Source of the DNA: a bacterium | GTDB taxonomy: Bacteria; UBA10199; 2-02-FULL-44-16; JAAZCA01 | Assembly: GCA_963674695.2 (NCBI GenBank) | Contig: CAXXGI010000001.1 | Coordinates: forward strand, 832,001 to 896,000 | DNA: 64,000 nt | Reading direction: 5' to 3' | Part shown: piece by piece, positions 1 through 64,000 of the stretch | Layout of the letters: each line of letters starts with the position of its first letter | How positions within the stretch are numbered: position 1 is the first letter of the stretch | Notes under the pieces: model-generated | Seen by the model: the letters and a program-made list of their open reading frames with translations, nothing else | Database searches by the model: none | Told to the model about the DNA's origin: nothing | Program-made: the position numbers and the translations under genes

Positions 1-792
1 CGCGCGGATATGCACGATGGCCTCGCGCGTCTTCTCCTCAGGCGTCACATAGTGACTGCCCGGAAAGATCATAACCTCTGCGAGCTCGCCGAGAGGCTGG
101 CCCGTGAGCGCATCGATCTCGACGATGCGTTCGAGTTCGTCGCCGAAGAATTCGAGGCGCACCGCCTTGGCATCCTCATAGGCGGGAATGATCTCGACGG
201 AGTCGCCGCGCACGCGAAAGGTACCGCGGTGAAAGTCGATATCGTTTCGCTCATAGCGGATCTCGATCAGGCTCCGCAGAAACTCCTGCCGATCGAGTGT
301 ATCGCCCTTTTTCGTGCGCACCAGCATCCCCTGATAGGCCTCGGGGCTCCCCAGGCCGTAGATGCAGGAGACGCTCGCGACGATGATGACATCGCGGCGG
401 GTCAAGAGGGCATGCGTGGCCGAATGGCGAAGCCGGTCGATCTGCTCGTTGATGGAGGAATCCTTCTCGATGAAGAGATCCTTCGCCGGCAGGTAGGCCT
501 CGGGCTGGTAGTAGTCGTAGTAGCTGACGAAATATTCGACGGCGTTTTCGGGAAAGAGTTCCCGAAACTCAGCGAAGAGCTGTGCGGCGAGCGTCTTGTT
601 CGGCGCGATGACGAGCGTGGGGCGGTTCAGATTATTGATGAGATGGGCGATGGAAAATGTTTTTCCACTCCCGGTCACCCCGAGCAGGACCTGATGTTCG
701 ATTCCGGCGCGCACACCCTCGGTGAGTTTGGCGATCGCCTGCGGCTGATCGCCCTTGGGCTCGAACTCAGAGATGAGTTTAAATGAGGACAT
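1..792 (-). CDS. uvrB: Excinuclease ABC subunit B (5' part, runs off window)
   Basis: Reverse strand from ATG at 792 reads [20 protein letters not shown]..., followed by Walker A GVTGSGKT; the + strand ORF 10..786 is its antisense shadow. Confidence 0.95.
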
Positions 793-820
793 AAAAATGA
801 GTAAGGACTCTACAGGGCAT

Positions 821-891
821 TGTCATTCCCGCGCAGGCGGGAATCTCGCTTGGAATAACCAATCGAGATCCCCGCTTTCGCGGGGATGACA
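821..891. repeat. REP-like palindromic element (GTCATTCCCGCGCAGGCGGGAATC ... GATCCCCGCTTTCGCGGGGATGAC)
   Basis: Two hairpins in inverted arrangement with TGTCAT/ATGACA ends in the cysS-uvrB spacer; resembles the widespread ATTCCC-N8-GGGAAT repeat class. Confidence 0.8.
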
Positions 892-925
892 AAACCAAGG
901 TTTGTCATCAAACTGGAGGTCTGCT

Positions 926-2398
926 CTATCGCAGTTTCCACTCGGTCGTGCCATCGGGCTTATCCTTGAATTCGACGCCGAGCCTTCCCAACTCGTCGCG
1001 AATGGCATCGGCGCGTGCGAAGTCCTTCTGCGACCGCGCCTGCCTGCGCTCAGCGATGAGCGCTTCGATCTGCGCCGCATCGACCCCGCGCTCGGCATGG
1101 ACGCGCGCAGAACAACGGCGATGATAATCGGCCTCATCGGAACCGAAGATCCCCAACACCTCGCCCGCCACGTGTTGCAGGTGCATGAACTGCAGGACCA
1201 CCCATCCCGAAAAGGGCGTCACGCATTCGCCTACCTCGTCGAGGTAGCGATTGATCGCGCGCACCGCCTCGAAGACGAGACCCACCGAACGCGCCGTATT
1301 GAAGTCGTCATCCATCGCCTCGACAAAGCGTTCCTCGAAGGAGACGAGCAACTCCTTGACGGCGATCGCGACGGCCCCTTCGGCCTCATCGTTCGCATTC
1401 TTGCCGGGATGAATGCGATGCAGACGCTTGGCCGTCTCGTAGAAACGATCGAGCGAAGACTCGGCCTCGGCCATGGACTGCTGCGTGTAATCGATCGGCG
1501 AGCGGTAGTGGTTCGAAAGGAGAAAGAGACGCAACGCCTCGGAATCGTATTTTTTGAGCACCTCGCCGATGGCGGTGATATTGCCCAACGACTTGCTCAT
1601 CTTCTCGGCGTCGATATTGATAAAGCCATTGTGCAGCCAGTAGGTTGCAAACGTGCAGCCGCACGCGCCTTCGGCCTGGGCGATCTCATTCTCGTGGTGC
1701 GGAAAGACGAGATCGCGACCGCCACCGTGAATATCGAAGGGCTGGCCGAGATACTTCGTGCTCATCGCCGAGCATTCGATGTGCCAACCGGGACGCCCCT
1801 CGCCCCAGGGCGAGGGCCAGGTCGGCTCACCGGGCTTGGCCGGCTTCCAGAGCGCGAAGTCGAGCGGATCGCGTTTTTTCTCATCCACATCCACGCGCGC
1901 ACCGCTGGTGAGTTCTTCGATATTCTTGCCGGAGAGTTTTCCGTAGCCGGGAAAACTGCGGACGGAGAAGTAGACGTTGCCATCGACCGCATAGGCATGA
2001 TCCTTCTCGATGAGCTTTGCGATGGTGGCGATCATGTCGTCGATGTGCGCGGTGGCGCGCGGCGCGATGTCGGGCATGAGCACGCCGAGCGCGCCCATGT
2101 CGCGTTCGTATTCGGCAATATAGCGATCGGTGATCTCCGCACAGGAGACCCCCTCCTTGTTCGCCCGCGCGATGATCTTGTCGTCGACGTCGGTATAGTT
2201 GCGCACGTAGGTCACATCATATTTTTTGTGTTTGAGATAGCGATAGACCATGTCGAAGACGACCGCCGCACGCGCGTGCCCGAGGTGACAGGTATCGTAA
2301 GCCGTAATCCCACAGGCATACATGCCGACCTTGGGCGGATGGAGCGGAACGAATTCATCCTTCTTTCGCGTCAGCGAATTATAGACGAACAGTGTCAT
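926..2398 (-). CDS. cysS: Cysteine--tRNA ligase
   Basis: CGIT..HLGH (HIGH), GRPGWHIECS and KMSKS motifs; ATG at 2398. Confidence 0.97.
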   Translation of the reverse strand: MTLFVYNSLTRKKDEFVPLHPPKVGMYACGITAYDTCHLGHARAAVVFDMVYRYLKHKKYDVTYVRNYTDVDDKIIARANKEGVSCAEITDRYIAEYERDMGALGVLMPDIAPRATAHIDDMIATIAKLIEKDHAYAVDGNVYFSVRSFPGYGKLSGKNIEELTSGARVDVDEKKRDPLDFALWKPAKPGEPTWPSPWGEGRPGWHIECSAMSTKYLGQPFDIHGGGRDLVFPHHENEIAQAEGACGCTFATYWLHNGFINIDAEKMSKSLGNITAIGEVLKKYDSEALRLFLLSNHYRSPIDYTQQSMAEAESSLDRFYETAKRLHRIHPGKNANDEAEGAVAIAVKELLVSFEERFVEAMDDDFNTARSVGLVFEAVRAINRYLDEVGECVTPFSGWVVLQFMHLQHVAGEVLGIFGSDEADYHRRCSARVHAERGVDAAQIEALIAERRQARSQKDFARADAIRDELGRLGVEFKDKPDGTTEWKLR

Positions 2399-2898
2399 AT
2401 TGTTTCCCTTCTCGCAGATTCCAACAGGATGGCGGATTGACACGCGATGGCCTCACCGCGACCCACCGCATCGACGCCTTCGTTCGTGCGCGCCTTGATG
2501 CTCACAGCCCCCACGTCGAGCGAGAGCACCTCGGCCAGTCGCGCGCGCATCGCCTCGATGTGCGGCGCCATCTTGGGTTTCTCCGCGATGATGTTGGCAT
2601 CGACGTTGACGATGCGCCACCCCTTCCCTTCGGCAATTTCGTATACGCGCCCGAGCAACACGGAGCTATCAGCATCCTTGAACACCGGATCGGTGTCGGG
2701 GAAGTGCCGTCCGATATCGCCGAGTGAAGCCGCCCCCAAAATGGCATCGGCCACCGCATGCATGAGGGCATCGCCGTCGGAGTGACCGCGCAGCCCCTTC
2801 TCGAACGGAATGGTCACGCCGCCCAGGATGAGCGCTCGCCCCGCCTCCAAACGATGAATGTCATATCCGATGCCGACTCGAAGATCCGCATTTCGCAT
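2395..2898 (-). CDS. ispF: 2-C-methyl-D-erythritol 2,4-cyclodiphosphate synthase
   Basis: RVGIGYDIH, GHSDGD, GDIGRHFP motifs; start 2898 or 2919 (inside heptamer repeat). Confidence 0.96.
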   Translation of the reverse strand: MRNADLRVGIGYDIHRLEAGRALILGGVTIPFEKGLRGHSDGDALMHAVADAILGAASLGDIGRHFPDTDPVFKDADSSVLLGRVYEIAEGKGWRIVNVDANIIAEKPKMAPHIEAMRARLAEVLSLDVGAVSIKARTNEGVDAVGRGEAIACQSAILLESARRETI

Positions 2899-2946
2899 CT
2901 CGCATTTCGTATCTCGCATAAGCACTCGCTTCTCTCGGCTGACGGT

Positions 2947-3642
2947 TCACGGTTCACGGTTCACGGTTTTGTAGATCGCTTCCGCGATGATGAGATCTTC
3001 AGGACTCGTGATCTTGATATTGCGTCGATCCCCCTCGACGACGGCGACGCTCACACCGATGCGCTCGATGAGGCTCATCTCGTCGGTGCCGACAAAACCG
3101 TCGCGCTGTGCAGCCTCCATCGCCTGCAGGAGAATCTCGCGTCGTGCGGCCTGCGGCGTCTGCGCGCCCCAGAGTTCATTGCGATCGACCGTCTCGATGA
3201 CGCGCCCGCCCTGCACGCGCTTGATCGTCTCGGTCACCGGCGCGGCAACGATCGCCGCCCCTGTCTCATTGGCGGCAGCGGCCGCACGTGCGATGAGCGC
3301 GCCCGTTACGAAGGGACGCACGCCATCGTGCACCAGGACGATATCGACAGCATCGGAGAGTGCATGCAGACCGTTGGCCACCGACTCCTGGCGCAACGCC
3401 CCGCCAGCGACGACGCGCCATGATTCGGGATAGGCATGAGCCGCGATGATCTCCTGACGAAAGGATTCCTCACGCCCCGGCTCGACCACGACCACGAGTT
3501 CGATCAGATCCGCCATACCAAGAAATTGATCGAGGGTATGACAGATGATGGGGCGGTCGGCGATTTCGAGATATTGCTTGGGCCGGTCGGCTCCCATACG
3601 GCGGCCGATGCCGGCAGCGGCGATGATCGCTCCGATGCGCAT
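2947..3642 (-). CDS. ispD: 2-C-methyl-D-erythritol 4-phosphate cytidylyltransferase
   Basis: AAAGIGRRMG, KQY, RQESV, VHDGVRP, QTPQ, NIKIT motifs. Confidence 0.96.
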   Translation of the reverse strand: MRIGAIIAAAGIGRRMGADRPKQYLEIADRPIICHTLDQFLGMADLIELVVVVEPGREESFRQEIIAAHAYPESWRVVAGGALRQESVANGLHALSDAVDIVLVHDGVRPFVTGALIARAAAAANETGAAIVAAPVTETIKRVQGGRVIETVDRNELWGAQTPQAARREILLQAMEAAQRDGFVGTDEMSLIERIGVSVAVVEGDRRNIKITSPEDLIIAEAIYKTVNREP

Positions 3643-3690
3643 AGTGGGCTCGATAAACCAGGGGGATGGGGGAAAGACAAGCAAAAACAA

Positions 3691-3714
3691 AGGGCCCACC
3701 TCGCGGTGGACCCT
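3691..3714 (-). terminator. Probable intrinsic terminator/attenuator after carD
   Basis: Hairpin AGGGTCCACC-GCGA-GGTGGGCCCT followed by TTGTTTTT on the minus strand. Confidence 0.6.
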
Positions 3715-3740
3715 CCGAAAGGGAACCGTATTGACGATGA

Positions 3741-4253
3741 TTAATTCGCAAAGATCTCGTCGATCTCCTCGGCCACGTCCTCTTCACCCATCGACTGACT
3801 GATCGCCAATTCCTTGATGATGAGGCAGCGGGCCGTGTCGAGCATCTTGCGCTCACCGAAGGAGAGCTCCTTCTCATAGCGCATGAGCATCAGGTCGCGC
3901 AGGACCTCGGCGATCTCGTAGATGGAACCGGTCTTGATCTTGTCCATATACTCGCGATAGCGCCGATTCCAGGTCTGTTCGTTGATGGAGATGTCGCGCT
4001 CGCCCAGGATCTCATAGACGATGTCGACTTCGCTCTCGTTGATGACCTCGCGCAGACCGACGCTGCGCACGTTACCCGTGGGCACCATGATGGTCATGCC
4101 GCTGTCCATGATCTTGAGGATATAGAACTTGTGGGTATTGCCCGCGATCTCGCGCTCTTCGATCGACTGCACTTCCCCCACACCGTGTGCCGGATAGACG
4201 GCCACATCACCTACTTTGAACTCCCGATTCAATGCCGAACGCTGCTGCCCCAT
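3741..4253 (-). CDS. carD: CarD/CdnL family RNA polymerase-binding regulator
   Basis: FKVGD.AVYPAHGVG, WNRRYR, LSFGERKM; canonical carD-ispDF-cysS synteny. Confidence 0.95.
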   Translation of the reverse strand: MGQQRSALNREFKVGDVAVYPAHGVGEVQSIEEREIAGNTHKFYILKIMDSGMTIMVPTGNVRSVGLREVINESEVDIVYEILGERDISINEQTWNRRYREYMDKIKTGSIYEIAEVLRDLMLMRYEKELSFGERKMLDTARCLIIKELAISQSMGEEDVAEEIDEIFAN

Positions 4254-4517
4254 GTTCCCTCCTGACTGACCCCCAGTTTTCCACAACGAGCGGGGAATGA
4301 ATTGTTTTTCAATAATTTCAACTATTTACAGAACCTGCCCCATCCAACGTGGTGACCCTTATAGCACATCCCGTCAAGGAGCGTCAACTTGCAACCTATT
4401 GTTTTTTAAAATCTTTTTATCAATTCCACCCTTGCTGCCACTTCTTCGACCGCCCGATTCGAGTTATCCACAATCCCCCTCGAAATATATGAGGATTTCA
4501 TTTTTTCCGCATCAAAC

Positions 4518-4546
4518 TTGACACCTATTTGCCGATCGTCTAATGT
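4518..4546 (+). promoter_or_regulatory. sigma70-type promoter for tRNA-Phe
   Basis: TTGACA-17nt-TAATGT about 40 nt upstream of the tRNA. Confidence 0.7.
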
Positions 4547-4586
4547 CCGCCGAACTTCAGGAAGCTGTTATATATCAGCAACTTCC

Positions 4587-4659
4587 GGGCAGGTAGCTCA
4601 GTCGGTAGAGCAGGAGACTGAAAATCTCCGTGTCGGGGGTTCAATTCCCTCCCTGCCCA
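4587..4659 (+). tRNA. tRNA-Phe (GAA), CCA not encoded
   Basis: Cloverleaf with GGGCAGG/CCTGCCC acceptor, AGCTCAGTCGGTAGAGC D-arm, CTGAAAA anticodon loop, TTCAATT T-loop. Confidence 0.97.
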
Positions 4660-4660
4660 C

Positions 4661-4694
4661 AAAAGCGGAACCCCATCGGGTTTCGCTTTTTTTT
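4661..4694 (+). terminator. Intrinsic terminator of tRNA-Phe
   Basis: GCGGAACCC-CATC-GGGTTTCGC hairpin followed by a long T run. Confidence 0.85.
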
Positions 4695-4768
4695 GCTCAT
4701 TTCGGCAAAAAACAAGCCCAAAACACCTTGCAGCCACTACAAAAACCTTCCTTGAACACCAAAAACAC

Positions 4769-4840
4769 AAAAAAAGAGGAGGCACGCACGACATGCTCTC
4801 CCAAGATGTGACCGGTTTTTGTCCCCTTTCCCCATTCACT
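4769..4840 (-). ncRNA. Candidate small RNA A (about 70 nt)
   Basis: sigma28-like promoter 4845-4871 immediately upstream; ends in GGAGAGCATGT/GCGTGCCTCC hairpin plus T7; no credible ORF. Confidence 0.5.
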
Positions 4841-4844
4841 TCTA

Positions 4845-4871
4845 GTATCGGCAGAAATGGAAAAAAGTTGC
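4845..4871 (-). promoter_or_regulatory. sigma28/FliA-like promoter
   Basis: GCAA-15nt(CTTT...)-GCCGATAC; same motif at four other sites. Confidence 0.65.
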
Positions 4872-4893
4872 GTGGTATCTGGGGGATGCAATT

Positions 4894-4922
4894 AAAAAAA
4901 TCCCCTGTAAAAACAGGGGATT
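4894..4922 (-). terminator. Intrinsic terminator of the 5653-4951 operon
   Basis: AATCCCCTG-TTTTTA-CAGGGGATT followed by T run on the minus strand. Confidence 0.85.
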
Positions 4923-4950
4923 GTGTAAGTCATTTTCTTGTCGATCCGGG

Positions 4951-5265
4951 TTACTGGATCAGGTTGAATTTCTCGGCCATCTTGAGGATCGTCACCGCCG
5001 CGTTCTCTTCGATGAGATCGTTGTACGGCGTGGCGTCGATGTGCGCCCAGAAGTCCGCGTCATCCAGGCCCTCGATGTCGAAATCAACCGTGCGGTAGGC
5101 GATGTTGCCGTTGGCCTCGCGCGTGCACTGGTTGGTGAAGAGGTTCTGGTCGCGGTCGAGGAGCCGGCGAAACTTCGGATGGCTCACGATCGGCGCGTTG
5201 CGCTCGATCAGGAGCTCGATGAGCTGAACCACATCCTCGCGTGTCCACTTCGTCTTTCGTGCCAT
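4951..5265 (-). CDS. Hypothetical protein (104 aa)
   Basis: ATG at 5265 with AAGGGGGA RBS, host-like codon usage, terminator downstream. Confidence 0.75.
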   Translation of the reverse strand: MARKTKWTREDVVQLIELLIERNAPIVSHPKFRRLLDRDQNLFTNQCTREANGNIAYRTVDFDIEGLDDADFWAHIDATPYNDLIEENAAVTILKMAEKFNLIQ

Positions 5266-5275
5266 TGAGTCCCCC

Positions 5276-5653
5276 TTATCCCATTGCTTCGACGATAACC
5301 TGCTTGGCCAGATGCCCTTCGAGATCGGTCGGATGTTCGACGGAGAGCAGGTCGGCCATGGCCAACACATGCGGTGCAAACGTCGCCTTCTTCTCCCGCA
5401 CCTGGGAGGTCGTCGGCATATCGCGAAAAAGGCCCACATTGATCGCATGGCTCTTGCCAAACTTTCCGGCGAATTCCGCTACGGTATTGTCGACATCAAA
5501 ATTGGAACCCACGAGCACGGAAGCAATCTTCTCGGATTTCACGCCCTTGAAGAGGGCCTTGGCCGCCTTCTCGGAATCGGTGGTCTTTGCCAAGACCGCC
5601 TTTTTTGCCGCCGCCGGAGTCATCGTCGTATTCGCTGCCGCTGGTCTCACCAT
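5276..5653 (-). CDS. Hypothetical protein (125 aa)
   Basis: AAGGAGG RBS; sigma54 promoter just upstream; 10 nt from the next gene. Confidence 0.75.
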   Translation of the reverse strand: MVRPAAANTTMTPAAAKKAVLAKTTDSEKAAKALFKGVKSEKIASVLVGSNFDVDNTVAEFAGKFGKSHAINVGLFRDMPTTSQVREKKATFAPHVLAMADLLSVEHPTDLEGHLAKQVIVEAMG

Positions 5654-5688
5654 CGTTACCCTCCTTGTGTCTTCCTGCCCGTCATTAG

Positions 5689-5705
5689 TGCAAGAGCCCT
5701 GCCAA
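5689..5705 (-). promoter_or_regulatory. sigma54 (-24/-12) promoter
   Basis: TTGGCAGGGCTCTTGCA (GG-N10-GC); IHF-like site TAACTATTCGTAT at 5718-5730. Confidence 0.75.
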
Positions 5706-5860
5706 ATCGGGTTTCTGTAACTATTCGTATTTATTGGATATTAACAGCACCCTCCCTTCGCATTCGGGGCGGGATGACCCCCAAACCGCCATTTCCGGGG
5801 ATTTCACTCCCCATCCGCCGACATCATTATATGGGGACAAGTGTCGGATAAGGCAACGCA

Positions 5861-5990
5861 GGCAGTTCGGAAATCGGGAGGCGCCCGGCTATTGCGCCGC
5901 GAGGGGGAAAACGAGGACTTTTTTACAGCCTCATCGGAAAAAAGGTCTCGTTTTCCCCCGGGAGGCGCCACAGCATTTGCGCCGCGAGCC
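5861..5990. repeat. Hairpin repeat family, copy 1
   Basis: GGCAGTTC...TGCGCCGCGA-stem-TACAGCCTCATCGG-stem-GGGAGGCGC; homologous to 28056-28143. Confidence 0.75.
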
Positions 5991-6029
5991 AGCGGTTTAC
6001 AATTCCGAAGAAAACGGGATATTTGCCAG

Positions 6030-6626
6030 ATGGCCTTCAATCGCAAAGATCACTTCTACCAGCGCGCCAAGCGGGAGAAAAAGGCTTCGCGCGCGGTCTA
6101 TAAGATTGAGGAGATGCAGCGCCGCTTCCGCCTCGTCGCAAAGGGGGATTGCGTCCTGGATCTGGGCTGCGCCCCGGGCGGCTGGCTGCAGGAGCTCTCG
6201 CCGCTCGTGGGCCCCAAGGGAAAGGTGATCGGCATCGACCTGTTGCCGCTCAAGATCGCGCCGCCGAAACACTGCACGGTCCTTCTCGGCGACCTGACCG
6301 ACGCCGCGATGCAGGAGGAGATCGCCACGCTCGCCGGGGGAGATGTGGATTGCGTCTGCTCCGACATGTCGCCCAACCTCTCGGGCATTCCGTTCGCCGA
6401 CGCCTACCGCTCCTTCGAAATCGCCAGCCTCGCCCTCGATGTCTGTCATCGCCTGCTCAAGAGTGGCGGCCACTTCGTCGTGAAGATCTTTCCCGGCGAA
6501 GAGTTCGAGGGATTCATGCGCACGCTCAAGACCGAATTCAATCGCGTGCAAACCATCGTCCCCGAAGCCACCCGCAAGACCTCATCGGAGCGCTACATCG
6601 TTGCGCTGGGATACCGGAGAGACTGA
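6030..6626 (+). CDS. rlmE: 23S rRNA Um2552 2'-O-methyltransferase
   Basis: SRAVYK, LDLGCAPGGW, SDMSP, VKIF, SSERY (K-D-K-E tetrad). Confidence 0.95.
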   Translation: MAFNRKDHFYQRAKREKKASRAVYKIEEMQRRFRLVAKGDCVLDLGCAPGGWLQELSPLVGPKGKVIGIDLLPLKIAPPKHCTVLLGDLTDAAMQEEIATLAGGDVDCVCSDMSPNLSGIPFADAYRSFEIASLALDVCHRLLKSGGHFVVKIFPGEEFEGFMRTLKTEFNRVQTIVPEATRKTSSERYIVALGYRRD

Positions 6627-6799
6627 CATTCGCACCGCATATGAAACCATCTCATCGCCCTGCAATTCGAATCCTTCCCGTCATTGAACCTGAGTGCTCC
6701 GGCCGGTGAAGTTACCCTGTTGTAGCGCTGGCGCTCCGCTTGCACGTTTTGGCATCTGACTCGATCCGTCTTTCCTCATGAACTCATATGGATGCCCAG

Positions 6800-6980
6800 T
6801 GTGTCAATAGGGTGATCGTGCTTAAAGCGATGTTGTCTTCAATGAGCTTCAAGGGCTTTCAACCTCATATCCGCGTGCTGGTTAACGCATTAAGTTGAAT
6901 CCGATTGAAGCCTTTCCACAATCTCACCTCGGATATTGAAATCCATGTTCATGTCGTGGGCTGCTTCATTCCCCGCTTAA
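6800..6980 (-). ncRNA. Bridge/seek RNA of the IS110 element
   Basis: Non-coding 3' end with two internal loops carrying segments that match the target (CATGAAC, GGTGAG) and donor (ATTC, ATATGAG) junctions. Confidence 0.75.
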
Positions 6981-8117
6981 TTAAGCCTCCACAGCTTTAA
7001 GCTCCCTATCAACCCCCCTCAATGATTCCCAAATAAAACACAGCAACTCTCGTCCACATGCAACCTTCACCTTGTTTTTCTCTTTTCCCCGGCACAGCAA
7101 TCTACTCGACTTTTGATGCAACCGCTTCATACATCGATCGGCAATGGCTATGTATCGTTCATCTGTACCTTTTCTCATTTCCTTGAGTCGTTTGCTTACC
7201 CTTGGAATTCGAGCAGATGACTGGCATGCTTCTATCACACCGGTTCGTATATGCCGATTTCCCATCTTGCTCATGCTGAATCGATGCTCTTTTCCTCCTG
7301 AACTATATTCCCTCAAGTCCATGCCCGCATAGGAACAGAGCTTCCGTGGATGTGCAAAACGGGAAATATCTCCTATCTCTGTAATAAGGGTCATGGAGGA
7401 TAACGTGTCTAAGCCTCGATAACACCGCAAGGAATCCACTTTCTTTTTATAAAATGAGCTTTGAGCCAACCGCGCGATCTCCTTTTCATAGCAACCGATC
7501 TCTAGCTCTACCTGCTTTAAATGCATCAATAAGGAGTGAATGTTAAATTGGAAAACCTGGCTTTTATGCTTGGATGTTTGTCTTGATAGCCACTCCCGGT
7601 GCACCGCTGTCCAGTATTCTCGTCCTTTTCCCTCTTCGGTTCGATAATGAATCCCAGCGCAACGACAGGCTGAGAGGATATGCCTCTTGAGCTCCTTTGA
7701 TTGTTCTTTGAGGAACTTCCTGGAACGAACGATGCTTCGGACACATTCTTCCTCAGCATCAGGCACATGCACTATGCTCAGTTCACCGTTTCTGTAATTC
7801 CGCGCGAAGCTTCTACAATCGATCTTGTCTGTTTTTACAAATTTACCGGGCTTCTTTGGAATGAGAGAAGAGGCTATGACGTCGCAATGCCAGCCATGGG
7901 CCGAGAGATCCCGTTGAAGAGAAAATCCCAAATAAGTGCTCTCGTAGCATATTTTCAATTCTCCATTCTCCCCCCTGAGGGCATTTAACTTCTTCACCAA
8001 ATGAGCTACATTGGGCCTGCACGTAAAAGAAAACGTTTTTTCGGAATCGTTCTCTACCGCATGACCATGGAACGCATTATCATCGACATCAATACCAACA
8101 TAGACTATGTTTTTCAT
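6981..8117 (-). CDS. IS110 family transposase/recombinase
   Basis: RuvC-like DEDD (VGIDV, CYE, KTDKID) and C-terminal YSSGG serine domain; GAAGGGGGG RBS. Confidence 0.95.
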   Translation of the reverse strand: MKNIVYVGIDVDDNAFHGHAVENDSEKTFSFTCRPNVAHLVKKLNALRGENGELKICYESTYLGFSLQRDLSAHGWHCDVIASSLIPKKPGKFVKTDKIDCRSFARNYRNGELSIVHVPDAEEECVRSIVRSRKFLKEQSKELKRHILSACRCAGIHYRTEEGKGREYWTAVHREWLSRQTSKHKSQVFQFNIHSLLMHLKQVELEIGCYEKEIARLAQSSFYKKKVDSLRCYRGLDTLSSMTLITEIGDISRFAHPRKLCSYAGMDLREYSSGGKEHRFSMSKMGNRHIRTGVIEACQSSARIPRVSKRLKEMRKGTDERYIAIADRCMKRLHQKSSRLLCRGKEKNKVKVACGRELLCFIWESLRGVDRELKAVEA

Positions 8118-8413
8118 CTGGATGCCCCCCTTCGATGAGTTAAATAATTTCACCCATAGTGAATTATTTATGAGTTAACCAGCGCTCGTTACATCAAGGG
8201 CTGGGCATCCATATATTCTCGCCCGCCGGCGGAATAAGAACACATTAGATTTCTGGCGGGCTCAAACATCATTCGGAATTTCGCCTTCGGCGAAACCGTC
8301 GGCTCTTCGCAGGCCAAAACGGCACGCTCCGCGAGGCACTACAACAGGGTAACTTCACCGGCCGGAGTAGAGTCATCTCTCATGCATACAATCATAGGAA
8401 GTCACAAACATGA

Positions 8414-8561
8414 ATCCATCGTCCGGCAGTGTGTTCGGAGGGGATCTCTTCTTTCATCGCGATCGAAGCTTATGATGATGCGATGAAAGAAGAAAAAGCC
8501 GTCGAGGCGGCGTGTGAGCCGAGACGGCGGTCCCCTCCGAACACACTGCCGGACGATGGAT
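8414..8561. repeat. Long palindromic element (MITE/REP-like)
   Basis: Perfect 31-bp IR 8414-8444/8531-8561 enclosing a perfect 14-bp IR 8447-8460/8480-8493 and a GCCGTC/GACGGC arm. Confidence 0.8.
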
Positions 8562-8641
8562 CAAGACCACGACGCACGCGATGGGATTTTCCGTAGATCT
8601 CCCGGTACACCGCAAGCCGGACCCCTCCCGAAGGAGTACGC

Positions 8642-8792
8642 AAAAAAACCCACGAAGCCGTGAGGCCTCGTGGGCTTATTTGGGGAAAGGAGATGGGGGA
8701 TAAAGGTGGCGAGGGCTATCTCCTTCCCCCGACCCTCGCCAAGTCCTAAAATCACTTTGGTTGACAGGATTCGAGGTTCTAGCCTACCCTCT
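8642..8792 (-). ncRNA. Candidate small RNA B with pseudoknot/switch and terminator
   Basis: sigma28-like promoter 8799-8825; stem 8741-8732/8716-8707 whose loop pairs with 8694-8682; terminator 8674-8642 with T7; G-U pairs favour the minus strand. Confidence 0.55.
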
Positions 8793-8798
8793 GCATCC

Positions 8799-8825
8799 TT
8801 ATCGCGTTCGCGCGGGGAAAGTTGC
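8799..8825 (-). promoter_or_regulatory. sigma28/FliA-like promoter
   Basis: GCAA-15nt(CTTT...)-CGCGATAA. Confidence 0.5.
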
Positions 8826-8835
8826 TCACTTTTTT

Positions 8836-9885
8836 ATGAAAAAAATCGCCAACCTTTTCAAGAAGATAGCCCCCTGGTGCGTGGCCGCCGGGATTTTTGC
8901 CTATCTCTTCCACCTCTATCCGCCGGCCAAGGTCTGGCATGCGCTGACCTATGTGAACCTCCCCGCGTTCATCGCCTTTGCCGCGGCCTACTTCATCTTC
9001 ATCTTCGTCGTCGACAGCATCGTCATGCGTTGGGTCATCACGCACTTCTCGCATCCGGTCTCGCTCATGGATATCCTCACGGGGCGGGGTGCCACCTATC
9101 TCATCATGGTGCTCAACTATCCGGCGAGCCAAGCGGCCTATGCCTATTACCTCAAGCGTCGCTACGGCATCCCGATCTTCGAGGCATTGGGGATCTTCCT
9201 CTTCGTGATCTTCATCGATCTGCTCTGGATCATCTCGCTGGCGTTCGCCGGTTCCTTCTTTCAGGAGTACACCATCGGCGGCATCGACATCGGCCACATT
9301 GCGCGTCTCATCGGGCTGGGTGCCGCGATCTTCACCTTCGTCTGGCTCGCCTTCTGGCGACGCTGGCCCGAACGCGTTTTGGGACGGCACATCCGCATCC
9401 CCTTCATCGAACGCCTGCGCACACGCGGCGTCTTCAGTATCTTCAACAAAGCCACCGCCCCCGATTATCTCAAGGTGGCGATCATGCGCATCCCGATTCA
9501 CTTCACGATCATCATCTCGATGTATATCGTTTTGCACACCTTCAACGTCGACATCCCCTTCGTCAAAATACTGGGGAACATCCCGATCGTCTTCCTCATC
9601 GGCACGCTGCCGATCACGCCGGGGGGACTGGGCACAACCAACGCCGCAACGGTGGAGCTGCTGCATCCGTACATCACGGGAGCGATATTCGGGACGGGAA
9701 AGATCACGCCGCAGGAACTGCTCTTCTCCGCCACACTCCTGTGGATGTTCGCCAACTACAGCATGAAGGGGATCGTCGGAACCTTCTTCCTCAAGCGCGC
9801 CTCGAGCGATCTCTTCAAACCGACCGCGGACGTCCCGGAGGAAGAGGCCGAGGAGGAGGCCGCGCACATCGGGGGAAACATCTAA
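8836..9885 (+). CDS. Lysylphosphatidylglycerol synthase TM-region / flippase-like membrane protein
   Basis: Multiple TM helices, LPITPGGLG motif; TTGACA-18nt-TACCCT at 8761 upstream. Confidence 0.8.
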   Translation: MKKIANLFKKIAPWCVAAGIFAYLFHLYPPAKVWHALTYVNLPAFIAFAAAYFIFIFVVDSIVMRWVITHFSHPVSLMDILTGRGATYLIMVLNYPASQAAYAYYLKRRYGIPIFEALGIFLFVIFIDLLWIISLAFAGSFFQEYTIGGIDIGHIARLIGLGAAIFTFVWLAFWRRWPERVLGRHIRIPFIERLRTRGVFSIFNKATAPDYLKVAIMRIPIHFTIIISMYIVLHTFNVDIPFVKILGNIPIVFLIGTLPITPGGLGTTNAATVELLHPYITGAIFGTGKITPQELLFSATLLWMFANYSMKGIVGTFFLKRASSDLFKPTADVPEEEAEEEAAHIGGNI

Positions 9886-10026
9886 ACGGTCAACATCTCC
9901 ACACCGCTGGGGCGTGATCTACCCATCTGACCGCACCTTCGCCGCCATCCTGACGCACGTTCTTTATTTTTCCGTTCAATTCTCACTTATTAGCGCCTCT
10001 CCTCCCCCTCGCAAGAGATGCCTGCT

Positions 10027-10042
10027 TGGCATGAATTTTGCT
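10027..10042 (+). promoter_or_regulatory. sigma54 promoter
   Basis: TGGCATGAATTTTGCT (GG-N10-GC) 22 nt before ATG. Confidence 0.8.
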
Positions 10043-10064
10043 CTTTTAGTGTGTGGAGGGGACT

Positions 10065-10676
10065 ATGACGGATACACTACAGATCGTGCCCAGTGCGGAT
10101 CTCTCGTCGCTCTTTCACGAGAAAGTACAGAATGCGCTCAAGGCACAGCACGTTGAAGCCAGCGAGTTTGCCGAAATCTATCTCGTCAACCTGCTGGCCA
10201 CCTATCACGCCTCCGATCGCAACCTGCACGACGGCGGCGAAGAGCTCTTCGAAAAACCGCTGGCGCTGATGCTCTTGGAGGCAAACGAAGGCGATGATCG
10301 CAATCGCATCGCGCGGCTCAAACAGGTGGGCGATTCCGCGCTCATCATCTCGGGATTTTTCTCCGACAGCATCCGAAAGAGTCTCGTGGACCTGCCCTAT
10401 TACATCTCGATCGGCGGCTCGGCGTTCGCCACGCTCGCCGATATGCATGACAAGCACGCGACGTTCGCCGACCTCTATCAGGAACTCTCGCTCAAATTTG
10501 CCGCTTTTGTCGACGTGCTGGCGACGATTGCGCCCTGGAATCACGCCTTCACCAACGAGGAGCTCCTGCAGCTCTACATGCGATGGATTCAGTCCGGCGA
10601 TGAACGGCTGCGCCAGTTTCTCGAACGCCGTGGCATCGACACCTCGGCCGGAACGGGAGGAAAGAAACCGGCATGA
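10065..10676 (+). CDS. Conserved hypothetical protein
   Basis: GGAGG RBS; YLVNLL...GD.AL..SGFF...YY..IG..A pattern; ATGA overlap with next gene. Confidence 0.85.
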   Translation: MTDTLQIVPSADLSSLFHEKVQNALKAQHVEASEFAEIYLVNLLATYHASDRNLHDGGEELFEKPLALMLLEANEGDDRNRIARLKQVGDSALIISGFFSDSIRKSLVDLPYYISIGGSAFATLADMHDKHATFADLYQELSLKFAAFVDVLATIAPWNHAFTNEELLQLYMRWIQSGDERLRQFLERRGIDTSAGTGGKKPA

Positions 10677-11293
10677 AGATTGGCGAAATCTACAGGATGA
10701 TCTGTCACCTCTACGGACTCGACGCCTCGCTCGACATCGAGCGTTTTCTCGTCGCGAGTCCCACGCCGGCAGAGTATATCATCGGCAACCGCCTGCCCGA
10801 GCGTGAGGCGCTCTTCATTCGCGACGCCCCCGACGGCCTGGAACTCGGCCTCTTCATCGCGCCACAGATCCTGGCCCGGCTCGACTCCGCCGATCCCCTC
10901 GACGAACTCGACGCCTTCGCCTGCGCCGTGGAGGGAGTGAGCCACTTCGCCTATGTCTGCGACCGCGCCGAACGCGAACAGCGCCTCTCGGTCCTCGAGC
11001 TCGAGCTCCAGGGGGAGATCGACAAATTCCTCCTCATCCACCTCATCGCCGCCGAGCGCGGCGGCAGCACCCACGCCCTCTTCGCCCGACAGTTCGAATC
11101 GCACGCATTCGACCCCCAGCTCTCTGTGGATGAGCGCGAATGCTATCAGACTGCCAGCCACTTCGCCGCCAAGTTCTGCGCACACCTGCGCGAACGCTAC
11201 TTCAACCCGCTGCGCCGGGATGAACTCATCGCCTCCGCGCGCGATTTCTTCGCTCGAGGGCTTTCCGAGAAGATCGAACGATTGGTCCCGTAG
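10673..11293 (+). CDS. Hypothetical protein with EGVSHF / ELELQGEIDK motifs (zincin-like)
   Basis: Translationally coupled to upstream gene; host codon usage. Confidence 0.85.
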   Translation: MKIGEIYRMICHLYGLDASLDIERFLVASPTPAEYIIGNRLPEREALFIRDAPDGLELGLFIAPQILARLDSADPLDELDAFACAVEGVSHFAYVCDRAEREQRLSVLELELQGEIDKFLLIHLIAAERGGSTHALFARQFESHAFDPQLSVDERECYQTASHFAAKFCAHLRERYFNPLRRDELIASARDFFARGLSEKIERLVP

Positions 11294-11328
11294 GTCAAAA
11301 CTCAAGAGGAAAGATTGGAAAAATAGAT

Positions 11329-12747
11329 TCAATCGAGCGAAGGGCAATCATTCGCATCACCGTTCACGATGTTTGTGTTGAAACGAACATAGCTGACTTT
11401 CGACGTCATCGTCTGACTCTCATCGATATTATTAAAAAACAGTAATCCAACCGCCTCCGGCCAACTGCTGCTCGCTGCCGTAAAATCACCGCAATCCCCG
11501 GAGGAGCAGAACAACGTATATGAATCGCCGGCAACCCAGGTTGCGTCATCGAAGCTCAGAAAGAGGCGAACTGTATCGGCGTGTTTTACGAGACAATACG
11601 AGTACGATGGCGCATCGCCCCCTCCTGTGGCCTGCCATGTCGGGGGCGATCCCGAAACCTGGGTCGAATAGGTCTCGGCGGAGTCATCGAACAACAGCCC
11701 CGCGACCAGACCACCATCCTCCATCAGCATGTCGGAGGCAAGCCCAAGCATCACAAAACCATCCTCCGCCCCGACGCGCTCGAAGGAAGAGATATGAGCG
11801 GAAACGCTAAAATCTTCCGCATCGCCCTTCTCCTTGTCCATGATGATCGTGATGTACGTGTCGCCCACGTCTTCGGTCACGAGGGTCATGACCAATACCC
11901 CATCCTGAACGACACGCGTCTTGAAGGCATTTTCTCTGACTTCGACACCCGCCCAACAGGCATCCAGCGTCGCCTCACTGTCGAACTCGTCATCGGCGGT
12001 ATTGAACAATATCGTCCCCGCCTCCAGGCCACCAACGCTGATCGTCGCCGTATAGTCGACAATCGCCTGACAGCTGGAAAGCCCCGTGACCACACAGGTA
12101 AAGTCCGTCTCGGATCCCTCCACCGCGCTGCACGCGCCTCCCTCCGCAGCCTTGGCCGCACTCGGGGATACAGCGCTCGCGCTGACCGTCTCCGCAACCG
12201 AAACGGTCGGGGTCACCGCCGGCGCTTGATCGAATGCCAACGTAAGGGTGAGCTGCCCCTCACCGTCGACCGTCTGCGTCACCGAGGTCTTCGATGTGAG
12301 CGTTGCCACCGGCAGAGCCGAGGTCGTCGTAAACTGCTGACTGGACCCCGTGATCAGGAGCCCGTCCGCATCCTGAACGTACCAGAGCGCCACCTCATAG
12401 GTCGTCAGATAATTGAGCGCTGTGTGCGCACACGTTGCCGTGAGCGCATCGGCATCGTAGGTCACTGCGGTGCAGAGCGACACCCCCGTCGCAACGCCCC
12501 CTTCGACGCGTCGAAGCGTGAGAAGCGTCTGCCACTGGCTCTCGGAATAGGAGGTCGAGACCGCCGCGCTGAACGTGGCCAGAACCGCCGCATCAATCTC
12601 CACATCCGTGCCCCCCGGATAGAGCGTTGTGGCAACGCTCGACTGCAGATCGGCATCGACGCCCAAACCAATCCCCGCCCCGCAGGCAGAGAGTATCACT
12701 GCCGCAGCAACACCGCAGAGACTGCATCGAAATATTCCCCTCTTCAT
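11329..12747 (-). CDS. Secreted lipoprotein with Ig-like (Big_5-type) domain
   Basis: Lipobox LSAC; Thr/Ser-rich beta-sandwich-like N-terminal half; acidic, Cys pairs. Confidence 0.7.
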   Translation of the reverse strand: MKRGIFRCSLCGVAAAVILSACGAGIGLGVDADLQSSVATTLYPGGTDVEIDAAVLATFSAAVSTSYSESQWQTLLTLRRVEGGVATGVSLCTAVTYDADALTATCAHTALNYLTTYEVALWYVQDADGLLITGSSQQFTTTSALPVATLTSKTSVTQTVDGEGQLTLTLAFDQAPAVTPTVSVAETVSASAVSPSAAKAAEGGACSAVEGSETDFTCVVTGLSSCQAIVDYTATISVGGLEAGTILFNTADDEFDSEATLDACWAGVEVRENAFKTRVVQDGVLVMTLVTEDVGDTYITIIMDKEKGDAEDFSVSAHISSFERVGAEDGFVMLGLASDMLMEDGGLVAGLLFDDSAETYSTQVSGSPPTWQATGGGDAPSYSYCLVKHADTVRLFLSFDDATWVAGDSYTLFCSSGDCGDFTAASSSWPEAVGLLFFNNIDESQTMTSKVSYVRFNTNIVNGDANDCPSLD

Positions 12748-12788
12748 ACCACCCTTCCTCAATCGAGACATACCCATCCACCCTCTAT

Positions 12789-12804
12789 TGCAAAACCCAT
12801 GCCG
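12789..12804 (-). promoter_or_regulatory. sigma54 promoter
   Basis: CGGCATGGGTTTTGCA (GG-N10-GC); IHF-like CAACATATTGGAA at 12819-12831. Confidence 0.7.
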
Positions 12805-12947
12805 CTCGAAATTGACTGCAACATATTGGAATCATTCATTATACATTACATCTCAAGATCTCGTTCGGTACGAATAAACCCATAAACGTCAATATCCCGA
12901 CGACGCTCCTTGATTTCCGCAAGCCCTCTACGGTAGGGAAGGTCCCC

Positions 12948-13331
12948 ATGATCAGACGAACCCTCATCCTCTGCTGCCTCTGCCTGCTCGGGCTTGCCGC
13001 CTGTGGGAGCTCGAGCGATTATAGCTCGGACGTCCCCACCGACTCGCCGCCCTATGTAAACCGGATCGATCCCGCCAGTGGACAGGCCGGCGATGCGATC
13101 ACGATCTTCGGGTTCGGCTTCTCCGCGGCGGCCCCACTCAACATCGTCCTCATCGGCGGGGCCGGGAGCTCGGCCAGCGCCTATCAGCTCCTGCCGAATC
13201 CCACCGCCACCGAGGTCGAATCGATCACGGCGACCGTTCCCGTCGGCGCCGCCGTCGGTCAGGGGGCCATCGCGGTGTTTGTCGAAGATAATGTCAGCAA
13301 CGCCGACGTCCTCTTCACGGTGAACCCATGA
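12948..13331 (+). CDS. IPT/TIG-domain lipoprotein
   Basis: Lipobox LAAC; P.V..I.P.SG..GD.ITI.G.GF and ITATVP TIG pattern. Confidence 0.85.
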   Translation: MIRRTLILCCLCLLGLAACGSSSDYSSDVPTDSPPYVNRIDPASGQAGDAITIFGFGFSAAAPLNIVLIGGAGSSASAYQLLPNPTATEVESITATVPVGAAVGQGAIAVFVEDNVSNADVLFTVNP

Positions 13332-14353
13332 CCAAACCCCTCGAACAGATCCTGAAGGACACGACCGGCATCACCGTCGGCATCCGGGATGTCATCACGC
13401 TCCACGGCGATGCCAGCTATCGCACCTATTCGCGCGCCCAGCTCGACGATGGATCGAGCGTCATCCTCATGCAGATGCCCGCGGGAAAGGCATCGGCCTC
13501 CGAGGAGATCACCAACTTCACGGGGACGATGCAGGAGCCCTCCTTCATCAACGTGCAGCGTTATCTGGCGGGGCTTGGCATGCCCGTCCCGAAGATCCTC
13601 GGCTATGACGAAGAGCGCGCCCTCATGATCCTCGAAGACTTGGGCGATGACCTCATGGCCCGCCGGGTCGAGAAAGCCGACGCAGAGACGCAGCGGCACT
13701 GGTATGGACAGGCGCTCGACCTCCTCGTCGCGCTGCAGGAGAAGACGAAAGCCGCCAAGACAGGCGACTGCATCGCGCTCAAGCGTTCATTCGATGCGCG
13801 ATTGCTCAACTGGGAGTTCGATCACTTTCGCGAATACGGAATCGAGGCGCGGCGGGGAAAAGAGATGGCCGCCGCCGACCGTGCGATCTTCGACCGCGCC
13901 ACGCGTGCGATCAGCGCGCAGATCGAGTGGATGCCCTCCGGATTTACGCACCGCGATTTCCAGAGCCGAAACCTCATCATCTCCAATGAGCGGCTCCACC
14001 TCATCGACTTTCAGGACGCGCTCATCGGTCCGCATGTGTATGACCTCACCGCCCTCACACGCGATTCCTACGTCGTGCTCCCCGACGCGCTTATCGATGA
14101 ACTCGTCGGCCGATATGCCGAACGTGTGCGCCGCGACGTCGACGAGGTGCGCCGCGAATACGACCTCGTCACTGTCCAGCGAAAGCTCAAGGATGCGGGG
14201 CGCTTCGTCTATATCGATCGCGTGAAGGGAAACCCGAACTTCCTCCCGTACATTCCGACCTCGCTCGGGTATGTGCGCGCGGCGCTCGAACGCCTGCCCG
14301 AGCTGGCTCCACTGGCCGACGCCATCGCCCCCTACGTCCCGGAGTGGTCATGA
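13328..14353 (+). CDS. amgK: Anomeric MurNAc/GlcNAc kinase (APH-family phosphotransferase)
   Basis: GDASYRTY, LEDLGD, HRDFQSRNL, IDFQDA motifs; adjacent murU. Confidence 0.88.
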   Translation: MTKPLEQILKDTTGITVGIRDVITLHGDASYRTYSRAQLDDGSSVILMQMPAGKASASEEITNFTGTMQEPSFINVQRYLAGLGMPVPKILGYDEERALMILEDLGDDLMARRVEKADAETQRHWYGQALDLLVALQEKTKAAKTGDCIALKRSFDARLLNWEFDHFREYGIEARRGKEMAAADRAIFDRATRAISAQIEWMPSGFTHRDFQSRNLIISNERLHLIDFQDALIGPHVYDLTALTRDSYVVLPDALIDELVGRYAERVRRDVDEVRREYDLVTVQRKLKDAGRFVYIDRVKGNPNFLPYIPTSLGYVRAALERLPELAPLADAIAPYVPEWS

Positions 14354-15087
14354 CGAAACCGATTCGACAGGCGATCCTGCTCGCAGCCGGTTTTGGCACG
14401 CGGCTCAAGCCGCTCACGCTCACCACGCCCAAGCCCCTGCTGCCCCTGGATGGCATGCTCCTCATCGATCATCAGCTGCGCTATCTCCACCGCGCCGGCA
14501 TCGAAACGGTCGTCATCAACCTGCACCACCTGGGGGAGAAGATCCGCGCACATGTCGGTGATGGATCGCGCTACGGACTCGAGGTTCACTATTCGGAGGA
14601 AACCACCATCCTCGGCACGGGCGGCGGAATTCGGCTGGCCGCAACACTCCTGGAGAACGGTCCCTTCCTCCTCCTCAATGCCGATGCCTTCATCGATGTC
14701 GATCTCGCCGCACTCGAGCAAAGGCATCAGGAATCCGGGGCCCTCGTCACGATGGCGCTCAAACGCCTCTCGCCCGAGGAGAAACAGACACCGATCGCTC
14801 TCGACGCCGACGGCTTCATCCGCGCGTTCGGAGAGGGATCCCACTTCTATATCGGCGCGCAGGCGATCGATCCACGCGCACTGGATGCCCTCCCCCCCGC
14901 AGGGACACCCTCCTGTCTCATTCGGAATGGGTATGACACGATGCTCTCAGAGGAAAAAACGATCGCCGCGTTCATCCACGACGGATACGCCAACGACCTG
15001 GGCACGCCAGAGCGCTACGAGCAGGCCAAGGATGACATCGCCCAGGGGCGTTTTACCCTGTGCAACCCGGAAGACCATGATGAGTGA
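14350..15087 (+). CDS. murU: MurNAc-alpha-1-phosphate uridylyltransferase-like nucleotidyltransferase
   Basis: [30 protein letters not shown]; downstream of amgK. Confidence 0.8.
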
Positions 15088-16681
15088 CACCGCCTTTCAC
15101 AACGAACTCCGCAAAGAAGTCGATCGTCGGCGCACGTTTGGGATCATCAGCCACCCGGATGCGGGCAAGACGACGCTGACGGAGAAACTCCTCCTCTTCG
15201 GCGGCGCGATCCAGATGGCCGGATCGGTGCGCTCGCGCAAGGCGGCGCGCCACGCCCGCTCAGACTGGATGGCCATGGAGCAGGAGCGCGGCATCTCGGT
15301 GACCTCTTCGGTGATGAAGTTCAACTACCGCGACTTCGAGATCAATCTCCTGGACACGCCGGGTCACCAAGATTTTTCCGAGGACACCTATCGCGTGCTC
15401 ACCGCGGTCGACTCGGCACTGCTCGTCATCGACAGCGCCAAGGGCGTGGAGAGCCAGACGAAGAAGCTGATGGACGTCTGCCGCATGCGTTCCACGCCCA
15501 TCCTGACCTTCATCAACAAACTCGATCGCGAGGGACTCTCGCCGCTCGAGCTCCTCTCCGATATCGAGGATCACCTGCAGATCGAATGCGCCGCGCTGAC
15601 CTGGCCCATCGGCATGGGAAAACGCTTTCGCGGTACCTTCGACATCTATCGCCACCAGCTCCACCTCTTTTCCGCCACGCACGGCGGAAAGATTCAGGAG
15701 GGCGTCACGTTCACGGACCTCAATGATCCACAGCTCGACGAGATCCTCGGCTCACAAGCGGACGAGCTGCGCACCGACCTTGAGCTCGTCAAGGGGGCCG
15801 GACACGCCTTCGACGTGGATCGGTATCTCGCGGGCGAGCAGACGCCCGTCTTCTTCGGGAGTGCGATCAACAACTTCGGCGTCCACGAGCTGCTCGACAC
15901 CTTTGTGGAGATCGCACCTGCACCCCTTCCACGCATGACGACGACGCGTGAGGTCTCTCCCTACGAGCCGGAGTTTTCGGGGATCACCTTCAAGATTCAG
16001 GCGAACATGGATCCGCAGCATCGGGATCGCATCGCGTTCATGCGGATCTGCTCGGGAAAATTCAAGAAGGGAATGAAGCTGCGCCATCACCGCATCGGAA
16101 AAGAGGTGCAGATCGCGCGCGCAACGATCTTCATGGCACAGAATCGCACCGGAATCGATGAGGCCTGGCCCGGGGATATCATCGGCATCCACAACCACGG
16201 CACCATCAAGATCGGCGACACCTTCACCGAAAGCGAAGAGCTGCGCTTCATCGGCATCCCCTCCTTTGCCCCGGAACACTTCCGCCGGGTGCGCCTGAAG
16301 GAACCGATGAAGGCCAAACAGTTGGCCAAAGGACTCTCCGAGCTCGCCGAAGAGGGTGCGGTGCAGCTCTTTCGTCCGCTGATCAACAACGACTATATCC
16401 TGGGCGCGGTCGGCGTCTTGCAGTTCGAGGTGATCATGAGTCGGCTCAAGGCCGAATATGGGGTCGAGGCCCTCTATGAACCGGTCTCGATGGCCACTGC
16501 ACGATGGGTCACCTGCGATGATGAGGACCGATTTGAAGCATTCATCGACGCCATGCGCGCAAACCTCGCGCGCGACATCGACGACAACCTCACCTACCTC
16601 GCGCCGAACGCCTGGCGCCTCGAAGACACGATGAAGGACTGGCCGGAGATCACCTTCGAAAAGGCCAAGGAACACCGCTGA
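15080..16681 (+). CDS. prfC: Peptide chain release factor 3
   Basis: [42 protein letters not shown]. Confidence 0.97.
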
Positions 16682-16704
16682 CTCCATTCATCTTGGATGC
16701 GCGG

Positions 16705-18858
16705 TCATTTCACGTTCAGGTATTGAAAATAGAACGAGAACTCCTCAGCGAATTCCTTTGCCCTGGCGTTGAGAGGCTTTCCTCCTCCGTGACCCTGACC
16801 GTAGTTCGTCCGCAGAATGATCGGCTTTTCTCCCGCGCTGGCCGCCTGGAGCCGGGCGGTCATCTTCCTCGACTGCATCGCATCCACGCGAGGGTCGTTG
16901 ACCGCCGCCGTGAACATCACGGCCGGATAGTGAACGCCATCGCGCACGCGATGGTATGGGGAATAGGCATAGAGCGCCGCGAACTGATCGGGCTTTGTCA
17001 CCGTTCCAAACTCGGTGATGTTAAATTCCCCGTTTGCGGACAGTTCGGTGCGGAGCATGTCGTAGACACCGACATGCGAGAAAACGACTGAGGCCAGATC
17101 CGGATGCTGCGTGATCATCGCCCCCATGAGCAACCCGCCGTTGCTTCCCCCTCGAAGCCCGAGTCGCTTATATGACGTGTATCCCCTTCGAACGAGATGG
17201 TTGGCAGCCGCGAAGAAATCGTCGAAGACGTTCTGTTTGTTCGTGAGGTTTCCCTCAAGATGCCAGCGTTCCCCGTACTCGCCGCCGCCACGAATATTAG
17301 CAACGGCATAGAGCACCCCGTGATTTAAGAGCACCTCGAGAACGGGTCGAAAAGACGGCGTGATGTTCACCCCATAACCGCCGTATCCATAGAGGATCAG
17401 CGGATGGCTTCCATCGAGCTTGATCCCCTTCGGCTTGAGGATGTTGACCGGAACCTTGGTGCCATCCTTCGACTTCGCAAATTCGCGCACGACCTCGACG
17501 CCTTCGAAGGTCGCCGGGGAGATATTGCGCATGGCGGTCAGCGTCGTCGTCCCCTTGGACGCATCGAAGAAGAAGATCGCACCCGGATCGATGAACGAAG
17601 CGTCGGAGAAGAAGATGTTATCGCCTCCGGCGGAGACCAGATCGCCCACCGATGAAACGGGGAGCTGTTTTGGAGCGAGCGCCGGTTTACCCCGCAGGTC
17701 GAACGCCCGGATCTCCGACGGCCCGCCCGTCTGATATTCCGCATAGATGCGAGAGTTGGTGACCAAGATCGACGGCGATCCCCAGAAGCTATCGATGAGC
17801 GTATCGCGCCCCTGACGCACAATGGTCTTGGCGCGTTTCACATCGAGATCCTTGGCCGAAATGCGCAGGAGTTTTCCGCGCGGCGCCTTGGCGCGCGACA
17901 GGAGAAAGAGGGAATCGTCTGGACCAAACACCGCTTCCACGACCTTGTCGCCAAACGAACTGAACTGCCGCCACGTCCCATCCGGATCACGCAGGTAATG
18001 AGAAAATTCACCGCCGTCGCCATTCTGGACGGTCGCCAGCAGACGACCCGTCTCTGCATTCATCCGCAGCTCGATCTCTGCAATTCGCGGGAAATCCCTG
18101 CCGAGTTCATAGCGGTCTTTGCTCGTCGGTGTTCCCAACGCATGGAAGTAGATTTGAACATAGAAATCCTTGTCCGCCTCCGGCCGTTCGTTTCCGCGCG
18201 GATACCGGGAATAGAAAAACCCCTTATCGTCCTGCGCCCAGGCCAGATCGCCCCCGGCCGTTCCGCCGTTCACCCCCGGCACGATACCGCCCACGCGCTT
18301 TCCGGTCGCGACATCGATGACCCGAACGTCACCCGACTCTGTACCAGATTTGGAGAGCGAAACCGCGACCAGCCTGCCGTTATGTGAGGGAACATAGAAA
18401 TCGATGGTGGTGCTGCCCGATGGATCGAGTTTGTTCGGATCGAGCACAACCTTGATATCGTCCTTTGCATTCGGATTGCTGGTCACCACGAGCATCTTCT
18501 GCTGTTTGGGCGGCGCATACTTCAGCGCAAAGAGTTTTCCGTTGCGAAAGCTGATATCTTCGTAGCGTTCCGAATTCCCCTTGAGAACCGCTTCGATCTC
18601 CGTATACAACCCCTTGCCACTGGGACAGGATTGCAGCGTGGCGGTGGCATAGTCGTTTTGCGCCTTGGTCCAGCGACGCACCGCCTTGTCGTTCCAGTCC
18701 TCGAGCCATCGATAGGATTCGGTCACCTCCACCCCATGATAGGTATCCGTGACCGGCGAAGCCTTCGTCGACGGAGGACCAGCAACGCTCGCGCCCGCAG
18801 ATGCCATCACCGCCGCCACCACAAAGACCGCCATCGCCCATCGCTTTGCGCTGGTCAT
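16705..18858 (-). CDS. Secreted prolyl oligopeptidase (S9A)
   Basis: Signal peptide; YGYGG, GGSNGGL, DPRV, GHG catalytic triad motifs; GGGAGG RBS. Confidence 0.93.
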   Translation of the reverse strand: MTSAKRWAMAVFVVAAVMASAGASVAGPPSTKASPVTDTYHGVEVTESYRWLEDWNDKAVRRWTKAQNDYATATLQSCPSGKGLYTEIEAVLKGNSERYEDISFRNGKLFALKYAPPKQQKMLVVTSNPNAKDDIKVVLDPNKLDPSGSTTIDFYVPSHNGRLVAVSLSKSGTESGDVRVIDVATGKRVGGIVPGVNGGTAGGDLAWAQDDKGFFYSRYPRGNERPEADKDFYVQIYFHALGTPTSKDRYELGRDFPRIAEIELRMNAETGRLLATVQNGDGGEFSHYLRDPDGTWRQFSSFGDKVVEAVFGPDDSLFLLSRAKAPRGKLLRISAKDLDVKRAKTIVRQGRDTLIDSFWGSPSILVTNSRIYAEYQTGGPSEIRAFDLRGKPALAPKQLPVSSVGDLVSAGGDNIFFSDASFIDPGAIFFFDASKGTTTLTAMRNISPATFEGVEVVREFAKSKDGTKVPVNILKPKGIKLDGSHPLILYGYGGYGVNITPSFRPVLEVLLNHGVLYAVANIRGGGEYGERWHLEGNLTNKQNVFDDFFAAANHLVRRGYTSYKRLGLRGGSNGGLLMGAMITQHPDLASVVFSHVGVYDMLRTELSANGEFNITEFGTVTKPDQFAALYAYSPYHRVRDGVHYPAVMFTAAVNDPRVDAMQSRKMTARLQAASAGEKPIILRTNYGQGHGGGKPLNARAKEFAEEFSFYFQYLNVK

Positions 18859-18935
18859 AGGACCTCCCCTTTGGTTGTTCACTCCAAAGTCCTATCGATA
18901 CAAAGCCGTTTTGTCGAGAATTGAAAGGAGCCGTT

Positions 18936-21539
18936 CTATTCCACGCCGTAGATCTCGATGCCACCGGCGACGGAGCTGGTCAGGAGATACCGACTGAAGG
19001 TGGAGAAGATCTTCACGTCGAGAAACTGGCAGGTGGTACAGCTCGTGACGAGCTGTGGCGAGCCGCTCGAGGAGACACTGAAGAGCGAGAAGGGGATGGT
19101 CGAGCCGTTGGGAGTGGCCACCGCCAGCGTCGATCCGCCGAGCGCCACGCGCGCATGCGGAAGATTCTCCCCGCTCGCGCCTGGGATGCTTACCGACGTA
19201 CCCGCGGCCTGTGGGTTGGAGATATCCTTGAGATAGATCTTCGTCCCCTTCACGAAGGCAATCGTATTCCCGCCCAGTGCATCGAGGGCTGCATCGACAA
19301 GACCCGTGGCCTTGATGAGGCGCTCGCGTGTTCCCGCCTGTGGACTGGTGCTCGTCCCCGCCTCGACTCGCCAACGATAGAGACCGTCGGGACCGGTGAA
19401 GACGATCGTGTAGGTACTCTGCCCGTCGTGCTTCACGCTCTGGATCCGTCCGGGGTGCGCATCGGCATCCGCTTCGATTTCGAGCGTCGTCGACAGCGCC
19501 ACGCGCTCGAGCTCCGTGCAATTGTCGTCGCATTCGTATCGATAGAGGCCGGTCTGGAGATACCACTTTCCGTCGGCATATCCGGAATAGAGCACAGCGA
19601 TCTTGCTCACCGGGCCAATATGAAGATCGCGCACGCTGCGCACGCGCTTGTCCTCATCGCTCTCGTTGCTCCCCGCCGGAAAACCGGCGAACTCGAAGTC
19701 GCTCTGCGAGCGACTGATCGTGAGCGTCTCGCGCGTGGAGCCATCATCCCCCTTCTGGATCGAGAGGTTCCAGGGCTGGCGATATTCGTACGCGCCCCCC
19801 TCGCCGGTGGACGACCAGGCAAACGCGAGCATGCTTCCATTATAGGCGGCCTCGCCCACATACGAGCTCGCATTGGAGAGTCCCCCGATGGTCGCCTGGG
19901 CGAGCGCATTCTCCACCTTGAGCATCCCGCCGCGCGCATTGGCCATCTCGATCGCGGCCACCTTGTTCGACCCGCCCCCTTCGAGGCGGACGAAGATCGC
20001 GCCGGTGTCGACGAGGGTCACTGCATTCGCGGCATCGACGAACTCGAGTGCGGAGGCGCCGGTGCCATCATCCGCCTTCACCGCCGTGAAGCTCGCTGCC
20101 GCACCGCCGGAATAGAGGATCAGGTCGTTGGGAATGCCGGTGATGAGCCCCTGCACCTGGTCGACCTCCTGCGCATCGTAGACCCAGCGTTCGTCGCCAC
20201 CCATCTCGGCCCGGCGCATCGCCAGGAGAAAGTTCGGCCCGCGGATAAATCCTTTGTCGCCCTCGACGGCGATCGCAAAGGTAAACGGAGGGGCCGATTC
20301 GCTGTGCTGAAAGACCGCCAGCTCCACCGGCTGAAAGTGCGTCGCCTTGGAGAGATCGTCGAAATCGCGGAAGATGAAGAAGCCCGACTTGAAGGCGTAG
20401 AGTCCGTTCTCGTTGTAGGCCGTGAGCGTCCCGTCCTTGGCGGCCTCGCGCAGACAGGCCAGCTGCGCATCGGAGCCCTCACCGCTGCAATTGGTGGCGA
20501 TGAAACCCTGCACCGAGGTCTGACGATACGCCATTCCGATCACATAGAGCGCGCCGGAATCGTAGGCGATGTCGGTCGGAATGAAGCGATCGAAGTGGGA
20601 GAAGCTCTCGTCGGCAGCGTCGAAGATGACCGGGGAGACATCGCCCGTCGCAAGATCGACGCCGCGCACGATGCCGATCGGCACATCGACGAGCATGCTG
20701 GCGAAGATCGGATCGTAGACCTCGTCGAAGGTCGGCGCCACATTCGTCACCGTGGTCTCATGCCGCGCATAGAGGAAGGCCTTCTCGCTCGCGATCTTGG
20801 TCTTGACCGGCAGATAGTCCGAGGCGTTTTCATCCAGGACCTGCGTGCCGGTCAGAATGCCGGCACAGGCCTCGCTGTTGCCCAGCTCGGACAGCGAGGT
20901 CACCTGCACGAAGCCATCGCCCGAGGCGAAGAGGATACGCGAGCCGTCGCTGTCGGCGGCGATCGACCAGACGCCGCTGGGCACCGGGCGATAGCCCGTC
21001 GGTGCCGCATCGACGAGATCGCCGCTGCTGTTCATGCCGATGATCCCGATACCGCGCTCGGTTCCATAGATGAGATAGGGGCTTCCATCCCGCTTCACCG
21101 AGGCGAGTGCTGTGACCGCCCCCGGGCGATCGAGCAGAACCGTGCCGAGCGAACCCAGCTCAGTGCCATAGCGCACAGAGGCGCCGCTGCCCCAGGCGAG
21201 TGCGATGACACGCTCGGCCTCCGGCGGGGTGACATCGATCGTGGAGACCGCGCGAATCTGACCACCGATGTTGCCCTGATAGATCGACAGGAGGGGATCG
21301 GTCTCCATCGCCACGCGCTGGGTATCCTGTCCGTCGACCTGGATTTCATAGGCACTCGCACCATCCAAGCAGACCTTCCCCGAGATGCCGGGGATGCCAT
21401 CGATATCTCCCCCATCGCCCCCATCACCGCCACCGCCACCGCTGCAGGCGCCCATGAGGACCACAAGCGTCAATGCGATGACAGCACCCCCCAGGCGACA
21501 TCGGGAGGCAAAAAGGCATTCTTGAAAAAGTGAAGTCAT
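18936..21539 (-). CDS. Large secreted lipoprotein, probable beta-propeller, unknown function
   Basis: Lipobox MGAC plus Gly linker; beta-rich 867-aa ORF; sigma54 promoter upstream. Confidence 0.75.
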   Translation of the reverse strand: MTSLFQECLFASRCRLGGAVIALTLVVLMGACSGGGGGDGGDGGDIDGIPGISGKVCLDGASAYEIQVDGQDTQRVAMETDPLLSIYQGNIGGQIRAVSTIDVTPPEAERVIALAWGSGASVRYGTELGSLGTVLLDRPGAVTALASVKRDGSPYLIYGTERGIGIIGMNSSGDLVDAAPTGYRPVPSGVWSIAADSDGSRILFASGDGFVQVTSLSELGNSEACAGILTGTQVLDENASDYLPVKTKIASEKAFLYARHETTVTNVAPTFDEVYDPIFASMLVDVPIGIVRGVDLATGDVSPVIFDAADESFSHFDRFIPTDIAYDSGALYVIGMAYRQTSVQGFIATNCSGEGSDAQLACLREAAKDGTLTAYNENGLYAFKSGFFIFRDFDDLSKATHFQPVELAVFQHSESAPPFTFAIAVEGDKGFIRGPNFLLAMRRAEMGGDERWVYDAQEVDQVQGLITGIPNDLILYSGGAAASFTAVKADDGTGASALEFVDAANAVTLVDTGAIFVRLEGGGSNKVAAIEMANARGGMLKVENALAQATIGGLSNASSYVGEAAYNGSMLAFAWSSTGEGGAYEYRQPWNLSIQKGDDGSTRETLTISRSQSDFEFAGFPAGSNESDEDKRVRSVRDLHIGPVSKIAVLYSGYADGKWYLQTGLYRYECDDNCTELERVALSTTLEIEADADAHPGRIQSVKHDGQSTYTIVFTGPDGLYRWRVEAGTSTSPQAGTRERLIKATGLVDAALDALGGNTIAFVKGTKIYLKDISNPQAAGTSVSIPGASGENLPHARVALGGSTLAVATPNGSTIPFSLFSVSSSGSPQLVTSCTTCQFLDVKIFSTFSRYLLTSSVAGGIEIYGVE

Positions 21540-21614
21540 AACAATGGGATAGCTCCCCCATCTCCATGGGCACGCCGCATGCGGCCGACGGAGATAGTCT
21601 CCATTCCATTATAG

Positions 21615-21631
21615 AGCATAAAACGTGCCAA
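21615..21631 (-). promoter_or_regulatory. sigma54 promoter
   Basis: TTGGCACGTTTTATGCT (GG-N10-GC). Confidence 0.75.
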
Positions 21632-21686
21632 TTTTGGTTGAGAGGAAGCGAACGCGAAAGGAGCCGTATAAGAATCTCTTCCCGGC

Positions 21687-22619
21687 TTACGGAATCACGA
21701 AGGTGAGCAGAGGGCCGGTGGCGATCTCGATGCGCGATTCGGCAGGGTGCGCATCGCCGTCGACGGTGTAGGTCATCGGCTCGTCGAACTCGAGCAGCAT
21801 CTCGGAACACATCTCGTCGATATAGTGCTCCGAGTTCGCGGGGCGCGCGAAGAAGGCTCGGGGAAATGTGGTCAGTAATTGGCGGGGTGTAGCGGAGATA
21901 TCCACCGACTGAAACTTCCCGATCTCGGAGGTCGCGCGGTAGAGCGGATTGAAATGCAGGCCGAGCGTCTCCATCGTGCCGGCGAAGATCATGTTGTAGT
22001 TTTTGAACGGCTGCACCTTGCCATCGAGGGTCAGACGCGCGTTGAAGCGCTCACAGAGGTGACGTGCAAAGCGCCCATTGATGAGCGTGGAGACTGCAGC
22101 GTGAAAGAGGACCCATGCACCCCGCTGCGGCGTCGGCCCCCCCTCGACATTCTCATAGACATGGATGAAGCGCGAAACGACCCCCATGCCGAAGATGAAT
22201 CCATAGACGCCGTTCACGCGGATCATATTGAACTGCGTCTCACGAAAGGGCTCATTCTCATGGTACTTCACGATGAGATTGGAGAGAACCTTTTCCGGCG
22301 CACCACGAATGCCGAGTTGCCCCGCGAGGTTGTTCATCGTTCCGCCACGCAACAGCGCGATCTTGGGAAGCGGCGTGTCGCCATAGACCTCGAGAAAGGT
22401 GGTGAGCGTCTTATGGTTCGTGCCATCGCCGCCGGAGATCCCCAGAATTTCGACGCCGCGCTCCTTGAACTCGACAGCCAGTTCGCGCACCTGATCGATG
22501 GTCTCCGTGAGATGACAGGATCCCTTGTCGCCGACGATGAACCCCATGTGTTTCACCCGATGGGGGTTCTTTCGATTCGACCGCGAATGCGGATTGAGAA
22601 TGACGCCGATGCCTGACAT
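21687..22619 (-). CDS. Diacylglycerol/sphingosine kinase family protein
   Basis: ILNPHS, GGDGT, GGTMN, VDGD motifs. Confidence 0.88.
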   Translation of the reverse strand: MSGIGVILNPHSRSNRKNPHRVKHMGFIVGDKGSCHLTETIDQVRELAVEFKERGVEILGISGGDGTNHKTLTTFLEVYGDTPLPKIALLRGGTMNNLAGQLGIRGAPEKVLSNLIVKYHENEPFRETQFNMIRVNGVYGFIFGMGVVSRFIHVYENVEGGPTPQRGAWVLFHAAVSTLINGRFARHLCERFNARLTLDGKVQPFKNYNMIFAGTMETLGLHFNPLYRATSEIGKFQSVDISATPRQLLTTFPRAFFARPANSEHYIDEMCSEMLLEFDEPMTYTVDGDAHPAESRIEIATGPLLTFVIP

Positions 22620-22624
22620 AAGAA

Positions 22625-22700
22625 CCGTGACTCGTGACTCGTGACTCGTGACTGACAAATACCAGATCGAGTTACGAATAACGAGTTGCGAGTCACGAAC
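22625..22700. repeat. Inverted heptamer micro-array
   Basis: (CGTGACT)x4 facing degenerate (GAGTTAC/GAGTCAC)x4. Confidence 0.85.
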
Positions 22701-22721
22701 AGTAGGGGCATTTCATGCCGT

Positions 22722-23807
22722 TCACTTCGTTTCCGAGCCGGATGAAGGCGCAGCCACAACCTTTTTCCGATGACGCCTGCCGCCGCGCTTTCCGCGACGG
22801 CGCTTCGGCTTATTCGCTTGCTGTTCTTCGGTCTTCACCTCCGCAACTGGATTTGCCTTTGCCGCGACGATCGTCTTCGACGCCGACGATTCTGCAGCCG
22901 CCTCCTTCGCCGTGGGCGCACGCCGCCCACGCGAACGACCACTCCGGCCGGTGGTGGATGTGCTCGCCGCCTTCGGATGTGGCTTTGCCTTCGGCGTCGC
23001 CCGCGATGCGCGCTGTTGCGTCGGAACCTCTTGCGCCTCTTCCTCCTTCTGTTCGGCGATCTTGTGCCGCTTCATGTATTCGCGCACGATGAAGCTGGCC
23101 ACCTCCGAGGGTTTCGTCCCCGTCCCATAGCCCGCATCGAAACCGAGTTTCACGGCAACGGCGTGATCCAGACGCGGCCCGCCGACGATGAGCAGGAGCT
23201 CTTTGGGCAGCCGCGAATCCTTTTTCGCCAGGGCCCGAAAGGCCTTGAGGTTTTTGATATGACAATCGCGCTGCGTCACCACCTGCGAGATCAGGATCAC
23301 ATCGGCCTTCAGCTCCACCGCTCGATCGAGCAACTGTTCGTTGGTCAGCTGGCTGCGCAGATTATGCGCGGTGAAGAGCGGATAGCGTTCCAACCCGTAG
23401 TCGTGATCATACCCCTTCATGTTCATGATGGCATCGATGCCAACGGTGTGCGCATCCGCACCGGTCGCCGCTCCGACGACGACGATCGGCTCTTTCAGAT
23501 TGCGCTCCATGTAGGACTTGAGTTCTTCGTAATGCATGACCGGCGTCTCGATCTTTGGAACACGGATCTTGGTAAAATCCAGCGTGTTTTTGCCCGCGCC
23601 ATAGACGACAAAATAGGTAAAACCTTCGCCCATCGAGTCCATCTGCGCCACCTGCACGCGGTCGAGACCCAGTTTTTCCACGTAGAGACGTGCGGCCTCG
23701 CGTGCCTCGGGACAAGCCTGTACCGGCAACGTAAACGACATCTGAATCATGCCGTCGTCCAAGCGATCGCCATAGGGTTTGAGTTTCTTTGGATTGACTG
23801 TGATCAT
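22722..23807 (-). CDS. kamE: Lysine 5,6-aminomutase beta subunit (B12-binding) with basic C-terminal extension
   Basis: PYGD..DDG..Q.SFTLP dimer domain, DAHTVG cobalamin motif, MNMKG PLP lysine. Confidence 0.92.
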   Translation of the reverse strand: MITVNPKKLKPYGDRLDDGMIQMSFTLPVQACPEAREAARLYVEKLGLDRVQVAQMDSMGEGFTYFVVYGAGKNTLDFTKIRVPKIETPVMHYEELKSYMERNLKEPIVVVGAATGADAHTVGIDAIMNMKGYDHDYGLERYPLFTAHNLRSQLTNEQLLDRAVELKADVILISQVVTQRDCHIKNLKAFRALAKKDSRLPKELLLIVGGPRLDHAVAVKLGFDAGYGTGTKPSEVASFIVREYMKRHKIAEQKEEEAQEVPTQQRASRATPKAKPHPKAASTSTTGRSGRSRGRRAPTAKEAAAESSASKTIVAAKANPVAEVKTEEQQANKPKRRRGKRGGRRHRKKVVAAPSSGSETK

Positions 23808-23814
23808 AATAAGT

Positions 23815-23905
23815 CCGTAACTCGTAACTCGTGACTCGTGACTCGTAAAAACCGGCGGAGAGATTTTCCCATGACGAGTTACGATTCACGAGTAACGAGT
23901 CACGT
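23815..23905. repeat. Inverted heptamer micro-array
   Basis: (CGTAACT/CGTGACT)x5 facing (ACGAGTT-like)x4 that includes the kamD stop. Confidence 0.85.
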
Positions 23906-25447
23906 TTTTTTCAACAATTCCAATACCGGGTTGAAATAGTTCCGGTCCTTCTGCAGCACACCCTCGAGCCCTTTGCCGCCGTCCTCAGCGCGCTCGATCT
24001 CAGCAAACATGCCCTTGGCGATCGCCTTCATGAGCCCCGCCTGATCGATCTTGCGCAGATACTTATGCGTATTCTCCAGCACCGTGTGTGCACGCCGCGC
24101 GACCTTCCCATTCGGATTGAAGGTAATCTCATCCCCCAGATTCCGCGCGCTGTGGAAGACGTAATTCGCGTTGCGCAGCGCCCAGAACCGATCCTGCAGG
24201 TGGGGATTGTGAATCGCCTCGGTCGGAATGCCCAGGAGCTGAATCGACTGCTCGGTGATGATCGCCGCGACATTGAACATCGCATCCATCACGTTGCCCT
24301 GCATGATATCGCCCGTCATGAACTTCGTCGGCGGCATATACTTGATCGGCGCACGCGGAAAAATCTCGCGCACCATCTGCGCCTGGGCCAGCTCGAAGAG
24401 AAAACCATCCTCGATCGTGGGATCCAGCTCGAAGGCATGTCCCAGCCCCATCTGCTCTGGGGCAAGACCCGCGCTGAGCGCAAAACGTTCGTTGATAAAC
24501 TGACTGGCAAAGACGTGATGCGCATTGCGATAGGCGTCCGTCGTCGTGAGATAGTTATCCTCACCGGTATTAATGGTAATCCCCGCACGCGCGCAGATGA
24601 GGCGGGAGAAATACTGGTCGACGAAGGTTCGCTTCATATTGATGTCGCGAAAGAGAATACCATACATCGAATCGTTGAGCAGGACGTCGAGCCCTTCGTC
24701 CGCAGCGGCCACTGCAATCTCGGACATGCACAGCCCTGAAGAATAGTTGGTCAGGCGCACATAGCGACCGGCTTTTTTCGACGCCTCGTCGAGGGCGTCG
24801 CGCATGATGCGAAAGTTGGCCTGTGTGGCGAGCGTGCCGCCTGCCCCCTCGGTGGAGATGCCGTCAGGCACATAGTCGAGCAGCGACTGCGCCGTGGTGC
24901 GAATCACCGCGATGATGTCGGCCCCCTCTTCGACGGCCGAGACCGCTTGCGCCGCATCGTCATAGATATTTCCCGTGGCGACAATCAGATACTTGAGGGG
25001 AGCCGGTCCTTCGCCCAAGCGACCCAGAAGCGATTCGCGCTGACGACGACGCACATCGATGCGCGCCAAGCCCTTCTTGGCCAAATCGCGTCCCACTGCC
25101 TGTATCTTGGCCGCCGGCACATCCGGGATCTCTTCGAGTTTGAGTTTATCCGTGGCCAGCTTCTTTGCGAGCGCCTTCGGCTCGAGTCCCGTGTGCACGA
25201 GCGCCTGACAAAACCACCAGGCGATTCCCCGACGCAATCGGTCGCGATCGAGCCGGTCGACGATGAGGTTTACATGAGGCATCTCCATATGCGCCTCCTC
25301 GATACCGAAGACGCGCAACACCGAGCGCTCGGTCGAGGTGGTCGTATGCCGATCGATGTACTTCTGCACGGGCGCAACGATGCGCTGTGCCTCGTTTCGA
25401 CACTGATCGATCTTGTCGCGATCGAGATTGAGTTTTCTGTAGGCCAT
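23900..25447 (-). CDS. kamD: Lysine 5,6-aminomutase alpha subunit
   Basis: IVATGNIYDD, AVIRTTAQSLLDYVP, NYSSGLCM, NTGEDNY, KYMPPTK. Confidence 0.94.
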   Translation of the reverse strand: MAYRKLNLDRDKIDQCRNEAQRIVAPVQKYIDRHTTTSTERSVLRVFGIEEAHMEMPHVNLIVDRLDRDRLRRGIAWWFCQALVHTGLEPKALAKKLATDKLKLEEIPDVPAAKIQAVGRDLAKKGLARIDVRRRQRESLLGRLGEGPAPLKYLIVATGNIYDDAAQAVSAVEEGADIIAVIRTTAQSLLDYVPDGISTEGAGGTLATQANFRIMRDALDEASKKAGRYVRLTNYSSGLCMSEIAVAAADEGLDVLLNDSMYGILFRDINMKRTFVDQYFSRLICARAGITINTGEDNYLTTTDAYRNAHHVFASQFINERFALSAGLAPEQMGLGHAFELDPTIEDGFLFELAQAQMVREIFPRAPIKYMPPTKFMTGDIMQGNVMDAMFNVAAIITEQSIQLLGIPTEAIHNPHLQDRFWALRNANYVFHSARNLGDEITFNPNGKVARRAHTVLENTHKYLRKIDQAGLMKAIAKGMFAEIERAEDGGKGLEGVLQKDRNYFNPVLELLKKT

Positions 25448-25538
25448 AACGCTTTCGTTTTCTGTTCGTCGGTTCGTCGGTTACAGCGTTTTGATTCTAT
25501 GATAGCGCGTCAAGTTCCATCGAACCATCGAACCGCTC

Positions 25539-26795
25539 TCAAGTCTTCGGTTTCAGTGTCACCCGCTGCCCCTCGATCAGGTCGAGGTAGCCGCGGTTTT
25601 CGGGGCGCTCGGGAACGAGGGTTTCGCCCACCGCCTCTGCGGTGGAACAGGTGCTATCGCGCTCGCTCGGGTTGCGGTAGCTGCTCATCATCCCCTTATA
25701 GTTGCGCACCACCGCGCACTCATCGGTCAGCGTCAGTAAATAGTTGGGCATGACGGGAATTTTTCCGCCACCGCCGGGCGCATCGATCACGAACGTCGGA
25801 AGGGCAAGCCCCGAGGTATGCCCGCGCAGATACTCCATGATCTCGAACCCCTTGGAGACCGACGTGCGAAAGTGCTCGATCCCCTCGGCCAGATCGCACT
25901 GGTAGATATAGTAGGGTTTCACCCGGATCTTGAGGAGTTCGTGCATCAACTTCTTCATGATGCGTGGGTCCGAATTGATGCGTCGCAGGAGCACGGCCTG
26001 ATTCTGCACCGGCATCCCCGCATCGGCGATCCGCGCACAGGCGGCCGCGGCCTGCGCCGTCACCTCATACGGATGGTTGAAGTGCGTCATGAAATAGATC
26101 GGTTGATACCGCTTGAGCATCGCGACCACTTCGTCGGTCACCTGCATCGGGAAGACCACGGGCGTGCGACTGGCCACGCGGATGATCTCGACGTGAGGGA
26201 TCGCGCGCAGGCGTTTCACAATCCCTTCGAGCATCGCGACCGACAGCATGAGGGCATCACCGCCGGAGAGAATGACGTCGCGAATCTCGGGGTGTGCCGC
26301 GATGTAGTCGATGGCCGCATCGTGTTCGGCGGCGAGCGCGTGTTCGGTCCGGTCGAGGATATGGCGACGACGCGTGCAGAAGCGGCAGTACATTGAGCAG
26401 ACTTCAGAAACGAGAAAGAGCACCCGGTCCGGATAGCGATGAACAAGCCGTGGCACGGGCGAATCAGCATCTTCGGCCAGCGGGTCGTTGAGATCGCTCA
26501 CGCCACGCTCGAGCTCTTCGATGGTCGGTACCGCCTGCAAGCGGATGGGGCACTCGGGGTTTTGTGGATCGATGAGCGAGAGGTAGTAGGGGGTCACCTG
26601 AAAGCGCGAATGTTTGACCGCCTCATCGACCTCGTCGCGCTCTTTTTTTGAAAGCGGGATCACCTTCGTCAACGTCTCGGCATCGGTGACGACGTTTTTC
26701 ATCTGCCAGACGGGGTCATTCCATTCCTCCGGCGTCACCTTCGCCCAGAGGGGAATGCGTTGATAATATGTGGGGTCGCTCGTATCAATCATCAC
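25539..26795 (-). CDS. kamA: Lysine 2,3-aminomutase (radical SAM)
   Basis: HRYPDR, CSMYCRFC, SGGD, HFNHP, DAPGGGGK. Confidence 0.94.
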   Translation of the reverse strand: MMIDTSDPTYYQRIPLWAKVTPEEWNDPVWQMKNVVTDAETLTKVIPLSKKERDEVDEAVKHSRFQVTPYYLSLIDPQNPECPIRLQAVPTIEELERGVSDLNDPLAEDADSPVPRLVHRYPDRVLFLVSEVCSMYCRFCTRRRHILDRTEHALAAEHDAAIDYIAAHPEIRDVILSGGDALMLSVAMLEGIVKRLRAIPHVEIIRVASRTPVVFPMQVTDEVVAMLKRYQPIYFMTHFNHPYEVTAQAAAACARIADAGMPVQNQAVLLRRINSDPRIMKKLMHELLKIRVKPYYIYQCDLAEGIEHFRTSVSKGFEIMEYLRGHTSGLALPTFVIDAPGGGGKIPVMPNYLLTLTDECAVVRNYKGMMSSYRNPSERDSTCSTAEAVGETLVPERPENRGYLDLIEGQRVTLKPKT

Positions 26796-26803
26796 AAACC
26801 TCG

Positions 26804-26905
26804 CTCGTAGTCTCGTGAATCGTGGTCTCGAAGATCGTTTACAATCGACTAAAGCCTAAACGAGACCACGATCTCACGAGTAACGAGACCACGAAATTAC
26901 GAACC
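26804..26905. repeat. Inverted octamer micro-array
   Basis: (TCGTGGTC-like)x4 facing (ACGAGACC-like)x5 running into the kdd stop. Confidence 0.8.
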
Positions 26906-27943
26906 AAACTTCCCATCAAACCACTGCTTCACCGCGGCGTTTTTGCGATAGAGGTCGAGCGTAAAGTTCGCATGGTCGGGGGCATAGCCGTTGCCGATGA
27001 TCATCTCGACGTCGTAGCCGACACCCTCGGCGCCGAGCGCCGCCTTCTGAAAATTGGTCGCCATATTAAAGAAGTAGACCTTGGCGCCCTGCTTGCACGC
27101 GAGCACCGAGGCCAGTTCCGTCCCCTCGACGTTGGCGGTGTTGATCACGAGATCGCACATTCCGCCATCGGTCGCCTCGGAGACCCGATCCATCGTCTCG
27201 GCGGGGGAGAGCGCGTTGGCCACGAAGACCTCGTCGGCCAACCCGAGCGACTGAAATGTCTCGACGCTCGATGCACGCGTGGCACTGGCGATGATGCGAC
27301 AATCGTTGCCCAACTTCTGGCGCAGCGCCGCTGCACAGAGGATGCCGGACTTGCCCGTGCCGATGATGTAGACCGTATCGCCCTTGCGCGCCAGGCGATC
27401 GGCCTGTGGCGGCGCGCCGGCAACATCCAGCAGGGCCAGACAGACATCCTGATCCATATCCTCGGGAATCTTGGCCAACACGCCCGAGTCGAAGAGGACC
27501 GCCTTCCCCTCGATATCGATCTGCTCGGTCTCGCGAACCCCGACAACCCGATCGATGGCGAGCGGCGTGAGGGTGAGCGATACGAGCGTGCAGATCGGGT
27601 CGCCCACCTTCAGGCCAAAGCGATTCGAATAGGTCGGGCCCATGTCCGCGACTTTCCCCAAAAGCATGCCGCCGGATCCGGTCACCGGATTGAGCTGCTT
27701 GCCCATCTTCGCCACATTCGCCACGACCTGATCGGCCACACCCTGCAGATTTCCGCCGCAGGCCTCGCGCATCTGCCGAAAGGAGGCCGAATCGATGTTG
27801 AGGGTCGATACATCGATGAGGATCTCGTTGTCATAGATCGGGAGGCTGTTATCGACTTTCGTCGCCGCCTGAGGGAGGGCGCCGGATGGCTCGATGACGC
27901 GATGTCGGCCCAGCGAATTTCCGCCGGAGAGATAGCTGCTCAT
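26897..27943 (-). CDS. kdd: L-erythro-3,5-diaminohexanoate dehydrogenase
   Basis: HRVIEP.G.LPQ, LNIDSASF, NPVTGSGGML, TLVSLTLTPL, LDVAGAP, IGNGY. Confidence 0.93.
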   Translation of the reverse strand: MSSYLSGGNSLGRHRVIEPSGALPQAATKVDNSLPIYDNEILIDVSTLNIDSASFRQMREACGGNLQGVADQVVANVAKMGKQLNPVTGSGGMLLGKVADMGPTYSNRFGLKVGDPICTLVSLTLTPLAIDRVVGVRETEQIDIEGKAVLFDSGVLAKIPEDMDQDVCLALLDVAGAPPQADRLARKGDTVYIIGTGKSGILCAAALRQKLGNDCRIIASATRASSVETFQSLGLADEVFVANALSPAETMDRVSEATDGGMCDLVINTANVEGTELASVLACKQGAKVYFFNMATNFQKAALGAEGVGYDVEMIIGNGYAPDHANFTLDLYRKNAAVKQWFDGKFGS

Positions 27944-28055
27944 GGGTCCTTCTCCTTTTCAAAATGAACGAAACTGTTTTTGTTTCAACCAGTTGGGGCG
28001 CCTTTTAACCATACCCCTGAAGGGAAGTGCAAGGGGATTCCTGAAAATCCTCCGT

Positions 28056-28143
28056 GGCAGTTCTCAATGCGCCGCGAGGTAAAACGAGAGGCCTTTTTAC
28101 AGGGTCATCGGAAAAAAGACCTCGCGTTTCGCCGGGAGGCGCA
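28056..28143. repeat. Hairpin repeat family, copy 2
   Basis: GGCAGTTC..TGCGCCGCGA-stem-TACAGGGTCATCGG-stem-GGGAGGCGCA. Confidence 0.75.
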
Positions 28144-28198
28144 CCAGCGACCAAATATTCACTATCAGAGGGAAGCGATTGACAGTATTGACACTGCC

Positions 28199-28420
28199 CT
28201 ACAGCAGCACCATCTGCCCATCCTCCTGGGCACCGTCTTCCAGGACCCCCTCGCCACGACGATCCGCCGAAGGGATCAGTCGGCCATCGCTGGCGATGCG
28301 CTGGCCACAGCGGGCACAGAAACGCGAGCCGTCCAAACGCCGCTCCATCCGCGTGGAACGACAACGAGGACAGCGATTCTTTGGTTTTTTCCGAACACTG
28401 GTCATAGGGCAGACGCTCAT
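28199..28420 (-). CDS. Small zinc-ribbon protein
   Basis: CPRC...CARC; GGAGG upstream of ATG 28420. Confidence 0.55.
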   Translation of the reverse strand: MSVCPMTSVRKKPKNRCPRCRSTRMERRLDGSRFCARCGQRIASDGRLIPSADRRGEGVLEDGAQEDGQMVLL

Positions 28421-28554
28421 ACTGAATCGACCCCTCCGGATGCAATGGGAAAAATGGGGAACCGGTCGAAGCACCTGGATGATCGCCAAAATCCCTTGAT
28501 GCAACCCCCCAAAACCTCTATGGAAAGAGCACACCCGCACGGGAGAAGGAAACC

Positions 28555-29286
28555 ATGCCGAATATCAAGGGAATCATCCTCGCCGGCGGAACCGGCTCGC
28601 GCCTGTATCCGCTGACCAAGGTGACCAACAAGCACCTGCTGCCGGTGGGCAACAAGCCGATGATCTACCATCCGCTCGAACGGCTGCTCGAGGCCGGCAT
28701 CGACGAGATCATGGTGGTCACCGGCCGCGAGCACATGGGGGATGTCGTCAACCTCCTCGGCAGCGGCACCGAGTTTGGCTGCCGCTTCACCTATCGGGTT
28801 CAGGATCAGGCCGGCGGCATCGCCGAGGCCCTGGGGCTGGCGCAGACCTTTGCCGGCGCCGATCCGATCGTCGTCCTCCTGGGCGACAACATCTTCGAAC
28901 ACCCGATCGCCCCGAGCATCGCCCGCTTCTGCGAACAGGGCGGCGGCGCGCGCGTCCTGCTCAAAAAGGTCACCGACCCCCAGCGCTTCGGCGTGGCCAC
29001 GATCGAAGACAACCGCATCGTCGCCATCGCCGAGAAGCCGAAGAAACCGGCCAGCGACATGGCCGTGACCGGCATCTATATGTATCATCCGGACGTCTTC
29101 GATTTTATCGCGACGCTCAGCCCTTCGGCGCGCGGCGAGTTGGAGATCACCGACGTCAACAGCTTCTATGCCCGCGAAGGCAAGCTCCATTTCGACGTGA
29201 TCGATGGATGGTGGACCGACGCGGGCACGTTCGAATCGCTGGCGCGCGCGAACGAGCTGCTCTTCAAAAGGCAGGCCTCCGCATGA
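28555..29286 (+). CDS. rmlA: Glucose-1-phosphate thymidylyltransferase
   Basis: GIILAGGTGSRLYPLT, LGDN, EKP, RGELEITD. Confidence 0.92.
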   Translation: MPNIKGIILAGGTGSRLYPLTKVTNKHLLPVGNKPMIYHPLERLLEAGIDEIMVVTGREHMGDVVNLLGSGTEFGCRFTYRVQDQAGGIAEALGLAQTFAGADPIVVLLGDNIFEHPIAPSIARFCEQGGGARVLLKKVTDPQRFGVATIEDNRIVAIAEKPKKPASDMAVTGIYMYHPDVFDFIATLSPSARGELEITDVNSFYAREGKLHFDVIDGWWTDAGTFESLARANELLFKRQASA

Positions 29287-30296
29287 AACTCCTGGTTACC
29301 GGCGGCGCCGGCTTTATCGGCACCAACTTCATCCACCTGGTGCTCACCGAGACCGCGCACACGGTCGTCAATCTCGACGCACTCACCTATGCGGGGCATC
29401 GGGGAAACTGCGCCGCCTTCGAGGGCGGCGGCCGTTATACGTTCGTGCAGGGCGATATCGCCGACGCGGAAGGCGTTGGAAAACTGCTCACACAGCATGA
29501 CTGCGACGCCATCGTCAACTTTGCCGCGGAATCGCACGTCGATCGCAGCATCCACGATGCGGCCGCCTTCATCCGGACCAACATCCAGGGGACGCAGGTG
29601 CTGCTCGATGCCGCGCGCGAGCACGGCGTGGGACGCTTCCTGCACATCTCCACCGACGAGGTCTACGGCGACCTCCAGATGGATGCGCCCGCCTTCACCG
29701 AAACCTCGCCGATTCGGCCGTCGAGTCCCTACGCCGCGAGCAAGGCCTCGGCCGACATGCTCGTGCTGGCCGCCCATCGCACGCACGGACAGCCGGTGAT
29801 CATCACGCGCTGTTCGAATAACTATGGCCCCTACCAACACCCGGAGAAGTTCATCCCCATGGCGATTCACCGGGCGCTCGCGGGAAAACCGATCCCGATC
29901 TACGGCCGCGGAGTGAATGTGCGCGACTGGATTCACGTGCACGACCACGCCGAGGGCATCCTGCGCGTCCTGGAGAAAGGGCGTGTGGGCGAAGCCTACA
30001 ACCTCGGCGGTAATTGCGAGCGGCGCAACATCGACGTGGCGCAGGCCATCCTCACACTCGTGGATGCACCCGAATCCCTCATCCGTTTCGTCGACGATCG
30101 CCCTGGACACGACCTGCGCTATGCGATCGATTTTACAAAGGCGCGCGACGAGCTCGGCTGGAGCCCACAGCATTCCTTCGACGAGGGGATCGCTGAAACC
30201 ATCGCCTGGTATCGCGAGAACCAGGAATGGCTGAAGCAGGTGCTCGGCCCGCGCTTTGAGGCCTACTTCAAGGCGCACTATGGAGACGTGCAATGA
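29283..30296 (+). CDS. rmlB: dTDP-glucose 4,6-dehydratase
   Basis: TGGAGFIG, AAESHVDRSI, STDEVYG, YAASK, DRPGHD. Confidence 0.96.
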   Translation: MKLLVTGGAGFIGTNFIHLVLTETAHTVVNLDALTYAGHRGNCAAFEGGGRYTFVQGDIADAEGVGKLLTQHDCDAIVNFAAESHVDRSIHDAAAFIRTNIQGTQVLLDAAREHGVGRFLHISTDEVYGDLQMDAPAFTETSPIRPSSPYAASKASADMLVLAAHRTHGQPVIITRCSNNYGPYQHPEKFIPMAIHRALAGKPIPIYGRGVNVRDWIHVHDHAEGILRVLEKGRVGEAYNLGGNCERRNIDVAQAILTLVDAPESLIRFVDDRPGHDLRYAIDFTKARDELGWSPQHSFDEGIAETIAWYRENQEWLKQVLGPRFEAYFKAHYGDVQ

Positions 30297-30811
30297 ACGA
30301 ACCGCATTTCACCGACACCGATGCCATCGATGGCGTCATCGTCACATCCGGCGTGCGCTATGAGGACGGGCGCGGCTGGCTCATGGAGTTCTTTCGTCAC
30401 GACGAGATGGACGCATCCGTCCATCCCGCGATGGGATACCTCTCGGTCACCAAGCCGGGTCTCTCGCGCGGGCCGCATGAACACCGCGAGCAGAGCGACG
30501 TCTTCTGCTTCGCCGGTCCGGGGACGTTTTGCATCGGCCTGTGGGACAACCGCGAGGGTTCGGCCACCTTCGACGCGCGCATGCGGCTCACCGCCGGCTC
30601 CGACGCGCCGCTCATCATCACCGTCCCGCCGGGGGTCGTGCATGGCTACCGCTGCATCTCGAAGGAGGCGGGCCTGGTCGTGAACGTCCCCAACCGCCTC
30701 TACCGCGGCGAGGGCAAACGCGATCCGATCGACGAGATCCGGCACGAGGACGACCCCGCAAATCCCTTCCGTCTCGACTTCGAAGCGATGACAGCGGAGT
30801 GCACGAGATGA
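30293..30811 (+). CDS. rmlC: dTDP-4-dehydrorhamnose 3,5-epimerase
   Basis: DGRGW..E, RGPH, VPPGVVHGY cupin motifs. Confidence 0.88.
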   Translation: MNEPHFTDTDAIDGVIVTSGVRYEDGRGWLMEFFRHDEMDASVHPAMGYLSVTKPGLSRGPHEHREQSDVFCFAGPGTFCIGLWDNREGSATFDARMRLTAGSDAPLIITVPPGVVHGYRCISKEAGLVVNVPNRLYRGEGKRDPIDEIRHEDDPANPFRLDFEAMTAECTR

Positions 30812-31662
30812 AGCTCCTCGTCACCGCAAAGAACGGCCAGGTCGGGGGGGCGATCACCCGCCTCGCCCAAGAGGCCGGCATCGAGACGATCGCGCTCGGG
30901 CACGCCGAGCTCGACATCGCCGATGCGGATGCGGTGAATCGCATCGTGACGGAGCTGCATCCGACCCACATCATCAACGCCGCCGCCTACAACAATGTCG
31001 ATGCCGCCGAGGAAGAGGATTCGGCCGCCTTCGCCTGCAATGCCCTGGGCCCGCAGCACCTGGCGCTGTCCGCCAAAAAGGTCGGGGCCACCCTCGTGCA
31101 CTACTCGACCGACTACGTCTTCGACGGCACCAAGCGGACGCCCTACACCGAGCAGGATCAGCCCAATCCACTGTCCGCCTATGGGCGCTCCAAGCTCGCC
31201 GGAGAGGAAAATGTGCGCGCGGCGCTGGATGAACACTATATCCTGCGCACCGCCTGGGTCTTCACGCCGGGGGGAAACAATTTCATCACGCGCCTGATCG
31301 AACGCGCCAAACGCGAGCACAACTTTCGTTTCATCGACGACTGCTGGGGCACACCCACCGATGCCTCCGATGTGGCGCGCGCCACCCTGAAACTCATCGA
31401 ACGCGCTGCCCCCTTCGGCCTCTATCACGCCGTCGGCGCCGAGGCCTTCACGCCGCTCGACTGGGCGCGCACCGTGCTCGAACGCGCCGGCGTCGACGCG
31501 ACGGTCGAGCCGATCCATGCCGACGAACTCGACCTGCGCGCGCCGCGCCCGAAACACTCGGTCCTGACCAACACAAAACTCGACGCCCTGGGAATTGCCA
31601 TCCCCAGCGGAAGAGAGCGTCTCGATGCTTTTTTCACCCTCACCGCGAAGGAGCGGACATGA
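30808..31662 (+). CDS. rmlD: dTDP-4-dehydrorhamnose reductase
   Basis: [23 protein letters not shown]. Confidence 0.93.
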
Positions 31663-32396
31663 TCCACGGCAAGAAGGTCATCGTCGTCATGCCGGCATAC
31701 AACGCCGAAAAGACGGTGAAGGCGACCTACGATGAGATTCCCCACGACATCGTCGACGAAGTTCTGCTCGTCGACGACTGCAGCGCCGACCGCACCGCGG
31801 AGATCGCCCACGAGATGGGACTGCACGTCGTGCGCCACGAGGAAAACCTCGGCTACGGCGGCAACCAGAAGACCTGTTACCGCGAGGCGCTTGAAAAGGG
31901 TGCCGACATCGTGGTCATGCTCCACCCCGATTATCAGTACGATCCGAGGCTCATCACCGCGATGACCTCGCTCATCGCCCTGGGGCTCTACGACGCCACC
32001 CTGGGTTCGCGCATCCTGGGCGTGGGCGCGCGTCGCGGGGGCATGCCGCTCTACAAATATCTGGCCAACCGTTTTCTGACCCTCGTGGAGAACTGGATGG
32101 TCGGGTACAAGCTCGCCGAGTATCACACGGGGTATCGCGCCTTCTCGCGGCGCCTGCTCGAACGCCTGCCGCTGGAGGCAAACTCGGATGACTTCGTCTT
32201 CGACAACCAGATGCTGGCGCAGGCGATCTACTACGGCTTCGATATCGGCGAGATCACCTGCCCAACGAAATACTTTCCCGAGGCCAGCTCGATCAACTTC
32301 AGCCGCAGCGTCACCTACGGCCTGGGCGTCTTAAAGACCGGGCTCACCTTTCGGTTGGCCAAGTGGAAGCTGATCCGATCGAAGATCTTTCCGTGA
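31659..32396 (+). CDS. Glycosyltransferase family 2 (polyprenol-phosphate sugar synthase-like)
   Basis: VVMPAYN, VDDCS, GYGGNQK, HPDYQY, GSR, TGYRAF. Confidence 0.92.
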
Positions 32397-32411
32397 GGCA
32401 GGCACCCTTCC

Positions 32412-33980
32412 ATGACCGCAACCCGCAGACAGATTCTCCTGCTCCTGATCATCCTCGCCGCCGCCGCGGCGCTGCTTACCGCAAATTTGGGTCAGCGACT
32501 CCTCTGGCAGGATGAGGCCGAGGTGGCGCTCCTGGCTCGTTCCATCGATGCGCACGGCGTGCCCACCGCATGGGATGGGCGCAACATCATCACCCAGCAG
32601 AACGGGACGGAATTCGACGACGGCTTCACCTGGCGCTGGTCGGCCTGGGGAGGCCCCTTCATCGTTTGGGCCTCGACGACATGCTTCGGCCAGACTCCCT
32701 TTGGTTTTCGTTTTCCCGGCGCCCTCTTCGGCTGGCTCACGATCCTCATCACTTTCTTCATGGCACGACGCTGGACGGGGCGCACCGACGTCGCGCTCTT
32801 GAGTTGCACCTTCCTCCTGTTGAACATTCCCTTCCTGTTGCACGCACGCCAATGCCGCTATTATTCGATCATCTCCTGTTTGGGCATCACCATGCTCTGG
32901 ACCTGGCGCTCGTTGCCAAACCGGCGCGCGTGGATCGCACTCACGCTCTGCGGTGCGGCCATGTTCTATGTGAACGAACTGGCGCTCGCCGCCCTCATGG
33001 GACCGTTGCTCGTCTATGCGATCGCAGTGGATCGCCACCGCCGCCGCATCCGGTGGACGCTCTCGGCGATTGGGGCGATGGCCCTGATCGGCATTCCGGA
33101 GATCCTCATGCGCACCCAGGCCTCCGGCGCTGCCTGGCATACCCTCGCGTTGGGAGAAGCGGGACTGCGCATCGGCAAGGGGCTCTTCGAGTGGAACAAC
33201 GTCATCTTTCCCGCCATCGCGCTCGCCCTCATCCTCGTCTTTCGCCGCCACCTGCGCCCAGCGACGGAGAAACTGGCGTGGCTCATGCTCTGCGCGCTTG
33301 CCCTCTTCCCCCTCCTGATGACGCCCTTTCTCGATCCAAACATCCGGTATGCGACCTACGGATTTCCCCTGGCCGCGCTCCTCATCGCCGCGGTGACCGT
33401 GGATGTCTGGCGCTGGAGGCGCCCGGCGGCCGTCGGCATCGCCGCGATCCTTCTCGGCACGAACCTCGTCGCGATAGGCCCGATCGTCTGGCTCGGACGC
33501 CCGCTCAAGAGTGAGATCGTTGGATTCGCGCAGGAGATCACCGAAGACTATCGCGGGCCCACCGAGGCGATCGTCGCCCTCCTCAACGATGAGGCCAAAC
33601 CGGACGATGTGCTGCTGGCCACCTACGGACAACTGCCGCTCATGCTGCACACGCCGCTTCGCATCGCGAACATGCTGCCGAGCCAGCGCGCCGAGGCGCT
33701 CGGACTGCCGCGCTTCACCCACGATCCGATGGAAGCGCGTTGGTTCATCCCGCGCAATACCGTCTGCCGGGATTGTCCGCCACTCGATCCGATATTCTGG
33801 AAGCAGCACCTCGAAGACCGGGGAGCAACGCTCGTCCCCTTCGCGCTCGAGGTGGAGGATTTGAAATACGGCAACTCGCCCAACATCACCTCCCACCGCT
33901 TCACCTCACCGCATGCGCGCGCGGATGAAGGGCTCATCATCTACCGCATCGACTGGCCCGAAGACCACCCTGTGCCATAA
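32412..33980 (+). CDS. GT-C membrane glycosyltransferase (ArnT/PMT-like)
   Basis: LWQDE motif after TM1, R.P.A, RYY, many TM helices. Confidence 0.82.
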   Translation: MTATRRQILLLLIILAAAAALLTANLGQRLLWQDEAEVALLARSIDAHGVPTAWDGRNIITQQNGTEFDDGFTWRWSAWGGPFIVWASTTCFGQTPFGFRFPGALFGWLTILITFFMARRWTGRTDVALLSCTFLLLNIPFLLHARQCRYYSIISCLGITMLWTWRSLPNRRAWIALTLCGAAMFYVNELALAALMGPLLVYAIAVDRHRRRIRWTLSAIGAMALIGIPEILMRTQASGAAWHTLALGEAGLRIGKGLFEWNNVIFPAIALALILVFRRHLRPATEKLAWLMLCALALFPLLMTPFLDPNIRYATYGFPLAALLIAAVTVDVWRWRRPAAVGIAAILLGTNLVAIGPIVWLGRPLKSEIVGFAQEITEDYRGPTEAIVALLNDEAKPDDVLLATYGQLPLMLHTPLRIANMLPSQRAEALGLPRFTHDPMEARWFIPRNTVCRDCPPLDPIFWKQHLEDRGATLVPFALEVEDLKYGNSPNITSHRFTSPHARADEGLIIYRIDWPEDHPVP

Positions 33981-34390
33981 TGGAAATGTGGGTTTTACTG
34001 TCATTCATTGCCTATTTGCCTTCCGATCTCCGATTGTGATGCGGATATCGATAAGGATGAAATCGATTATTGATTCCTGAAATATGATACCGGCTCAGAT
34101 GAGCCGGTCATCAGAAATCAACAATCAACATCGGGATCAATATCATCATCACGATCAGTTGTACTGTACTATCAAGTCAATCACCTAACAGGTGTGCGAT
34201 GATATCGTGACTACTGCACATTATGCTATCGTGACAGTTTGCCGTGGTCCACTGGACCAAGTTTTCCTGTCTTGATTCTCCATTTCACATCGTGCCGGAA
34301 TCTCGGATGTCCGATTCGGTTTCTCAATCGGTTGTCGGTTTTTCGTTTCAGGCCACGTCGATCACATTCAAAAAACGATCACGACTAATG
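33981..34390 (-). ncRNA. Candidate large structured ncRNA (about 410 nt)
   Basis: ORF-free, AT-rich, nested hairpins and long-range pairings; A.C mismatches on plus become G-U on minus. Confidence 0.45.
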
Positions 34391-34401
34391 CCATAAACCA
34401 T

Positions 34402-34434
34402 AAAAAACCCCCGACAGGAATTCCTGTCGGGGGT
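34402..34434 (-). terminator. Intrinsic terminator of the Lys-rich protein gene
   Basis: Perfect hairpin ACCCCCGACAGG-AATT-CCTGTCGGGGGT followed by T run. Confidence 0.9.
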
Positions 34435-34457
34435 CTTTCATTCAGCAATAATAGTGC

Positions 34458-34805
34458 TTAGCGAGCGTTCAGACGATTCTTCTTCACATAGGCCCACAAC
34501 TTCTTCGTCATCTGACTCGGCGCGATCGGGGTCTTGCCAAAGATCTTTTCCATGCTCTCCGTGCAGCTCTTAAAATTCACGGTATAGCCGCCGAACGCCT
34601 TTTTCTTGCCCGCCGCCTTTTTCTTCTTCGCTGCCTTTTTCTTCTTCACGACTTTTTTCTTCTTCACGACCTTCTTTTTCTTCTTCGCTACCTTTTTCTT
34701 CTTTACGACTTTCTTCTTCTTCACGATCTTTTTCTTCTTCGCTACTTTCTTCTTCTTTACGATCTTTTTCTTCTTCGCGACCTTTTTCTTTTTCCGCTTG
34801 ACCAT
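34458..34805 (-). CDS. Lysine-repeat histone-like protein with SWIB/MDM2-like C-terminus
   Basis: About ten KKKK[VIA][AV] units, then IFG...PSQMTKKLWAYVKKNRL; GGGAGG RBS. Confidence 0.85.
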   Translation of the reverse strand: MVKRKKKKVAKKKKIVKKKKVAKKKKIVKKKKVVKKKKVAKKKKKVVKKKKVVKKKKAAKKKKAAGKKKAFGGYTVNFKSCTESMEKIFGKTPIAPSQMTKKLWAYVKKNRLNAR

Positions 34806-34922
34806 AACCCCTCCCTTTCGGATGGGCGCGCTCCCGAGGGAGCTTATGCGCCGTTAGCAAGTGGAACGCCCTTCTCACGTATATCGTCGTGATTTATAGC
34901 AAATTCTACACCTCAAATAAAT

Positions 34923-34960
34923 AAAAAAAGGCGCCGTGCAGCTTTCTGCTGCACGGCGTC
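34923..34960 (-). terminator. Intrinsic terminator of ilvE
   Basis: GACGCCGTGCAGC/GCTGCACGGCGCC hairpin plus T7. Confidence 0.85.
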
Positions 34961-34988
34961 ATTGATAACGACATCTCCATTGCGCACA

Positions 34989-35906
34989 TCAGATCATCGT
35001 GAGCCAGGAACGATGACGCTCGTTCTTGCCTCGTACGAGATCGAAGTAGGCATCCTGCAGTCGCTTGGTGATCGGTCCCGGCCTTCCTGCCCCGATGCAC
35101 CGATCGTCGATCTCCCGCACAGGAGTCACCTCAGCGGCCGTCCCGACGATGAAGACTTCATCGCAGAGATAGAGGTGATCGCGCGTAAACCGCTCTTCCC
35201 GCACCGGCAGATCCATCTCACGACAGAGGGTGATGATCGTATCGCGCGTGATCCCGGGCAGGATGGGGGAATAGGTCGGCGCGGTACGGATGACGCCATC
35301 GCGAACGGCAAAGAGGTTTTCACCGGAGCATTCGGCGACATACCCTTGCGTGTCGAGCATAATCGCTTCGTCGTAACCGCCAGCGATCGCCTCGCGCTTC
35401 GCCAGGGATGAGGGGACATACTGTCCGATAATCTTTCCCTGCACCATGCCGACGTTGACGTGATGACGGTTGAAGGATGAGACCTTCAGCCGCGTTCCCG
35501 ACTCGAGCGCTTCTTTGCCCAAATAGGCGCCCCACTTCCAGCAGGCAACGGCAACCCGGGTCGTATTGACCGCTGCCAACCCCATGGCGCCATCGCCACA
35601 AAACATGAGCGGGCGCAGGTAGCATTCGTCGAGCTCGTTGGCCCGAACGACTTCGACGCAGGCTTGCGCCACCTCCTCCTCGCTAAAGGCCGGCTCCATC
35701 TTTAAAATTTTGAGGCCATCGGACATCCGGCGCACATGTTCCTTGAGCCGAAAGATGGCCGACCCACCATCATGGAGACGATAGCACCGAATACCTTCAA
35801 AGACGCCAACGCCATAGTGCAGGGTATGGGTGAGGATGGGAACCTGCGCGTCGTTCCAATCGACAAACCTTCCATCCAACCAGACCTTCTTCGTCGGTTC
35901 GACCAT
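34989..35906 (-). CDS. ilvE: Branched-chain amino acid aminotransferase
   Basis: LHYG.GVFEG, YLRP, GENLF, LPGITR, GTAAEVTP. Confidence 0.96.
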   Translation of the reverse strand: MVEPTKKVWLDGRFVDWNDAQVPILTHTLHYGVGVFEGIRCYRLHDGGSAIFRLKEHVRRMSDGLKILKMEPAFSEEEVAQACVEVVRANELDECYLRPLMFCGDGAMGLAAVNTTRVAVACWKWGAYLGKEALESGTRLKVSSFNRHHVNVGMVQGKIIGQYVPSSLAKREAIAGGYDEAIMLDTQGYVAECSGENLFAVRDGVIRTAPTYSPILPGITRDTIITLCREMDLPVREERFTRDHLYLCDEVFIVGTAAEVTPVREIDDRCIGAGRPGPITKRLQDAYFDLVRGKNERHRSWLTMI

Positions 35907-36142
35907 ATCAGACCTCCTCGCGGCAGTTGATGTATGACGGAGATGAACCTAATCGATGGACTACAGGGGAGCAATACAAAACCCGCGGGACAGATGAGAC
36001 TGCCATTACTGGAAACGGCTCAATTTCGTCTTTGAGGAAACAAATTTCGGAAAGACGTATGGCGTGCCATCAAACGGCACCGTCTTGAACGGAAAAAAGT
36101 TGAATAACTTATGACAAGCGAATCACTCTTCAATGGGAGGGG

Positions 36143-37057
36143 TCAGAGTTCGAACGCTTTGACGCGCCCCACAATCCAGTCGAGCACCTGCGGTCCGACG
36201 AGCGTCACGCCCTGACCGAAGAAATCTTGCAGCGCAATAGCCGCCGCATTGAGGCCATAAACGCTTCCCGTATCGACGCGCTCGTCGAGATAGCCCAACC
36301 ACTTGAGCGCATCACAGACGTCCCGCTGAATGCTCGTTGCATTCTTCCCCATCGCCTCACCCATGATGAACGCGCCGTGATCCTGAAGCATCTTCCGATC
36401 GCTGTGCAACTGTTCGAGTAGGGCGACCTTCGAATAGCGACAACGCATGATGAGCAGACCGACGGTATCGATGCCGATGCGCTTCCCATCCAACTGCGCA
36501 TCATCCGCCACACGAAACTTCTTGTTCATCTTCCCCATCGCCACCCGACGCTGAGCATACACCTCTTTGAGCACTCGGCGCTGAAAGACACTCGCCAGTT
36601 CACGCGTCTGCTCGCCATAATCGCCATCGGCAACGATCGTCATGTTGAGTACGCGCCCGAGCGCCTTCTGGGCATAGGTCATCAGTCTCCGGAAATGACG
36701 CGGGGGAATGGGGTCGCCCGCCCCGGCTGAACGCAATTCGCGCGTCCCCATCTCCAGTGCGGTCTGTCGCTTGGCCAGGATGCGATAGGCCGGATCGCGC
36801 GACAGAAGCAATCCCAGGATGGGCGGCTCATTCAGAGAGGCAATATCGGTCCGATCGATCGCGTCCTTTTTCCCGCCCAACCCGGCCAACACATCGAAGG
36901 CCTCGCGATACCCATCCAGTCGCGCATACGAGGAGGATTGATTCGAGATGCGGACGACGCCATCATTTTTTGCATCGCAGAATTTCTTTCCGGGCTCGCA
37001 GAAACCGAGTCGGCTGACGTTCTGCATATCCTCTCTGGTGAGACGCATCTGCCCCAT
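36143..37057 (-). CDS. Hypothetical protein with peptidoglycan-binding (PG_binding_1)-like motifs
   Basis: QKALG...ADGDYGEQTRELASVFQ and a degenerate second LKWLGY...YG...LQ unit. Confidence 0.65.
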   Translation of the reverse strand: MGQMRLTREDMQNVSRLGFCEPGKKFCDAKNDGVVRISNQSSSYARLDGYREAFDVLAGLGGKKDAIDRTDIASLNEPPILGLLLSRDPAYRILAKRQTALEMGTRELRSAGAGDPIPPRHFRRLMTYAQKALGRVLNMTIVADGDYGEQTRELASVFQRRVLKEVYAQRRVAMGKMNKKFRVADDAQLDGKRIGIDTVGLLIMRCRYSKVALLEQLHSDRKMLQDHGAFIMGEAMGKNATSIQRDVCDALKWLGYLDERVDTGSVYGLNAAAIALQDFFGQGVTLVGPQVLDWIVGRVKAFEL

Positions 37058-37099
37058 GGAGACAAACCCTTTCTGTGCACGAACAATCGATACGATTCC

Positions 37100-37126
37100 T
37101 TGTCGGCAATCGTGAGAAAAAGTTGC
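37100..37126 (-). promoter_or_regulatory. sigma28/FliA-like promoter
   Basis: GCAA-15nt(CTTT...)-GCCGACAA, 42 nt upstream of the 37057 ATG. Confidence 0.7.
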
Positions 37127-37217
37127 GCACTTTTCAGAATTGTCAATACACTGATATTACTGTATAATTTCGACATTCATCAAAGAACTTCCTGCCTTTC
37201 CCAGGGAAAGGGGCCCC

Positions 37218-37661
37218 ATGGCTCCCTCCACGCGCGCCACAAGCGTCGCCCGCATCCGGATCGCCGCGTCACTGACCTGGGTCGATCGCTATCTCGCGCG
37301 CGCCAGGAGACGCATGCCAACGATGGCACTGCCCAAGGTCATCCGCGCCTTCCGACCGAACCCCAAAAAGAAACATCGAACACTCGGCAGTTGTTGCCGC
37401 GCCGATGCCTCGATCAACATCGCCACGCACACCGTTGAGGTTCGCGAAATCAAGGGACGCAAGAGACGCATCCTGCGTGAACTGACACGCCTGGAGATCC
37501 TGCAAACGCTCGCCCATGAGCTGGCACATCTCGCCTATGAGCGTCACGACTATGAACAGGAATGGTATGCTCGCACCATCTTTCACACCTTCGGCCTGAC
37601 CGAGACCTGCCCCCACTGCGAGGGGAAGGGGAAGATCCCCGCCCGCTACGAAAACACCTGA
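37218..37661 (+). CDS. Small zinc metallopeptidase-like protein (SprT/WLM-like) with CxxC tail
   Basis: TLAHELAHL...HD and CPHCEGKG. Confidence 0.7.
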   Translation: MAPSTRATSVARIRIAASLTWVDRYLARARRRMPTMALPKVIRAFRPNPKKKHRTLGSCCRADASINIATHTVEVREIKGRKRRILRELTRLEILQTLAHELAHLAYERHDYEQEWYARTIFHTFGLTETCPHCEGKGKIPARYENT

Positions 37662-37726
37662 TGGCCCGCTCAACGTCCTCCCTTCACGCCTCCAGGGCGT
37701 GACCTTTTATATTGGCCATTTTTCAC

Positions 37727-37753
37727 GCAACTTTTTCGGCCTCCCGCCGAAAC
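37727..37753 (+). promoter_or_regulatory. sigma28/FliA-like promoter
   Basis: GCAA-15nt(CTTT...)-GCCGAAAC. Confidence 0.65.
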
Positions 37754-37804
37754 GTGAGCATTCCGGAGGGCACCCATCGACACTGGAGAAAAGGAATCCC
37801 TGAT

Positions 37805-37969
37805 GGGCACCTCTCATAACTCATATTTGCCGCCGCGAGGGGAAATCGGGTGTATCTGGAACAAGCTTCATCGTCGTTGTGCCCGCCAGAGGCGGGTCCG
37901 CCTTTGGCGGAAAGATACACCCGATTTCCCCTCGCAGCGGCAAATAAACCCACATACTTCGAGGTGCCC
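37805..37969. mobile_element. MITE-like palindromic element
   Basis: Terminal IR GGGCACCTC/GAGGTGCCC, flanking TGAT duplication, internal 33-bp IR (1 mismatch) 37825-37857/37913-37945. Confidence 0.75.
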
Positions 37970-37971
37970 TG

Positions 37972-38223
37972 ATGTTCACATCCCCTTCCTTGCGATACGC
38001 CATCGCCACTGCCATCATCGGACTGAGCGTCACGCTCATCAACCCCATCATGCAGACCGCCTCACCGTCACAGACCCTGCTGCAAGGGATCCGATCCCCA
38101 TCCCTGCCCACGATGACGACAACAGCATCATCACCAACAGCGACCGTCGGATGGCGCTTCCCAAACGAGAGAGAGATGACCAGAAAATCCGCACCGAAAA
38201 ACCCTCGAACACTTGTTAAATAG
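37972..38223 (+). CDS. Small putative secreted/membrane-anchored protein (83 aa)
   Basis: Hydrophobic N-terminal segment, Ser/Thr/Pro-rich body; GAGGTG RBS. Confidence 0.5.
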   Translation: MFTSPSLRYAIATAIIGLSVTLINPIMQTASPSQTLLQGIRSPSLPTMTTTASSPTATVGWRFPNEREMTRKSAPKNPRTLVK

Positions 38224-38257
38224 GCATTTGCCGTCATCGTCGCAATCCCTTTCTCGG

Positions 38258-38286
38258 TTGACAATAGGGCCCAAACCCCCTATACA
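38258..38286 (+). promoter_or_regulatory. sigma70-type promoter of acs
   Basis: TTGACA-17nt-TATACA. Confidence 0.6.
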
Positions 38287-38353
38287 CCGCACCGCCGTCA
38301 GCATTTGACGGTCGGCTTTTCATGCACGTTCACCCCGTCCTAAGGAGGAATGT

Positions 38354-40332
38354 ATGGCTGACGCACCGACGATCAAATCGATGATGGAAGAAAATCGAGT
38401 ATTTGATCCCCCGGCAAAACTGAAAGAGAACGCCTGGATCAAGAACTTCGACGAGTACAAAACGATGTATGACCGCTCCATCGACGACCCCGACACCTTC
38501 TGGGCCGAGATGGCGGAGAACTTCACCTGGACCAAGAAGTGGGACAAGGTCCGCAGCTATGACTTCCGCGACAAGATCGACATCAAGTTCTATGAGGGTG
38601 CCGAAACCAATATCACGGTCAACTGCCTGGACCGGCATGTGGAAGCCGGCAAGGGCGATCGCACGGCCATCATCTGGAAGGCAACGATCCGAGCGAAGTC
38701 AAAAAATACACCTACAAGGAATTGCTCGGCGAGGTTTGCAAGTGCGCCAACGTCCTGAAGGAGAATGGCGTGGGCCGCGGCGACCGCGTCTCCATCTACA
38801 TGCCGATGGTTCCGGAGCTCGCGATCTCCATGATGGCCTGTGCCCGCATCGGTGCGGTTCACTCGATCGTCTTTGGCGGCTTCTCGGCCGACGCGCTGCG
38901 CGACCGCATCCTCGATTCCGGCTGTGAATTCCTCATCACCACCGATGGCGCCATGCGCGGCAAGAAGGCCATCCCGATGAAAAAGGCCGCCGACGATGCG
39001 ATGACGATGTGTGCAGAAGCCGGCACCCCGGTGAAGACCTGCCTCGTCTACAACCGGACGAACACGCCGGTCGACATGAAAGAGGGCCGCGACCTCTGGT
39101 GGAACGAAGTGATGGCGAATGCCTCGACCACCTGCGAACCGGCGAAGATGGGTGCCGAAGATCCGCTCTTCATCCTCTACACCTCCGGCTCCACCGGAAA
39201 GCCCAAAGGCGTGCTGCACACGACCGGCGGCTACATGGTCTATGCCGGCACGACCTTCAAGTACATCTTCGACTATCATCAGGACGACATCTTCTGGTGC
39301 ACGGCCGACATCGGCTGGGTCACCGGACACACCTACATCGTCTACGGCCCGTTGGCCAACTGTGCCACGACCATCATGTTCGAGGGCGTGCCCACCTACC
39401 CGGACGCCGGTCGCTTCTGGGATGTCTGCCAGAAGCATGACGTCAGCATCTTCTACACCGCCCCGACCGCCATCCGCGCGCTCATGCGCGAAGGCGATCA
39501 GTGGCCGGCGAAGTACGACCTCTCCAAGCTGCGTATCCTCGGTTCGGTCGGCGAACCGATCAACCCCGAGGCCTGGATGTGGTACTACAACAACGTCGGG
39601 CACGAAAATGCCCCGATCATGGACACCTGGTGGCAGACCGAGACGGGCGGCATTCTCATCACGCCGCTGCCCGGCGCTATCGCCACCAAGCCCGGCTCGG
39701 CGACCTTCCCCTTCTTCGGCGTCAAGCCGAAGGTCATCCGGGAGAACGGCAGCCAGTGCTCGGCCAACGAGGGCGGCTATCTCGTCATCGAAGAGCCCTG
39801 GCCCGGCATGATGCGCACCGTCTACAACCATCACGAGCGCTTCAAAGAGACCTACTTCTCGATGTTCCCGGGAGTCTACTTCACGGGCGACGGCGCACGC
39901 GTGGATGGGGATGGCTACTACTGGCTCATGGGTCGCGTGGATGACGTCATCAACATCTCCGGTCACCGCATCGGCACCGCCGAGGTGGAAAGCGCACTCG
40001 TCTCCCATCCGTATGTCGCCGAAGCCGCCGTGGTGGGTTTCCCTCACGACATCAAGGGACAGGGCATCTATGCTTACGTCACGCTGAAGTTGGGTCAGGA
40101 AGTGAACGACGACGTGAAGAAGGCGCTCATCGCTCATGTCCGTAAGGAGATCGGTCCGATCGCCACGCCGGACAAACTGCACTTCACCGACGGGCTGCCC
40201 AAGACCCGTTCGGGCAAGATCATGCGCCGCATCCTGCGCAAGATCGCCGAGGGCGAGTTCAACAATCTGGGCGACACCTCGACGCTTGCCGACCCGAACG
40301 TCGTCAACGCGTTGGTAGAGGGAAAGCAGTAG
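38354..40332 (+). CDS. acs: Acetyl-CoA synthetase with a 1-base frameshift near 38675 (pseudogene or sequencing error)
   Basis: [10 protein letters not shown] in the first frame; [27 protein letters not shown] in the second; adding one G gives [11 protein letters not shown]. Confidence 0.9.
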
Positions 40333-40372
40333 ACCGTAAACGTTTAACCAGTAAACGGTGAACGGAAAATCA

Positions 40373-40404
40373 AAAGGCCCCTCGGAGACGGGGGGCCTTT
40401 TTTA
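40373..40404 (+). terminator. Intrinsic terminator of acs
   Basis: AAAGGCCCCTC/GGGGGCCTTT hairpin plus T run. Confidence 0.85.
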
Positions 40405-40510
40405 TACCGGTCGGCATGGAGTGACAATTTAACTTCACATTTGATCTCAATCGGTTCTTCGACGTATAGGCTTTCGCCACACAGCGTGCACACTTTTCTC
40501 GGAGATCATC

Positions 40511-41494
40511 ATGTCCGTCACGTACCCCATCTCGATCCTCACCCCCGTACCCGTTGAGCCCCTTTCGGTGACGGAGAGCCAGACTCTACCGCTCCAGCTA
40601 ACCGGCCTGACCGAAGCGCAGATCGAGCTGGAGGAAGTGCTCGATCTTCCCAACAGTGCGGAAATGGAGGAGACCTACAAACAGTTTAAACGCTCATTCC
40701 TCACACATTCCCCTGTCGAAACCATCGGCCCCATCCCCGTGGTGCCGTACGCCGATGAGATCGTCGAGCCGCGCGCCATGGGAAGGAACACCATCCTCTC
40801 GGCGGGCCCTCTCCTTCCGTATCAGAAAAGCCCGATCCGAAGGGACGACAGCCCTGACGACGATCGCCGAAGCGGAAAAGATCCGTCCGCCGCCTGGGCA
40901 AAGACCTTGAGCGATCGAATCGATACTGAGAGCGAGCTCCTCTCCCATATCATCCGATGGTTTCACAATTGTTTCGGACAGGCGGATTCTCATATGCATC
41001 CGGGCGGCCCGCAGATCACGTCGCTGCTCTCTGCGCTTCTCATCCGGCCGCCATCGCTCGCACCCGATACGGACCTTCAAGCGACCATCAACGAATTATT
41101 CGTGTTTGTCCGCACTTCTCCCGGCTATCTGCTTGGCCTGACCACCACCCGCAACGATGATTGTTTTTTCTTGCTCCGCGTCGATAAAGAAAGCATCGGA
41201 ACATTGCCGCAGAAAGCCTTAAGACCGATCGACCGACCAATACGCTGGAGTGCAGCACTGTCGGCACTCGGCAACCGCCTCGCCTTCCTCCCGGCCGGGG
41301 CGATCGACCTCTCCTCGCCTGAGGCACGCTATGCCCTCATGCAGGACGGCGCACTGCTGGCCACCGCCGGGAACGGATTCGCAACGAATGCGCTTCGCTT
41401 TTATACTGCGTCGCGGGAGATACCCGCTCTCTATCTCGGCGTCATCGGCGATCCGATCGGAGCGCGGGCGCCGTTTGCCGGCGACATCCTCTAG
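40511..41494 (+). CDS. Hypothetical protein (327 aa)
   Basis: GGAG RBS, long ORF filling the gap, no recognised motif. Confidence 0.6.
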   Translation: MSVTYPISILTPVPVEPLSVTESQTLPLQLTGLTEAQIELEEVLDLPNSAEMEETYKQFKRSFLTHSPVETIGPIPVVPYADEIVEPRAMGRNTILSAGPLLPYQKSPIRRDDSPDDDRRSGKDPSAAWAKTLSDRIDTESELLSHIIRWFHNCFGQADSHMHPGGPQITSLLSALLIRPPSLAPDTDLQATINELFVFVRTSPGYLLGLTTTRNDDCFFLLRVDKESIGTLPQKALRPIDRPIRWSAALSALGNRLAFLPAGAIDLSSPEARYALMQDGALLATAGNGFATNALRFYTASREIPALYLGVIGDPIGARAPFAGDIL

Positions 41495-41560
41495 CCGGAA
41501 GACCGGCGTCGGCGACCGGAAGGAACCGTAGCGATCGCATCCCGAACGAACCTGACGAAA

Positions 41561-41586
41561 AACGGCCTCCCGAGGGGAGGCCGTTT
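41561..41586. terminator. Bidirectional terminator
   Basis: AAACGGCCTCC-CGAG-GGGAGGCCGTTT hairpin between convergent genes. Confidence 0.8.
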
Positions 41587-41608
41587 GATTTCATGCGTCG
41601 TCCGAGCG

Positions 41609-42283
41609 TCAGTCCTCATCACCCGACATATGCTCGTCGAGCTTCTCGCGAATATCTCGCTCGTGATCGCGGCGAAACCTTTCGAACTTCATGATCTCGG
41701 TAAGCGACGCCCCCTCGACGACGCTCGCATAGACCTTGGCGTCGACCTGTTTTATCTCTGCGGCAACGGCGAGCACCGATTCGATCTCGGAGGCGGGCAC
41801 GACGACGATGCCGTCGCCATCGCCGAAGATCCAGTCGCCCTCCATGACGGTGACGCCGCAGACCGAGACGACCGAGGTCGGCGGCTCGATGACATCAGCG
41901 CGCCCGGCGCGCGGGTTGACCCAACGGTAGTAGACGGGAAAGTTGATCTTGCGAATCCCCTCGACATGGTGGACCGAGCCATCGATGAGCGCGCCGGCCA
42001 ACCCCCGGCGTTTGGCCTCGGCCGCGAGCATCTCGCCGAAAACGGCCAACGATTGTCTGCCGCCGTCGACGACGAGCACATCCCCTTCGGCGGCTTCAGA
42101 GAGCCCCTTGATCACGGTGAGATAGTCGTTGGTGCACCGAATCGTATGCGCGCGCCCGACCATCGTGAGCGACGGATTGACCGGCACGAGCCCGGGTGCC
42201 AGGGCCTGCACGAGCGGCGACGCATCGCAGAGCGCGGGGCTATCGAGTCCGGAAAAGGCCTTTCGGATCTGTTTGTCATCCAT
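41609..42283 (-). CDS. RraA family / HMG aldolase-like protein
   Basis: LCDA, GRAHT, GDVLVVD, FGEM, GDWIFGDGDGIVVVP; AGGAGG RBS. Confidence 0.88.
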   Translation of the reverse strand: MDDKQIRKAFSGLDSPALCDASPLVQALAPGLVPVNPSLTMVGRAHTIRCTNDYLTVIKGLSEAAEGDVLVVDGGRQSLAVFGEMLAAEAKRRGLAGALIDGSVHHVEGIRKINFPVYYRWVNPRAGRADVIEPPTSVVSVCGVTVMEGDWIFGDGDGIVVVPASEIESVLAVAAEIKQVDAKVYASVVEGASLTEIMKFERFRRDHERDIREKLDEHMSGDED

Positions 42284-42393
42284 AACCACCTCCTGATGCC
42301 CTGCGTAACATTGGATTGATGGGGGAGCAACGATATTACGAAAGGACCAAAGAGCTCTTGCGCCCCTTTCGCCCCTCGCCCTTCGCCTTTCGG

Positions 42394-44817
42394 TCAGTTC
42401 CGGTGAATCTTCAGATTCGTCCCCGGGCGAACTTTGGAGGGATTGGAGAGGTCGTTCCACTTCTTGAGCTGTGCGATCGTCACGCGATGACGGCGCGCAA
42501 TATCCCAGAGCGTATCGCCGGGACGAACCCGGTAGGTGAGCTTGGTGTTCGCGGAACCATTCGTCGATGCGAGATTTTCCGACGCCGCCTTTGGTGTGGA
42601 GGAGGAAGGGGCCTTGGCCGCACCCGACTTCTTGATGATGAGAGATTGTCCCGCGCGAACTGATTTTGGATTTCGAATCTTGTTCCAGGCCATGATCTCT
42701 TTTGTCGTCACGCCGTGCCGATTGGCGATCCCTCCGAGCGTCTCGCCCGACTTGACCGTATATCGCGCAGCCCGTGTTGGCGCCGCCGTCGTTGCGGATG
42801 TCGTCTTCGTCGGAGCAGAGGAAGCGACGGCGCTCGACCCACCTCGAATGACGAGTTTGGCTCCGGCGCGCACGCGCCGTGGATCACGGATATCGTTCCA
42901 CTGCATGATCTGCTTCGTCGAAACGCCATGGATCTCGGCAACATGCCCCAGCGTCTGGCCGGGTTTGAGCACGTGCGTTCGTTTGGCCGTCGTCGTTTCC
43001 GGTCGCGCAGCCAACTTCATCGCCGTGGTCTCCGGCAACACCGCTTCCTCTCCCGCAGGCTCCTTCACCGCCGCCGAAGCGACGGGATTCGCCGAACCAC
43101 CGCGAATGACGAGTTTCTGGCCCGCGCGCACGCGCCGCGGATTTCGAATCTTGTTCCAGGCCATGAGCTGCTTGGTCGAAACCCCATGGGCCTCGGCCAC
43201 GTGCCCCAACGTCTGCCCGGATTTGAGCACGACCGTTCGCGTCGCGCTCTCAGGCGTGGCCTCCGGCATCGCCTGGGAGAGATCGATCGCCGTCGTCGTC
43301 CCCGCCCGCGCGATCTTTTCCTTCTTGCCGCCATAGACGGTGAGTTTGGCCCCCGCGCGCACGCGCCGCGGATCATTGATCTCGTTCCAGGCCATAAGCT
43401 GCTTGGTCGAAACGCCATAGGCCTCGGCCACGTGCCCTAATGTCTCGCCGCGCTTGAGGGTATGATACCCCTCGCCCCCCGCTCGTGCCACGCGCGTCTT
43501 TCCGGAACCACCGCGAACGCGTTGATAGACCTTGAGCCGCTGCCCTTTGCGCACCGTCAGGTGTCGGTTCAAATTATTCCATCGCTTGAGCTGCCCCACC
43601 GTCACGCCATACTTTCGCGCGATCGTACCGGCGGTCTCGCCCCCGCGCACCTTGTGGCGCACGAGTTTATTCGTAGACGATGAACGCGACGCCTGAACCT
43701 TCGCATAGCGCGCATAGGCCCCGCCCGAGGGGATGACCAACTTGCGCCCCCGCCGCAGGTGTTTTGAGGAGCTGATATTGTTCGCCCGTTTGAGCGCCGA
43801 AACGCTCACCCCATGCAGACGCGCGATCTTGGAGAGCGTATCCCCTTTTCGCACCTTATGATAGGCGACCTGAATGCGCTGATCCTTCGGAAGCTTGGCA
43901 TACTGTTTGTGGAATTGTTTCGTCGTCCCCTGGGGCAATCGGACGGTATAATTCTTCTCCCCGGGAGGCGTCGCCCCCTGATGCAGGTGGGCATTGAGTT
44001 CAAAGACCTCTTCCTCATTAGCTCCTGCACACTTGGCCACGACGGCGAGATCGGTCTGGGTTTCGACCGCTACCACTTCGAAAGCGATCGGCTTATTGTA
44101 TTCGATATCGTTGAATCCAAAGCGCTCCGGCATCTTCGCGATGATGGCCGCCGCGATAAACTTGGGCACATAGTCGCGCGTCTCAGCACGAAGCGCCCGG
44201 CGATGCTTCGCGATCTTCCAGAAATCCTTACTGCCGGTCATCTTGATGGCCTTGCGCACACGGCCCTCGCCGGCATTGTACCCGGCCATGGCCAGATACC
44301 AGTCGCCGAACTCATCGTGGAGATCTCGAAAATAGGCGATGGCCGCACGCGTCGCCTTGGTGGGGTTACAGCGTTCGTCCACCCAGCCATCGATGCGAAG
44401 CTTATAGCGACGACCGGTTCCGCGAATAAACTGCCAGGGACCGACCGCACTCGCATGCGACCGCGCGCGGATGTTGAACCCGCTCTCGATCAGGGCAATG
44501 TAGACCAGATCCTCCGGCATCCCCTCTTCACGCAACATCTTGCGCATGGCCGGCACGTACCGACCTGAGCGTTGCAGATAGCGGTTCATGTGTTTGCGAC
44601 CTGTCCCCTGAAAATAGTCGAGCCAAGCCTCAACGCGGTCGTTGATGACGATGGGAATATCGAATTGGGGGAGATTTTTGAGGTCATGAACATTGGAATA
44701 GCGCCCATGTCGAGGGGCCTTCCCCGAGCAAGCGCCGAAAAGAGCGAGAACACAGATCACGACACCCATTCGCTTGAGCAGCTGTCCCGTACGCGGCATT
44801 GCCATTCCTTTCGTCAT
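42394..44817 (-). CDS. mltD: MltD-like lytic transglycosylase lipoprotein with seven LysM domains
   Basis: Lipobox FGAC; IESG, GPWQF, AGYNAG, ETRDYV; seven GxTL..IA..G....L..WN repeats. Confidence 0.9.
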   Translation of the reverse strand: MTKGMAMPRTGQLLKRMGVVICVLALFGACSGKAPRHGRYSNVHDLKNLPQFDIPIVINDRVEAWLDYFQGTGRKHMNRYLQRSGRYVPAMRKMLREEGMPEDLVYIALIESGFNIRARSHASAVGPWQFIRGTGRRYKLRIDGWVDERCNPTKATRAAIAYFRDLHDEFGDWYLAMAGYNAGEGRVRKAIKMTGSKDFWKIAKHRRALRAETRDYVPKFIAAAIIAKMPERFGFNDIEYNKPIAFEVVAVETQTDLAVVAKCAGANEEEVFELNAHLHQGATPPGEKNYTVRLPQGTTKQFHKQYAKLPKDQRIQVAYHKVRKGDTLSKIARLHGVSVSALKRANNISSSKHLRRGRKLVIPSGGAYARYAKVQASRSSSTNKLVRHKVRGGETAGTIARKYGVTVGQLKRWNNLNRHLTVRKGQRLKVYQRVRGGSGKTRVARAGGEGYHTLKRGETLGHVAEAYGVSTKQLMAWNEINDPRRVRAGAKLTVYGGKKEKIARAGTTTAIDLSQAMPEATPESATRTVVLKSGQTLGHVAEAHGVSTKQLMAWNKIRNPRRVRAGQKLVIRGGSANPVASAAVKEPAGEEAVLPETTAMKLAARPETTTAKRTHVLKPGQTLGHVAEIHGVSTKQIMQWNDIRDPRRVRAGAKLVIRGGSSAVASSAPTKTTSATTAAPTRAARYTVKSGETLGGIANRHGVTTKEIMAWNKIRNPKSVRAGQSLIIKKSGAAKAPSSSTPKAASENLASTNGSANTKLTYRVRPGDTLWDIARRHRVTIAQLKKWNDLSNPSKVRPGTNLKIHRN

Positions 44818-44878
44818 TCCCCTCGGAAAGCCATACTCCTTCTACTATAGCGCAGCGATTCTCGAGGTGTCCAGGTCA

Positions 44879-44905
44879 TTATCCGACATATCCCTGGAAA
44901 GTTGC
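44879..44905 (-). promoter_or_regulatory. sigma28/FliA-like promoter (weaker match)
   Basis: GCAA-15nt(CTTT...)-TCGGATAA upstream of mltD. Confidence 0.5.
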
Positions 44906-44971
44906 GTCCTTTTTATCCCTCCCTGACGAACATGAGGCCCGCCAGGAAGGGGGGAACGGTCGAGGGCCCCA

Positions 44972-46270
44972 TCAATCAGCCTGTTTCCGCAAAAACGTCG
45001 GAATGTCGTACTCGTCGTTCTGATATTCGAGCACACCGATATCCCGAGCGATATCCTTGAGTTCGTCCTTGATGTCCTGCGTCTTGAGCGTCGTCTCGAC
45101 CCTTCGCTCCATCACCGCCGGCGAATGCCGACTCGCCCCGGTCGGAAACGGTGCTGCTGCGCTCGTCGATACCGTAGGAGCTGTAGCCACCGGTGCCGCC
45201 GGGATGGCTGGTGCCGTGCTACGGATGTGGCCCGCACTGGAAAGCGTCTTCCGGTTCGAGGGAACCTGCGCCGGCGTCCTGTTCACCGCCGCGTGCCGGA
45301 AGGCCTTTCCCAAGGGCTTGTTGAAACCGGTCGCGATGACCGTGACGCGCATCTCCTCCTCCATCGACTCGTCGATCACAGCCCCGAAGAGGATATTGGC
45401 ATCGTCGTGCGCCTCCTCCTGGATGATCTTGGAGGCTTCGCTGATCTCGTGCAGCGTCATGTCGGCCCCGCCGGTGATGTTGATCAGAATGCCCGTCGCG
45501 CCCTTGATGCTGGTGTCTTCGAGCAGTGGACTCGAGATCGCCTTCGTGGCGGCATCGAGCGAACGACCTTCGCCGATGGCGGTACCGGTCCCCATGAGCG
45601 CCATCCCCATCTCGTTCATCACGGTGCGCACATCAGCGAAGTCGAGGTTGATGAGCCCATGCACGGTGATGAGATCGGAGATCCCCTTCACCGCCTGATA
45701 AAGGACGGCATCGGCCTGCTTGAAGGCGTTGACGACCGTCACATCATGCGCCACCACCCCGAGAAGTTTTTCATTCGGAATGGTGATGAGCGTGTCGACC
45801 GCGTCGCGCAGTTCCGCCAACCCCTTCTCCGCCTGATAGGAACGCTGCTTTCCCTCGAAGGTAAAGGGCTTGGTCACCACGCCGACGGTGAGTGCCCCCA
45901 TCTCCTTGGCGAGACGCGCGATCACCGGCGCACCGCCGGTCCCGGTTCCGCCGCCCATGCCGGCGGTGATGAAGACCATGTCCGCGCCGTTCAAGTGTTC
46001 AGCGATGGCGCGCTGGTCCTCGATGGCGGCGTTGCGTCCGACTTCCGGATTGGCCCCCGCACCGAGCCCCTTGGTGAGTTCGCGACCGATCTGAATCTTG
46101 ATCGCCGACCGGTTGTTCGACAGCGCCTGCATGTCGGTATTGGTCGCGATGAATTCAACGCCGTCGAGACCGAACTCGACCATCGTATTCACTGCGTTAC
46201 CGCCACCGCCACCGACGCCGACGACCCGAATCTTTGCACTCTGATTATTGTTCTCCACGAGTTCAAACAT
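44972..46270 (-). CDS. ftsZ: Cell division protein FtsZ
   Basis: [23 protein letters not shown]-terminal [11 protein letters not shown]. Confidence 0.98.
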
Positions 46271-46339
46271 GTGTAACCTCCCCTTTTCGTTATTCGCCAT
46301 TCACAGTTTCGTCGTTCGCCTTTCAGAGACGAATAACGG

Positions 46340-47566
46340 TTAGAAGATCTCCCCGAGCCATTCCTTCATCCGACCCTTGACCTTGCTGTAGACCTTGCGA
46401 TCGCGGATCTGAAAGCGCTTTTCCTGGCTGGAACGTGCGCCAACCTGCACCAAGCCCACGCCCGTGGCATACATCGGATTGCGCACCACATCGACGAGCC
46501 CCCCGATGCGTTTGGGTTCGCCCAGCCGCACCGGCATGTTGAAGATCTGTTCGGCCAGATCCTGCGCACCCTCGAGCATGGAGCTTCCTCCCGTGAGGAC
46601 GAGGCCGGCGGCCACCATATCCTCATAGCCGGACCGCACCAACTCCTGCTGCACGAGGGTGAAGATCTCCTCCATGCGCGGCTCGAGGATTTCGGAGAGA
46701 ATCTGCCGTGAGAGCACGCGCGGCGTGCGTCCACCGACGCTGGGAACCTCGATCGTCTCGTCCTGATGCACGAGCCCGGCCATGCAGCACCCATACTTCT
46801 GCTTGATCTTCTCCGCCTCGTGCGCAGGCGTGCGCAGCCCGACCGCCACGTCGTTGGTCAGATGATTGCCGCCGAGGGTGAGCACGGAGGTATGCATGAG
46901 CGACCCATTGCAGAAGAGCGCCATATCGGTCGTGCCGCCGCCGACATCGATGAGCACCACGCCCAGTTCCTTCTCATCGGAGGAGAGCACCGCCTCGGAG
47001 GAAGCGAGCTGCTGGAGGATGATGTCGTTGACGTTGAGCCCCGCGCGATTACAGCACTTGATGATATTCTGCGCCGAGGTGACCGCCCCCGTCACGATGT
47101 GCACCTTCGCTTCCAGACGCACGCCGCTCATCCCGACCGGATCGCGCACGCCGTCCTGATCGTCCACGATGAACTGTTGAGGGATGACGTGAATGACCTC
47201 ACGATCGAGCGGAATGGAGACCGCCTGCGCCGCATCGATCACGCGATCGACATCCGGCTCGGAGACCTCCTTCTCCTTGATCGCAACGATACCATGGCTG
47301 TTGAGCCCCTTGATGTGTCCGCCGGCGATGCCCGCAAACGCAGAGGTGATCTCGCAGCCGGCCATCAACTCGGCCTCCTCGACCGCTTTGCGAATCGAGT
47401 TGACCGTGCTGTCGATGTTGACCACCACCCCCTTGCGCAACCCCTTGGACGGGTGGGTGCCGATGCCGACAATGTCGATCCCGTTCTCGGTCGCCTCCCC
47501 GACGATACAACAGATTTTGGTGGTTCCGATGTCGAGCCCCACCACCAGCTCCTCGCGTCTTGCCAT
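46340..47566 (-). CDS. ftsA: Cell division protein FtsA
   Basis: GLDIGTTK, DVGGGTT, VLTGG, YATGVGL, C-terminal amphipathic WLGEIF. Confidence 0.97.
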   Translation of the reverse strand: MARREELVVGLDIGTTKICCIVGEATENGIDIVGIGTHPSKGLRKGVVVNIDSTVNSIRKAVEEAELMAGCEITSAFAGIAGGHIKGLNSHGIVAIKEKEVSEPDVDRVIDAAQAVSIPLDREVIHVIPQQFIVDDQDGVRDPVGMSGVRLEAKVHIVTGAVTSAQNIIKCCNRAGLNVNDIILQQLASSEAVLSSDEKELGVVLIDVGGGTTDMALFCNGSLMHTSVLTLGGNHLTNDVAVGLRTPAHEAEKIKQKYGCCMAGLVHQDETIEVPSVGGRTPRVLSRQILSEILEPRMEEIFTLVQQELVRSGYEDMVAAGLVLTGGSSMLEGAQDLAEQIFNMPVRLGEPKRIGGLVDVVRNPMYATGVGLVQVGARSSQEKRFQIRDRKVYSKVKGRMKEWLGEIF

Positions 47567-47641
47567 ATGCCCTCCCCCTTTCTGCCGTCGTCCAGCCCAG
47601 GGGTTGATGCACCCCTTCGGGAGTTCCATGAACCTCTGGAC

Positions 47642-48439
47642 CTACGACGTCTGATACCTGACGATGATTCGCCCATTCTCGTTTGCCATCATATATCGTA
47701 TCCGCCCCGGCCAGCGCGCGATCGCCCGATGGACGCGATCGATCGCCTGCACGCGCTCGGCAGGGCGTTCCATCCCCAACACGACCTGCATCGGTGGATC
47801 GGAAGTCACCACCGAATATCCGCGAACCGGATCGTAGTTCACCTCTGCAATCGTTTGCTCCCCTCCAAACCGAGAGGAGGCGAACGCATCCATCACCTGA
47901 AGCATCGTGGCTACCTGCCCGCGCCCCTCATCGGTGAGTTTGTCATGTTCATCGAGCGCCACTCCGGTGAGCGCGGGATAGCTGCGATCATCTTCGGACT
48001 CCAGACGTTTGAAGATATCCCCACGATCGTCGACATAGAAAAACCCCTGGCCTGCGATAATCGCTGCCGGCCGATACTCCTCGACATAGACCCAGAGGGT
48101 GTCGGGCAAGCGCCGACGCACCGCACTCGCACGAACCCAGGGGTCGCTGCGCAACCGATCGTGCACGTCGGTGACGTCGATGAAGAAGAGGTTGTCCCCC
48201 TGATGGACGCCGGTGCGCGTCGCAACGGCCTCGGCGCTCAGGTGACTCCACACCCCTTCCACCATAATCCGGTCGACCGCGAAGGCCTCGCCCAAAAAAA
48301 CCAACCGATAGAGGCCATACACACCCGCCAACCCCGCGAGCACGATCGCCGTCGACAGCAGAATGCGCTCGACCTGCTTGAGTCGCCCCTTCCACTGGCT
48401 CTTGCGCCGCACTTCCTGTCGCTCTAAAAAGACATCCAT
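47642..48439 (-). CDS. ftsQ: Cell division protein FtsQ
   Basis: Single TM, POTRA with PWV..A.V.R.LP; position between ddl and ftsA; start uncertain. Confidence 0.88.
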   Translation of the reverse strand: MDVFLERQEVRRKSQWKGRLKQVERILLSTAIVLAGLAGVYGLYRLVFLGEAFAVDRIMVEGVWSHLSAEAVATRTGVHQGDNLFFIDVTDVHDRLRSDPWVRASAVRRRLPDTLWVYVEEYRPAAIIAGQGFFYVDDRGDIFKRLESEDDRSYPALTGVALDEHDKLTDEGRGQVATMLQVMDAFASSRFGGEQTIAEVNYDPVRGYSVVTSDPPMQVVLGMERPAERVQAIDRVHRAIARWPGRIRYMMANENGRIIVRYQTS

Positions 48440-48440
48440 T

Positions 48441-48516
48441 CGTGAACGGTGAACGGTAAACGGTAAACGGTGCGCCTTGGCATTTCTGCTCACGGTTCAC
48501 CGTTTACGGTTCACGA
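48441..48516. repeat. Inverted heptamer micro-array
   Basis: (GTGAACG/GTAAACG)x4 facing (GTTCACG-like)x4 between ddl and ftsQ. Confidence 0.85.
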
Positions 48517-49461
48517 TTACACCAAAACCTTCAGCCTCGCGCCGTCGAGGAGCTCTTCGCAGACATCGTCGAAGGAGAGCCCCTCGTATGCGGCCGCCAT
48601 CGGCACGAGTGAGAGTTCGGTCATGCCGGGGATCGTATTGATCTCCAGAAAAACCTCCCCCCCTTCATCGGGAACGATGAAATCGGCGCGCGCGGTCCCC
48701 TCGCATTCGAGCATGGCCGCCACCGTTTCGCTCCATCCCTGCAAGCGCCCCGCCACATCCGCATCGATGCGCGCGGGGACGATATATTCAGTCATCCCCT
48801 TCGTGTACTTCGATGCGTAGTCGTAGAATCCACCCTTCGGCGCAATCTCGAGCGGCGTGAGCGCACGCCCATTGATGAGTCCTACGGTCACCTCACGCCC
48901 AGCGATATAGCGCTCGACCAAAATCTTCGCATCGGACTGCGCCGCCTGCGAAAGTGCCGCCGCGAGTTCATCGCGTGCATGCACGATCGACATGTTGATC
49001 GTCGACCCCTCGCGCGCAGGCTTGACCACGACGGGAAGATCGATATTCAGATCGGCGGCAAACGCGGCTGCATCATCGAAAGCACTCTGAAAACAGACCT
49101 CGTGCGGAATCGGAATGCCCATCTCCTCGACCAACCGATTGCAGATCGCTTTGTCCATCGCCACTGCCGACCCCATCACGCCGGCGCCGGTATAGGGAAT
49201 GCGCAACACCTCGAGCAGACCCTGCACACAGCCATCCTCACCGAAGCGTCCGTGCAGGGCGATGAGCGCCACATCGGGCCGATCCTCCTCGATCGCCTGT
49301 ACCAGTATCGCCCCATCGGTGTAGTCGATACGTCGCACCGCATATCCTCGGCGGTCCAGCCCATCAGCGATGGCGTTTCCCGTGCGGAGCGCGATCTCCC
49401 GTTCACGGGAGATGCCCCCCATGATCACCGCCACTTTTTTCTCTTTCCATCGACCTGCCAT
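48517..49461 (-). CDS. ddl: D-alanine--D-alanine ligase
   Basis: GG.SRERE, LHGRFGEDG, YDYASKY, EINTIPGMT. Confidence 0.96.
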   Translation of the reverse strand: MAGRWKEKKVAVIMGGISREREIALRTGNAIADGLDRRGYAVRRIDYTDGAILVQAIEEDRPDVALIALHGRFGEDGCVQGLLEVLRIPYTGAGVMGSAVAMDKAICNRLVEEMGIPIPHEVCFQSAFDDAAAFAADLNIDLPVVVKPAREGSTINMSIVHARDELAAALSQAAQSDAKILVERYIAGREVTVGLINGRALTPLEIAPKGGFYDYASKYTKGMTEYIVPARIDADVAGRLQGWSETVAAMLECEGTARADFIVPDEGGEVFLEINTIPGMTELSLVPMAAAYEGLSFDDVCEELLDGARLKVLV

Positions 49462-49462
49462 A

Positions 49463-50356
49463 TCACTTCTCCCCGATGACGCTGATCGTCGGTTCCAAAA
49501 CGACATCCGCTCCGTCACGCACGCGATCTCGCACGAGGCTCACGAGCACGGCAACATCGCGCGCACGCGCCTGCTCCGTCAGGATGATCACGTTGGCATC
49601 CTCGTCCCAGATGCGTGCCCCCCCGACGCGCACGCCGATGAGCCCCACCTCGTCGATGAGGGTGGCGGCAGAAACCCGGGCGTCGTCGTGAAAGACATGC
49701 GCGATATGCATCAGCTCCGCCGGCGTCTGCGTCGAAGCGCGTGACTCCTGTTCGGCAACACCCTCCTTGCGCGCGAGACGAAACCGAACCCGCAGAAGAG
49801 CCACCGTGCGGGGAATCTTGATGAGCCCCCGATCGCGATTGATGCCCGTCCCCTTCATCGTCAACTCGCGTCCATCGCGCATCAGGATCGTGATCTCCTC
49901 GACGGCGTCGGCCAGACCCACCACGCCGCGGATGAGCGCACCAGCCACCGTACCGCGATATCCGAAGGCCATCTCGACCCCGGAGAGAGACTGTCCCTCG
50001 CAGAGATGCACCAGATCCTGTACCGGCGCTCCCGCGCCGACGATGGCGAAGGTCGCATCCCCTTCGACCTGCACCTGGGGCGCCTGCGCAAAGGCAACGC
50101 TCATCTGAATGGCCAGACCGTGCATACCGCCCTCGCGGACGACGAGTCCGCCGCCACAGCCCCAGAAGCGATAGTCCACCTCCTGCTCACTCGCCCATGC
50201 GAGTACGCGCTTGAGCTCCTCGCGATCGGCCGGCATCACAAGCGCCTCAATCGCGCCGCCCACACCGTGGGAGCAGTGCGCCGCCATCGACGCATCAAAG
50301 CACACGCGCTCCTCGGAAAGAATCGCCTGCAGTTCTTCTCGCTGCTCGCGGCTCAA
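49463..50356 (-). CDS. murB: MurB-like FAD-binding protein, catalytic motifs degenerate
   Basis: Position between murC and ddl; MurB fold remnants (GVGG, VGAG, LSGVE, GTVAGA, RVGGA); TTG start with AGGAG inferred. Confidence 0.7.
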   Translation of the reverse strand: MSREQREELQAILSEERVCFDASMAAHCSHGVGGAIEALVMPADREELKRVLAWASEQEVDYRFWGCGGGLVVREGGMHGLAIQMSVAFAQAPQVQVEGDATFAIVGAGAPVQDLVHLCEGQSLSGVEMAFGYRGTVAGALIRGVVGLADAVEEITILMRDGRELTMKGTGINRDRGLIKIPRTVALLRVRFRLARKEGVAEQESRASTQTPAELMHIAHVFHDDARVSAATLIDEVGLIGVRVGGARIWDEDANVIILTEQARARDVAVLVSLVRDRVRDGADVVLEPTISVIGEK

Positions 50357-50394
50357 ACGCTTGTCCGTCTCCTGCTCGCGTTCGAAGCGCGCTC

Positions 50395-51783
50395 TCAGCC
50401 GCGGCGAGATCCCCGAGAGGTCAAGCCCTTCGAGAAAGCCTTCGCCGTCTGCGTGATGTTCCCCGCTCCCAGGAAGAGGATCACATCCTCCTTCCGGCAC
50501 CAGGGCCCCAGCGTCGACAGCACGTTCTCCATCGTCGGAGCAAAGGCCGCCATCTTCTTCGGGTACCGTTTGCACAGCTCTTTCCATAGTCGTTCTCCTG
50601 TATAGGTTTTGCGAGGTCTCTCCCCCGCCGGATAGACGTCCATCACCACGATCGCATCCGCTTCGCGCAGTGCGGTCAGAAATTCATCGAAGTGTGCTGC
50701 AAGCCGTGAATAGCGATGCGGCTGAATGACCGCCACGATCCGCGCCTTCGGCCACCCGGAACGCGCCGCCGCGAGCGTCGCCTGGATCTCGGCCGGGTGA
50801 TGCGCATAGTCGTCGACCACGATGGGCCCAGTGCGCTTGAGGATTTGAAAACGCCGTTTCACGCCGGTGAACCCCCGCAGGGCAGAGCGCACGGTCGCAA
50901 AGGGGATGTCCAGGTGACGCGCCACCGCGATCGTCGCCAGGGCATTGAGCGCATGATGCGAACCGGTCATGTTGAGCGTCACCGCCCCCATGAGATCGCC
51001 GCGATAGAGCACCTCGAAGGAGAGGCGATCGGCCTTCTGCACGATGCGCCGTGCGATATAGTCCGCGCCCTTGCCCCCATAGGTGATGCAGGGACGGGTC
51101 ATGCGCGGCAGCAGACGGCGCACGACCGGACAAGCGCTGCAGGCGACGATCGCCCCATAGAAGGGAACCTTTTCGGCGAACGCGACGAACGAGCCGGTCA
51201 GATCGCTGAAGTCCCGATAGTTCTCCATGTGTTCCCGATCGATATTCGTGATGACCCCGACCGTCGGCGTGAGTTTCAGGAAGGATCGATCGGATTCGTC
51301 CGCCTCGGCGACGAGAAAATCACCGCGCCCGAGCTTGGCATTCGAACGAAGGCTGTTGACCTTGCCCCCGATGATGAGCGTGGGATCGAACCCCGCGCGA
51401 TCGAGGACGCAGCCGATAAGCGAGGTCGTCGAGGTCTTGCCGTGCGTACCGGCCACCGCCACGCCGTACTTCAAGCGCATGAGTTCCGCCAGCATTTCGG
51501 CGCGCCCGACGACGGCGATGCCGGCGCGAACCGCTGCGCGCACCTCGGGGTTTGTCTCCGCAACCGCCGAAGAGATCACCACGACGTGTGCACCCTCGAT
51601 ATGCTTCCCCTTATGCCCGAGGAAGATCCGCGCGCCCAGACGCTTGAGGCGCTTGGTCGTATCGCTCGCCTTGATGTCGGAGCCCGTCACGCGATAGCCG
51701 AGCGTGAGCAGGACCTCGGCGATGCCGCTCATGCCGATGCCGCCGATGCCGACGAAGTGAATCTGTTGGTACTTTTTAAACAT
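50395..51783 (-). CDS. murC: UDP-N-acetylmuramate--L-alanine ligase
   Basis: HFVGIGGIGMSG, GTHGKT, EADESD, DDYAHHP, QPHRYSR. Confidence 0.97.
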   Translation of the reverse strand: MFKKYQQIHFVGIGGIGMSGIAEVLLTLGYRVTGSDIKASDTTKRLKRLGARIFLGHKGKHIEGAHVVVISSAVAETNPEVRAAVRAGIAVVGRAEMLAELMRLKYGVAVAGTHGKTSTTSLIGCVLDRAGFDPTLIIGGKVNSLRSNAKLGRGDFLVAEADESDRSFLKLTPTVGVITNIDREHMENYRDFSDLTGSFVAFAEKVPFYGAIVACSACPVVRRLLPRMTRPCITYGGKGADYIARRIVQKADRLSFEVLYRGDLMGAVTLNMTGSHHALNALATIAVARHLDIPFATVRSALRGFTGVKRRFQILKRTGPIVVDDYAHHPAEIQATLAAARSGWPKARIVAVIQPHRYSRLAAHFDEFLTALREADAIVVMDVYPAGERPRKTYTGERLWKELCKRYPKKMAAFAPTMENVLSTLGPWCRKEDVILFLGAGNITQTAKAFSKGLTSRGSRRG

Positions 51784-51787
51784 AAGC

Positions 51788-51880
51788 TCGTGGTCTCGTA
51801 AATCGTGGTCTCGTGGTCTCGTGAATCGTGAGATCGTGGGGTCGTTTAAAAACGAGACCACGAGACCACGATTCACGATC
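51788..51880. repeat. Inverted octamer micro-array
   Basis: (TCGTGGTC-like)x7 facing (ACGAGACC-like)x3-4 between murG and murC. Confidence 0.85.
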
Positions 51881-52981
51881 CTACGAAATAAGTTTTAAAC
51901 TCTCTTCCGCAATGCAGCGTGCCGCATCCGGATGACCCGCTTTCGCAAGCGCCGCGCGCATGTGCTCCATCAGGTTCGGCGTCGACAACAGGTGGCGCAC
52001 TTCATAGGCCAGACGCTGACCCGTGCAGGCCGTATCGTTGATGAGTACCGCCCCGCCTACTCGCACCAGCGCCAGGGCATTGGCCCGTTGGTGATCGTCG
52101 GCGGCATACGGATAGGGGACCAGGATCGACGGAATGCCGAGGGCGGCGACCTCCGCCACGGTCCCAGCGCCGGAACGCGCGATGACCAGATCGGCCTTGG
52201 CATAGCACTCCCAGATGCGATCGCAGAAGGGGAAGACCTCCGCATCAAGACCCGCGTCGGCATAGCTGCTCCGAATCGCCTCGACATCGTCGTTGGCGCC
52301 CGCCTGGTGCAAGAGCCGCACCGTGCCCTCCAGCTGCGCGATCTCGCCCGCCGCCTGGGCCATGGCCCGGTTGAGCGTGCGTGCGCCCTGCGAACCCCCG
52401 AAGACGAAGAGGGTGAGCGACTGCGCATCGCCGGATGCCTCCCGGCGCGTCTCGACCACCTCGCGGCGAATCGGGTTTCCCGTGACGATCGCGCGGCCCG
52501 GCGCGAAAAAACGCCGCGCCTCATCGAAGGCGACGCAGACGCGTCGCGCAAAGCGACCCAACAAACGGTTGGTCATGCCGGCGATCGCATTCGGCTCGAC
52601 GATCACGATGGGTACGCGCAGGATCCAGGCGGCCACACAGATGGGGCCTGCCACGTATCCCCCGATGCTGATCACAAGGCGAGGCCGCTCGCGGTGCACG
52701 AGTTTCAAGGCACGCACGATCGCAACCGGAAGACTCGCCCAGGCGACCAGATGACCAAAACCCTTGCGATCCTTGATCGAGTGGGCCGACATCACCGCAA
52801 GGCGATAGCCCTGAGGAGGAACGAGCGTCGCCTCCACACCGCGTTCGGTGCCGACGAAGAAGATCTCGGCCTCCGGACGCAAGCGCGCCACCTCGGCCGC
52901 GACCGCCAGGCCCGGGAAGACATGCCCGCCCGTGCCGCCTGCCGCGATAAGCACCTTGAGCTGTTTCGCTTCTTTCGTCAT
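51881..52981 (-). CDS. murG: Lipid I N-acetylglucosaminyltransferase
   Basis: GGTGGH.FP, GGY, TGNPIR, GGSQGA, RSGA, DHQ..NA. Confidence 0.96.
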   Translation of the reverse strand: MTKEAKQLKVLIAAGGTGGHVFPGLAVAAEVARLRPEAEIFFVGTERGVEATLVPPQGYRLAVMSAHSIKDRKGFGHLVAWASLPVAIVRALKLVHRERPRLVISIGGYVAGPICVAAWILRVPIVIVEPNAIAGMTNRLLGRFARRVCVAFDEARRFFAPGRAIVTGNPIRREVVETRREASGDAQSLTLFVFGGSQGARTLNRAMAQAAGEIAQLEGTVRLLHQAGANDDVEAIRSSYADAGLDAEVFPFCDRIWECYAKADLVIARSGAGTVAEVAALGIPSILVPYPYAADDHQRANALALVRVGGAVLINDTACTGQRLAYEVRHLLSTPNLMEHMRAALAKAGHPDAARCIAEESLKLIS

Positions 52982-53032
52982 CTCACCCCTCTGCCTTCCT
53001 CGCCCTTCACCCTTCGTCTTTCGCTTCCCACC

Positions 53033-54169
53033 CTACCATGCCCGATCCACTCGCTTATAGGTCGAGAGGTTGAGCAAAATTCCAACCGCTGTCAGCGACA
53101 TCACCAGCGACGATCCGCCATAGCTGATAAAGGGCAGCGCCAACCCCTTGGTGGGCAAAAGCCCCATGACGACCCCCATGTTGAGCACGCCGCCGAGCAC
53201 GACCAACATCGTGCAGCCGATCGCGAGATACCGTCCGAAGAGATCCGGCGCATCCAATGCGATGCGCAGGCCCCGATAACAGAAGAACCCGAAGAGCACG
53301 ATCACGAAGATCACGCCCACGAGCCCCAACTCCTCCCCGACGACGGAGAAGATAAAATCGGTATGCGCCTCGGGCAAGTAGAAGAGCTTCTGTTGGCCCT
53401 GCCCCAGACCGCGCCCGAACCAGCCCCCCTCGTTGAAGGCGACGAACGACTGGATCATCTGAAAACCCGACCCGTACTGATCGTCCCACGGGTTGAGAAA
53501 GGCCAACACGCGCTGACGTCGATAGGGGGAAGAGGCCACCAACATCACCGCGATCGGAATGGCCGCCCCCAACATCCCCAGCAGATACGGAAGCCGTACG
53601 CCCGCGACGTACATCATCAACCAGGTGATGATGGTGATGGTCACCGCCGCACCGAAGTCGCGCTGGTAGAGGATGCAGGACGCGACCACCCCCATGAAGA
53701 GGACGTGCGGCAGAAACCCGACGCCGAAGCTCCTGATCCGCCGCGACTTCTTCTCGAGCGAATAGGCCAGGAAGATGATCATCGCGATTTTGGCCGCCTC
53801 CGAGGGCTGGAAGGTGACGGGGCCGACGCGCAACCAGCGCGTCGCGCCACCGATGGTGCGTCCCACGCCCGGAATGTAGACGGCCAGCACCAACCCCAAC
53901 GCCCCCAGGAGAATCGGATAGACCAGGCGCCGATACTGCCCGTAGGAGAAGCGCGTCGCCAGCGTCATGAACGTAAAGCCGATGCAGGAGAAGATGATCG
54001 TCCGCTTGAGGAAAAAATAGCTGTCCGAATAACGCTCCTGCGCCAAGACCGCGCTGGCGCTGTAGGTGATGGTGACGCCGATGCCCACCAACATGATCAC
54101 GCAGAAGAGCAGCCACGAGTCGATGTGGACGCGCTGGTAGTCGTGTTGTTCGAAGTCGTTTCGCATCAC
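53033..54169 (-). CDS. ftsW: Peptidoglycan polymerase FtsW
   Basis: GATRW, FQPSE, LPEAHTDF, LPFISYGGSS. Confidence 0.96.
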   Translation of the reverse strand: MMRNDFEQHDYQRVHIDSWLLFCVIMLVGIGVTITYSASAVLAQERYSDSYFFLKRTIIFSCIGFTFMTLATRFSYGQYRRLVYPILLGALGLVLAVYIPGVGRTIGGATRWLRVGPVTFQPSEAAKIAMIIFLAYSLEKKSRRIRSFGVGFLPHVLFMGVVASCILYQRDFGAAVTITIITWLMMYVAGVRLPYLLGMLGAAIPIAVMLVASSPYRRQRVLAFLNPWDDQYGSGFQMIQSFVAFNEGGWFGRGLGQGQQKLFYLPEAHTDFIFSVVGEELGLVGVIFVIVLFGFFCYRGLRIALDAPDLFGRYLAIGCTMLVVLGGVLNMGVVMGLLPTKGLALPFISYGGSSLVMSLTAVGILLNLSTYKRVDRAW

Positions 54170-54174
54170 ATCCC

Positions 54175-55512
54175 TTATGCATGAAGCCCTTTGACCGCGG
54201 CTTGAAACGCCTCGCCGCGGCGAGCGTAATTCTCGAACATATCGAAGCTGGCGCAGGCCGGAGAGAGCAGAACGACATCGCCGGATTGCGCTTCATCCGC
54301 CGCCCAGCGAACCGCCTCCTCCATCGTCTGGGCGCGCGCGATCGGCGCGACATCCCGCAGCGCCTCCTCCATCTCGTCGGCGGCCTCACCGATGAGGATC
54401 GCCTGCCGAACCCGCCCGCGCATCGCATCGGAGAGCTCGGAGAAGTTTGCCCCCTTGGCGACCCCGCCAGCGATCAGCACGATCGGACGGGAAAACGCGC
54501 GAATCGCCTGAATGGTCGCGCCGACGTTGGTCCCTTTCGAATCGTCGATAAAGCGCACGCCCTCGATTTCGTCGATGAAGGTAAGCCGATGCGCAAGTCC
54601 CGCAAAACTCGAAAGTCCTGCGCGCAACGCCTCCGGCTCCGCCCCCAGAAGCCGCGTCGCGATCAGCGCCGCGAGCATGTTCTCCTGGTTGTGCCGACCG
54701 AGGAGCTGTGCCGTGGAGATATCGTAGCGTTCGGGCTCTCCCCCGGGGAGCTGCACCACGAGCGCATCCCCATCGAGGGCAGCCGCCGCATCGAACGGCA
54801 TCATCCGACAGGTCGCCGTGCGCACCGCATCGCACACCACCGGATCGGCGGCATTGACCACCGCCCACCCCTGCCGGGGCACCTGATGGATGAGCTGCGC
54901 CTTGGCCGCGACATAGGCGGCAAACGACCCATGACGATCGAGGTGATCGGGAGTCGCATTGAGCCAGATGGCAACCTGAGGTGCGAGCGACGGCGTCGTC
55001 TCGATCTGAAAACTCGACACCTCCAGGACCACCACCTCGGCGCGATTGGCCGCTTCGAGATCTTCCAGAATCGGCGTTCCGATATTGCCCGCCACCAGGG
55101 GGGCGAGTCCCGCGCGCTCGAGCAGATGTCCGATGAGCGCCGTGGTCGTCGTCTTGCCATTGGTCCCGGTCACCGCGACGATGGGCCGCACGATGCGTTG
55201 TACGGCCAGTTCCATCTCGCCGACGACGGCCAAGCCGCGCGCACGCGCCGCCTGAATGCTCGGCAGGTCGAGGGGAACGCCTGGGCTGACGATCAGACAG
55301 GCAGCCTCATCGGAAATGACCGGATCGCGCTGACCCAACGACCAGGTCACCGGCAACCCCGTCAACTTCTCGCGCACCTGTGCGAGCTCGGCCTCTCCCT
55401 TTTCATCGCAACACTGCACGCGCGCACCGTGGGCCACACAGAACCGCGCCGCAGCGACACCGGAACGCCCCATCCCGATCACAACGACCTTTTTTCCCTC
55501 GAGCGCGATCAT
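54175..55512 (-). CDS. murD: UDP-MurNAc-L-Ala--D-glutamate ligase
   Basis: GTNGKTT, EVSSFQ, DHLDRH, DDSKGTN, SPACASFD. Confidence 0.96.
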   Translation of the reverse strand: MIALEGKKVVVIGMGRSGVAAARFCVAHGARVQCCDEKGEAELAQVREKLTGLPVTWSLGQRDPVISDEAACLIVSPGVPLDLPSIQAARARGLAVVGEMELAVQRIVRPIVAVTGTNGKTTTTALIGHLLERAGLAPLVAGNIGTPILEDLEAANRAEVVVLEVSSFQIETTPSLAPQVAIWLNATPDHLDRHGSFAAYVAAKAQLIHQVPRQGWAVVNAADPVVCDAVRTATCRMMPFDAAAALDGDALVVQLPGGEPERYDISTAQLLGRHNQENMLAALIATRLLGAEPEALRAGLSSFAGLAHRLTFIDEIEGVRFIDDSKGTNVGATIQAIRAFSRPIVLIAGGVAKGANFSELSDAMRGRVRQAILIGEAADEMEEALRDVAPIARAQTMEEAVRWAADEAQSGDVVLLSPACASFDMFENYARRGEAFQAAVKGLHA

Positions 55513-55588
55513 CCTCTTCCTTCGTCGACTGCCGCCTTGGCCGTCGGCTCACTGTTCACCGTTTACGATTCACCGTTCACCATTTTCA

Positions 55589-56665
55589 TCACCTCAGTTT
55601 CAACGTCGCCAAGCTCGCCAGCGCCAGGATCATCGCGATGATCCAGAAACGCACGATCACCTTCGACTCGGGCCACCCCTTCAACTCAAAGTGGTGGTGC
55701 AGAGGCGCCATGCGAAAGACGCGCCTGCCCGTCAGCTTGAACGAAATAACCTGCGTGATGACCGAGAGCGTCTCCAAGACGAAGATGCCCCCGATGAGCA
55801 CGAGCAAAATTTCATTCTTCGTCACCACCGCGACATACCCGAGCAGCGCCCCGAGCGGAAGGGAGCCCACATCCCCCATGAAGATCGACGCGGGATGCGA
55901 GTTGTACCAGAGGAACCCGACCAGCGCCCCCACGACCGCCGCGCAGGCCACCGCCAACTCGCCGCTGCCGGTCACCGCCGGGACAGAGAGGTAGCCGGCG
56001 ATCTGCGCATGTCCGGCGATGTAGGCCAGAACCCCATAGGCGAGAAAGGCAACCATCGAGGGGACGCTCACCAACCCATCGAGACCGTCGGTCAGGTTGA
56101 CCGCATTGGAGGCCCCCACCACCACGAGCACCGCAAACGGGATGGCCACCCAACCCAGATCGGGGGTGAGCCCCTTGAAGAAGGGAACGGCGAGGATGCG
56201 CGACAGGCCGATCACATCGTAGAGGATGAGCATGAGCACCGTCGCCACCAGGAGCTGGATCGGAAATTTCCAACGCGCCCGCAACCCCTTGGGATCGCGC
56301 AGGATCACCTTGCGATAGTCGTCGATAAAACCGATGAGGCCAAACCCTATGATGACGCCGATGCCCAGCAGAACGAACGGATCCAAAAAACGCGACCAGA
56401 GCAGCATGGAGATGAGGACCGAACCCCAGACGAGCAGGCCCCCCATCGTCGGCGTCCCGCTCTTATCCATATGGGTCACCGGACCGTCGTCGCGCACCGT
56501 CTGCCAAAACTGCTTTCGCGAGAGGATCGCGATGAGTTTTTTTCCAAAGAGAAAATAGATGAGCATCGCCGTAAAGGCGGCCATCAACATGCGAAAGGTG
56601 ATGTAGCGAAAGACGTTGAACCCAACGAATGTCTCCCGCAGCGGATAGAGCAGATAATAAATCAT
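55589..56665 (-). CDS. mraY: Phospho-MurNAc-pentapeptide transferase
   Basis: TPTMGG, DDY, NAVNLTDGLDGL, FMGD.GS, MAPLHHHFE. Confidence 0.97.
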   Translation of the reverse strand: MIYYLLYPLRETFVGFNVFRYITFRMLMAAFTAMLIYFLFGKKLIAILSRKQFWQTVRDDGPVTHMDKSGTPTMGGLLVWGSVLISMLLWSRFLDPFVLLGIGVIIGFGLIGFIDDYRKVILRDPKGLRARWKFPIQLLVATVLMLILYDVIGLSRILAVPFFKGLTPDLGWVAIPFAVLVVVGASNAVNLTDGLDGLVSVPSMVAFLAYGVLAYIAGHAQIAGYLSVPAVTGSGELAVACAAVVGALVGFLWYNSHPASIFMGDVGSLPLGALLGYVAVVTKNEILLVLIGGIFVLETLSVITQVISFKLTGRRVFRMAPLHHHFELKGWPESKVIVRFWIIAMILALASLATLKLR

Positions 56666-56730
56666 GGTTCATCCTTCGTGGTTCGTTATTCGTGGTTCGT
56701 GTTTCGTCATTCGAACAACGAATAACGGCT

Positions 56731-58119
56731 TTAACCCATGCCGATCGTTTCCTTGAGATGACTCACCGCGCGTTCCATCCGCATACCGCGCGACCCCTTC
56801 ACCAGCAGCACATCGCCCGTGCGCAGCGTCTCCATCAACCACGCGATGAGTTCCTCCATCGTGCTGCACGCCTGCACCGCCTTTGCGGGAAGCCCCGCCT
56901 CGCGCGCGCCAGCGGCCACCGCCTCAGCGAATGTCCCCAGCGTCACCAACTGTTCCACGCCCATACAGACCGCGTCATGCCCCAGCTGCCGATGGAGCGC
57001 TGCCGCCTGATCGCCCATCTCGAGCATATCGCCAAGCGCCGCGACAAAGTGTCCGGCCCGACGAGCCGCACCGACCGCGCGAAAGGCCGCGCGCATCGAC
57101 TCAGGATTGGCGTTATAGGAGTCGTTCACAAGCCGCACGCCGTCCATGAGCTGAATGCGCTCAAAGCGCATGGGCATCGGTCGAAACTGTTCCAGACGAT
57201 GGGCGGATTCATTCACATCCATCCCCAACGCCACTCCCACAGCGATCGCCGCCATCGCGTTCATCACATTGTGTGCGCCGGGCACCGGAAGGCGCAGTTC
57301 GACCTCATGGCCATGCACCGCAAGTTTAAGCTGCATCGCCTCGAGCCCCTCGGTCTCCATGTGGAGAAAGCGCACGTCGTGATCGTTCTGCATGCCGAAG
57401 GTGATGCGCGGACCGCGACGAAGAGCAGCCATCTTCATCACCCATGGGTCCTCGCCGTTGACGACGATGAAGGCGTGCGGACCCATCTCCTGAAAGAGTT
57501 CGGCCTTAGCCCTGGCGACCGCTTCGACGGTATGCAGCTTCTCCAGGTGCGCTGCGGTGACGTTCGTGATCACGCCGATGGTAGGACGCGCGATCTGTGC
57601 CAACCGCGCGATCTCGCCGGGTGCATTCATTCCCATCTCGATGACCGCCACCGCATGTTCCGACTTCCAGCGAAGCACGGTCAGCGGCATCCCGATGAGG
57701 TTGTTGAAGTTCCCCTCCGTCTTGAGGACCTCACCGGCCTGTGCGAGCACGGCAGCGATCATCTCCTTGGTCGTCGACTTGCCGTTGCTTCCGGTGACCG
57801 CCACGCAGGGGACGTCGAACCGACTGCGCCACCAGAAGGCGAGATCTCCGAGCGCCTGCACCGTGTCCTCGACGGCGATGGCCGGCAGCATCGGCGGGAG
57901 CGCGTGTCCCTGGTGCACGATGGCAGCCGAGACCTCTTTGCGCTTGGCCTCTTCCAAAAAGTCGTGTCCGTCAAAATGCGCGCCCGGGATGGCGACGTAG
58001 AGTTCGCGCGGCGCGATCGTGCGCGTATCGATGCCAACCCCTTCGCCATAGACCATCTCATCGCCCTGAATGATGCGACCGCCGACGACCTGTGTAATGT
58101 CTCCGAGACGAAAGCGCAT
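56731..58119 (-). CDS. murF: UDP-MurNAc-tripeptide--D-Ala-D-Ala ligase
   Basis: GSNGKSTTK, NFNN.IG, EMGM, NDSYNANP, KGSRG. Confidence 0.96.
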   Translation of the reverse strand: MRFRLGDITQVVGGRIIQGDEMVYGEGVGIDTRTIAPRELYVAIPGAHFDGHDFLEEAKRKEVSAAIVHQGHALPPMLPAIAVEDTVQALGDLAFWWRSRFDVPCVAVTGSNGKSTTKEMIAAVLAQAGEVLKTEGNFNNLIGMPLTVLRWKSEHAVAVIEMGMNAPGEIARLAQIARPTIGVITNVTAAHLEKLHTVEAVARAKAELFQEMGPHAFIVVNGEDPWVMKMAALRRGPRITFGMQNDHDVRFLHMETEGLEAMQLKLAVHGHEVELRLPVPGAHNVMNAMAAIAVGVALGMDVNESAHRLEQFRPMPMRFERIQLMDGVRLVNDSYNANPESMRAAFRAVGAARRAGHFVAALGDMLEMGDQAAALHRQLGHDAVCMGVEQLVTLGTFAEAVAAGAREAGLPAKAVQACSTMEELIAWLMETLRTGDVLLVKGSRGMRMERAVSHLKETIGMG

Positions 58120-58121
58120 TT

Positions 58122-59642
58122 TTATGCTCCGCAATCTGCTGCACATCCTGCACCCTGCAGAAATTCACGCAACACCGCACGATCGTCGAATGAACGACGC
58201 TCATGCCCAACAATCTGATAATCCTCGTGCCCCTTGCCCGCGACGAGCAACACATCGCCCAGCCGCGACGCTTTCACCGCGCGTTCGATCGCCGCACGTC
58301 GATCGATGATGACCTCAAACCCACGGTCCCCTGCAAACGGCATCGCCTTGTCGCAAACGCCGGGGAGAATCTCCTCGATGATGGCCGCAGGATCCTCCGT
58401 GCGCGGGTTATCGCTCGTGACGATCACCACATCGGCGCCAACAGCGACCGCACGACCCATCAGCGGACGCTTGGCGCGATCGCGATCGCCGCCACAGCCG
58501 AAGACGACAACAAGACGTCCGCCCGCCGGGGCGACGAGTTCCCGCGCATGCGCGACGACATTCTCGAGCGCGTCGGGGGTATGGGCATAATCGACAATCG
58601 CGAGCACGCCGCGGTCGTTGGGCACCGCCTCAAAGCGACCCGGCACGGCGCGCATCCCTTCGAGCGCCCGCTGGATCACCGAAGCCTCGATGCCACACCG
58701 CCACGCCACCGCCACCGCAGCCAGGACGTTGGAGGCGTTGAAGCGTCCGCACAGGGGCGTGCGACACGCCCACATGCCGTCGGGCGTAGCGATCGTCATG
58801 CCGATTCCCGCCGCATCGCAGAAGAGATCATAGCCGCGCACGTCGGCGTCATGTTCCAATCCGTAGCGCACGACCGGAACCGTGAGTCGCGCGGCAAGCT
58901 CGCGGCCGCGCGGATCATCGACATTGATCACCGCATGGGCCCCATCCTTCCCCTCATGCGTCAGCCGCTCCTCGAAGAGGCGTGCCTTCGCGGCGAAATA
59001 GGTCTCCATATCCCCGTGGTAATCGAGATGCTCCGGTGTGAGATTCGTAAAGACCGCCGCATCGAATTGACACCCCGTCGCGCGCTCCTGTTCGAGTGCA
59101 TGCGAGCTGACCTCCATGGCACACGCATCGACCCCCGCATCCACCATATCGCGCAGGAGTCGTTGCAGATCGAGCGAGAGCGGCGTGGTATGCGGCGCGC
59201 GAAATGATTGGCCCGCATAGCGATAGGCGACGGTCCCGATGACGCCTGGACGACGGCCCGCCTCGGCCAGGATCGCCTCGAGGATCCAGGTGGTGGTGGT
59301 CTTGCCGTTCGTCCCGGTCACGCCGATCAGACACATCTCGCCGGAGGGATCGCGCAGCAACCGCACGGCCATGTGCGCGAGCGCAATCGTTGCCGACGGC
59401 ACCAGCACGAGCGTCGTCCCCGCGGGCACGGATATCTCGCGCTCGGCGACGATGGCGACCGCACCGCGGGCCACGGCATCGGGAATGTAGTCATGGCCGT
59501 CGACCCGAGAGCCCGGCATAGCGACGAAACAGACGCCCGCAGAAACCGCATCGGAACGATAGGCGAGATCGGAAATCGCCACACCGCCTTCACCGATCAC
59601 GCGCGCGCCCTCGAGATCCTGTATCAACTCATTTAATCGCAT
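58122..59642 (-). CDS. murE: UDP-MurNAc-dipeptide--meso-DAP ligase
   Basis: GTNGKTT, MEVSSH, HLDYH, DYAHTPD, DNPR, AGKGHE. Confidence 0.96.
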   Translation of the reverse strand: MRLNELIQDLEGARVIGEGGVAISDLAYRSDAVSAGVCFVAMPGSRVDGHDYIPDAVARGAVAIVAEREISVPAGTTLVLVPSATIALAHMAVRLLRDPSGEMCLIGVTGTNGKTTTTWILEAILAEAGRRPGVIGTVAYRYAGQSFRAPHTTPLSLDLQRLLRDMVDAGVDACAMEVSSHALEQERATGCQFDAAVFTNLTPEHLDYHGDMETYFAAKARLFEERLTHEGKDGAHAVINVDDPRGRELAARLTVPVVRYGLEHDADVRGYDLFCDAAGIGMTIATPDGMWACRTPLCGRFNASNVLAAVAVAWRCGIEASVIQRALEGMRAVPGRFEAVPNDRGVLAIVDYAHTPDALENVVAHARELVAPAGGRLVVVFGCGGDRDRAKRPLMGRAVAVGADVVIVTSDNPRTEDPAAIIEEILPGVCDKAMPFAGDRGFEVIIDRRAAIERAVKASRLGDVLLVAGKGHEDYQIVGHERRSFDDRAVLREFLQGAGCAADCGA

Positions 59643-59659
59643 ATGATTCACGCTTCCCG

Positions 59660-61699
59660 TCACAACAACGGGGAAAACTCCACGGTGCAGGTTTCATCAT
59701 CATGCAGGGTCGCTCCCGCCTTTGGCGTCTGTCGCACCGCAAGCCCGGAGCCGACAATCTGCAGATCGATCTGAGCACCCCGCGATGCCTGCAAGACCTG
59801 GCGCATCGAGAGTCCCTGAAAATCAGGGAGACGCCAAGATTGCCCTTCGCGAACGATCGTCCGCTGGCCGATCGCAACCGCCGGCTGCACGGGGACCTCA
59901 TTTCCATCCGCCTCGAGGGATTCCCGCACAACGGCATCGGCCACACCGCGCGCGGGCAACTGCGCCAGCACCGTCTCCGATGCCACCGATGGCTGCCCGG
60001 GGACCTTGAAGTAGGGCAACACCTCTTCGACGATGCTTCGAAATGCGGGCGCGGCCACCTGCCCACCGTAATAGGCGCGGCCACGCGGTTCATCGATGCT
60101 GACATAGACGACGATGCGTGGATCCTGCGCCGGTGCAAACCCGATGAAGGAGGAATGATATTTTCCTTTCACATAGCCGCCGGTGTGCGCATCGGCCTTC
60201 TGCGCCGTTCCCGTCTTGCCCGCCGTATCGTATTCGAGGCTCGCCGCGAGCGTCCCCGTTCCGCCCGGTCCGGTCACACGGGAGAGCAGGCGGCGCATGA
60301 TCGCGGAGGTCTCCGGGCGAATAGGTCGCGCCACCACCTGCGATTCAGTGCTCGAGAGAATCGCACCATCCTCGTCGAGAACGCGTTTGATGATGTAGGG
60401 TTTCATGAGTTTTCCGCCGTTGGCGATAGCGGAGAACGCCATGGACATCTGCAACGGCGTGGCGGCGATCCCCTGACCAAAGGCGATCGTCGCAAACTGC
60501 AGCTCCGACCAGTGCGACTCCGGCGAAAGAATCCCCGCCGATTCGCCGGGCATGCCCAGCGCCGTCTGATTGCCAAATCCGAACGCGAGGATATGCTCCT
60601 CGAGGCGCTTGCGCCCTAAACGCTGCTCCACCTTATAGGCGCCGATATTGCTCGAGACCTTGATGATATCGGCGACCGAGAGCTTCCCGTGTGGATGTGC
60701 ATCGCGCACGACATCGGGCCCGATCGTGATGCGCCCATTTTCGCAGTTGAAGATTTCGTCAACGTCGACCACGCTGTCGTCGATGGCGGAAGCGACCACG
60801 ATCACCTTGAAGGTCGAACCCGGCTCATAGGCATCCATGATCGCATGGTTCTTCCAGTTTTCGATCGCATAGCTCCCATACTCGTTCGGATCGAAGGTCG
60901 GAATGTTCGCCATCGCCAGGATCGCGCCGCTGCGCACATCGATGACCAGGGCCGTTCCCCCGCGCGCGTTGGCATCTTTGACGGCACGCGCGAGCGAACG
61001 CTCGGTGATATACTGCACCGTCTTATCGATGGTCAGCTCCACGTCGCGCAGGCGCACCACGTCTTCTTCTCCAGGCGAGAGATAGAGGTGACCGCGCGCA
61101 TCGCGCTTGAGCTCACCGCTGCTATTCCGCGCGGTGAGCACCTCATCGGCGGCCAGTTCCACGCCGCCGAGCGGCTCGGAATCGAAACCCACCGCGCCCA
61201 GGACGGAGGCCGCCAGCATGCCGTTCGGATAAAAACGTCGGCTCTCGCGCATCATGTGAATTCCCGGGAACCCCATCGCCTGCACCGCCTCCGATTCTTT
61301 CTCCGTCACGCGCCTCTTGACCCAGACGAACTTGCGCTGTCCCGACAAGCGACCCAGGATCTTTCGTCGATCGAGATCAAGCACCGAGGAGAGCGCCTTG
61401 GCCGCCGCAACCGGCTCCTTGATCTCGCGCGGATTGGCGAAAATCGAGTCGGTCATGACATCGATGGCCAACTCACGTCCCGTCGCATCGAGGATGCGAC
61501 CGCGCCGCGTGCTCTGCCGAACGGCGGTGCGATACTGCCGCATCGCGACGCGTTCGAGATGATCGTTGTCCTTCAGGTGAAAGATAACCGCACGGCACAA
61601 CAAAATTCCAAAACAGATCGCAAACAAGCCGCCAACCGCGAATACGCGCTTTGCACTCAGAACATCATCGCTGCGTTCAACGGTTCGATAGCGGGGCAC
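59660..61699 (-). CDS. ftsI: Septal transpeptidase PBP3 with PASTA domain
   Basis: RG.I.D, EPGSTFK, SSN, KTGTAQK. Confidence 0.94.
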   Translation of the reverse strand: MPRYRTVERSDDVLSAKRVFAVGGLFAICFGILLCRAVIFHLKDNDHLERVAMRQYRTAVRQSTRRGRILDATGRELAIDVMTDSIFANPREIKEPVAAAKALSSVLDLDRRKILGRLSGQRKFVWVKRRVTEKESEAVQAMGFPGIHMMRESRRFYPNGMLAASVLGAVGFDSEPLGGVELAADEVLTARNSSGELKRDARGHLYLSPGEEDVVRLRDVELTIDKTVQYITERSLARAVKDANARGGTALVIDVRSGAILAMANIPTFDPNEYGSYAIENWKNHAIMDAYEPGSTFKVIVVASAIDDSVVDVDEIFNCENGRITIGPDVVRDAHPHGKLSVADIIKVSSNIGAYKVEQRLGRKRLEEHILAFGFGNQTALGMPGESAGILSPESHWSELQFATIAFGQGIAATPLQMSMAFSAIANGGKLMKPYIIKRVLDEDGAILSSTESQVVARPIRPETSAIMRRLLSRVTGPGGTGTLAASLEYDTAGKTGTAQKADAHTGGYVKGKYHSSFIGFAPAQDPRIVVYVSIDEPRGRAYYGGQVAAPAFRSIVEEVLPYFKVPGQPSVASETVLAQLPARGVADAVVRESLEADGNEVPVQPAVAIGQRTIVREGQSWRLPDFQGLSMRQVLQASRGAQIDLQIVGSGLAVRQTPKAGATLHDDETCTVEFSPLL

Positions 61700-62114
61700 G
61701 CGTATTCACTCCTTCTTTGTCATTCAGCATCCGGCCTGTGCCTTCATTCGAAACGAAACCATTCGCCTCAGGAACGACCGTCACGATCTCATCGGCCTGC
61801 GGCGGACGCATGCCATAGCGTTCGCGTGCGATGCGCTCCAACCGTTCCGCCCGCTTGAGCGAAGCCACCTCGGCCTGGATCGCGTTGCGCTGTTCCTTCA
61901 AATCCGTCACCTCGCGCCGCAGACGGCTGACGCCATAACCGAGCTGAATCACCTCGATGCGCGTCCAGACGAAGACGAGCGCCAAAACCATGACGACGCC
62001 CAGGAGCATGATGCCATGGCGCAGATGACGACGACGAACCGCCGCCGACTTTCGGGCTACCGGCTGTCGCCGGACCGCACTGAACGCGGGAACACTGTTG
62101 ACCACTGCTCGCAT
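61677..62114 (-). CDS. ftsL: Cell division protein FtsL
   Basis: TM plus coiled coil, RLERIARERYGM..P; between rsmH and ftsI. Confidence 0.85.
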   Translation of the reverse strand: MRAVVNSVPAFSAVRRQPVARKSAAVRRRHLRHGIMLLGVVMVLALVFVWTRIEVIQLGYGVSRLRREVTDLKEQRNAIQAEVASLKRAERLERIARERYGMRPPQADEIVTVVPEANGFVSNEGTGRMLNDKEGVNTRAPLSNR

Positions 62115-62150
62115 CCTGTCGCCCGCTCCTCTCAGACCCGTCGCCAGAGA

Positions 62151-63062
62151 TCATTCGGCACGGCGCTCGATGACGCGAAGGCACGCACTGCGCGATCGCG
62201 GATTCGTCTCCACCTCTTGCGGCGACGCGCGAACCACCCGACGCACGGGAAGCGTATACTCCTCTTCCTGTGCGCGCGCACGAAAGGCCCGCTTCACCAT
62301 CCGGTCTTCGAGCGAATGATAGCTGATCACCACCATCCGCCCGCCGGGACCCAGCCGTTCGGGCGCCACCTGCAGAAACCGTTCGAGCTCCACGAGCTCT
62401 TCGTTCACCGCGATACGCAACGCCTGAAACGTACGCGTCGCCGGATGAATCCGCCCGCGACGAGCCGGCGGCGGCACCGCTCGTTCGATGATGCGCGCCG
62501 CCTCTGCGGTCGTAGCGATCGATCCGGCCGCCTTGAGCGCTCGGGCGATGCGTCGCGAATAGCGTTCTTCCCCGTAGGCGTAGATCAGATTCGCGAGCTC
62601 TTCGTCGTCGAGGCGCGCGATGAGTTCCCGTGCCGTCTCGCCCTCTTCGGGATTCATGCGCATATCCAGCGGCCCCTCCTGCCGAAAACTGAGCCCCCGC
62701 TGCGCCTGGTCGAGCTGAAAACTCGACACCCCCAAATCCGCCAACACGCGATCGACCGCGGTGATCCCTTGATCATCGAGTACGTGACCCAATTCGCTCA
62801 TGCGCGCACGAACGATCGTGACGCGATCGCCCTGCTCCTGCAGACGGCGCGTGGCCGCGGCGATGGCCTCCGGATCTCGATCGATGCCAATGAGCCGTCC
62901 TTCTGGAGCCGTCTCTGCGAGCAAGCGCTCGGCATGTCCTGCCCCGCCGAGCGTGACATCGACGATGATCGAGCCGGGTCCTGGCGCGAGCCATTCCACC
63001 ACCTCCTCCACCATGACCGGCTGATGAAAGAAGGCCGATGCGCCACACGCGTCTACCGTCAC
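62151..63062 (-). CDS. rsmH: 16S rRNA m4C1402 methyltransferase
   Basis: HQPVM, D.TLGGAGH, DLGVSS.QLD, PLDMRM, FQALRIAVN, HSLEDR. Confidence 0.97.
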   Translation of the reverse strand: MTVDACGASAFFHQPVMVEEVVEWLAPGPGSIIVDVTLGGAGHAERLLAETAPEGRLIGIDRDPEAIAAATRRLQEQGDRVTIVRARMSELGHVLDDQGITAVDRVLADLGVSSFQLDQAQRGLSFRQEGPLDMRMNPEEGETARELIARLDDEELANLIYAYGEERYSRRIARALKAAGSIATTAEAARIIERAVPPPARRGRIHPATRTFQALRIAVNEELVELERFLQVAPERLGPGGRMVVISYHSLEDRMVKRAFRARAQEEEYTLPVRRVVRASPQEVETNPRSRSACLRVIERRAE

Positions 63063-63412
63063 TGTGTTTCCCCTGGAGCCACCTCGCCGAGAAAGCTGAG
63101 CAACGCCTCTTCGAGCGAACCGTAGACCTCTTCGTCGAGCCCCATCGCTTCGAGGATACGTCGGACGTAGCCGTTCGCGGAGGCCATCTTGAGATCGCCG
63201 CCATCACACTGGAACTCGATGATGCGATCGGCGATGCGTTGCACGAGCTGATAGTCGAGGTGTTTGAGATCGGCGAGATTGAGCAGGACGTTGTGCTGAT
63301 CGCATTCGGCCAACGATCGCAGCACATCCTCGAAGACGTGAAAATTCCGTCGGGAGAGTTCCCCATGGACGCCGACGACCGAGACGTCATGTATGCGCTT
63401 CACTTCAAACAT
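63059..63412 (-). CDS. STAS-domain (anti-sigma factor antagonist-like) protein
   Basis: V.V.GEL, VLLNLADLKHLD, GG.LK, V.RILE..GL; GTGA overlap with rsmH. Confidence 0.85.
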   Translation of the reverse strand: MFEVKRIHDVSVVGVHGELSRRNFHVFEDVLRSLAECDQHNVLLNLADLKHLDYQLVQRIADRIIEFQCDGGDLKMASANGYVRRILEAMGLDEEVYGSLEEALLSFLGEVAPGETQ

Positions 63413-63429
63413 TCCACTCACTCCGATGC

Positions 63430-63567
63430 GGGAAGCAGGAAGCACGAAACACGAAGGAACATCACCGCTCACTTCCTTCATGTGTCATGCTTCCCGCTTC
63501 CAGCCTCCGCTTTCACGCTCTACGCTTCACGAATCACGAGTCACGAGTCACGAGTCACGAGTCACGG
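63430..63567. repeat. Heptamer micro-arrays between mraZ and the STAS gene
   Basis: (GAAGCAC-like)x4 facing (GCTTCCC-like)x6, then (TCACGAG)x5-6. Confidence 0.85.
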
Positions 63568-63570
63568 ATC

Positions 63571-64000
63571 TTAAAGTCCCAAATCAGCCAACCGCTGACC
63601 CAACCCATCGAGCCGCTGCTGCGCGGAGGCAAAGACCATCTCCCAGCGCTCGCGCGACCAGATTTCAAAACGTTTGGTCATCCCGACGATGACCACATCG
63701 CGACTCATCCCCGCATACTCGCGCAGCGTCGGCGGGATGAGGATGCGCCCCTGCCGATCGACGGGGGCCTCGATCGCCGCTGAGATGAAGACGCGCTGGA
63801 GGGCCTTGACCTCCTCCATGAACTGCGGAAGCTCGCCCACCTTGCGCTCCAGCTCCTGCCACTCCGGGACCGGATAGGCCCAGAGGCACTGGTCGAAATT
63901 GGTGACGATGAGACGCTCATCGAAATTCGAGGAGAGGATCTCCCGAAACCGCGAGGGAACGGAGAGCCGCCCCTTCTGGTCGATTTGATGATTGTACCGC
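63571..64000 (-). CDS. mraZ: Transcriptional regulator MraZ (start codon just outside window)
   Basis: IDQKGRLS.P and VDRQGRILIP repeats, EIW. Confidence 0.95.
   Translation of the reverse strand, partial: RYNHQIDQKGRLSVPSRFREILSSNFDERLIVTNFDQCLWAYPVPEWQELERKVGELPQFMEEVKALQRVFISAAIEAPVDRQGRILIPPTLREYAGMSRDVVIVGMTKRFEIWSRERWEMVFASAQQRLDGLGQRLADLGL

Follow-up and report, generated by a model that had tools for sequence, protein, structure and literature searches.

Two co-inherited small RNA genes with a common sigma28-like promoter class, one of them probably a self-masked anti-Shine-Dalgarno riboregulator

Two loci in the window, that is, the whole stretch of 64,000 nucleotides that was analysed, carry the same promoter motif, and they raise the question of whether the RNAs encoded there (RNA A and RNA B) constitute a small RNA (sRNA) and its sponge, as had been proposed in a preliminary description on account of their mutual complementarity. 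The reading that we favour, with a probability of about 0.5, is that of two separate sRNA genes co-inherited in one neighbourhood, with RNA B as the putative functional core and RNA A as its fast-evolving companion.

The promoter motif common to both loci, GCAAC-N15-[G/C]CGATA[A/C], had already been recognised, and the analysis of the genome bears it out. The strict pattern gave 42 matches in the genome and none in the reversed genome, and a matrix built from these 42 sites (threshold, at least 18 bits) gave 105 matches, compared with none for the column-reversed matrix. The majority of the matches are located shortly 5′ of a ribosome-binding site and a start codon, and at several sites a leaderless ATG follows 7-8 nt past the hexamer. 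This promoter class is probably read by the divergent FliA/WhiG-like sigma factor of the genome, the best candidate scoring 132 bits against FliA/WhiG, under the family cut-off of 189.6. Flagellin was not found in this genome, which is rated 100% complete, and 16 of the 19 top proteins downstream of these promoters have no Pfam family. These observations suggest a sigma28-like, non-flagellar regulon of about 100 transcription units.

As previously described, each of the two loci extends from a promoter of this class to a hairpin followed by a T7 run (Table 1). Sequence comparison makes it very probable that both are independent non-coding RNA genes, each running from its promoter to its terminator and having the sigma28-type -10 element of the class. 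The RNA B start was placed 7-8 nt past the CGATAA hexamer by reference to the leaderless ATGs at other promoters of the class.

Table 1. Positions of the RNA A and RNA B genes, their elements and their neighbours in the window
Feature	Position	Strand	Details
RNA A promoter	4845..4871	minus	GCAAC 4871-4867, 15 nt, CCGATAC 4851-4845; 36.4 bits
RNA A transcript, ~70 nt (predicted start)	about 4838-4769	minus	
RNA A G-rich tract TGGGGAAAGGGGA	4822..4834	minus	predicted unpaired
RNA A terminator hairpin	4777..4802 (about)	minus	followed by T7 at 4775-4769
RNA B promoter	8799..8825	minus	GCAAC 8825-8821, 15 nt, GCGATAA 8805-8799; 29.9 bits in matrix scan
RNA B transcript, ~150 nt (predicted)	about 8792-8642	minus	end within T7 run
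RNA B stem S1, around G-rich loop	8707..8741	minus	5′ arm 8741-8733, 3′ arm 8715-8707
RNA B G-rich, Shine-Dalgarno-like loop GGGGGAAGGAGAT, 5′ arm of helix S2	8718..8730	minus	partner 8694-8682
RNA B C/U-rich 3′ arm of S2, ATCTCCTTTCCCC	8682..8694	minus	
RNA B invariant TCCCCCA, between S1 and S2 3′ arm	8694..8700	minus	candidate seed/toehold
RNA B intrinsic terminator hairpin, 14 pairs	8646..8677	minus	T7 at 8648-8642
Divergent membrane-protein gene, LPG_synthase_TM domain	8836..9885	plus	Pfam PF03706, E = 9.4e-18
Putative sigma70-type promoter of the membrane-protein gene	8761..8790	plus	TTGACA 8761-8766, 18 nt, TACCCT 8785-8790
Convergent tRNA-Phe and terminator	4587..4690	plus	tRNA-Phe 4587-4660, terminator 4661-4690; positional anchor for RNA A
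P0001 gene, conserved 104-aa protein, 5′ of RNA A	4951..5265	minus	
IS110-type insertion and palindromic repeat	6697..8561	minus (transposase, 8153-6981)	Pfam PF01548, PF02371; inverted repeats 6697-6728 and 8336-8367; palindromic repeat 8414-8561

The covariance model of RNA B (R1) scored 110 bits at its own locus and gave one strong match each in 44 of 93 genomes, indicating a single-copy gene, over 15 of the 24 families of a single-class phylum; at E <= 1e-3 matches were obtained in 59 of the 93 genomes, and a blastn search gave matches in 19 of 41. The position of the promoter motif is kept in all 15 aligned relatives. With a fold z-score of -3.4 and no match in Rfam, RNA B is, on comparative grounds, a new structured sRNA family.

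Among 30 homologues, stem S1 shows double-sided changes in nine of its ten pairs, with 96.9% of cells paired, and covariation was observed for 13 of 13 pairs in the terminator. The loop enclosed by S1 forms with the tail a long-range G-rich:C-rich helix, S2, in which 8 of 12 pairs show double-sided changes, as scored on an alignment that had not been fitted to S2. For the helices overall, 95.6% of cells are paired vs 74.9% in shuffles, and the observed values were reached by none of 500 shuffles. The G-U pairs present, such as those of 14 of the 30 homologues at one S2 pair, are compatible with the minus strand only, and the variation consists of compensatory base changes and not of codon-wise ones, in agreement with the non-coding character previously attributed to RNA B. 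S1 and the full 12-bp S2, with connectors of 2-3 nt, are hard to accommodate in a single classical pseudoknot; both helices may coexist or alternate.

Conservation within S2 is highest in the AAGGAGA of the loop and the TCTCCTT of the tail. The TCCCCCA sequence is identical in 30 of 30 homologues and lies outside every covarying helix except for A8694, with which the 3′ arm of S2 begins. Without this base, the arm falls inside the tract TCTCCTTTCCCCA (8693-8681, minus strand), which had been regarded as anti-Shine-Dalgarno-like. The resemblance itself stands, with the 8 nt CTCCTTTC common to the C/U-rich arm and the 3′ end of 16S rRNA (GGATCACCTCCTTTCT), but this strand is already paired, with covariation, to the G-rich loop of RNA B. 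That internal pairing had escaped the first reading of the sequence. In addition, GGGAAAGGGG precedes the ATG near 37216, as had been stated.

RNA B is probably a self-masked anti-Shine-Dalgarno riboregulator. We propose that it would act in trans and independently of Hfq (neither Hfq nor CsrA was found in the genome), its C-rich tail pairing with purine-rich ribosome-binding regions of mRNAs. Since this tail would be partly masked by the G-rich loop through S2, the invariant TCCCCCA would offer the accessible site of entry, and binding of a target would require the displacement of S2. It is the conservation of these elements that suggests their roles as seed and mask.

Conserved position identifies RNA A in 18 genomes, as a promoter and a short hairpin-ended transcript adjoining tRNA-Phe. 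In 12 of the 17 P0001 loci examined, the interval from the P0001 gene to tRNA-Phe contains the promoter, the transcript and the hairpin, and the arrangement adjoining tRNA-Phe was also observed in 6 of 10 more distant genomes. P0001, for which no Pfam or NCBIfam family was found, is present in 17 of 21 genomes, and in relatives its gene is located in the interval from RNA B to RNA A. As judged from these homologues, RNA A is conserved mainly by position and evolves fast. It may also exist in a longer form that extends to the terminator of tRNA-Phe (~4661). The open reading frames over RNA A run through its own terminator and the tRNA, and on our reading none is common to 16 homologues, consistent with the earlier view that no credible protein is encoded.

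The first alternative to be weighed is the one from which the question arose, namely that RNA A, through its G-rich sequences, captures RNA B by its C-rich tail, so titrating or destabilising it; we consider this unlikely. The complementarity exists as described: TGGGGAAAGGGGA and TCTCCTTTCCCCA form 13 contiguous pairs, one of them G-U. Eleven of the 13 bases of the RNA A tract are in a predicted loop, the first two pairing in the enclosing stem, and this free tract could titrate RNA B in the present genome (G000). In 3000 random 77-nt windows, 13 pairs were attained by 0.13% and the duplex energy of RNA A by 0.43%; by this energy, calculated with the RNA B tail, RNA A ranks first among 102 same-promoter transcripts. 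When self-folding was counted, net binding was -13.0 kcal/mol, compared with -5.9 ± 2.6 kcal/mol for 120 dinucleotide shuffles (p = 0.017); according to this calculation, A:B pairing is thermodynamically favourable in this genome. On the other hand, the 3.03 Mb genome offers about 95 binned sites that form at least 13 contiguous pairs with the RNA B tail (G-U allowed), thus equalling RNA A in pairing length, and the tail is already engaged within RNA B.

The proposal loses ground in the relatives, where each RNA is conserved and the RNA B helices covary but the A:B pairing is not kept in most genomes. Of the 15 other RNA A sequences, 14 do not have the G-rich tract of G000, and with self-folding counted RNA A outperforms its shuffled versions in no more than 2 of 16 genomes, p being above 0.5 in 12 of the 16. 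Under the sponge proposal, the pairing site would drift by lineage (the 5′ tract in G000 and G013, a GGGGGA hairpin arm elsewhere). In G013, a different RNA A tract of 10-11 nt, TTTAGGAAAG, stands opposite the altered RNA B tail of that genome, CTTTCCTAAA, so that both partners differ from those of G000 in compensating fashion. Twelve of 16 RNA A sequences contain GGGGGA, always inside or abutting the 5′ arm of the hairpin, and this hexamer is exactly complementary to the invariant TCCCCC in RNA B. A GGGGG in this arm was found in only 12 of the 404 predicted terminators of the genome. However, the G-run is locked inside the terminator stem of RNA A in most genomes, and pairing beyond a 6-7 nt core is, on our reading, inconsistent among them. 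When self-folding was ignored, all 18 RNA A homologues did better than the median of same-genome random windows (p < 0.35), with p <= 0.05 in 7 of 18, in tests that are not independent because the genomes are related; against dinucleotide shuffles, 5 of 11 reached p < 0.05. At least 12 genomes also have both genes within 1.5-5 kb of each other. The two RNAs may really interact, given the duplex-only affinities, the compensation in G013, the GGGGGA/TCCCCC complement and the first rank among 102 transcripts. Altogether, the comparison suggests that this pairing is either coincidental or specific to the lineage, and that it is not the conserved function of the pair.

A second alternative, which appears quite unlikely, is that RNA B acts locally, through promoter competition or end-to-end antisense effects on its neighbours, and not in trans. 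Gene order is conserved: in the direction of RNA B, a divergent membrane-protein gene is followed by RNA B, the convergent rlmE gene, small protein genes in the same direction as RNA A, RNA A, and the convergent tRNA-Phe. Of 30 loci, 23 have the membrane-protein gene in divergent orientation to RNA B, and 27 have rlmE as the next gene, its end meeting the terminator of RNA B; as this next gene is convergent, RNA B is not a leader. CTGTCAA and TAGG are kept in the alignment on the RNA B strand, from which we infer a sigma70-type promoter (TTGACA-N17/18-TAnnnT) on the opposite strand, within the 5′ part of the RNA B gene. It would stand back-to-back with the RNA B promoter, their -10 elements within 20 nt of each other, and may, in place of the RNA, account for part of what is conserved in the 5′ third of RNA B. 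This opposite-strand promoter is, however, our own inference, and the promoter scan of the locus did not list it. Furthermore, promoter competition needs neither the covarying S1 and S2 nor an invariant unpaired heptamer; RNA B is kept in the 7 of 30 loci where no membrane-protein gene was found alongside, and it is intact in G000 despite the IS110-type insertion and palindromic repeat that part it from rlmE in this genome only.

RNA B might also be a decoy directed to the ribosome or to a protein, binding 30S subunits or a factor that recognises the Shine-Dalgarno:anti-Shine-Dalgarno duplex, which we regard as very unlikely. Here the AAGGAGA loop would mimic a Shine-Dalgarno sequence, or S2 the duplex. 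The conservation maxima of S2, the 8 nt in common with the 16S 3′ end and the phylum-wide linkage to rlmE, a ribosome-maturation gene, are in line with this possibility, although the sequence fits the masked seed that we favour equally and does not discriminate between both models. A role of RNA B as a CsrA-type sponge was ruled out, there being no CsrA gene and a single GGA loop. Finally, it is most improbable that RNA A serves as an mRNA with a very short leader, encoding a tiny peptide that starts within the conserved 5′ GGATGG, since, although an ATG lies 9-10 nt past the promoter hexamer in 10 of 16 sequences and the promoter class yields leaderless ATGs at other genes, the frames in our translation (6-32 codons) have no sequence in common and traverse the terminator hairpin, and the ATG is missing in the distant homologues G030, G025 and G062.

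The reading of RNA B as a self-masked riboregulator within a sigma28-like regulon can be compared with known systems, as these are described in the parts of the literature drawn on here. In Bdellovibrio bacteriovorus, FliA (sigma28)-type promoters have a CCGATA -10 element and an upstream TTAAG with N16, and the class comprises a large, mostly non-flagellar set of uncharacterised genes together with three attack-phase sRNAs that carry the motif (PMC3627812). The class studied here has in common with it the CCGATA -10 element, a fixed spacer to an upstream element, and the combination of a large, mostly non-flagellar set of uncharacterised genes with some sRNAs, whereas its upstream element is GCAAC(TTT) with N15. 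In contrast to Bdellovibrio, the host belongs to a different, uncultured phylum and has no flagellin, the sigma candidate is under the FliA/WhiG cut-off, and the sRNAs are likened by promoter description and not by sequence; the developmental or attack-phase regulon envisaged in the preliminary description resembles that of Bdellovibrio by analogy only.

For RNA B, a similar architecture is found in the cyanobacterial Yfr1, in which an ultraconserved unpaired C/U-rich motif between two stem-loops sequesters ribosome-binding sites (PMC2796815). Both RNAs consist of a stem-loop, an invariant single-stranded pyrimidine-rich motif and a terminator stem-loop (PMC2796815), but they have no sequence or Rfam relationship, and RNA B is about twice as long. 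Moreover, the pyrimidine tract of RNA B is mostly paired, with covariation, to an internal G-rich loop, and no such loop is mentioned in the part of the Yfr1 account consulted (PMC2796815). In Firmicutes, RoxS/RsaE use C-rich regions as seeds against purine-rich ribosome-binding sites (PMC8216469; PMC6158497) and do so in the absence of any known RNA hub protein like Hfq (PMC8216469); they belong to another phylum and have no homology to RNA B, for which Rfam gave no match. RosA and RsaI are stand-alone sponges whose G-rich regions neutralise the C-rich RoxS/RsaE (PMC8216469; PMC6158497), and this is the arrangement that the preliminary description had envisaged for RNA A and RNA B. The RosA-RoxS pairing was established by crosslinking and genetics (PMC8216469), whereas A:B pairing is predicted from sequence and, with self-folding counted, is favourable in only those 2 of 16 genomes. 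Unlike the separate RosA and RsaI, the sponge-like sequence that covaries with the C-rich tract of RNA B is contained within RNA B itself.

The two loci that the preliminary description had put forward as small RNA genes, RNA A and RNA B, both carry the promoter, the hairpin and the T7 run ascribed to them, and from their sequence both genes are probably real; the hypothesis that their transcripts pair has no support from conservation. The features of the region are listed in the table.

Features of the RNA A and RNA B loci in the window, and copies of a repeat elsewhere in the home genome (contig:position)
Feature	Position	Strand	Basis or remarks
RNA A, putative sRNA gene	about 4838-4769	minus	
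RNA A promoter	GCAAC 4871-4867, 15 nt, CCGATAC 4851-4845	minus	sequence
RNA A tract TGGGGAAAGGGGA	4834-4822	minus	sequence
RNA A hairpin	about 4802-4777, T7 4775-4769	minus	terminator prediction, fold
tRNA-Phe, convergent	4587-4660		3' of RNA A
P0001 gene, 104 aa	5265-4951, own terminator 4922-4899	minus	5' of RNA A
RNA B, putative sRNA gene	about 8792-8642	minus	
RNA B promoter	GCAAC 8825-8821, 15 nt, GCGATAA 8805-8799	minus	sequence
RNA B stem S1	8741-8707	minus	
RNA B long-range helix S2	8730-8718 : 8694-8682	minus	G-rich loop with C/U-rich tail
RNA B tract TCTCCTTTCCCCA	8693-8681	minus	sequence
RNA B terminator, 14 pairs	8677-8646, T7 8648-8642	minus	terminator prediction
Palindromic element, roughly 150 bp	8414-8561		31-nt perfect outer and 14-nt inner arms; between RNA B terminator and IS
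IS110-type element	6697-8367; transposase 8153-6981	minus (transposase)	Pfam DEDD_Tnp_IS110, Transposase_20; 32-nt inverted repeats at ends
Membrane-protein gene	8836-9885	plus	LPG_synthase_TM domain; back-to-back with RNA B
Six-copy non-coding repeat	C1:731044, C2:469365, C2:710832, C2:905098, C3:151958, C3:272619		home genome

The RNA B locus was matched by blastn in 19 of 41 genomes. Of 93 genomes, a covariance model made from 15 RNA B sequences picked out 59 at E <= 1e-3 and, at E <= 1e-6, gave a single match each in 44, from 15 of 24 families. The class and phylum searches gave identical sets of 93 genomes, indicating that this uncultured phylum, known solely from metagenome bins with mixed labels, is a single class. 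When the window and both loci were compared with Rfam 15 at gathering and permissive thresholds, tRNA-Phe alone passed, the best sub-threshold scores being 21.3 bits over RNA B (cut-off 70) and 25.8 over RNA A (cut-off 47). RNA B is an RNA family outside Rfam 15; the literature was searched for analogues rather than for the host phylum. In addition, a scan of 185,579 species genomes with the RNA B core pattern returned 15 stretches, six of them true loci, all in already-known relatives, and nine chance matches in unrelated contigs; the collection may omit close relatives, and the scan therefore says little about the distribution of RNA B. Public runs containing the stretch were three, all DNA-type and from one study, with no RNA run listed for the organism.

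Covariation was counted in an alignment of 30 homologues to the model. Changes to both bases of a pair were observed at 9 of the 10 positions of stem S1, at 8 of the 12 of the long-range helix S2 and at all 13 of the terminator. The cells of these helices were paired in 95.6% of cases, vs 74.9% in shuffled alignments and about 50% in slid controls, and none of 500 shuffles attained any of five measures (cells paired, covariation score and three change counts). Because S1 and the terminator, and not S2, guided the alignment, the covariation of S2 is not circular; among just the 14 closest sequences, double changes were seen at 0 of its 12 pairs. Furthermore, the frequent G-U pairs in the RNA B helices fix the strand. 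For RNA B, a single-copy family, the support from covariation is good. The heptamer TCCCCCA, which follows S1 and precedes the 3' arm of S2, is identical in 30 of 30 homologues and lies outside the helices save for its final A (8694), the opening base of that arm; next to it, TCTCCTTTCCCC takes part in the pairing of S2. With S1 and the full S2 formed, the connectors are merely 2-3 nt long, a geometry (not a computed fold) that cannot tell one strained pseudoknot from two alternative folds. A conserved 5' hairpin was also considered and rejected, as its apparent stems differ in register between genomes; the region is that of a probable promoter on the opposite strand.

RNA B has some of the attributes of a trans-acting sRNA: its own promoter, an intrinsic terminator, no coding frame and a position that is not that of a leader. 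A riboswitch or leader was ruled out because the next gene, rlmE, is convergent: in 27 of 30 loci it ends at the terminator of RNA B. On the other side, 23 of 30 loci have the membrane-protein gene in divergent orientation to RNA B. CTGTCAA and TAGG, two motifs within the 5' third of the RNA, read TTGACA-N17/18-TAnnnT on the opposite strand; this arrangement, unlisted by a simple promoter scan, is probably a promoter of the sigma70 type that serves the membrane-protein gene. An action of RNA B through local promoter or antisense effects, to which such conserved neighbours would lend themselves, appears rather improbable beside an RNA with an invariant heptamer and covarying internal helices. 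At 8761-8805 of the window, the putative sigma70-type promoter and that of RNA B, which is sigma28-like, overlap back-to-back; fewer than 20 nt separate their -10 elements, so two polymerases could exclude each other.

In the home genome, the IS110-type element and the palindromic element 3' of RNA B have moved rlmE, which in 27 of 30 relatives directly adjoins RNA B, 2 kb away. A second copy of the IS, 98% identical, is located at C3:391855-393292. Sequences resembling the palindrome occur at no fewer than (at least) 30 other places of this genome, and it therefore looks like a member of a MITE- or REP-like repeat family.

Going beyond conservation, structure and gene neighbourhood, we infer that RNA B is an Hfq-independent riboregulator; Hfq was not found in the home genome. 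Purine-rich translation-initiation regions would be the pairing partners of its C-rich tail, which has CTCCTTTC in common with the 3' end of 16S rRNA; a partner would enter at the invariant TCCCCCA, taken to be open, and S2 would serve as a built-in mask. The design is unusual: a Shine-Dalgarno-like loop (it holds AAGGAGA) is paired to an anti-Shine-Dalgarno-like tail, beside an invariant heptamer that is putatively open. Such a layout points to a translational regulator that masks itself, in organisms without Hfq or CsrA. The same ribosome-like motifs might instead make RNA B a decoy for the ribosome or a protein; the two motifs are paired with each other in S2, and we consider a decoy slightly less probable still than the local effects. 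A sponge of the CsrB/RsmZ type was rejected: the home genome gave no CsrA match, and RNA B has a single GGA-bearing loop. The six-copy repeat, which carries GGGGATGGGGGAGG, was tried as a possible target of RNA B at a start codon and discarded, the copies having no common ORF. It consists of two hairpins, CCCCTCCTT-TGTA-AGGAGGGG, then ATGGGGGAGGTAGATC...GATCTACCCC, and its G-rich part can pair with the tail of RNA B over at least 14 positions.

RNA A is conserved by position. In relatives, blastn matched its promoter and nothing else of RNA A. The gene of the 104-aa protein P0001 is present in 17 of 21 genomes, and at 12 of these 17 loci it is followed by a promoter of the same class, a 45-85 nt stretch with a hairpin and a T-run, and then the convergent tRNA-Phe; the arrangement is absent at four loci (G002, G006, G011 and G017), and the contig of genome G014 stops short of it. 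With tRNA-Phe as the anchor, 6 of 10 more distant genomes have a promoter-like site, whose -10 is often CCGAGAA, together with a predicted short transcript that ends in a hairpin. In genome G026 the stretch of RNA A is masked. Among the 16 RNA A sequences, those of closer genomes share (G/T)TGGATGG at the start, and 12 have GGGGGA in or abutting the 5' arm of the hairpin. GGGGG is found in the 5' arm of 12 of 404 predicted terminators of the home genome, which argues that it is not generic terminator composition. Outside the promoter and the G-run the sequence is poorly conserved, and the fold is no better than that of shuffles (z = -0.67). RNA A could be a gene for a tiny peptide; the 16 sequences have no ORF in common, which upholds the statement that RNA A encodes no credible protein and leaves the peptide very improbable. 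In five genomes of two families (loci L055, L053, L063, L064 and L057 of G001, G005, G010, G012 and G015), another conserved element, TTGAGAAAGGAGGGTTAGGG and then a pyrimidine-rich partner, lies between RNA A and tRNA-Phe, 20-40 nt past the hairpin; this element, at most degenerate in the home genome (about 4755-4715), may be part of a longer RNA A isoform.

P0001 is kept across several families of the phylum, always between RNA B and RNA A. Together with a 125-aa protein it is encoded at 4951-5653 of the window (minus strand), both proteins being without a Pfam or NCBIfam family. The AlphaFold2 model of P0001, from a 15-sequence alignment, is too poor to support a fold search (mean pLDDT 56, pTM 0.32).

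The 13 contiguous pairs, one of them G-U, reported between the RNA A and RNA B tracts were confirmed on the minus strand. In the home genome the proposed sponge pair is favourable: 11 of the 13 tract bases of RNA A are in a predicted loop (the opening two pair in the enclosing stem), and, of 102 5' regions with the same promoter, that of RNA A gives the most favourable predicted duplex with the RNA B tail (-29.2 kcal/mol). Among 3000 random windows, 0.43% equal this energy and 0.13% attain 13 pairs. With self-folding included, net binding is -13.0 vs -5.9 ± 2.6 kcal/mol for shuffled sequences (p = 0.017). An accessible G-rich region complementary to a C-rich region, as in a sponge, was found in this genome only. 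When the duplex alone is considered, 18 of 18 RNA A homologues beat the median of random windows of the same genome against their own RNA B tails, with p <= 0.05 in 5 of 12 plus 2 of 6 genomes, a mild enrichment; against dinucleotide shuffles, p < 0.05 was obtained in 5 of 11. In addition, the GGGGGA of RNA A complements the invariant TCCCCC of RNA B, and one relative (G013) has a different RNA A tract that fits its own altered RNA B tail.

On the contrary, when self-folding is included the shuffles are beaten in 2 of 16 genomes (G000, the home genome, and G010), with p > 0.5 in 12, since the hairpin of RNA A itself sequesters the G-run. The tract of the home genome is missing in 14 of 15 other RNA A sequences, the C-rich tract of RNA B is already paired internally in S2, and about 95 binned sites of the home genome pair with the RNA B tail over at least 13 positions. 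These tests are not independent, as the genomes are kin. Given these points for and against, pairing in the home genome is plausible, a lead rather than a result, and a conserved sponge relationship is unlikely.

The window contains five sites of the promoter class GCAAC-N15-[G/C]CGATA[A/C], two of which belong to RNA A and RNA B. In the home genome (3.03 Mb) there are 42 matches to the strict pattern CAACTTT-N12-[G/C]CGATA, vs 0 in the reversed genome, and a matrix from those 42 gives 105 sites at >=18 bits vs 0 for the column-reversed matrix; the motif is real and not due to chance. Its attribution to sigma28 stands for the -10 element, which is of the sigma28 type GCCGATAA (consensus of the 42 strict matches, [G/C]CGATAA), and falls for the -35 element and for flagellar control. 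The sigma28 -35 consensus is TAAA (TAAAGTTT). No match to TAAA-N15-GCCGATA was found across the home genome; the element 5' of the -10 in this class, 15 nt away, is GCAACTTT, neither TAAA nor the TTAAG-N16 of Bdellovibrio. Regarding flagellar genes, the genome, rated 100% complete, has no match to Flagellin_N. The best sigma candidate reaches 132.4 bits to TIGR02479, under the 189.6 cut-off, FliA/WhiG still being its top family. The sites are mostly a short way 5' of a purine-rich ribosome-binding site and start codon; at several of them (e.g. C3:765271, C1:949482, C3:139673 and C1:39162) an ATG lies 7-8 nt past the CGATAA hexamer, pointing to leaderless mRNAs and placing the transcription start there. 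Of the 19 proteins encoded 3' of the top-scoring promoters, 16 could not be placed in a Pfam family; this large class with a sigma28-type -10 would drive mostly unknown-family proteins in a flagellin-less bacterium. In two genomes of family f11 (loci L121 and L127 of G063 and G064), a promoter of the class faces tRNA-Phe so closely that there is no space for RNA A; a transcript from it would enter the tRNA gene at its 3' end and be antisense to the tRNA.

In a wider and quite unlikely reading, RNA B, rlmE, the two small proteins, RNA A and tRNA-Phe would together form one post-transcriptional module, specific to the phylum and governed by a sigma28-like programme that is not flagellar. RNA B would then be a toehold-gated anti-Shine-Dalgarno riboregulator, with TCCCCCA as the toehold and S2 as a lid opened by true partners only; RNA A, G-rich and co-evolving with it, would act as its antagonist through a pairing site that shifts between lineages; and the 104-aa protein might be an RNA partner in place of the absent Hfq. 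If the RNA A/RNA B pairing is true, it would extend stand-alone sRNA sponges past the few known cases. 

The promoter class of this flagellin-less genome parallels what FliA became in Bdellovibrio, where the FliA-type attack-phase consensus TTAAG-N16-CCGATA is described as carried by three attack-phase sRNAs (PMC3627812). As for RNA B itself, the putative riboregulator resembles RoxS/RsaE in its seed chemistry, as reported for these RNAs (PMC8216469; PMC6158497), and Yfr1 in its layout, described as an ultraconserved unpaired pyrimidine motif that is flanked by two stem-loops and sequesters ribosome-binding sites (PMC2796815).

Follow-up and report, generated by a model that had tools for sequence, protein, structure and literature searches.

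Insertion sequences of the IS110 family use structured RNAs to choose their targets, a mechanism described in 2024, and four known systems are the closest to the locus examined here. According to the available portions of Siddiquee et al. 2024 (PMC11187229), seekRNAs of the IS1111 family carry the complement of the top strand 5′ of that of the bottom strand; these portions and those of Durrant et al. 2024 (PMC11208160) also place the longer non-coding region of IS1111-type elements downstream of the transposase gene. Like ISEc11, ISKpn4, ISPa11 and ISPst6 as presented in the same sections of PMC11187229, our element has a long non-coding region 3′ of the transposase gene, subterminal inverted repeats with terminal extensions, the same guide order and insertion at a single site without duplication. 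Several seekRNA elements, ISPa11 among them, are described there as targeting repeated palindromes, a further likeness. Unlike them, the element studied here targets a different, unclassified repeat and codes for a transposase of 378 aa rather than 330-350 aa, with G-M-D-L-R-E-Y-S-S-G where the accessible text gives the IS1111-family motif GL-P----S(t)G. The L in place of P and the greater length were both counted against our preferred reading.

IS621, as characterized in the available sections of Durrant et al. 2024 (PMC11208160) and Hiraizumi et al. 2024 (PMC11208158), resembles the element in its target and donor modules with guides in internal loops, its dinucleotide core common to donor and target, and its DEDD + Ser active site; circle formation by IS621 creates a promoter, as is predicted here. 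Unlike IS621, the element would encode its RNA in the right rather than the left end, with reversed guide order, a core of AG instead of CT and long subterminal repeats, and the two transposases show marginal similarity (E = 4.3e-7 over about 100 residues). ISPpu9 and other REP-targeting members of the IS110 family (PMC12288879, in its available portions) likewise reside in repeated extragenic palindromes and have a small RNA gene 3′ of the transposase, but the target here is a 175-bp structured repeat with copy-specific arms instead of a REP. The closest named insertion sequence is ISSso6, an IS110-like element found on the E. coli plasmid NZ_CP050863.1, whose transposase is 31.5% identical over 96% of the protein. 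Common to both are a CCACG...GTGG hairpin in the 3′ non-coding region, TTGACA close to the right end, subterminal repeats of 14 bp and a homologous hairpin, TAATGCGGTATCCAACCCGCG, that precedes AATATCAG. The core and end of ISSso6 (..ATATCA), its guides and its host phylum all differ.

The element lies on the minus strand of the window, the 64,000-nucleotide stretch of DNA that was analysed, and comprises the following features.

6783..8217, minus strand: insertion sequence proper, 1,435 bp; the left end begins AAT at 8217 and the right end closes ...CCATATGAG at 6783
8218..8220, minus strand: GAG of the left junction, target-side sequence, of which AG is the core common to the right end; left junctions of relatives read NAG
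8201..8214, minus strand: left subterminal inverted repeat ATATGGATGCCCAG, 14 nt, 3 nt from the terminus and 100% complementary to 6786-6799
6786..6799, minus strand: right subterminal inverted repeat CTGGGCATCCATAT, the 14-nt perfect partner of 8201-8214, 3 nt from the terminus
6981..8117, minus strand: transposase gene, starting with the ATG at 8117 and coding for 378 aa; the listed ORF begins at GTG 8153

The subterminal inverted repeats, 14 bp long, perfect and each 3 nt inside its end, fall within the 7-17 bp of the IS1111 type, and the non-coding DNA measures 198 nt 3′ of the transposase gene against 100 nt 5′, the longer side thus being downstream as in that type. The element had been placed at 6783-8220, which takes in the GAG of both junctions; the uninterrupted paralogue of the second copy's site holds a single trinucleotide (GCG) where the occupied site reads GAG-IS-GAG, and the boundaries were therefore redrawn to 6783..8217. 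Listing all copies in the genome with their flanks, a check suggested with the original prediction, returned two, 99% alike, which interrupt a ~175-bp interspersed repeat at an identical position. Their flanks differ outside this repeat, and the two are independent insertions at one repeat position, which, together with the paralogue's trinucleotide, indicates site-specific insertion without target duplication as in the IS110 family. Together, these data make it very probable that the locus carries an intact IS110-family insertion sequence of IS1111-type architecture paired with a guide RNA of the seekRNA or bridge RNA type, a new example of a mechanism that is not itself new. The central proposal of the original prediction, in which an intact IS110/IS1111-type recombinase is paired with a guide RNA and directed at a repeat family, is thereby upheld as far as nucleotide and protein sequence can tell, by the transposase's match to NF033542 (see below), the seekRNA-like guide order and the shared insertion point of both copies.

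The interrupted repeat can be followed on both sides of the element.

8218..8338, minus strand: left part of the interrupted ~175-bp target repeat, which ends in the hairpin GCCCGCC...GGCGGGC, then GAG
6726..6782, minus strand: right part of the interrupted target repeat, TTCATGAGGAAAG..., continuing it beyond the insertion
6697..6728, no strand assigned: arm of a copy-specific inverted repeat, partner 8336-8367, 32 nt, 97%
8336..8367, no strand assigned: other arm of this inverted repeat, partner 6697-6728

The target had been described as a palindromic repeat. It does belong to a repeat family; it is no simple palindrome, the palindrome being one hairpin inside the larger structured repeat. 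In this family, a conserved structured core of ~175 nt stands between perfect inverted arms of 17-37 bp that are copy-specific, and each arm matches its own partner only, apart from two duplicated loci. A DNA search across the phylum found the repeat in none of 92 other genomes, an Rfam search of ten loci with uninterrupted copies gave nothing above chance, and a word-based literature search on repeats whose core is conserved but whose arms are unique produced nothing relevant among 12 of the 19 matching papers. The best Rfam scores, E = 0.8 to a plant miRNA precursor model, which the long hairpin accounts for, and E = 0.29 to a snoRNA model, were at chance level and were discarded.

The transposase, whose start codon was chosen by agreement with relatives, matches the NCBIfam model NF033542 ('IS110 family RNA-guided transposase') with 186.6 bits (cut-off 140), as well as PF01548 (32 bits, cut-off 29) and PF02371 (59.5 bits) of Pfam. 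Its closest protein is 57% identical, and identity to IS5075/IS4321 is 22%. Among 25 relatives, residues D12, D13, E59, D100 and S273 are invariant while D97 and S272 are nearly so. These residues fit the DEDD + Ser active site of IS621 (D11, E60, D102, D105 and S241 in the available text) and may be its counterparts, as equated by position in the motif; the HMMER alignment to ISCro4 spans the YSSGG loop. Full-length open frames with every family-invariant residue are retained by both copies.

A DEDD/serine recombinase of this kind would find its target by means of a structured RNA that it binds and that is transcribed from the non-coding 198 nt at the right end. In its predicted target module (6968-6906), a stem P1 would surround a hairpin formed by P2 and P3, in the internal loop of which lie two putative guides.

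6947..6953, minus strand: 5′ target guide CATGAAC, complement of the top strand of the core G plus right flank TTCATG
6923..6928, minus strand: 3′ target guide GGTGAG, in the same sense as the left flank GGCGAG; its pairing partner would be the bottom strand, a U facing G at -4

CAUGAAC would pair with the top strand of G+TTCATG to the right of the site, and GGUGAG with the bottom strand of GGYG+AG to its left. As the original prediction had read them, CATGAAC (6953-6947) is G+TTCATG of the right junction (6783-6777) in reverse complement, and GGTGAG (6928-6923) shares 5 of its 6 bases with the left flank GGCGAG (8223-8218). Both guides track their own flanks across related elements, which bears out the proposal that folding and homolog alignment would reveal covariation between guide and target; the relatives behind these and all other family counts do not constitute independent samples. 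In 59-61 insertion events, complementarity between the 5′ guide and the right flank extends over +1 to +6, with match rates of 97, 95, 95, 86, 80 and 66%, respectively, and +7 at background. Over 61 events, it scores a mean of 5.08 of 6 against its own flank compared to 1.91 against the flanks of other elements, and reaches at least 5 in 43 events compared to 1.8% of non-self pairs. For the 3′ guide, identity with the left flank covers -3 to -6 (100, 84, 73 and 51%; -7 at background), with a mean of 3.08 of 4 for its own flank versus 1.03 (49 events). The target loop thus holds two guides matching both sides of the site, as in bridge RNAs, and the top-strand match lies 5′ of the bottom-strand match, as in seekRNAs of the IS1111 family. 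The core itself had been given as GAG. Since the left junction of relatives is NAG and the right one GAG, the shared core is AG, and the preceding G is specified by the guide, being matched in 49 of 49 events.

Could the protein instead recognize the repeat hairpin and so pick the site, the RNA matches being incidental? Both insertions lie in repeat copies, although just 9 of the 59 free 12-mer sites of the genome that match exactly (2 sites) or with a single mismatch do so, which hints that context beyond 12 nt matters. Yet relatives insert into unrelated sequences, which their guides follow position by position, and reprogramming has been demonstrated experimentally in related systems, as reported in the available portions of PMC11187229 and PMC11208160. 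We consider this alternative very improbable and retain RNA-guided site choice.

The fold proposed for this RNA consists of six stems.

6963..6968, minus strand: 5′ strand of P1, TGAAGC, which pairs with 6906-6911 and surrounds the target hairpin
6906..6911, minus strand: 3′ strand of P1, GCTTCA, assigned earlier to the closing stem of the donor loop
6954..6959, minus strand: 5′ strand of P2, CCACGA, partner TTGTGG at 6916-6921; helix 84% paired, third pair AU 39, UA 13, GC 11
6916..6921, minus strand: 3′ strand of P2, TTGTGG, partner of CCACGA
6930..6945, minus strand: P3, apical hairpin of the target loop, TGGAT...ATCCG; 88.6% paired, both-side changes in 4 of 5 pairs
6894..6902, minus strand: 5′ strands of P4/P5, GGAT-TCAAC, which pair with 6853-6863; 72% and 76% paired
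6853..6863, minus strand: 3′ strands of P5/P4, GTTGA-AA-GCCC, partners of 6894-6902
6872..6889, minus strand: P6, hairpin of the donor loop, TGCGT-TAACCAGC-ACGCG; near-invariant, 99.7% paired, 2 pairs with compensatory changes

RNAalifold on a MAFFT alignment gave P3 and P6 alone, so the named structures were tested instead. Over 65 sequences, 82.8% of cells were paired compared to 27-43% in slid controls, and the covariation score of 0.286 (0.138 for shuffles) was reached by none of 500 shuffles. An Rfam 15 search of 6000-9000 found no match at E ≤ 1, meaning only that no curated model fits. The target hairpin CCACGA-[CATGAAC]-A-TGGAT...ATCCG-A-[GGTGAG]-A-TTGTGG at 6959-6916 had been drawn correctly to the base, and the inner GCGT/ACGC stem of the donor loop is likewise present.

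The two folds part at the closing stem. The original prediction left the target hairpin free-standing, closed the donor loop by a stem GGCTTCAATC/GGTTGAAAGCC (as RNA, GGCUUCAAUC/GGUUGAAAGCC) and took AUUC for the left-end guide. In this copy, the two folds are isoenergetic (-25.3 kcal/mol for the earlier fold versus -25.4 kcal/mol), and the earlier stem is strong by itself (-9.2 kcal/mol). It is not conserved, however: its halves are 50% and 61% paired in the 65 sequences, and its own duplex energy of -3.60 is no better than the non-self value of -3.03. The enclosing P1 is conserved in its stead (-8.24 kcal/mol own compared to -3.88 non-self) and outperforms the earlier stem in 61 of 65 sequences. 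As for the left-end guide, ATTC (6900-6897) is present in all 4 elements with an AAT left end, which represent only two lineages, but also in 2 elements with an AAA left end, and its family-wide mean of 1.26 of 4 for own left ends compared to 1.21 for those of other elements reveals no covariation. We thus regard the earlier fold as rather unlikely and favor the one in which P1 encloses the target hairpin.

In the favored fold, a donor module (6902-6853) would be built on the invariant hairpin UGCGU...ACGCG, and its AUAUGAG is predicted to base-pair with the bottom strand of the right end of the element itself, together with the core.

6864..6870, minus strand: donor guide ATATGAG, same as the right end plus core
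6842..6846, minus strand: CTCAT, the complement of ATGAG in the donor guide and at the right end; the column opposite right-end -4 is complementary in 74% of 50 elements

That ATATGAG (6870-6864) equals the right end had been pointed out before, and right-end positions -3 and -4 equal the donor guide in 50 of 50 distinct elements, the variants ATACGAG and ATAAAAG covarying. Scans for a left-end donor guide by mutual information and complementarity across the family gave no convincing column, and an alternative guide NNCUU gave a signal at a single position (64% versus 35%).

By analogy with ISEc11 and IS621, the element would be excised as a circle that brings its right end up against its left one, the predicted junction joining ...CCATATGAG to AATATATGG..., and this circle would recombine, through the AG core, with a 12-nt target of the form N4-AG-N6 (GGYG-AG-TTCATG in this case), located at the 3′ base of the conserved hairpin in the ~175-bp repeat. 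A degenerate pattern for the junction had no match in 110 loci and the genome, nor was a tandem joint found there. Junction promoters have been described for ISEc11 and ISEc21 (PMC11187229, available sections), and the element has the following -35-like and leader features.

6802..6807, minus strand: TTGACA, a -35-like hexamer, 16 nt from GAGAAT if the circle formed
8119..8127, minus strand: GGGCATCCA, immediately 5′ of the ATG and covering the ribosome-binding site; complement of the left subterminal repeat, with which it forms a leader hairpin
8167..8188, minus strand: leader motif, 22 nt, that repeats the conserved hairpin region of the donor loop in inverted, imperfect form (82%)

The 16-nt spacing from TTGACA (6807-6802) to GAG+AAT is as originally predicted, and circularization would thus place a -35 box at a candidate junction promoter. 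Of 55 distinct right ends, 32 contain TTGAC in their final 45 nt, and in 31 of these it is located 18-19 nt from the terminus. The -10 element that the circle would make is weak: 4 of its 6 positions agree with TATAAT in this element, compared to 3 in most relatives. No promoter-like or terminator-like site was found by scanning the minus strand of the linear element. The leader folds at -35.5 kcal/mol (z = -4.65), its complementarity to the left repeat (at least 8 of 10) recurs in 47 of 54 distinct left ends of relatives, and its likeness to the donor hairpin holds family-wide (mean 11.55 of 16 compared to 9.13 for shuffled leaders).

The two copies differ at 10 of 1,438 positions, their ends being identical, and 6 of these differences fall in the 41-nt target hairpin. 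The second copy has the 3′ guide GGCGAG and the left flank GGTGAG, so that neither 3′ guide is perfect against its own left flank, with one mismatch at -4 in each. The guide alleles are reciprocal: each 3′ guide (GGUGAG or GGCGAG) matches the left flank of the other copy exactly, not its own.

We infer that the element may be active at present. A resident pair of copies that is no longer mobile, with a fossil guide region and two old insertions, is an unlikely alternative to which the -4 mismatches lend some weight, as does the presence of only two copies despite the free 12-mer sites. The contigs of three DNA runs from one study, which over 6400-8600 contain no joints of an empty site or of a circle, are uninformative on either, being presence-only evidence from contigs that break at IS ends. 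Against such decay stand the full-length frames of both copies with all family-invariant residues, the identical ends, the small number of differences, and the fact that none of the six in the target hairpin breaks a stem. An intact element that may have kept its mobility remains our preferred reading.

This locus provides a well-resolved natural example which, with about 60 related elements, makes up a compact data set for comparing RNA-guided recombinases of an under-studied branch. A 12-nt programmable footprint (N4-AG-N6), a covariation-backed fold with a stem enclosing the target hairpin, and a conserved leader hairpin over the start codon emerge from it. They are of use for the correct annotation of IS ends and the choice of orthologues for engineering, and leave the known mechanism unchanged. 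More unusual is the target repeat, whose arms are different in each copy and which merits a study of its own. More speculatively, and with a probability that we consider low, the sibling copies may have been caught in natural re-programming, perhaps guiding each other in trans, and the repeat may represent an apparently undescribed class, in which case the insertion sequence would be a specialized parasite of another, possibly mobile, element.

The transposase encoded on the minus strand of the window carries the Pfam domains PF01548 and PF02371 and scores 186.6 bits with the NCBIfam model NF033542, 'IS110 family RNA-guided transposase', above its cut-off of 140. Its reading frame opens at 8153, and agreement with relatives makes the ATG at 8117 the most likely start, giving 378 aa. 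The non-coding parts of the element are 100 nt (5′) and 198 nt (3′) long.

8153..6981, minus strand: transposase open reading frame
3 nt inside each element end: perfect 14-bp inverted repeat ATATGGATGCCCAG / CTGGGCATCCATAT

Listing all copies with their flanks, a check proposed in the original prediction, yielded exactly two in the genome (3.03 Mb, 3 contigs), both by DNA search and by family profile; each has ...GGCGGGYGAG at its left junction and TTCATGAGGAAAG... at its right one. About 6 kb from the second copy (copy 2, locus L002), a paralogous region lacking the IS (93% identity over 526 + 882 bp) reads GGCGGGTG-CG-TTCATG. Since this region has a single trinucleotide at the junction, the element is 1,435 bp long (8217..6783), and the previously proposed bounds of 6783-8220 count the GAG of each junction. 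Relatives of the element have NAG (any base followed by AG) at the left junction, and 45 of 50 distinct elements have GAG at the right. Donor and target thus share only AG, which replaces the proposed GAG core specificity.

The target loop drawn in the original prediction is exact in sequence and was recovered by single-sequence folding. At E <= 1e-20 the transposase has 700 protein relatives, the closest at 57% identity. We took 5 of their loci from genomes and 80 from metagenomes, and an alignment was possible between 64 distinct 3′ regions and that of the window (65 rows in all). The 5′ guide (CATGAAC at 6953-6947 in the window), compared over 61 distinct insertion events, was complementary to a mean of 5.08 of the 6 nt following the core G in its own flank, compared to 1.91/6 for the flanks of other elements, and scores of at least 5 were reached by 43/61 events compared to 1.8% of non-self pairs. 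Matches at +1 to +6 amounted to 97, 95, 95, 86, 80 and 66%, with +7 at background (59 events), a count slightly biased towards own matches as the register was picked per element from two options (the default in 49/59 events). The 3′ guide (GGTGAG at 6928-6923 in the window) equalled the left flank at −3, −4, −5 and −6 in 100, 84, 73 and 51% of 49 events, with −7 at background; L019, L062, L067 and L078, loci whose left junction has no AG at the expected place, were left out. The predicted guide/target covariation is thus found in homologous IS ends, where own flanks are matched far above non-self ones, and the resulting footprint, N4-AG-N6, coincides exactly with the two guide words originally read.

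Over 1,438 positions the two copies show 10 differences, nine of them between 7001 and 6914. Six fall inside the 41-nt target hairpin (6954, 6940, 6938, 6937, 6926 and 6914) and none breaks a stem.

window 6914-6954 and L002 2766-2806: target hairpin compared between copies

Copy 1, the window element, combines the guide GGUGAG with the flank GGCGAG, and copy 2 the guide GGCGAG with the flank GGTGAG, so that the 3′ guide of each perfectly matches the site of the other. On its own site, the copy 1 guide would place U opposite G and that of copy 2 would place C opposite A. The proposed match of the 3′ guide to the left flank holds family-wide, with a mismatch at −4 in both copies. This reciprocity could reflect drift at a tolerated position, as the sibling insertions L027, L028 and L030 likewise differ at −4, or it could reflect guidance in trans.

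The flanks of both copies belong to a repeat with 13 other, uninterrupted copies, as expected from the repeat family put forward as the target.

6697-6782 and 8218-8367: target repeat in the window
6697-6728 and 8336-8367: inverted arms of this repeat copy
C3:220014-220250 and C2:72129-72376 (contigs of the source genome): example uninterrupted copies

This interspersed repeat is structured: its core of ~175 nt folds, in consensus, into 52 pairs, and 13 of these show compensatory changes (11 copies). On the 173-position consensus the IS follows position 119, where the hairpin GCCCGCC...GGCGGGC has its 3′ base; the target is one hairpin within this larger core rather than the palindromic repeat originally described. 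Of the 13 uninterrupted copies, 11 lie between inverted repeats of 17-37 bp that are perfect or nearly so. These inverted repeats are unrelated from copy to copy, each arm matching its own partner only, two duplicated loci excepted. The repeat had no Rfam match, and a DNA search of 92 further genomes from the phylum found it in none. The genome holds two free exact 12-mer sites, one inside a repeat copy; when up to one mismatch is allowed, the free sites number 59, of which 9 lie in repeat copies.

Elsewhere in this genome, three long perfect hairpins (C3:7055-7132, C3:635656-635731 and C3:919414-919473) have unrelated arms of 24-33 bp and share the 12-nt loop CCNACCGGGYGA; palindromes that are perfect and lack a loop also occur, with lengths of 42 and 52 bp. 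The site of copy 2 and its paralogue form a segmental duplication (~93% identity; C3:385.4-386.8 kb and C3:391.4-394.3 kb) in which one repeat copy is present twice, arms included; one paralogue has the IS and the other GCG in place of GAG at the insertion point. Across window positions 8472-8545, three DNA runs give a summed contig depth 10-50x that of neighbouring bins, which points to a short repeat common to much other DNA.

We evaluated on the alignment a structure comprising P1, the stem around the target hairpin (6963-6968 with 6906-6911), P2 and P3, which form that hairpin, and P4/P5 and P6 of the donor module.

6889-6872, minus strand: P6, nearly invariant hairpin UGCGU-UAACCAGC-ACGCG, followed by AUAUGAG

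This structure was 82.8% paired, compared to 27-43% in slid controls, and its covariation score of 0.286 (0.138 in shuffles) was reached by 0/500 shuffles, a figure that is not a probability since the aligned sequences are related to one another. P1 pairs specifically with its own partner (duplex energy −8.24 compared to −3.88 kcal/mol for non-self). The donor-loop closing stem of the original prediction fared poorly: its halves are 50% and 61% paired across the family, its duplex energy shows no own-partner specificity (−3.60 and −3.03 kcal/mol), and P1 is the more stable in 61/65 sequences, leading us to reject it as a family structure. In copy 1 alone, folds with P1 and with this stem are isoenergetic (−25.4 and −25.3 kcal/mol), so the latter may be an alternative conformer there.

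The reading of ATATGAG (6870-6864) as the right-end donor guide was borne out, the word equalling the right end at −3 and −4 in 50/50 distinct elements, with variants (ATACGAG, ATAAAAG) changed on both sides. ATTC, the proposed left-end guide, showed no covariation (own mean 1.26/4 compared to 1.21) and also occurs with AAA left ends; it has no support from the family. An alternative just 5′ of P6, NNCUU, gave a signal at a single position (64% compared to 35%) and fits the window copy at only 3/5 positions. Separately, CTCAT (6842-6846), which lies 3′ of the donor module, is the complement of the ATGAG in the donor guide and right-end word, with partial covariation (74% of 50 elements).

At the other end, the region of the ribosome-binding site and start codon has its complement in the left subterminal repeat, 8203-8211 pairing with 8119-8127.

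8119-8214, minus strand: leader pairing region of the transposase gene, left subterminal repeat against ribosome-binding site and start codon

The leader folds at −35.5 kcal/mol in the window (z = −4.65), and the complementarity (at least 8/10) is kept in 47/54 distinct left ends of relatives, with covarying variants; the hairpin looks like a translation-occluding one. The leader also holds, at 8167-8188, an imperfect inverted copy (82%) of the donor-loop hairpin 6872-6893, and across the family this match averages 11.55/16 compared to 9.13 with shuffled leaders. This inverted copy could let the leader RNA base-pair to the guide RNA; alternatively, a second binding site may be present at both ends. 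Circle formation would place TTGACA (6807-6802) 16 nt from GAGAAT. TTGAC lies 18-19 nt from the end in 31/55 distinct right ends, but the −10 that the junction would make is weak. A simple scan of the linear element found no minus-strand promoter-like site. Junction promoters are described for ISEc11 and ISEc21 (PMC11187229), and also for IS621.

By protein sequence, the transposase appears as a deep branch. It is 22% identical to that of IS5075/IS4321, is 378 aa long and has L where the IS1111 family motif has P; the solved ISCro4 and IS621 proteins resemble it only marginally. Identity with the ISSso6 transposase is 31.5%, and the non-coding regions of the two elements have a common architecture that includes a homologous donor hairpin. 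Carriers are few in the phylum (2/92 other genomes at E <= 1e-30). PMC11187229 reports that IS1111-family seekRNAs have the top-strand complement first, the order of the window element, and that IS110 types have it reversed. Architecture and guide order support the original assignment to the IS1111 group with a guide RNA. Judged by these two features, the window element is of the IS1111 type with a predicted seekRNA, or bridge RNA, and may be expressed and mobile; the original interpretation is correct in its main inference, and the element is a case of an already known kind of system.
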